21,218 bases of DNA from Candidatus Bathyarchaeia archaeon. GTDB lineage: Archaea; Halobacteriota; Syntropharchaeia; Alkanophagales; Methanospirareceae. The DNA is taken from contig DATKWH010000105.1 in NCBI GenBank assembly GCA_035529655.1, positions 1 through 21,218 on the forward strand, read 5' to 3'. Positions 1-21,218 of the stretch are shown piece by piece. Positions within the stretch are counted from its first letter, which is position 1, and each line of letters starts with the position of its first letter. Below the pieces are notes generated by a model, which ran no database searches, was not told the origin of the DNA, and saw only the letters and a list, made by a program, of their open reading frames with translations. The position numbers and the translations under genes are program-made.

Positions 1-58
1 AAATAAAAATAAAAATAGAAATAAAAATAAATAAAGGGGAAAAATGTCCCCCCTTTTT
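1..58 (-). terminator. Putative terminator downstream of metF: hairpin followed by a long T-rich run on the minus strand
   Basis: Inverted repeat AAAGGGG (33-39) / CCCCTTT (50-56). On the minus-strand transcript it is followed by TTTATTTATTTTTATTTCTATTTTTATTTTTATTT (complement of 1-35). It lies directly after the metF stop (67-69). Confidence 0.5.
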
Positions 59-66
59 ACTTTACC

Positions 67-987
67 TTATTCTATCACTTTCTTAAGTGGTCCTATTATC
101 CTGGGATACCCCACAGCCATCATGTGGCATCCAGCAGCCGGCGTTCCTTTTAGATACTCTAAGAAATCGGTGAAGAACTCCACGTTGATTCTGTCTACTT
201 CCTCCTTTCTCTTCTCCTTGTCCGTTATCTCCTTCGACTTCTTCAGGTTCGCGAGGTAATCCGGTGGGACATCCACACCTGCTACGTACTCATCGAAGAA
301 TTTAGCCGCTCCGTAACTCTTAGCCGGGAATATTCCAACCAAAATCGGGACGTCCACTTTCCCCAATTCGTTAAAGAACTTGTCCAGAATATCCTGGTAA
401 TAAACGACCTGTGTTTGCAGGAATTCCACGCCAACATTGATCTTTCTCTTCACCTTGGCGACTTCGGATTTTAAATGCGCCGCTCCGGGTGCTGCCGCAC
501 CGCCCACATGCAATTTCGGTGGATCCTCTATCTCATTACCCCCAAGGTCTTTCCCTTCATCCACTATTTTCCGTATCATGTGTATCAGCGTGGTAGAGTC
601 CAGATCGAATACCGGCTTTGCGTCTGGCGTATCGCCCAGTGATACGTGGTCACCTGCCAATGCCAGGATATTCTTGAGTCCTAGAGTACCCGCACCAAGC
701 ACGTCGGATAAAAGTGCCATTCGATTCCTGTCCGAGCACCTGAGCTGGTATACGCACTCCATACCTGTCTCTAATTCGATTTTATACGATGCTGCCATGC
801 TATTAACATAAGCGAAACTCTGTGGATTGTCAGTTACGTTACATGCGGTTACTAAACCTATCAAATCTTTTGCTGCTGCAATTGGCTCGTTGACATTCCC
901 TGCTTTTTCCGGCTCTAACTCACCGGTGAAGACGTATTTCCCCTCGCTCAATTCTTTCATCATCTGGCTATAAATTCCATCGGCCAT
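67..987 (-). CDS. metF: Methylenetetrahydrofolate reductase, MetF type (acetogen/ANME-like)
   Basis: 306-aa ORF that reads as a MetF-type TIM-barrel reductase (NVTDNP, ALAGDH, VEFLQTQVVY segments). It lies 21 nt downstream of metV on the same strand, with a GGAGGAG motif in the spacer. TAA stop. Confidence 0.88.
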   Translation of the reverse strand: MADGIYSQMMKELSEGKYVFTGELEPEKAGNVNEPIAAAKDLIGLVTACNVTDNPQSFAYVNSMAASYKIELETGMECVYQLRCSDRNRMALLSDVLGAGTLGLKNILALAGDHVSLGDTPDAKPVFDLDSTTLIHMIRKIVDEGKDLGGNEIEDPPKLHVGGAAAPGAAHLKSEVAKVKRKINVGVEFLQTQVVYYQDILDKFFNELGKVDVPILVGIFPAKSYGAAKFFDEYVAGVDVPPDYLANLKKSKEITDKEKRKEEVDRINVEFFTDFLEYLKGTPAAGCHMMAVGYPRIIGPLKKVIE

Positions 988-1008
988 TTTTTTATCTCAC
1001 TCTCCTCC

Positions 1009-1791
1009 TCACGCTTTTTCCTCTTCTTCCTTCTCTGGTTTCTTAGCGAACATCAGAGACGTGTATCCCTTGATAGTGTTAAAGTTCATCATAGCGCCCA
1101 TCATGTCCATCATACTCATAGGCTCTTCTAACTCGAACAGACGCGGTCTCTTGCATTTACTCCATTCGTGCGGAGCTCGCATTTCTATGAAATCGTCGAG
1201 TTCGCCGAGTTTCTCCATTCGCTTATAGATCTTAACCCAGGCGCAGTCCTTATCAGGGTCTATTTCACATTTATCATCAACCCGGACACCACCGCAAGGA
1301 CCGTTCATCAATCCTTTGCCGCATGAAGTTAAAGGACAGATACCAGCAGTTTTGCCCAATTCACACATGCCGCATGATTGACAGGTCTCCTTGAACTTGA
1401 AAGGCCCGCCACCTACGAGTCCTATTGCGTCATTTGCCGGATAGACGTCCTTCGCAATACCCATCTCCTCATCTGTGTACTCGGTCACTACTTGCACGCC
1501 ATCGCCGCAACTCATCACTAACAAAGCATCGCAGTTCTCAACCTTATCGCGTTCTTTCTGCAAAAATATCGAACACTTCTCAGTATCACAGGCCTGCATA
1601 CCCAGGGGCATGCTAATTTTGGTGACTGCCTTCCCTTCTTTCTCCAGTTTATCACCCATCTCATTTACCGCTTTCTTGTCACCAGCATGATAGAAGGTGG
1701 CACACCCTCCGCAGCCCAGTACTACTATGTTCTTCTTTCCCTCAAGGTAGCCCAGAATCTCTTCCATAGGTTTTTGCTCTTGCGCAATCAT
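1009..1791 (-). CDS. metV: MetV, Cys-rich small subunit of methylenetetrahydrofolate reductase (MTHFR C-terminal-like domain)
   Basis: Cys-rich segments (GCGGCATFYH, MSCGDG, CQSCGMCELGKTAGICPLTSCGKGLMNGPCGG) typical of MetV partners of MetF. I chose the ATG at 1791 because GAGGAGGAG sits 3 nt upstream; the ORF-track start at 1839 adds 16 aa and would contain that RBS. Confidence 0.82.
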   Translation of the reverse strand: MIAQEQKPMEEILGYLEGKKNIVVLGCGGCATFYHAGDKKAVNEMGDKLEKEGKAVTKISMPLGMQACDTEKCSIFLQKERDKVENCDALLVMSCGDGVQVVTEYTDEEMGIAKDVYPANDAIGLVGGGPFKFKETCQSCGMCELGKTAGICPLTSCGKGLMNGPCGGVRVDDKCEIDPDKDCAWVKIYKRMEKLGELDDFIEMRAPHEWSKCKRPRLFELEEPMSMMDMMGAMMNFNTIKGYTSLMFAKKPEKEEEEKA

Positions 1792-1993
1792 TTTCTCCTC
1801 CTCATATACCTCCTTAACAAAATTAATGATATATAGCATGTTGCATAGGGGGATATATAAGCTTTTCTATTTCGAGGGACTGTCAAGTTGTTGGGTGCTG
1901 GTATTAGTATCACCAACTTAAAACCGTATTTTTCGCAAACGAATAATAATTCTCAGACTGAATGTGTCATAACACCCAGCAACTTTACAACCA

Positions 1994-2192
1994 CACAAAA
2001 CCAGAAAGTTTTTATAGCCACAGTTCTCTATAAACAAACAGCCTTGTTTTAAAAAATACAAGGCTTTCTTTTTAAAGTGGAAGAAAGATAAAATTAGCCA
2101 TGAAGAGCTAAGCCTAATCTGGCTTGAAGGGCAGACTGCGCTAGTTTTACTATCTCTGCCCCAACACGTTAACATGGAAATCCGGAGGAGAT
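1994..2192 (+). pseudogene. Decayed duplicate of the hydrogenase promoter, 5' UTR and first ~37 codons of the small-subunit gene
   Basis: 2120-2157 aligns with 3184-3222 at 35 of 38 positions with one 1-nt indel (tggcttgaagggca / gactgcgct / gtt / tac / atctct blocks). The 5' UTR aaagtggaagaaagataaaattagccATG (2074-2102) matches aaagtggagaaagaagaagaaaaATG (3134-3159). The BRE/TATA-like caaaaccagaaagtttttata (1996-2016) matches caaaaccgaaaagcttaaata (3078-3098). The copy has a stop after 3 codons (ATG AAG AGC TAA) and a frameshift. Confidence 0.8.
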
Positions 2193-2208
2193 ATGGCGCC
2201 TCAGATAA

Positions 2209-2727
2209 ATGGGAACTATGCCCATGAAAGGAGAGCGATATAATCTAATAAAAGAGAAATGGGATATTGAAAATGGGCAGTTCTTTACTCAGGAACTCCC
2301 CACGATAATAATGGGCAGTGCGATCTTTGTGGGCATTCAGAAGCTTGCAGAGTCAATAGTGGGGGCGGATGGTGCGGCAGTGATCTTTTACGAAGCGGGC
2401 AAGAAGGTAGGTGTCCTTCGAACAAAGTCCTGGAAGGACGAATGGGAGTTAGAGGGGCAGGAATTCATCGAAAAGCTGGAAGAGTATCTTGCAGAGCTTG
2501 GCTGGGGCAAGTTCTGTGTTGATCTTGAATCCCTCGTCGTTACGATGGAGAATTCGTTCGCAGCAAAGAATTATGGTGACTCGGATGTCCCGGTCTGTCA
2601 TTTCCTGCGCGGGTATTACGCTGGAATGGGGGAAGTATTAACAAATCGAGCGCTGGATGCAGAAGAGACAAAATGCGCAGCGTGTGGAGCCGACCTTTGT
2701 GAGTTTGTGCTTAAACCGATTGAATAA
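2209..2727 (+). CDS. V4R-domain (4-vinyl-reductase-like, small-molecule-binding) protein
   Basis: 172-aa ORF. The C-terminal CHFLRGYYAGMGEVL...EETKCAACGADLCEF matches the V4R domain pattern. An in-frame TAA lies immediately upstream (2206-2208); alternative ATGs at 2218 and 2224. Confidence 0.78.
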   Translation: MGTMPMKGERYNLIKEKWDIENGQFFTQELPTIIMGSAIFVGIQKLAESIVGADGAAVIFYEAGKKVGVLRTKSWKDEWELEGQEFIEKLEEYLAELGWGKFCVDLESLVVTMENSFAAKNYGDSDVPVCHFLRGYYAGMGEVLTNRALDAEETKCAACGADLCEFVLKPIE

Positions 2728-3012
2728 TTAATCACACAGAACCCTATCCAAATCATCAAAAAACCGTATCAGTAACTTTGTTCTCTCATTGTCCATGTCT
2801 AATACGAACGTTCTCATTTGTTTGCCTATGTTGTTTTCTTTCACAATATTCGCTTTTAAAAGTGGCTCGATTACGCGTGCGACACTGGAGTGAGAAAGCC
2901 CGGTAACCTCTGCAATGCCGGACAGATACGTTATGGTGTCACGATTTCGTATCAGATGCTCTAAAACAATAAGCTGCGCGTTTCTTCCAAATATCTTCTC
3001 AACTTCGTTCAT
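2728..3012 (-). CDS. Small winged helix-turn-helix transcriptional regulator (MarR/ArsR/TrmB-like)
   Basis: 94-aa ORF with an HTH-like segment TYLSGIAEVTGLSHSSVARVIEPLLKANIVKE followed by a wing-like KQMRTFVL. Divergent from the hydrogenase operon (145-bp spacer). Its stop codon directly abuts the V4R stop (TAATTA at 2725-2730). Confidence 0.7.
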   Translation of the reverse strand: MNEVEKIFGRNAQLIVLEHLIRNRDTITYLSGIAEVTGLSHSSVARVIEPLLKANIVKENNIGKQMRTFVLDMDNERTKLLIRFFDDLDRVLCD

Positions 3013-3084
3013 CTATAGACCAACCCAAATTTATAAAATGTGGTAGGTTTTAAATACTTTTTTGTTTCTGTTTTGTGCAAAACC

Positions 3085-3099
3085 GAAAAGCTTAAATAA
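3085..3099 (+). promoter_or_regulatory. Candidate BRE/TATA promoter of the hydrogenase operon
   Basis: Purine-rich gaaaag followed by cttaaataa (3091-3099), about 58 nt upstream of the ATG at 3157. This would give a ~30-nt leader containing GGAG (3139-3142). No experimental support. Confidence 0.45.
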
Positions 3100-3156
3100 C
3101 ACATCCGCCCATTAATAACCAAAGTCGTCGAAAAAAGTGGAGAAAGAAGAAGAAAA

Positions 3157-4185
3157 ATGAGTCTCGAAGAAATAAATTTGATATGGCTTGAAGGGCAAGA
3201 CTGCGCTGGTTGTACAATCTCTATTAAGCAGGCAAGCAACCCCACGCTTATTGATGTGATAACCGGAGCTATTCCAGGGCTTGGAGGGTTAAAAATCGCG
3301 TACCATCCAACCTTGATGTTCGAATGGGGAGAAGATGCAGCGAAGGTACTCATTGATGCCATGGAAGGGAAGTATGATCCGTTTGTATTGATTCTCGAGG
3401 GAGCAGTCCCTGATGAGGCAAAGGCAGGAGAAGGCGTTTTCTGTGGCATTGCCGACTATGAGGAGAAACTTCTCACGCTCAGCGAAGTTATTGACAGTTT
3501 ATCGAAGAGGTGCGCCGCCGCAGTCGCCATTGGGACATGCGCTTCTTATGGTGGGATCCCCCACGGGAATCCGAATCCAACGGGGGCGAAGGGGCTTCTG
3601 GACTACTTAGGAAAAGATTGGACTGGTGGCTTAGGGCTTCCGGTCATCTGTATACCTGGTTGCCCGCCCAGACCTGATAATATAGTTCAGGTCTTAGGTC
3701 AAGCGGTGCTTGCTGCAAGAGGATTAGCACCACTTCCGGAGCTTGACGAGTGGCACCGACCTGTGGCCCTCTACGGCTACACAATGCACGAACTCTGTCC
3801 GATATGTGGATTCTATGCGGAGGGCACGGATGCCCATGGCTTTGGTGATACCGGCTGTCTCGGTGCAATAGGCTGCAAGGGAATCATAACGAACTGCAAC
3901 AATACGACATGGGCAGATGGATACGGTGGATGTACGGGAACAGGGGCTCCCTGTTTCGGCTGTACTCATCCCGACTTCCCAGACGCACCAACGTCACCGT
4001 TCTTCGCTAAAGCGCCTGCGATGCCATTCATCATTGAGAACATTAAGGGCATGCTCGCGCATGCGGAGATGGGATTCGAGCGATTCAAACCAGTCCTCGA
4101 GTCGCTTCTGCCACAGATACCAGAATTCATTGAAGAGCTAGATAAGCAGATGGAAGAAGAGAAAGACAAAGGGAGGAAGATATAA
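3157..4185 (+). CDS. [NiFe]-hydrogenase small subunit, no Tat signal peptide
   Basis: 342 aa. The N-terminus goes straight into the proximal-cluster motif LIWLEGQDCAGC. Other cluster motifs: GTCASYGG, PGCPP, HELCPIC, CLGAIGC and C...CTGTGAPCFGC for the medial/distal clusters. No RRxFxK plus hydrophobic region, and an in-frame TAA at 3097-3099 with no start codon between it and 3157. Confidence 0.93.
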   Translation: MSLEEINLIWLEGQDCAGCTISIKQASNPTLIDVITGAIPGLGGLKIAYHPTLMFEWGEDAAKVLIDAMEGKYDPFVLILEGAVPDEAKAGEGVFCGIADYEEKLLTLSEVIDSLSKRCAAAVAIGTCASYGGIPHGNPNPTGAKGLLDYLGKDWTGGLGLPVICIPGCPPRPDNIVQVLGQAVLAARGLAPLPELDEWHRPVALYGYTMHELCPICGFYAEGTDAHGFGDTGCLGAIGCKGIITNCNNTTWADGYGGCTGTGAPCFGCTHPDFPDAPTSPFFAKAPAMPFIIENIKGMLAHAEMGFERFKPVLESLLPQIPEFIEELDKQMEEEKDKGRKI

Positions 4186-4186
4186 A

Positions 4187-5992
4187 ATGGGATTCTTAGA
4201 TAAGCTAAGAGGAGGACCAAAAGAGGAGGCAAAGGCAGCCGCGCCCGGACCCGGCGGAGAGCGGGAAATAACAATAGAGCCAATAACGCGAATAGAAGGG
4301 CATCTTGGCGTTCACGCGAAGTTAGACATCGGTGCTAAAAAGGTCACCGACGCATATGCTTACAGCCCGATGTTCAGGGGTTTTGAGATTATTCTTGTGG
4401 GTAGAGAACCATCAGAAGCGGTTATGATTACACAGCGGGCTTGTGGTGTTTGCCCCGTGCCTCATGGTCTCGCATCGGTAAACGCCGTTGACCAGGCATA
4501 TGGAGTATCGCCACCGCCGATGGGCGTACTTCTTAGAGATCTCGTTCACGGTGCTGAGCAGTTATATGATGCTGAGGTTGGTGTTCTCAACCTTGAAGGT
4601 CCGGACTACAGCGAGGTTGCCGTGAAGAAGTTCAATCCTGACTGGTGGGGCGAAGCGCAGAATACAAAGGCATCGAGGTCAGATGTTCACGGTTTTGCTA
4701 CCATCGCAGATATAATGACTGCACTTAACCCGCTGGCTGGCGAGCTGTATCTCAGGTCACTTTTAGTCCAGAAAGCGGGACACAATATGGCTGCGATCTT
4801 CGGTGCAAAGCACCCGCACGTTCATTCCTTTGTTCCCGGCGGAATCGCAAAGATAAACCTCTCGGCATCGGACATTGAATCATATCTTACGCTGCTCATG
4901 CGGCACATTGCATTTACAAAGGAGCTGGTCACCGTTACGGACGATCTCCTGAATTTCGTGCTTGCACAGGGCTATGCGGATGTAGGAGCAAGAGATATCA
5001 ATCTCTGCTCTGTGGGCGGATACAACGATCCTGAAGCGTATTCAGCGAAATATGAAGAGATGACCGATTGGGGTCGTAAGCGGTTAGTGTCTCCAGGAGT
5101 TATTTTGAATGGCGAACTTGTCACAACGGACCTCGTGGAGTTCAATGCTGGCGTGCGAGAATTCATCGGTAGAGGCTGGTATTCAAGTGAGTGGGAACAA
5201 GAAGTCAAAACAGACCCGGCAGGAAATGAGATTGCGTACGAGCATCCGTGGAACAAGCGCACGATTCCAGAGCCCGGCGAGTACGGTAAATGGGGTTCCA
5301 AGTATACCTGGGTTACGTCGCCACGGTGGAATAACTGGAAGGGCGATGGCAAGAACCACGTCCTAGAACTCGGACCGCTTGCGCGGATGTGGGTGACAGC
5401 GAAGGCTGGCCTTGTGCCTGCGTCCACGGGATCAAGCCTCAAGTTCGAACTGCCGGCAGCCGTTATACCGGGATTCAAGTATGCAGATAAGATGGAGTTC
5501 GAATGGAAGATCCCTGCGAAGCCAAATACAGTGGAGAGGGTCAGAGCACGGGCATATTATCATGCATACACCGCATACTGCGTCTCTGGTCTGGTAATGA
5601 ATGCTTTAGAACTCATGACGGCGGGTAAGACATCAGTTTGGACGCCGTACGAGAAACCAAAGGAAGGTATCGGGTTTGGTGCAGTTGAAGCTATGCGTGG
5701 CTCGTGCCTGCACTGGTGCGTCATGAAGGATGGTGTCATTTACAACTACCAATACCATGCACCGACGACATGGAACGCATCGGGTAGGGATCCAGAAGAA
5801 CAGCCAGGACCCTACGAACAGGCACTTATCCAGTCGCCGATCACTGAAGCTGGAGATCCCGCAGCGTGGAAAGGCGTCGATATCGTCAGGACGATAAGAA
5901 GCTTCGACCCGTGCTTGGGATGTGCAGTTGCAGTGCATATAGGTGACCGAGTCGTAAAGCACGAGCTGCTACCGTTCGCTACGCCAGAGTAA
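4187..5992 (+). CDS. [NiFe]-hydrogenase large (catalytic) subunit with cleavable C-terminal extension
   Basis: 601 aa with RIEGH, L1 motif RACGVCPVPH, and C-terminal SFDPCLGCAVAVH followed by a 17-aa tail. It starts 1 nt after the small-subunit stop, with GGGAGGAAG upstream. Confidence 0.95.
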   Translation: MGFLDKLRGGPKEEAKAAAPGPGGEREITIEPITRIEGHLGVHAKLDIGAKKVTDAYAYSPMFRGFEIILVGREPSEAVMITQRACGVCPVPHGLASVNAVDQAYGVSPPPMGVLLRDLVHGAEQLYDAEVGVLNLEGPDYSEVAVKKFNPDWWGEAQNTKASRSDVHGFATIADIMTALNPLAGELYLRSLLVQKAGHNMAAIFGAKHPHVHSFVPGGIAKINLSASDIESYLTLLMRHIAFTKELVTVTDDLLNFVLAQGYADVGARDINLCSVGGYNDPEAYSAKYEEMTDWGRKRLVSPGVILNGELVTTDLVEFNAGVREFIGRGWYSSEWEQEVKTDPAGNEIAYEHPWNKRTIPEPGEYGKWGSKYTWVTSPRWNNWKGDGKNHVLELGPLARMWVTAKAGLVPASTGSSLKFELPAAVIPGFKYADKMEFEWKIPAKPNTVERVRARAYYHAYTAYCVSGLVMNALELMTAGKTSVWTPYEKPKEGIGFGAVEAMRGSCLHWCVMKDGVIYNYQYHAPTTWNASGRDPEEQPGPYEQALIQSPITEAGDPAAWKGVDIVRTIRSFDPCLGCAVAVHIGDRVVKHELLPFATPE

Positions 5993-6039
5993 GTAGCCCG
6001 TCAAAGATAAGCACAAATTGCTATAGATAGGGAGGAGGG

Positions 6040-6122
6040 TACCGCCACCAGTCGTTGAGATGGACGAGGTACTCTTCCGCTTTTATTTCTATACGATAGA
6101 TTATTCTGAGCTTTCCTCCTCA
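6040..6122 (-). pseudogene. Decayed internal fragment of a hydrogenase maturation protease gene
   Basis: 6072-6120 aligns ungapped with 6506-6554 inside the intact protease gene at 41 of 49 positions. The minus-strand translation **GGKLRIIYRIEIKAEE compares with NTGGKLGTIYHTEIKAEE. Weaker similarity continues to about 6040. Confidence 0.75.
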
Positions 6123-6265
6123 TCATACTTCGGGAACGCTTCCTGTTTTCCATGGACGGTTCTAAAAAATCCACGCGAAGGTTTTATAAACGCTTAGATC
6201 CTTCCCCTGTAGAGCGTAAATGAGGGTTTGTTTGCTCTTCTAAGGGAGCTTCGATCCGTACGTGT

Positions 6266-6751
6266 TCAGGTTGAGCGGTCCTGCTGTAATTCGTCCAGAA
6301 TGATTTCGACCGCGCTATGGATCGCAGTTGCGACTTCCGGGCTCATTTCTTCACCCAGTTGGGTGTCTTGGACTTCGCAACCAATAACGACAATTGTGGG
6401 TGGAAGCGTGCCGATTGTCTTAGCGAAGCTGAGGAGCTCCTCTAACCGAGCTTCGTGGATGCTGATGTTGAAAGGGTTCGCTCCTCCAGGCTTCATCTCT
6501 TCCACCTCTTCCGCTTTTATTTCCGTGTGATAGATCGTTCCAAGCTTTCCTCCTGTATTAACGGCGTCAGCAAAGATCACATGATCGTAGTCACTGAGGT
6601 CAGGTGCCAGTGTTATGCCACACAGTCCGACATCTCGTGCTTCCACGTTCTCAGGTAGATCTCTCGTCAGTAGTGCTTCGACTACTCGTGGGCCAAAGCC
6701 ATCGTCACCCATATATTTGTTCCCTATACCAGCCACAAGAATTTTTGTCAT
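6266..6751 (-). CDS. [NiFe]-hydrogenase maturation endopeptidase (HyaD/HybD/FrcD family)
   Basis: 161 aa with N-terminal ILVAGIGNKYMGDDGFGPRVV, characteristic of the family. Convergent with the structural genes. A TATA-like GTATAAAAAA lies about 25 nt upstream of the ATG on the minus strand. Confidence 0.9.
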   Translation of the reverse strand: MTKILVAGIGNKYMGDDGFGPRVVEALLTRDLPENVEARDVGLCGITLAPDLSDYDHVIFADAVNTGGKLGTIYHTEIKAEEVEEMKPGGANPFNISIHEARLEELLSFAKTIGTLPPTIVVIGCEVQDTQLGEEMSPEVATAIHSAVEIILDELQQDRST

Positions 6752-6918
6752 CTTTACAGAGGAGCTAAAAGTTTTTTATACTTCTTTCATTCAGCGACTT
6801 TTTCAGGAATAGTATGAAACGCGGAATTCGATAAAACATGCATTTATTTCAATATCCACAGCGGAAGGGCAAATATTGCTAAATGCGCGTGGAGATGCAG
6901 GATATCGAATAAGTTGCT

Positions 6919-8106
6919 TCAGAAGTCTGTCATCACCCGGTATTGGTCTATCTCTTCCTTCATCAACCTCAAATATCTCCTGGCCGTGCCTTCTACATCT
7001 CGTACGTTTGTTATTCCTCGTCCAACGATTAAAATATCCGCACCGCTTTTTATCGCTTCCGGTGCGTTCTCTTCCCGTATCCCGCCGGCAACCGCTACCA
7101 GTATCTTACCGCCTATTCGCTTTATCTCCTCTATGTTTCCCCAGGCATGTTTCGCCCCCAGTTCTTCCACGTCTATCGCACGATGCAGTTCCACTACGTC
7201 CGGCATCAACCCGCCTACGCTTAACTCACTCAGCAGGTCTATCGGACTTGCCACATTCAACATATCTAAGGCGGCGTAAATGCCTGTCTTCTTTGCCTCT
7301 TCTATCGCCTTCTCTATCGTTCTGAGAGGTGCTAACCCTGAGATCACCACGGCGTCAGCACCCGAATCCGCAACCATCCGCGCCTCCAAGTTGCCGGTAT
7401 CAAGCGTCTTCAAATCGGCAACCACGAACGTTTCAGGCTTTATCTCCTTTATCTTTCCTACTATATCCACGCCGTATCTCTTTATCAATGGCGTGCCGGC
7501 CTCTATAATAAGATGATCATTTCTCGGCAGCTCTCTCACCACTCGTTCCATCAGCTCCCACTTGGGAATGTCCAGAGCGACCTGCAGATACGGTGGGTCC
7601 CATAATTTTGTCACTTTCATGCCCAGTGAAGGATGCCTCGATCTGTCCTTCTCATATAATACTTTCTTAATATCCGGAAAACCTTCCATAGCCCTCTTTA
7701 TTGCTAACTTCGCAGATCCGTAATTGTACCGATAGATTTTATTATAATCCTCAGCTTGGGGATGCATGAACACACTTACGATAATCACATAATCCTCTGC
7801 CTTGTCTTCCGGTATAACTCCCTCCTCCACGGAATCGGCAACCGCTTTTGCTATTGCACTCTGCGCAGGTCCAAATATCTTCTCCGCATCCTTCATGTTT
7901 CGTACCGTAACCTTCGGCACAATTAACGTAGAAGGCTTAACCGGAAGATTTGGCCTTAACACCGCAAACAGCGGTGTATGCCCCGCGGACATTTGACTTA
8001 AGGCGTTCGTGAATGCCACACCTACAGGCCCGTATTTATCCCCGATTATCAAATCAATGTGTGCAACTTCAGATCCTTCCCCTATTAATGCTTCACCCAC
8101 GTACAT
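6919..8106 (-). CDS. fae-hps: Bifunctional formaldehyde-activating enzyme / 3-hexulose-6-phosphate synthase (Fae-Hps)
   Basis: 395 aa. The N-terminal Fae-like half begins [22 protein letters not shown]. The C-terminal OMP-decarboxylase-fold Hps half contains [18 protein letters not shown] and VAVAGGI. Confidence 0.9.
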
Positions 8107-8162
8107 CGTATCGTAACTCTCCTTTATTATCTGTGTTTAACCATATATAGATAGTAGTTGCT

Positions 8163-8525
8163 TTATATCTTATCCAATGCTTTCCTTACCTTAGGCAGCA
8201 GCTGATATTCAAGCTCTAACTGGTGAAAGCCGGGCCTTGCTCCCCCTTTCCTCGTCGCTCTACATATCCGGTGGTCACCGATTGGAAACCCGCGTGGTTT
8301 TGAAAAAATCCCATTCGGATCCATTTTTCTTACCGCATCCACTATTTCCCGTACTTTCTTCCCCTCGCCTTCTACCAATGCACCATAACATGTCTCTTTT
8401 ACCCTGATGCCTGCGTCTGCCATGCTTGCATCTTCGCTTATCATAGCCAAAAGCTTACTCTTCACCTGCCCGGGCGTTATCTCAGAATCCGGTGAGATTA
8501 AAATCACCCTCGTCTCTATTCCCAT
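8163..8525 (-). CDS. Small conserved archaeal hypothetical protein
   Basis: 120-aa ORF, same strand and 56 nt upstream of fae-hps, with non-repetitive composition. It may belong to one of the small methanogen-associated DUF families, but I cannot assign it from memory. Confidence 0.55.
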   Translation of the reverse strand: MGIETRVILISPDSEITPGQVKSKLLAMISEDASMADAGIRVKETCYGALVEGEGKKVREIVDAVRKMDPNGIFSKPRGFPIGDHRICRATRKGGARPGFHQLELEYQLLPKVRKALDKI

Positions 8526-8598
8526 CTTTGTTCCCCTTTTGTCTCCTTTTCATCTACTTTGAACTTGGCGAAGCGATTCTTCTTGCGAAGATATTTCA

Positions 8599-8673
8599 TG
8601 GGCCCGCGGAGATTTGAACTCCGGACCTCTCGGTTATCAGCCGAGCGCTCCAACCGTGCTAAGCTACGAGCCC
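8599..8673 (-). tRNA. tRNA-Ile: tRNA-Ile (anticodon GAU)
   Basis: 75-nt cloverleaf on the minus strand. Acceptor GGGCTCG/CGGGCCC (one G.U pair); anticodon stem CTCGG/CCGAG with loop CTGATAA; T arm CGGAG-TTCAAAT-CTCCG; discriminator A. TTTTATAA lies about 25 nt upstream. Confidence 0.93.
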
Positions 8674-8762
8674 TTTCTCTTTCCGCCCTTTTCTCTTATA
8701 AAATGTTATACTAACGGAACAATATAACTTTTATCTTTAAGATAACGTATCATTCTACTGTT

Positions 8763-9071
8763 GTGAGCAAGCAAAAGAAGATATATGTGAAGGAATATAA
8801 CTCATGCTCTGGGTTGCTGGTAGCAGTATGCGACAAGGAGTTGGTAGGGAAAAGTTTTGAAGAGGGCGGTCTTTATCTAAAAATCAGCGAAAGTTTTTAT
8901 AAAGGTGAAGAGGCAACTGAAGGAGAAGTAGTGGATTCTTTGAAGCATGCGACGATAGCGAATTTAGTAGGCAAACAGGCAATAAAATGTGCCTTAGACA
9001 ACGATTTTATTGAAGAAGCCAGTGTGATTTTTGTTGACGGTGTGCCGCATGCTCAGATAGTAAAATTATGA
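8763..9071 (+). CDS. DUF424-family archaeal protein
   Basis: 102 aa with a GTG start. LLVAVCDKELVGK ... FYKGEE ... ANLVGKQAI ... DGVPHAQIV matches my memory of the DUF424/COG2412 pattern. Confidence 0.65.
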   Translation: MSKQKKIYVKEYNSCSGLLVAVCDKELVGKSFEEGGLYLKISESFYKGEEATEGEVVDSLKHATIANLVGKQAIKCALDNDFIEEASVIFVDGVPHAQIVKL

Positions 9072-9094
9072 GAATTGAAGATTGGAAAGTGTGT

Positions 9095-10585
9095 TTATTC
9101 GCTCATCTCCTCTTTCATAACCGATAAGAATCGTTTTGATACCGCATCTTCGACGAGTTGTATAATTGTATCCTTATCCTTTAACCCTTTGAAGATACCA
9201 AGCGTTATCTGCGCAGCAGACATCGAAGCGTGTCCACCGGCGGAACCTAAGTCCCCAAATGCGCGGACAAACGCATCTCCTATATTCACCCGTATATCCT
9301 TACTCCTCCCTGAAACGCATATCATATCTTCGACCAATCCTATCACTACGACGGTTGATATCCCTTCCAGATTGAGCAAATAATCTGCTGCCTGTGGAAT
9401 AGCATCCAGATTCGCCACTTCTCCTACATTCGTGATTAAATAGCTGCCTTTTATCTTCTTGTGCAGTATCGCATTACCTACGACGTTCAGCATCTCTGTG
9501 GACATCGGCGGCGTTTCTATCTGCTCCAAGAGGTCTTTATCCGCCTTTAAGTGAAGGAAAGCGGCGGCGTAAAAATCCGATGGATGTGTCTCACGCTTAA
9601 AGCCACCGGTATCTGTTCTTATTCCATGCAAAAGAGCGGTCGCTAACACTTTATCCACGGGTATACCCAATTCCTGCAGATATCTCGTCATTATCGTTGA
9701 CGTTGCACCGTTATCCGGATGAACCTCAAGAAAATCAGCAGCGACTTTATCTTTATTATTCGCTGTATGATGGTCTATGATGATGTTCACCTTACCTTCC
9801 GGGGGTGGAGACAAAGGATTGTGCACACCAGGAACAGTGGCATCTACAAGTGCCAGCTTACCATATCCCTTCAAATCATCCGCGTGCGCTATTTGTATCA
9901 TCTCTATTCCTAAGATGTTTACAAAAGCGCGATTCACATGGTGTCCTATCTCTCCCCGGTACAATATATCCGCAGATACACCCATGTGCTTTGCTATTTG
10001 CCTTAGTGCAAGAGCCGAAGCAATTGCATCGGGATCAGGACTGTCGTGAACCACAATACCTAACTTCCCCTCCTCCTTCTCTTTCAACTCTTCTATCATC
10101 GTGGCCAATTCTTTCGCTTTCTGCAGAGACTTCACGCTTTCCAGCTGCTCTATCGCGCTTCTTGCGGTTATATCAGGGATTGTCAAAACCACGTCAACGC
10201 CTAACCCCTTTAAGTCTTCTTTATCTTCGGGGTCTATTGCTCGCACTACTAAACGAGCATGTGGTATCTGCTCTTTTATATTGTTCACCGCTTTTTTGTT
10301 TCCTTCGCTGTTGTTACTCACGATAAAAAACACTTCTGGCGTACCCTCGCTTACGACTTTACTCGTCACTTCAGGGTCGCTTATGTCACCGACGAACGCA
10401 ATGAACTCCTCTTCCTTTAGTAATTCTACCTTCTTCTCATCTATGTCCACGATGAGAACGTCCAACCCCTGCCCTCTCAACTCCTTTGCTACCGCATAAC
10501 CAATTCTTCCACAACCAAAGATTACTTGCAGCGCCCTACCCTTCCCTTTCGTCTTGCGCGTGGGGTTACTTTCTTCAGTGGTCAT
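9095..10585 (-). CDS. TrkA-N (NAD-binding Rossmann) domain fused to a DHH/DHHA1 phosphoesterase (NrnA-like)
   Basis: 496 aa. N-terminal GCGRIGYAVAKEL...VLIVDID Rossmann motif. DHH motifs HDSPDPDAIAS, LVDAT, IIIDHH, GIRTDTGGF. DHHA1 motif GSAGGHASMSAA. Confidence 0.85.
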   Translation of the reverse strand: MTTEESNPTRKTKGKGRALQVIFGCGRIGYAVAKELRGQGLDVLIVDIDEKKVELLKEEEFIAFVGDISDPEVTSKVVSEGTPEVFFIVSNNSEGNKKAVNNIKEQIPHARLVVRAIDPEDKEDLKGLGVDVVLTIPDITARSAIEQLESVKSLQKAKELATMIEELKEKEEGKLGIVVHDSPDPDAIASALALRQIAKHMGVSADILYRGEIGHHVNRAFVNILGIEMIQIAHADDLKGYGKLALVDATVPGVHNPLSPPPEGKVNIIIDHHTANNKDKVAADFLEVHPDNGATSTIMTRYLQELGIPVDKVLATALLHGIRTDTGGFKRETHPSDFYAAAFLHLKADKDLLEQIETPPMSTEMLNVVGNAILHKKIKGSYLITNVGEVANLDAIPQAADYLLNLEGISTVVVIGLVEDMICVSGRSKDIRVNIGDAFVRAFGDLGSAGGHASMSAAQITLGIFKGLKDKDTIIQLVEDAVSKRFLSVMKEEMSE

Positions 10586-10759
10586 CTATATTACATATCA
10601 TCTTTGTAACAAGATAGTTTTAATATATTCCTTAAAAACATTTACGGGAATTTTGAAATAAACTGTAGATGCGCGTACAAATCCCGCATAAAGGTTGTAT
10701 CTGTACTGGATTGGGGAGCGTTTCGCCCGATCGTGAGTGTAGGGGTATGTGCGATAACA

Positions 10760-10900
10760 AGAGCGAACGAGGCGGCAGGCCAAAAATCGATGAGATGGTT
10801 GGTAATGGTCAAGCTGCGCGTGCTCCAGCAGTGGCACGGGCTTTCCGATCAGGAACACGAAGGTTTTGAGTATGTCGGCATTTTTGATTGGTGTGTTTTG
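10760..10900 (+). mobile_element. IS5-like transposase N-terminal (DUF772-type) fragment, frameshifted and truncated
   Basis: GRPKIDEM in one frame continues after a 1-nt shift as LVMVKLRVLQQWHGLSDQEHE, the GRP...M.K.L.LQQW..LSD..E signature of IS5-family transposase N-termini. No DDE domain follows. Confidence 0.5.
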
Positions 10901-11082
10901 GATCCCCCGCCCCCGTTGTTACTGATGAATGGGTTGATCTGCATATGGGATAGTTCTTGAAATGGGAAGGGGTTAGAATAACTGAACCCCCTTTATTCTC
11001 AAAATCAGAGGGAGCCCCTCATAATGAGTACATGAAATGTAGAGGGCGGATATTATTTCGTCGAGCCATGTCTTCAGAGGGC

Positions 11083-11340
11083 ATGGTAAAACTGACGAAC
11101 GAGGACATCAAATGGATGGTCAAGCGTGTAAGTTCAGGGAATTTCACAGTAAAGCAAAGCAAGCATCACTGATTTACGGAGTAACGGAGCACAGAGTTCA
11201 GCAATTGGTCAAAATGTATCGTGATACCGTACCGTAGAGGTTCCAACGTTAAATCCAAAAAGAAGGCCGAAGACGCATCTCAGCGCTGAACAGAAGGCAG
11301 TCATTGACGATGTCTGGGAAGAAACGCGAGTTGGCGCACG
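11083..11340 (+). mobile_element. N-terminal HTH part of an rve/DDE-type (IS481/IS3-like) transposase, multiply frameshifted and truncated
   Basis: The segments MVKLTNEDIKWMVKR, LIYGVTEHRVQQLVKMYRDT and VPTLNPKRRPKTHLSAEQKAVIDDVWEETRVGAR lie in three different frames. This resembles the HTH plus basic linker that precedes integrase-core domains. No catalytic domain is present. Confidence 0.42.
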
Positions 11341-12286
11341 ATCCCGCGGATCCCATGGACTACGGCATATACTTCGATTACGACGATCTCTGCTACGGCA
11401 ACTATGACAACAGTACTACCCTAGTCGGCGATGTCACCGTCACCAACAACCGGTTCTTGCAGTACGACGCCGCCTACATCTACTATAACGACATTGGCTA
11501 TTACCTCGATGACTACTCAACACTGGAAGTTGGAGACCTGATAATTGCCATAATGTGATAGACGGCGTCGACGATGGCGACGGTATCGATGTTGAATACT
11601 GGGATGTCAAAAGTTATGACAATAGCACGGTAACAATGGGTAGTATCCTGGACATCATCGGGAATGAGATCAGCAATGTGGATGACGATGGCATAGATGT
11701 TGATTATTGTCCATACGCTGGAGATGACTCCACCATAACCATCGGCCGGGCTCTGATACAGACAGGGCAATACCATAGACGGATGTAGGGAAGCGGGCAT
11801 AGTATGTATATGGATATCTACAACGACACTGGTGCTGTGGTGAATCTGGGGAATCCAGTGATAAATAATAATGCCATACAGAACTGCGGAGACAATATTG
11901 AGTTCGAGGACGTTGAATATGCCACTATCACCAGAGACATGATTGTGAACAACGTGGGAAAGACAGGAGTGCATTTAGACTCGGGTTCCAATTATACCGA
12001 GATACATACAAATTGTTTCTATAACAATACACCGCAAGCAATGGATAACGGGACAGGTAATAACTGGGATGGCAACTATTGGTCTGATTATATTGGATCG
12101 GGACCGTACTCAATTGAAGGCACCGCGAATAATACAGACAACGATCCATTGGACGAGTGTCCACTGGGAGAAGGACCACCAACGCCAGCACAAGTGCCCG
12201 CACTAACGCCAGTCGGATTAATAGCATTGATAGGATTGCTTTCGGCAATCGCTGCACTGAGCGTAAACCTACGAAAGAGGCTATAA
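11304..12286 (+). pseudogene. 5'-truncated, frameshifted gene for a right-handed beta-helix (PbH1/NosD-like) surface protein with a VPxxxP-type C-terminal sorting signal
   Basis: Repeats such as NVIDGVDDGDGIDVEY, IIGNEISNVDDDGIDVDY, NTIDGCREAGI and INNNAIQNCGDNIEFEDV are spread over at least 3 frames (ORFs 11304-11558, 11555-11788, 11804-12286). The tail reads NNWDGNYWSDY...DNDPL, a Pro-rich linker, then QVPALTPVGLIALIGLLSAIAALSVNLRKRL. Confidence 0.6.
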
Positions 12287-12392
12287 CCTCTTTCACTCTT
12301 TTTTTTCTTTAGCTCGCTCTTCAATATTTTTAAAGAGCACCAGCCATATAGTTCGCAACCTATTCATGGTAAAGATACTGAAATAAGTAACT

Positions 12393-13664
12393 ATGACAAT
12401 TCTGATAACGAACGTGTTAGTGAACGGAAAGGAGAAGAACATTTACATCGAGGGGAATGAGATAGCAGCGATTAGCGAAGCAGGTAGTAGTAAAGAAGCG
12501 GAATTTGTAGTTGACGGTAAAAGAAAAGCAGCGATCCCTGGTCTGTTCAATGGGCATACACATGCGGCAATGACCTTACTCCGCGGCTATGCAGATGATA
12601 TGCCGCTTTATAAATGGCTCTCGACGAAGATATGGCCGTTAGAAGCGCGGATTACGGAAGAGGACGTTTATTGGGGTACGAAACTTGCGTGCTTGGAGAT
12701 GATCAAATCGGGCACAACCTTTTTTAACGATATGTATTGGTACTGGAGGGGCAGTACGAGAGCGGTCGCGGAGAGTGGAATACGTGCGATGTTATCCGCG
12801 GTTTTTATTGACTGCTTTGACGAGGAAAAGGCAAAAGAGCAGATAAAGAGGAATGAGGGGTTATACGAGGAAAGCAAAAAACTACCGGAAAGGATTATTT
12901 TTGCGCTTGGACCTCATGCGCTTTACACAGTCTCGAAAGAAAGCCTCTGCTGGGCACGGGATTTTTCAGAGAAACATGACCTTCTGGTTCATATCCATTT
13001 ATCGGAGACCGAAGAGGAAGTAGAAGAGTGCAAAAATAGGTACGGAGTGCGACCTGTGGAATTTCTGGATGGGGTCGGATTTTTAAGTTCGAGGACAATT
13101 GCCTGCCATTGCATTCATCTGAGCAGAAAAGAGATGGAGTTGTTGAGGAAGAACGATGTGAAGATCGTGCATAATCCTGCATCGAATATGAAGTTAGCCG
13201 CGGGACGGATGCCGTACGAGGAGCTGAAAGCGGCGGGCTTATATTCAAATATTGCACTTGGAACCGATGGCTGTGCTTCTAACAACAACCTTGACCTGAT
13301 TGAGGAGATGAAGGTAGCTTCTTTGTTTCATAAGGCGTTCTCCGGCGACCCGACGAGCATGCCAGCACACGAAGCTTTTGAACTTGCAACACGTAACGCA
13401 GCAAAAGTGTTCAGGTTGAATTCTGGTGTAATCGCAGAAGGGAAGCTGGCTGATATTGCACTGCTGGACTTGACTAAGGTGGAACTTGTGCCTAACCATA
13501 ATTTAACCTCGAATATTGTTTATTCTGCAAATGGGAGTTGCGTTGATACGGTAATATGCGATGGCAAGATTTTAATGGAAGCACGGAAAGTAAAGGGCGA
13601 GGAGGAGATAAAGGAGAAGGCACAAGAGGTTGCTTATGAGCTTGTGAACAGAAAAAGTCCTTGA
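12393..13664 (+). CDS. mtaD: Amidohydrolase, 5'-methylthioadenosine / S-adenosylhomocysteine deaminase-like (MtaD/DadD)
   Basis: 423 aa with PGLFNGHTHAAMTLLRGYADDMPLYKWL, HLSET and GTDGCASNN metal-binding motifs typical of this deaminase subfamily. Confidence 0.82.
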   Translation: MTILITNVLVNGKEKNIYIEGNEIAAISEAGSSKEAEFVVDGKRKAAIPGLFNGHTHAAMTLLRGYADDMPLYKWLSTKIWPLEARITEEDVYWGTKLACLEMIKSGTTFFNDMYWYWRGSTRAVAESGIRAMLSAVFIDCFDEEKAKEQIKRNEGLYEESKKLPERIIFALGPHALYTVSKESLCWARDFSEKHDLLVHIHLSETEEEVEECKNRYGVRPVEFLDGVGFLSSRTIACHCIHLSRKEMELLRKNDVKIVHNPASNMKLAAGRMPYEELKAAGLYSNIALGTDGCASNNNLDLIEEMKVASLFHKAFSGDPTSMPAHEAFELATRNAAKVFRLNSGVIAEGKLADIALLDLTKVELVPNHNLTSNIVYSANGSCVDTVICDGKILMEARKVKGEEEIKEKAQEVAYELVNRKSP

Positions 13665-13735
13665 TTGAGTTCGATTGAGATTTTTTAGTTTAATTCTCAA
13701 GAAGTAATTCTTCAAAATATTATGTGCAGCTTACA

Positions 13736-14314
13736 ATGAGGCAATTCATCCTGTATGCGAAAAAAGCGTCAACAAGTCCTGATTTCTCGCTGGACGACCT
13801 ACCGGGTAGTGGTGGTAGAATGGACCTTGTTGCACGATGTATTTGTAACGCGCTCTGGATAAGTCATGCGTTGAGACGGGACTCTTGCATTCATGTAGTC
13901 GCGTGCGGTAGCCCTAACCCACCGATTGTTATCTCCTTTTATGGCGACACGCTGCGGGGTGTATCTCCAGATGAGCGGAATATAGCGGCATGGATAAAGA
14001 AAGCGTTGTCGAGGAAGAGGAAGAATCCTGGGATAATAATACGCAAAATCAGTTTTCAGCAGTTAATCGAGGAGTTAGCATCAGAAGGAACGATCTTTTA
14101 CATATTAGATGAGAAAGGCACAGATATGGCACATCTAAAGAAGCTAAAAGAGGCTTCTGTATTTGTACTCGGAGACCACTTAGGTCTGCCGGAGAAAGAA
14201 GAGAAGTTTGTTGAGCGATTTGAACACGAGAAGATATCGCTTGGCACTACCTCTTATCTCGCCTCACAATGCATAACCGTGCTGCATTATGAGCTGGATA
14301 AAAATAAAATATAA
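13736..14314 (+). CDS. trmY: tRNA (pseudouridine54-N1)-methyltransferase TrmY (SPOUT, DUF358)
   Basis: MRQFILYAKKASTSPDFSLDDLPGSGGRMDLVARCICNALWISHALRRD matches the TrmY N-terminal pattern. I prefer the ATG at 13736 over the GTG at 13724 used by the ORF track. Confidence 0.78.
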   Translation: MRQFILYAKKASTSPDFSLDDLPGSGGRMDLVARCICNALWISHALRRDSCIHVVACGSPNPPIVISFYGDTLRGVSPDERNIAAWIKKALSRKRKNPGIIIRKISFQQLIEELASEGTIFYILDEKGTDMAHLKKLKEASVFVLGDHLGLPEKEEKFVERFEHEKISLGTTSYLASQCITVLHYELDKNKI

Positions 14315-14318
14315 AAAT

Positions 14319-14393
14319 TGCTCCGGTCGGGATTTGAACCCGAGTCCTTGGCTCGAAAGGCCGAGATGATTGGCCGAGCTACACTACCGGAGC
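14319..14393 (-). tRNA. tRNA-Glu: tRNA-Glu (anticodon UUC)
   Basis: 75-nt cloverleaf. Acceptor GCTCCGG/CCGGAGC; D arm GTGT...TCAT as in archaeal tRNA-Glu; anticodon loop CTTTCGA; T arm TCGGG-TTCAAAT-CCCGA. One C.A mismatch in the anticodon stem (TCGGC/GCCAA). Confidence 0.88.
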
Positions 14394-14495
14394 ATAAGTT
14401 CCTTAGTAAAGGAAGTGAGTTATAGGAACTTAAAAAATTGTTCCTTTGCTTTGAAAAAGTGTTCTTTAAAAAGAAAGACTGGGAAAAGGCTTGTT

Positions 14496-14840
14496 TTAGC
14501 CGAATAGCGCAGAGAGCCCTTCCATACCCTTTTCTTCTGCTTCCTCTTCCTCTTCTTCTGTCTTCTCTTCCTTTCCTTTCTTTTCTGTCTCTGCTGTTTC
14601 TGGAGCGGGAGCCGGTGCTTGTGCCGGAGCCGCTGCTGGCGCCATTGCCGCAGGGGCATAAGCAGGCTGTGCTTGTGCCATCGCTTCGTCTATATCCACA
14701 TCGCTCAATGCGGATATCAGTGCTTTCACCTTGCCCTTATCTGCCTTTACACCTGCGGCCTTCATTATCTTGGTTATTCCATCCTCTGTAATCTCTTCAT
14801 CGGCGTTATGCAAGAGCAATGCAGCGTATATATATTCCAT
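14496..14840 (-). CDS. rpl12: Large-subunit ribosomal stalk protein P1 (L12e)
   Basis: 114 aa: MEYIYAALLLHNA..., an Ala/Pro hinge, an acidic EEEEEEAEE stretch, and the conserved C-terminal GLSALFG. AAGGAGGT RBS upstream. Confidence 0.92.
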   Translation of the reverse strand: MEYIYAALLLHNADEEITEDGITKIMKAAGVKADKGKVKALISALSDVDIDEAMAQAQPAYAPAAMAPAAAPAQAPAPAPETAETEKKGKEEKTEEEEEEAEEKGMEGLSALFG

Positions 14841-14951
14841 CTCTACGTTTACCTCCTTATCTTCATTTACACCTTTCTTCTATACTCTAACTTTACCTGT
14901 ATTAAATATAAGATAAATTACTCATTGGTATTTCTACAAAAACCAGAAGCT

Positions 14952-16190
14952 ATGAAACTCACAATAGTAATCCCTTCATATTGGGGAAGAGAAAGCGAAG
15001 TTGGCGGGAAGGAAGGAGACGCCATCTATGACCACCCAACACCTTTAGACAGTGAAGGCACTTTACTCAGGGCAATACAGAGCATAGAGCAGCTGGAGGA
15101 CAAAGATTTTCAACTGGTGATAATTGCGGTCGCTACGGCAGAGGATATCAAACCAAAAGTTGAGAAAAAGGTTGCCCGTATCATCAAGTCTGCCAACCCG
15201 GGAGTAGAAGTACTGTTGTTTGGACAATCGCATCTTACGCAGATACATGAGCTATTGCGTCGTGAGGACGAAAAAGCGGAAGAGCATATAAACCTTCTCC
15301 AACTTCGAGGGTATTCCAACGTTCGAAATCTCTGCATGTTCATTCCGCATGTTCTGGATTCAGAAGTCGCAGTGCTTATTGACGATGATGAAGTCTTTGA
15401 AGACCGGGAATTCATGACGAAAGCCAGAGAATTTATTGGAAGGGAAATTGGTGGAATAACCATCAACGCAGTGGCGGGCTACTATCTTCAGCCGGATGGC
15501 GACTACCACGTTACAAAACCATATCGTCCCTGGATGAAATACTGGGATCAATATGGGAGGATGAATGAAGCATTTGGTAAGGTTATTGGCACTGAACCGA
15601 GGTTGAAAGCGACACCTTTTGTTTTCGGTGGAAATATGGTTATCCATCGCAATCTCTTTACAGTCGTTCCTTTTGACCAGAATGTCCGGAGAGGCGAGGA
15701 TATAGACTTTTTGATAAATGCGAGGATGCTTGGTTTTCACTTTTTCTTGGATAATCAACTTTCCATCAAGCACCTTCCACCATCAAAGACGCATCCCACA
15801 TGGATGCAGTTGCGAGAAGACATCTATCGTTTTATCTATGAGCGAGCGAAGATCGAAACGCAAAATGCGGTGGAAGGAATGACAAAAGTCAATCCAGAGG
15901 ATTTTGATCCATATCCGGGGTGTTTTCTGAAAGCGGATCTAGAAGAGAAGATTGAGCAGGCTTGCAAACTGTTATCTGAAGATTATCTCGCTCAAGGCGA
16001 TAGAAAAGGCAGTGAAGAAGCGTTAAACAATATCCCCCTTGCCAGAACGGAGGCCCTACCAAAATTCAACCCTTTTCAAAAGTTATGCGAACTGCAAAAA
16101 CAGTGGCAGGAATTGATGCGGTTTACAGACCAAGAAGATATTCGTTCACGGATAAGAGATATTATCTGTAACGGGGTACAAGGAATATGA
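14952..16190 (+). CDS. GT-A-fold glycosyltransferase-like protein (DxD motif), specific family not recognised
   Basis: 412 aa beginning at the ATG at 14952 (MKLTIVIPSYWGR...). LIDDDEVF is a DxD-like motif and RGEDIDF is a second acidic motif. The ORF-track start at 14619 would overlap the P1 gene on the opposite strand. Stop overlaps the next gene's start (ATGA). Confidence 0.65.
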   Translation: MKLTIVIPSYWGRESEVGGKEGDAIYDHPTPLDSEGTLLRAIQSIEQLEDKDFQLVIIAVATAEDIKPKVEKKVARIIKSANPGVEVLLFGQSHLTQIHELLRREDEKAEEHINLLQLRGYSNVRNLCMFIPHVLDSEVAVLIDDDEVFEDREFMTKAREFIGREIGGITINAVAGYYLQPDGDYHVTKPYRPWMKYWDQYGRMNEAFGKVIGTEPRLKATPFVFGGNMVIHRNLFTVVPFDQNVRRGEDIDFLINARMLGFHFFLDNQLSIKHLPPSKTHPTWMQLREDIYRFIYERAKIETQNAVEGMTKVNPEDFDPYPGCFLKADLEEKIEQACKLLSEDYLAQGDRKGSEEALNNIPLARTEALPKFNPFQKLCELQKQWQELMRFTDQEDIRSRIRDIICNGVQGI

Positions 16191-17416
16191 ATATACTGTT
16201 TTTACCAAAGCTGTTTCCCAGAGAGGACATTATAGGCGGACCCATACTCATCTATCACAGAATTAAGAATCTGTCTCCGATGGGACACAAGATAACCCTG
16301 ATTGCCCCGGCTTATACTGAGGTAGACCGGAATGATAAAAGTCTTGAGCCTTTTTGTGAAAGAATTATCAGGGTTGATTCTGTCCGGGAACGACATCGGG
16401 ATGAAGTAGAGGCGCGTTATAAAAGATTAAATAGACCGAGGGTTTTCTTAACAGGAGACGGCGGTTACGATGAAGGGATTGAGGATGCATTGAAACTGAC
16501 TTTGAAGGAGAAGCATTTTGATGTTGTTATTGCTGAATATTCGATGATGGGACAGTATATAGAGGCGAATCGCAATCTCATCCCCGCCGATACCATGACT
16601 GTGATTTCGGTACACGAATGCTACACGAAGGCATTTACACTAAGAGCTGCAAAAGGAGAGGATATCAGTGAAACTACAATAAAAGAGTTATTTAATTACG
16701 AGTTTAGGATGTACGACGTTGCTGATAGGATTTTAACTTTAACACGGGAGGATGGCGATATTCTGATAAACTATGCTCCTGAATTGAAGAACAAGATCAG
16801 AGTAGTGCCTCACGGCGTTGACACGGGCTTTTATACACCACCAAATAAGAAGTCGTGGGAAAGAAGCACTAAAAATATCCTTTACCTGGGTAATTTCCAG
16901 CATTATCCCAATGTAGATGCGGTGGAGAACTTTATCCACCACTGCTGGGATAGAATCCAGCAGGCAGTTCCGGATGCAAAGTTTTATGCAATTGGGTTCA
17001 ATCCGCCTCAAGAACTACTGGATTTTAGAAGTGAGAATGTGATTGTCAGGGAAGGGGGGGATGACGAGAATGTGCGGCGATTTTACTGGAATAGCGACGT
17101 GTTTGTGGCACCGATTGAGTTGGGCACGGGTTTCAGGGGAAAGCTCTTAGAGGCTATGGCTTGCGGTCTGCCCGTAGTTGCTACTCGACTGGCTACCTTT
17201 GGTATAAATCCTGAACATGGAGTAGACATGTTCGTGGCTGATGATTATGACGCTTTTTCCGAGTATGTGATTATGCTATTGAAGGATCTCGAACTCAGGA
17301 AGAAGATTAGTAATAACGCTTTGGAATTGTCAAAGAAATTTGACCACAAGCATGCCGCGGAGAAATTGGAGCAGGTGCTTAAAGAAGGGAAAGGTGGTAC
17401 TGGAAGAAGCAACTGA
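16187..17416 (+). CDS. GT4-family (GT-B fold, 'group 1') glycosyltransferase
   Basis: 409 aa. The C-terminal FVAPIELGTGFRGKLLEAMACGLPVVAT is the E-x7-E region typical of GT4 enzymes. 4-nt ATGA overlap with the upstream gene. Confidence 0.85.
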   Translation: MNILFLPKLFPREDIIGGPILIYHRIKNLSPMGHKITLIAPAYTEVDRNDKSLEPFCERIIRVDSVRERHRDEVEARYKRLNRPRVFLTGDGGYDEGIEDALKLTLKEKHFDVVIAEYSMMGQYIEANRNLIPADTMTVISVHECYTKAFTLRAAKGEDISETTIKELFNYEFRMYDVADRILTLTREDGDILINYAPELKNKIRVVPHGVDTGFYTPPNKKSWERSTKNILYLGNFQHYPNVDAVENFIHHCWDRIQQAVPDAKFYAIGFNPPQELLDFRSENVIVREGGDDENVRRFYWNSDVFVAPIELGTGFRGKLLEAMACGLPVVATRLATFGINPEHGVDMFVADDYDAFSEYVIMLLKDLELRKKISNNALELSKKFDHKHAAEKLEQVLKEGKGGTGRSN

Positions 17417-17498
17417 ATGGAACTATCAGATCTCAAGTAAGCAAGCCCTACAGAGCCTGCTTGGCCGTGGAGCAGAGCCTCACACTATCCATCATGAG

Positions 17499-17786
17499 TC
17501 AAAACGTGCTAGAACACATCTTCCTTGCAAGCCAAAATATATAAACCAGCGCAAAGGCCATGCATCCGGTGCCTAACAGAAATAAAACCAGAGCCATGCC
17601 CAAGGCAGCACTCGCGGGCGGAATAGATATGGTGGGATACAGGGCGGCGTAAAAGATCAATCCGAAAGCGATAAATTGGGACGACTTTTCCTTTTCCCTA
17701 TCGATCTCCTCCCGTACATCTTCATTCTCAGCGGTTCCAATAGTGCCCCTCGCCTGCTCTTCCACTTCACATCCGAGAATTTTCAT
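17499..17786 (-). CDS. Small membrane protein: acidic N-terminal segment plus two predicted TM helices
   Basis: 95-aa ORF. Hydrophobic stretches FIAFGLIFYAALYPTISI and ALGMALVLFLLGTGCMAFALVYIFWL. No recognisable family. Confidence 0.45.
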   Translation of the reverse strand: MKILGCEVEEQARGTIGTAENEDVREEIDREKEKSSQFIAFGLIFYAALYPTISIPPASAALGMALVLFLLGTGCMAFALVYIFWLARKMCSSTF

Positions 17787-17832
17787 CTCAATAAATAGCT
17801 AAAAACAGGAGCATATAACCTTTTCCTTTTTT

Positions 17833-17866
17833 GGCAATATTGCCCAAATTAAGCAATAATTTGGGC
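17833..17866. promoter_or_regulatory. Two overlapping perfect palindromes, candidate operator
   Basis: GGCAATATTGCC (17833-17844) is a perfect 12-bp palindrome. GCCCAAATT (17842-17850) / AATTTGGGC (17858-17866) are perfect 9-bp inverted repeats with a 7-nt spacer. They lie 47-80 bp upstream of the minus-strand start at 17786. Confidence 0.4.
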
Positions 17867-18104
17867 GACGGGGTGGGGATGCTGGACGGATGTGAGGGAG
17901 GGGTATTTATACGCTCTGAATTCGATAACTACGAATCAAGTTGAAGAGAATTTTGATTATTATGCATTTGACTGCTAATCACCAGGTTAACTATAATTGA
18001 CGCTTCTTTAATGTCTGCCTCGTTTCCACTTCGCTTTTAACTTTTCTTATAAAGATATTTTTCTATTTAAAAGTGTTACAAATAGACCCGATGATTTAGC
18101 GGAC

Positions 18105-18455
18105 ATGGCCATAATAGCCGGTTATGGTCTCGATTGGAAAATAATAGAACAGGAACTTAGAAATCAACAGGATTATTGGAAATGGCTGCCACATTATTAT
18201 CGTAGCTTGGAAGAACTCGAAGTAGAATATTCCATTATCGCACCGTCCAAAAAGAGGTTAGAAAAAGAAGCCGAAATAGCGATGGGCATAGGAGTAATAT
18301 TGAATCGTTTAGAAGAGCATCTACTTTCTTTGGATGATGTGTCAAAAATTCTCGATGCAGATGATTTAACCTTCTCACGTGAAGTATTGAAGAGAATGAA
18401 GACTTTAGGGCTTATAAAGGAAGATAGGGAACTCTATCATCTGATTCCTAGTTAA
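18105..18455 (+). CDS. Hypothetical protein, possible C-terminal winged-helix-like segment
   Basis: 116-aa ORF with TATA-like CTATTTAAAAG about 35 nt upstream. The C-terminal LSLDDVSKILDADDLTFSREVLKRMKTLGLIKE is HTH-like. No family recognised. Confidence 0.45.
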   Translation: MAIIAGYGLDWKIIEQELRNQQDYWKWLPHYYRSLEELEVEYSIIAPSKKRLEKEAEIAMGIGVILNRLEEHLLSLDDVSKILDADDLTFSREVLKRMKTLGLIKEDRELYHLIPS

Positions 18456-18629
18456 TTGTTATTACTGCCTTCAATTGTTAATTAAGTCACCCATTTCAAC
18501 ATCCCCCCCACAAACAGCCCCAGAACAACCAAACTCGCTCCCGCTATCATTGGTATTGTCTTTGCGGCGTTAAAGAACAGTTTAACTCTTACAAAAGCTT
18601 TAAATACCTCTTCTTCTGATTGTATTCTC

Positions 18630-18974
18630 ATGCCAGACGTTACAATCATAGACGTTACCGAGAACACTATTGATAAATATCCACCCGTATGCTTTCTCAA
18701 TCCCAAGAATGAAGGATATCAGATAAAGCGTGAGTGGTTACAAGGGCGTTTCTCCGAAGGTCTAAAAATCAAACTGCTCTATGTGGAGAACGAGAAAAAA
18801 CCGGTTGGCTTTATTGAATACGTACCCGGCGAGTACGCGTGGCGAGTGGTTGATGCCGCGGGCTATATGTTCATACACTGCATATGGATTTCTCCGAACA
18901 AATACAAAGAACAAGGATACGGTTCACGTCTCGTTGAAGAATGCATAAATGACGCAGAGAAGGGAGGGAAATAG
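18630..18974 (+). CDS. GNAT N-acetyltransferase half of a YoaP-like gene, ending at an in-frame TAG
   Basis: 114 aa. VTENTIDKYPPVCFLNPKNEGYQIKREWL...FIEYVPGEYAWRVV...YMFIHCIWI...QGYGSRLVEECINDAEKGGK matches the N-terminal two-thirds of YoaP-type GNAT proteins. TAG at 18972-18974. Confidence 0.78.
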   Translation: MPDVTIIDVTENTIDKYPPVCFLNPKNEGYQIKREWLQGRFSEGLKIKLLYVENEKKPVGFIEYVPGEYAWRVVDAAGYMFIHCIWISPNKYKEQGYGSRLVEECINDAEKGGK

Positions 18975-18983
18975 GGTGTTGCA

Positions 18984-19391
18984 GTGGTTACCAGTGAAGG
19001 GCCGTTCATGGCAGGCAAGGCCCTCTTTCTGAAAAATGGATTTAAGTCTGTGGTCAAGGCCAACCCTTTTGATTTGATGGCGAAACCCTTAAAAAAGGGA
19101 CCGTTGCCACAATTCAGGGATTGGGAAAAGCAGCTCAGTAAATACAAGGGATTGCACGTCATCTATGCAAATCAATGCCCGTGGGTTGCCCGATCCATTA
19201 ACGATCTACGCGAAATCTCAGCGAAAAAAGGGTTGGAATTACACGTAACGGAATTAAAAACTGCTCAAGACGCTCAGAATGCTCCGGCACTCTACGCCGT
19301 ATTCAACTTGGTCTATAACGGAAACCTGCTCGTAGACCATTATGTCTCGAACATACGATTCCAGAATATCATCAAAAAAGAGCGGCAATAA
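18984..19391 (+). CDS. C-terminal continuation of the same GNAT/YoaP-like gene
   Basis: Same reading frame as 18630-18974. GVAVVTSEGPFMAGKALFLKNGF...YKGLHVIYANQCPWVA...APALYAVFNLVYNGNLLVDHYVS continues the family pattern directly across the TAG. The GTG at 18984 is only the first possible restart. Confidence 0.72.
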   Translation: MVTSEGPFMAGKALFLKNGFKSVVKANPFDLMAKPLKKGPLPQFRDWEKQLSKYKGLHVIYANQCPWVARSINDLREISAKKGLELHVTELKTAQDAQNAPALYAVFNLVYNGNLLVDHYVSNIRFQNIIKKERQ

Positions 19392-19500
19392 ATTTTCAGG
19401 ATCTAATAGATAAACGAGCAGCCCACGCGGGTTCTAGAAAATATACTGAAGTATTTATAAGCTAATTCGCTATTATTTCACTTTTCAGTAAGGAACGAAT

Positions 19501-19830
19501 ATGACCCTGAGAAAGCCGGAGACATTCTGGACTTGCCTGGTTTTATTTGTCGTCGGTGCTGTGATCGCAGTAAATATAATCCTGTTCAATTTCTCCGATT
19601 TTACGCCTTTAGCGATCTTTGCGCTCCTAACGGGAATCGGCTTCATCGTTGCAGGTTATGGACTCTGGGTAATGAAGAGATGGGGTGCGATACTTGCCAT
19701 TATCCTGAGCGGTTTTAACTTGATCCAGATACTCATTTATACGACCTTGAGCATCTACACGCCGGGTGGCATTATAATTTATGCAGGAATTATATTGCTC
19801 GCGATACAGGAATGGCGGAAATTAAAATGA
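19501..19830 (+). CDS. Small integral membrane protein (about 4 TM helices)
   Basis: 109 aa, almost entirely hydrophobic segments separated by short polar loops. AAGGA lies 6 nt upstream of the ATG and TATA-like GTATTTATAAG is further upstream. Confidence 0.55.
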   Translation: MTLRKPETFWTCLVLFVVGAVIAVNIILFNFSDFTPLAIFALLTGIGFIVAGYGLWVMKRWGAILAIILSGFNLIQILIYTTLSIYTPGGIIIYAGIILLAIQEWRKLK

Positions 19831-20136
19831 TGTTCTGTTTGTAAGTTTATTGCTTCGTGAACTCGTACCTGCAAGCCATTGAGAAAAATCCGGTTACTAT
19901 TGAGGGCAGTAAGAGCCCATATATGGCGATGCTTTTGGCATCTTATAGCGACCAAGGCACTCATTTAATTATCCTCGTGCTGACTTTCTTAAGCGCTTCA
20001 TTGAACATATCACGAGTTTTATGCGTTCCTTTTGCTGTGTCCGATAAAATAGGCCCAAATGTATTTTAGGCGATTAGAACAGAAATTATGGGGAAAATGG
20101 GTAGTATTAATAGCTGAATTTGTTATTAACTGGTGT

Positions 20137-20913
20137 TTAGAAGGGCCTCCGGAGGAGCGCTTGCAAATATTCGCCCATCTTTTTCGAGCCCGCTACAAGC
20201 CTTTTATTCCTTTCTATAAACCTCGTTTTTTCCTCTGAAAGCTCTTCTATTACTTTTTGAAGCTCTTCATTCTTCTTTTTGAGTTTCCTTATGGCACCCT
20301 TCATCAGAGCTTTATCAATGCCTTCTCCTTTGCTGAATCTCCTTTTACTACCTTTTAGGTTCGTTACCTTCCATAAGTCCCATGCCGTTTCCCATCTAGC
20401 TCTAGGAAGTCCCTTCATCAACTCCAACTGCATACCGATCGCTAAGGCATTTTCCAGATCAGGATTTTCCGCAACTGTTTTACCTACATCCCATGCCAGC
20501 AACCATGCATCCTCTGGAAAAATTTTGGTCATGATATATAAAGATATACGGTCTGCTGAACTCACAAAAGATTCATTATCTTGCCTTTCAGGGTTATTTA
20601 AAAATTCTAAATATTTCCATCCCTGGCGTGATATGGTATAGACATACTCGTATCCCCGGAAGCAAGTTTTTCCGCTTTTAGTTTCGCATTCCCTCTTAAT
20701 TCTTTCCCGCTTCAAAAATCCCATCACGTATAATCGCCTAAGCTCGTTCGAGATTAATTTTGTACTGACCTCTGAGAGCATCGTTGAATCCTCTTTGAAT
20801 TTCTCTGATTCTGTGATGGAACGCCTTATCACAGAAGGGGGGATATCCCTGGTTTTGAACCCTTGTTTACCAAAGTGTGACCCGATTATCTGCAATACCT
20901 GCCTGAACTCCAT
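20137..20913 (-). CDS. Hypothetical protein: PadR-like winged helix followed by a basic coiled-coil tail
   Basis: 258 aa. LISNELRRLYVMGFLKRERIKRECETKSGKTCFRGYEYVYTISRQGWKYLEFL resembles a PadR-type wHTH. The C-terminus KGAIRKLKKKNEELQKVIEELSEEKTRFIERNKRL is coiled-coil-like. Noticeably AT-rich: a spot-counted 60-nt line had 20 G+C. Confidence 0.55.
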   Translation of the reverse strand: MEFRQVLQIIGSHFGKQGFKTRDIPPSVIRRSITESEKFKEDSTMLSEVSTKLISNELRRLYVMGFLKRERIKRECETKSGKTCFRGYEYVYTISRQGWKYLEFLNNPERQDNESFVSSADRISLYIMTKIFPEDAWLLAWDVGKTVAENPDLENALAIGMQLELMKGLPRARWETAWDLWKVTNLKGSKRRFSKGEGIDKALMKGAIRKLKKKNEELQKVIEELSEEKTRFIERNKRLVAGSKKMGEYLQALLRRPF

Positions 20914-20947
20914 AGTTCATCATATGATTATATGACGAACTTCTATT

Positions 20948-20972
20948 TAAAACTTTTTAGAAAAAAGTTTTA
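20948..20972. promoter_or_regulatory. 11-bp inverted repeat overlapping the TATA-like element of the 20913 gene
   Basis: TAAAACTTTTT (20948-20958) / AAAAAGTTTTA (20962-20972) with a 3-nt spacer. On the minus strand TTTTAAATA lies about 30-40 nt upstream of the ATG at 20913. Confidence 0.4.
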
Positions 20973-21014
20973 GCACAGGTTTTCTTTATAATGGGCCAGA
21001 CATCAAACTTTCTT

Positions 21015-21218
21015 TCACAAAGAAAGTTGGATCAAAGAAATTCTGAAGTTTTGGAATACACCTTTTCTAAAGGTTTGACGAGCATAGAAAGGAGCACTTA
21101 CTGCGATTTCCAAACCAGAAGTTCTTTCAAAATGTTCTATTTCTAACAATTCTCTAACGGCTTCATGAACATCATTAAAGCCGAACTTTCGTATTTCTTC
21201 TTCTACTTCTTCCTCCTT
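21015..21218 (-). CDS. 3' end of an unrecognised ORF running off the window edge
   Basis: The minus-strand frame is open from the window edge for 67 codons to a TGA at 21015-21017 (...EIRKFGFNDVHEAVRELLEIEHFERTSGLEIAVSAPFYARQTFRKGVFQNFRISLIQLSL*). A 10-bp hairpin (21006-21015 / 21019-28) spans the stop. A competing 57-aa plus-strand ORF exists. Confidence 0.3.
   Translation of the reverse strand, partial: KEEEVEEEIRKFGFNDVHEAVRELLEIEHFERTSGLEIAVSAPFYARQTFRKGVFQNFRISLIQLSL

Follow-up and report, generated by a model that had tools for sequence, protein, structure and literature searches.

Results

Organization of the MetV-hydS interval

The DNA analysed (hereafter the window, 21,218 nucleotides at its full length) carries a V4R-domain gene and a small winged-helix gene (wHTH) between MetV and hydS, the small-subunit gene of a hydrogenase operon. 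An earlier note had recognized that a dead piece of the hydS 5' end precedes V4R and points the same way as the real gene, which leaves the V4R-wHTH pair bracketed by two hydS copies; our analysis bears out this description. The features of the locus are as follows.

1854-1865, minus strand: BRE/TATA promoter of MetV, AAAGCTTATATA (exact consensus match)
1874-2157, plus strand: lineage-specific segment of the MetV-V4R spacer, composed of an orphan stretch (1876-2075) and the hydS relic (blastn break points)
2005-2016, plus strand: consensus archaeal promoter element AAAGTTTTTATA (exact match to the promoter consensus of the genome)
2040-2074, plus strand: presumed leader, with an 8-bp hairpin AGCCTTGT / ACAAGGCT, an A-rich loop, then a T-run (folding, inverted repeat I1)
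2076-2157, plus strand: hydS relic (copy A), RBS region and codons 1-22 of a small-subunit allele (alignment, profile)
2158-2223, plus strand: native V4R 5' leader, CGTTAACATGGAAATCCGGAGGAGATATGGCGCCTCAGATAA... (alignments; kept in relatives that have no relic)
2224-2727, plus strand: gene for a V4R-domain protein of 167 aa (Pfam PF02830, called genes in identical contigs, homologues)
2728-3012, minus strand: gene for a small winged-helix (MarR-like) regulator of 94 aa, convergent with V4R (weak Pfam MarR_2 match)
3087-3098, plus strand: BRE/TATA promoter of the hydrogenase operon, AAAGCTTAAATA (conserved in L005, L038 and L006)
3140-3222, plus strand: copy B, RBS and first 22 codons of the working hydS (ATG at 3157; gene 3157-4185)

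On the left side, homology to all relatives ends just past the MetV promoter, at 1873-1875 (alignment, and blastn boundaries with loci L036, L037, L038 and L047). The V4R start codon is placed at 2224 by its homologues, and not at 2209 as first proposed, which puts it 66 nt rather than 17 nt past the end of the homology. The MarR_2 match of the wHTH gene is below the curated cut-off of the family; the gene is the conserved partner of V4R in all loci that carry the pair (called here filled loci) and in Methanoperedens-like contigs. In distant taxa the V4R-wHTH pair is not hydrogenase-specific, and a dedicated role as hydrogenase regulator is thus not established. The hairpin at 2040-2074 has a predicted folding energy of -14.7 kcal/mol (z = -3.6), and small A-loop hairpins are seen at the same position in several hydrogenase leaders. 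An Rfam scan of 1700-3400 gave only a sub-threshold snoRNA match, which was judged to be due to chance.

Extent and significance of the repeat

The two copies had been described as a decayed direct repeat of about 190 bp that included promoter, leader and gene start. Only the core of that repeat holds: 2076-2157 is homologous to 3140-3222, for a true length of about 82-85 bp. Local alignment of 2074-2157 with 3133-3222 gave a score of 70, compared with 18.6 +/- 2.4 in 500 shuffles (maximum 27), which is far above the shuffled background (z about 21), and a profile made from 20 hydS 5' ends matched window positions 2076-2159 with E = 1.7e-13 (48 bits). Two direct-repeat families returned by the repeat finder, D1 and D2, cover the same ground. 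In hydS coordinates the repeat spans -17/-23 to +65, its end at 2157 coinciding with the end of codon 22. Copies A and B are about 80% identical, with 14 substituted positions and one indel over codons 1-22; the value of 35 identities in 38 positions, plus an indel, given previously is right for 2120-2157.

The outer arms behave differently from the core. For the promoter and leader arm (1994-2072 against 3076-3132), the global alignment score was reached by 135 of 1000 shuffles and is not significant. For the tail arm (2158-2192) it was reached by 352 of 1000; this arm is not part of the repeat, and from about 2163 the tail is alignable with sequence upstream of V4R in relic-free relatives. 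The motif AAAGNTTWWATA, common to both supposed arms, is a general promoter consensus of the genome, found also at the MetV promoter and elsewhere (10 sites in the window compared with 2.9 expected). Chance, or a promoter and RBS consensus common to both places, is therefore a true account of the outer arms only. For the core we give this explanation practically no credence: it is refuted by the shuffling and profile scores above, the hydS codon register is kept in the relic for 22 codons, and an orthologous copy of the relic is present in L052.

Copy A is a non-functional hydS fragment

Read in the hydS frame, copy A gives ISHEELSLIWLEGQ(-1 nt)DCASFTIS, to be compared with MSLEEINLIWLEGQDCAGCTIS. 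Its start codon is ATT (2093-2095), derived from ATG, codon 14 has lost 1 nt (after 2133), and Gly18 and Cys19 are replaced by Ser (2143-2145) and Phe (2146-2148) respectively. The last change also created TTTTACTAT inside the relic, a candidate new promoter.

Segment 2076-2157 is a non-functional relic of the 5' end of a hydS allele, fused to the V4R leader. It has significant homology to part of hydS, in codon register, with an abrupt end at 2157 (the junction with the V4R leader is at 2157/2158-2162). It is inherited: L052, an independent contig, carries an orthologous and less decayed relic at 484-565 with the identical junction, which is absent from L005, L036-L038, L047, L051, L054 and L057-L060. 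All five changes specific to the window relative to the L052 relic are nonsynonymous or indels.

The L052 relic (69 bits) has an intact ATG and no frameshift, and shows no private change relative to the hydS consensus; the 52-aa ORF beginning at this relic gave no candidates in a protein search. Compared with the hydS gene of L052 it has seven differences, five of them synonymous, one Ile/Leu and one Cys/Phe; the probability of at least five synonymous differences out of seven is P = 0.005-0.013. This bias argues that the relic derives from another functional hydS allele, and the proposal that it is a decayed copy of the resident gene is not supported. The window and L052 relics differ by four substitutions and one indel, none synonymous. 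Together, the synonymous bias in L052 and the nonsynonymous changes in the window indicate a divergence filtered by selection before the truncation, and decay after it. The synonymous pattern, which rests on only seven differences, could also follow from replacement of the resident hydS after an intragenomic duplication. A nearest-allele search found no allele identical to the relic, which matches L006 in codons 5-9 and the window clade in codons 11-22 and is too short to be placed.

The V4R-wHTH pair in related loci

The earlier note had proposed that the V4R-wHTH cassette was inserted together with the duplication. Comparison with relatives does not support this proposal: at least 10 related ANME-1 loci have the same MetV-V4R-wHTH-hydS order at the same place, with their own V4R promoter and no second copy of the hydS 5' end (L005/L039, L036, L037, L038/L058, L047, L051, L054-56, L057, L059 and L060). 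A profile search (nhmmer) for relics in other filled alleles gave a strong match in L052 only and a weak one in L008; L005, L038, L054, L057, L059 and L060 were negative. The L008 match is of 8.8 bits and was reached by none of 1000 shuffles, so that the duplication could be older or recurrent; the L008 spacer is not alignable with its relatives for dating.

Between the window and its closest relative, homology is continuous from the V4R 5' UTR (2181) through wHTH, the hydrogenase promoter, hydS and hydL, and the cassette is therefore old. Homology is interrupted at 1873-1875 and resumes at 2169-2181 (2169 with L051; 2181 with L036, L037, L038 and L047), leaving 1874-2180, relic included, as the lineage-specific part. 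The MetV-V4R spacer is only 12 bp long in L036, L037, L047 and L059, and L038, L058 and L054 have at this site an unrelated spacer which carries the native V4R promoter; the inserts of the window and of L038 show no significant similarity. When all hydS upstream regions were searched on both strands for the source of 1876-2075, only a marginal 24-nt match was found, in L007 (z = 4.2), and blastn of 1876-2076, L052:1-496, L051:1-258 and the L038 spacer against all loci returned nothing relevant.

The comparison with relatives also revealed an uninterrupted MetV-hydS spacer, as the earlier note had anticipated: L003 and L006 are cassette-free (empty alleles), with spacers of 281 and 438 bp and no remnants of V4R or wHTH in them. 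In the window, 302 bp separate the MetV start from the start of the relic. No excised form, devoid of V4R-wHTH, was present among 10 contigs of the same species. The relic does not look like an ordinary paralogue remnant: about 35 related loci each have a single full hydS match, and the only other second copy, that of L052, is truncated at the same codon.

The locus is mosaic. Identity between the window and L038 is 98% in the MetV 5' region, 79% in V4R, 68% in the wHTH-hydS spacer and 97% in hydS, with a sharp switch at the hydS start. In L001 and L052, a different type of promoter and leader is joined to a near-identical hydS from about -14. A DUF2080 ('transposon-encoded') gene lies upstream in L001. 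The L052 sequence upstream of the relic is unalignable with that of the window, and no MetV is found within 480 nt in L052; assignment of 1876-2075 to an empty-type spacer is thus only putative. In the V4R tree, L051, which has no relic, is closer to the window than L052, which has one, so that further recombination or loss is required.

The promoter of V4R

In the filled loci that have no relic, a TATA box lies about 45-50 nt upstream of the conserved motif TTAACATG. In the window and in L052 the position of this native TATA box is occupied by hydS sequence. The element at 2005-2016, situated 77 nt upstream of the relic pseudo-start and 208 nt upstream of the V4R start codon, is most likely the present promoter of V4R, as judged from its sequence and position. 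The idea that V4R sits behind a copy of the hydrogenase promoter is borne out in part: the native promoter is lost and the nearest consensus promoter is upstream of the relic, but its status as a copy is not demonstrable, since the arm similarity is not significant and the upstream sequence cannot be aligned with L052.

Origin of the junction

We propose, with a probability of roughly 0.55, that the relic results from an illegitimate join between alleles of this mosaic locus, which fused hydS codon 22 to the V4R upstream region and displaced the V4R promoter. The V4R-wHTH cassette would already have been an old resident of the MetV-hydS interval. Recombination between an empty allele (MetV-spacer-promoter-hydS) and a filled allele (MetV-V4R-wHTH-promoter-hydS) would then have produced a single illegitimate join in the common ancestor of this species and of the L052 lineage. 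The most economical route would be one homologous crossover in a conserved flank and one non-homologous end join (homology-facilitated illegitimate recombination), with which the conserved MetV and hydS flanks and the mosaic identity profiles are compatible. The join would have removed the TATA box of V4R, which would now be transcribed from 2005-2016 through a leader of about 185 nt containing the hairpin, the T-run and the dead hydS fragment. A junction microhomology, TCTCT, is possible in L054 only. Empty alleles exist and the MetV-relic distance resembles their spacers, which supports a join between alleles; against it, neither the donor allele nor the origin of 1876-2075 was found in searches across loci. 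The data do not polarise the transfer, since the interval is exchanged in its entirety.

The same final architecture would be obtained, in a viable form of the insertion proposed earlier, if an empty-type ancestor had received a filled-type fragment (V4R leader, V4R, wHTH, promoter and hydS 5' end), the cassette being the inserted DNA. The right end would have crossed over homologously inside hydS or hydL, and codon 22 of the recipient hydS would be the site of an illegitimate join to the left end. Copy A would then represent what the recipient had before: its promoter, its leader and codons 1-22. Such an event would account for the origin of the relic from a hydS allele other than the working copy, for the consensus promoter and leader hairpin at the expected places upstream of it, and for a MetV-to-relic spacing typical of the existing empty alleles. 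We nevertheless find it doubtful: the left end of the donor fragment must happen to lie no more than about 10 nt past the donor V4R TATA box, loci devoid of relics show the cassette to be old and widespread at this site, and both flanks (98% and 97% identical to L038 in MetV and hydS) are those of a backbone whose closest relative is filled; with the interval exchanged as a unit, direction is not polarisable here either. Improbable, in our judgement, is an intragenomic duplication followed by replacement or conversion of the working hydS by another allele. Unequal sister-chromosome exchange would create a tandem V4R-wHTH-promoter-hydS' whose upstream V4R-wHTH was later deleted; alternatively, template switching would disperse a copy of the hydS 5' end. 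The junction is exactly as unequal exchange would give, and homologous recombination demonstrably exchanges hydS alleles, with breaks at the start of hydS, which could explain the synonymous differences. Two or three steps are needed, however, upstream of the relic there is no trace of a first V4R-wHTH copy (no match was found for 1876-2075), and five synonymous differences out of seven would be unlikely even with synonymous change in copy B (about 0.04 by our estimate).

A different question is whether some use, as homology handle and as leader module, has preserved the relic. Recombination between copies A and B might excise or regain V4R-wHTH, switching filled and empty alleles, and incoming alleles might swap the upstream promoter module; as a leader, the relic might couple V4R to transcriptional or post-transcriptional control of the hydrogenase type. 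Between the window and L052, identity is about 89% over the relic and UTR and 78% at V4R third codon positions, which hints at either constraint or a more recent exchange. The absence of private changes in L052 is in keeping with such a use, as is the fact that crossing over before codon 19 would leave a complete hydS there; beyond about -17, the upstream sequences of the window and of L052 are different, as though exchanged by means of relic homology. We regard usefulness as hardly probable: the window copy has five disabling changes, none synonymous, there is no conserved ORF, the same-species contigs include no excised form, the conservation statistics are marginal (about P = 0.04) and could reflect recent exchange, and most relatives manage without a relic.

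Discussion

The relic provides a concrete, datable junction at the ANME-1 hydrogenase locus. Why the hydrogenase operon is distributed patchily is a standing question in the hydrogen metabolism of methane-oxidising archaea. Here, the MetV-hydS interval appears as a set of exchangeable alleles, with or without the V4R and winged-helix pair, whose promoter and leader modules are reshuffled at breaks that fall on the conserved start of hydS, and a putative sensor gene, V4R, has lost its own promoter in this lineage. These observations should be useful for studies of the regulation or population genomics of this hydrogenase.

The earlier note knew of no described insertion mechanism that would leave such a duplication. 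An exotic mechanism is not needed: the structure could come from an illegitimate join with a homologous crossover, from a Campbell-type single crossover or from an unequal exchange. Homology-facilitated illegitimate recombination has been described in naturally transformable bacteria (Acinetobacter baylyi, Streptococcus pneumoniae). The likeness lies in conserved homology on one side and an abrupt join to unrelated DNA on the other, and in a truncated gene piece beside foreign or rearranged DNA, with no need for mobile-element genes; in contrast to those bacteria, the process is only inferred here and is not known to operate in ANME-1. Integrative elements, such as genomic islands in tRNA genes and archaeal elements, insert at the end of a gene, bring a replacement end and leave attL/attR duplications. 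As in these elements, direct repeats of part of a target gene bracket DNA, and the far-side sequence completes the working copy. However, the bracketed DNA has no integrase, element termini or mobile-element genes, the repeats are 80% identical and not identical, and the cassette is present in many relatives that lack the repeat. Target-site duplication by a transposon or IS was rejected: the repeat is of about 82-85 bp with about 80% identity, there is no transposase, the bracketed genes are V4R and a winged-helix gene, and no terminal inverted repeats were present among the inverted repeats found.

A mosaic presence of the NiFe hydrogenase operon, even within species, has been reported in ANME-1 (Laso-Perez et al. 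2023, PMC9894754), as have hotspots of recombination and structural variation (Zhou et al. 2026, PMC13385816). The V4R-wHTH pair, the empty and filled MetV-hydS alleles and the hydS relic are not described in these two articles, from both of which the term 'V4R' is absent. They share with the present case the enzyme, the clade, a locus that is variable among as well as inside species, and an appeal to recombination. The relic looks like an ordinary kind of recombination scar and not the footprint of a new insertion mechanism.

Two copies of the hydS 5' end flank the V4R and winged-helix genes

The contig is of the ANME-1 (Methanophagales-type) kind, and its genes around the hydrogenase operon are:

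67-987, minus strand, MetF
1009-1791, minus strand, MetV
2224-2727, plus strand, V4R-domain protein
2728-3012, minus strand, winged-helix (MarR-like) protein of 94 aa (wHTH)
3157-4185, plus strand, NiFe hydrogenase small subunit (hydS)
4187-5992, plus strand, NiFe hydrogenase large subunit (hydL)
6266-6751, minus strand, maturation protease
6919-8106, minus strand, Fae-Hps

NCBI lists the V4R protein (P0001) of this 21,218-bp contig under 'Candidatus Bathyarchaeia archaeon'; as every syntenic relative was ANME-1/Methanophagales-type, the contig is probably mis-binned. Relatives fetched with hydS came from ANME-1, Syntrophoarchaeum or Methanocellales MAGs.

Local alignment of 2074-2157 with 3133-3222 scored 70, compared with 18.6 ± 2.4 (maximum 27) in 500 shuffles. 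A repeat finder returned the same two blocks, and a profile HMM built from 20 hydS 5' ends (-25 to +120) matched the window at 2076-2159 (E=1.7e-13). The earlier note had described a decayed repeat of about 190 bp bracketing V4R and wHTH. The bracketing is correct and the core of the repeat stands far above shuffled background, but its arms do not: the score of the promoter/leader arm (1994-2072 versus 3076-3132, global alignment) was matched by 135 of 1000 shuffles, and that of the tail arm (2158-2192) was reached by 352 of 1000. The upstream copy, hereafter the relic, is a genuine hydS gene fragment of 82-85 bp. In hydS register it reads ATT AGC CAT GAA GAG CTA AGC CTA ATC TGG CTT GAA GGG CA- GAC TGC GCT AGT TTT ACT ATC TCT, which translates as ISHEELSLIWLEGQ/DCASFTIS, against MSLEEINLIWLEGQDCAGCTIS in the working gene. 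It has lost its start codon (ATT) and one nucleotide, and carries Gly18Ser and Cys19Phe. Working hydS itself has GAT (Asp) instead of Cys at codon 19 in two lineages (L009 and L016); the family is thus not uniform at this proximal-cluster ligand position.

The V4R-wHTH pair is shared with relatives that lack the relic

Related loci were collected with hydS against GTDB genomes, with the V4R alignment against metagenomes, and as V4R homologues; they sort into three structural classes. Filled loci have the order MetV-V4R-wHTH-hydS (L005/L039, L008, L036, L037, L038/L058, L047, L054-56, L059, L060, and the partial contigs L051, L052, L053 and L057). In empty loci MetV directly adjoins hydS, with a spacer of 438 bp (L003) or 281 bp (L006) in which no V4R or wHTH remnants were found; the uninterrupted arrangement thus exists. 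The third class is L001, whose hydS is 99% identical to that of the window, with a DUF2080 'transposon-encoded' gene upstream. This 'putative transposon-encoded protein' (L001:2-121, minus strand, E=2.7e-12) lies directly upstream of the hydrogenase promoter, the contig ending inside the gene, which suggests a mobile element beside the hydrogenase operon.

By blastn, the window and its filled relatives share two colinear blocks. The first comprises MetF, MetV and the MetV promoter and ends at 1873-1875; the second starts at 2181 and runs unbroken through V4R, wHTH, the hydrogenase promoter, hydS and hydL (2181-6092 at 90.5% with L038). Between them, window 1874-2180 is replaced by 12 bp in L036, L037 and L047, and by an unrelated 189 bp in L038. 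The novelty of this lineage is therefore the relic-bearing segment of about 285 bp and not the V4R-wHTH pair, which filled relatives carry at the same site; the proposal of a cassette newly inserted with duplication of its target is not supported.

A V4R and winged-helix pair of about 50% identity was also found in Methanoperedens-like contigs (L043:3971-4758, L044:3971-4684), where the neighbours are a DUF255 thioredoxin-like protein, MacB/FtsX and MtrD. As no hydrogenase adjoins it there, the pair is a portable module and not hydrogenase-specific.

The relic probably derives from another hydS allele

In the partial filled contig L052, whose V4R is 84% identical (aa) to that of the window, the hydS 5' end is likewise present a second time, at 484-565 (69 bits, E=2e-21), and the junction is identical to the window's (...ATCTCTGTCCCCAACACGTTAACATGGAAATCCGGAGGAG). 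This copy retains its ATG, an undisturbed reading frame and Gly18, and has Cys19Phe and several silent states in common with the window relic. It differs from the working L052 hydS at seven codons, five synonymous, one Ile/Leu and one Cys/Phe (P 0.005-0.013 for at least five of seven under unconstrained change). The two relics differ from each other by four substitutions and one indel, none synonymous. Divergence thus took place inside a working gene, and decay followed truncation. On this pattern the relic is read as a fragment of another hydS allele, and not, as the earlier note had supposed, as a worn duplicate of the resident 5' end. At codons 5-9 the relic agrees with the empty-type L006 allele; 66 nt are too short to name a donor. 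Relic and leader are about 89% identical between window and L052, compared with 78% for V4R third codon positions, a marginal hint of constraint or recent exchange.

At the 3'-3' junction of V4R and wHTH in L052 (1143-1245), a 32-bp direct repeat (CAGAATCTTATCCAAATCATCAAAGAACCGT) flanks some 40 additional bp, and the winged-helix ORF is thereby extended to 118 aa. In the MetV-V4R spacer of L008, a distant filled allele, positions 387-476 gave a weak match to the hydS 5' profile in the same orientation (8.8 bits; E=0.22 overall; score reached by 0 of 1000 dinucleotide shuffles of that spacer). This may be an older, far more decayed relic; if so, hydS 5' relics have recurred or have an older origin.

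The native V4R promoter is displaced

From about 2163 (CGTTAACATGGAAATCCGGAGGAGATATGGCGCCTCAGATAA...) the window aligns with the V4R upstream leader of relic-free relatives, and homology to the closest V4R relative, L051 (91% DNA identity), begins at 2169; the last relic codon is therefore codon 22 (2157), to which the native V4R leader is joined. Just upstream of this leader lies a TATA box in L038 (GGTTTATAAAAT), L051 (AAGTTTATATAT) and L054 (TTTTTATATATAA). The window has hydS sequence there instead, and the native V4R promoter has been displaced.

The element AAAGNTTWWATA, shared by both sides of the proposed repeat, corresponds to the BRE/TATA consensus used generally in this genome (one mismatch or none at 10 sites, 2.9 expected). 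Exact copies lie at the following positions and further ones elsewhere:

1854-1865, minus strand, MetV promoter
2005-2016, sole consensus promoter between MetV and V4R
3087-3098, hydrogenase promoter

The MetV and hydrogenase promoters also form an inverted repeat (1854-1872/3080-3098), a shared 19-nt BRE/TATA element with 84% complementarity. A transcript from 2005-2016 would be predicted to start near 2040 and to pass through a hairpin and the relic before reaching V4R at 2224. Folding predicts a hairpin of 8 bp with a U-run after it (-14.7 kcal/mol, z=-3.6). Several genuine hydrogenase leaders have small A-loop hairpins at the same place, so this segment may once have been a hydrogenase leader, which sequence does not prove. 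Co-regulation of V4R with the hydrogenase is plausible.

The MetV-hydS interval is mosaic

DNA identity of the window to the filled locus L038 varies along the interval:

MetV 5' part, 98%
V4R, 79%
wHTH, 88%
wHTH-hydS spacer, 68%
hydS, 97%, switching within about 30 nt of the start codon

Between the window and L038, its closest relative, V4R (window 2224-2727, L038:1287-1790) is far more diverged than its flanks, with 72% aa identity and a DNA trough of 68% at 2381-2580; either the sensor domain would have evolved fast or under diversification, or the allele would have been replaced. L001 and L052 combine another promoter/leader type with a near-identical hydS, homology starting at about -14, and the window and L052 relics are homologous only from -17. 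At least two unalignable promoter/leader types precede near-identical hydS coding sequences, with between-type homology from about -14 of the ATG: that of the window (3013-3156), L005 and L038, and one with hairpin TTCGCCGAAAAAGCGAA (L001:230-365, L037:1400-1517, L052:1560-1687). In the V4R tree, relic-free L051 is nearer to the window than relic-bearing L052. Judged by these identity switches, swapped leaders and tree, homologous recombination evidently exchanges both the interval and its sub-modules, often crossing over in the hydS 5' end, which is very conserved across loci. In codons 7-17 (ATATGGCTTGAAGGGCAGGACTG) silent positions are also conserved from ANME-1 to Syntrophoarchaeum and Methanocellales, which may explain use as a recombination junction or hint at RNA-level constraint.

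Contigs from many MAGs and metagenomes start at or just upstream of hydS (L001, L002, L004, L007, L020, L033; L002 at codon 7), a pattern compatible with breaks in the assembly graph at points of divergence between population alleles.

Origin of the scar

One illegitimate join of an empty-type to a filled-type allele would give MetV - spacer - promoter-like element - hydS'(1-22) | V4R leader - V4R - wHTH - promoter - hydS. The relic starts 302 bp from the start of MetV, a distance similar to empty-type spacers; no match to 1876-2075 was found among the fetched loci. Integration of linear DNA would require one additional homologous crossover, either in MetV (empty-type donor, filled recipient) or in hydS/hydL (filled-type donor, empty recipient, the scenario of the earlier note); both would be homology-facilitated illegitimate recombination. 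The direction of the event could not be polarised, since the entire interval is passed between backbones as one piece. A longer route than the single join would be an unequal sister exchange with a later deletion. In conclusion, the relic is an ordinary scar of recombination at a locus prone to it, and an undescribed duplication-making mechanism need not be invoked. In ANME-1 the NiFe hydrogenase operon is distributed as a mosaic, even within species (PMC9894754), and recombination and structural variation have been described in ANME-1 genomes (PMC13385816); an exchangeable MetV-hydS interval fits both.
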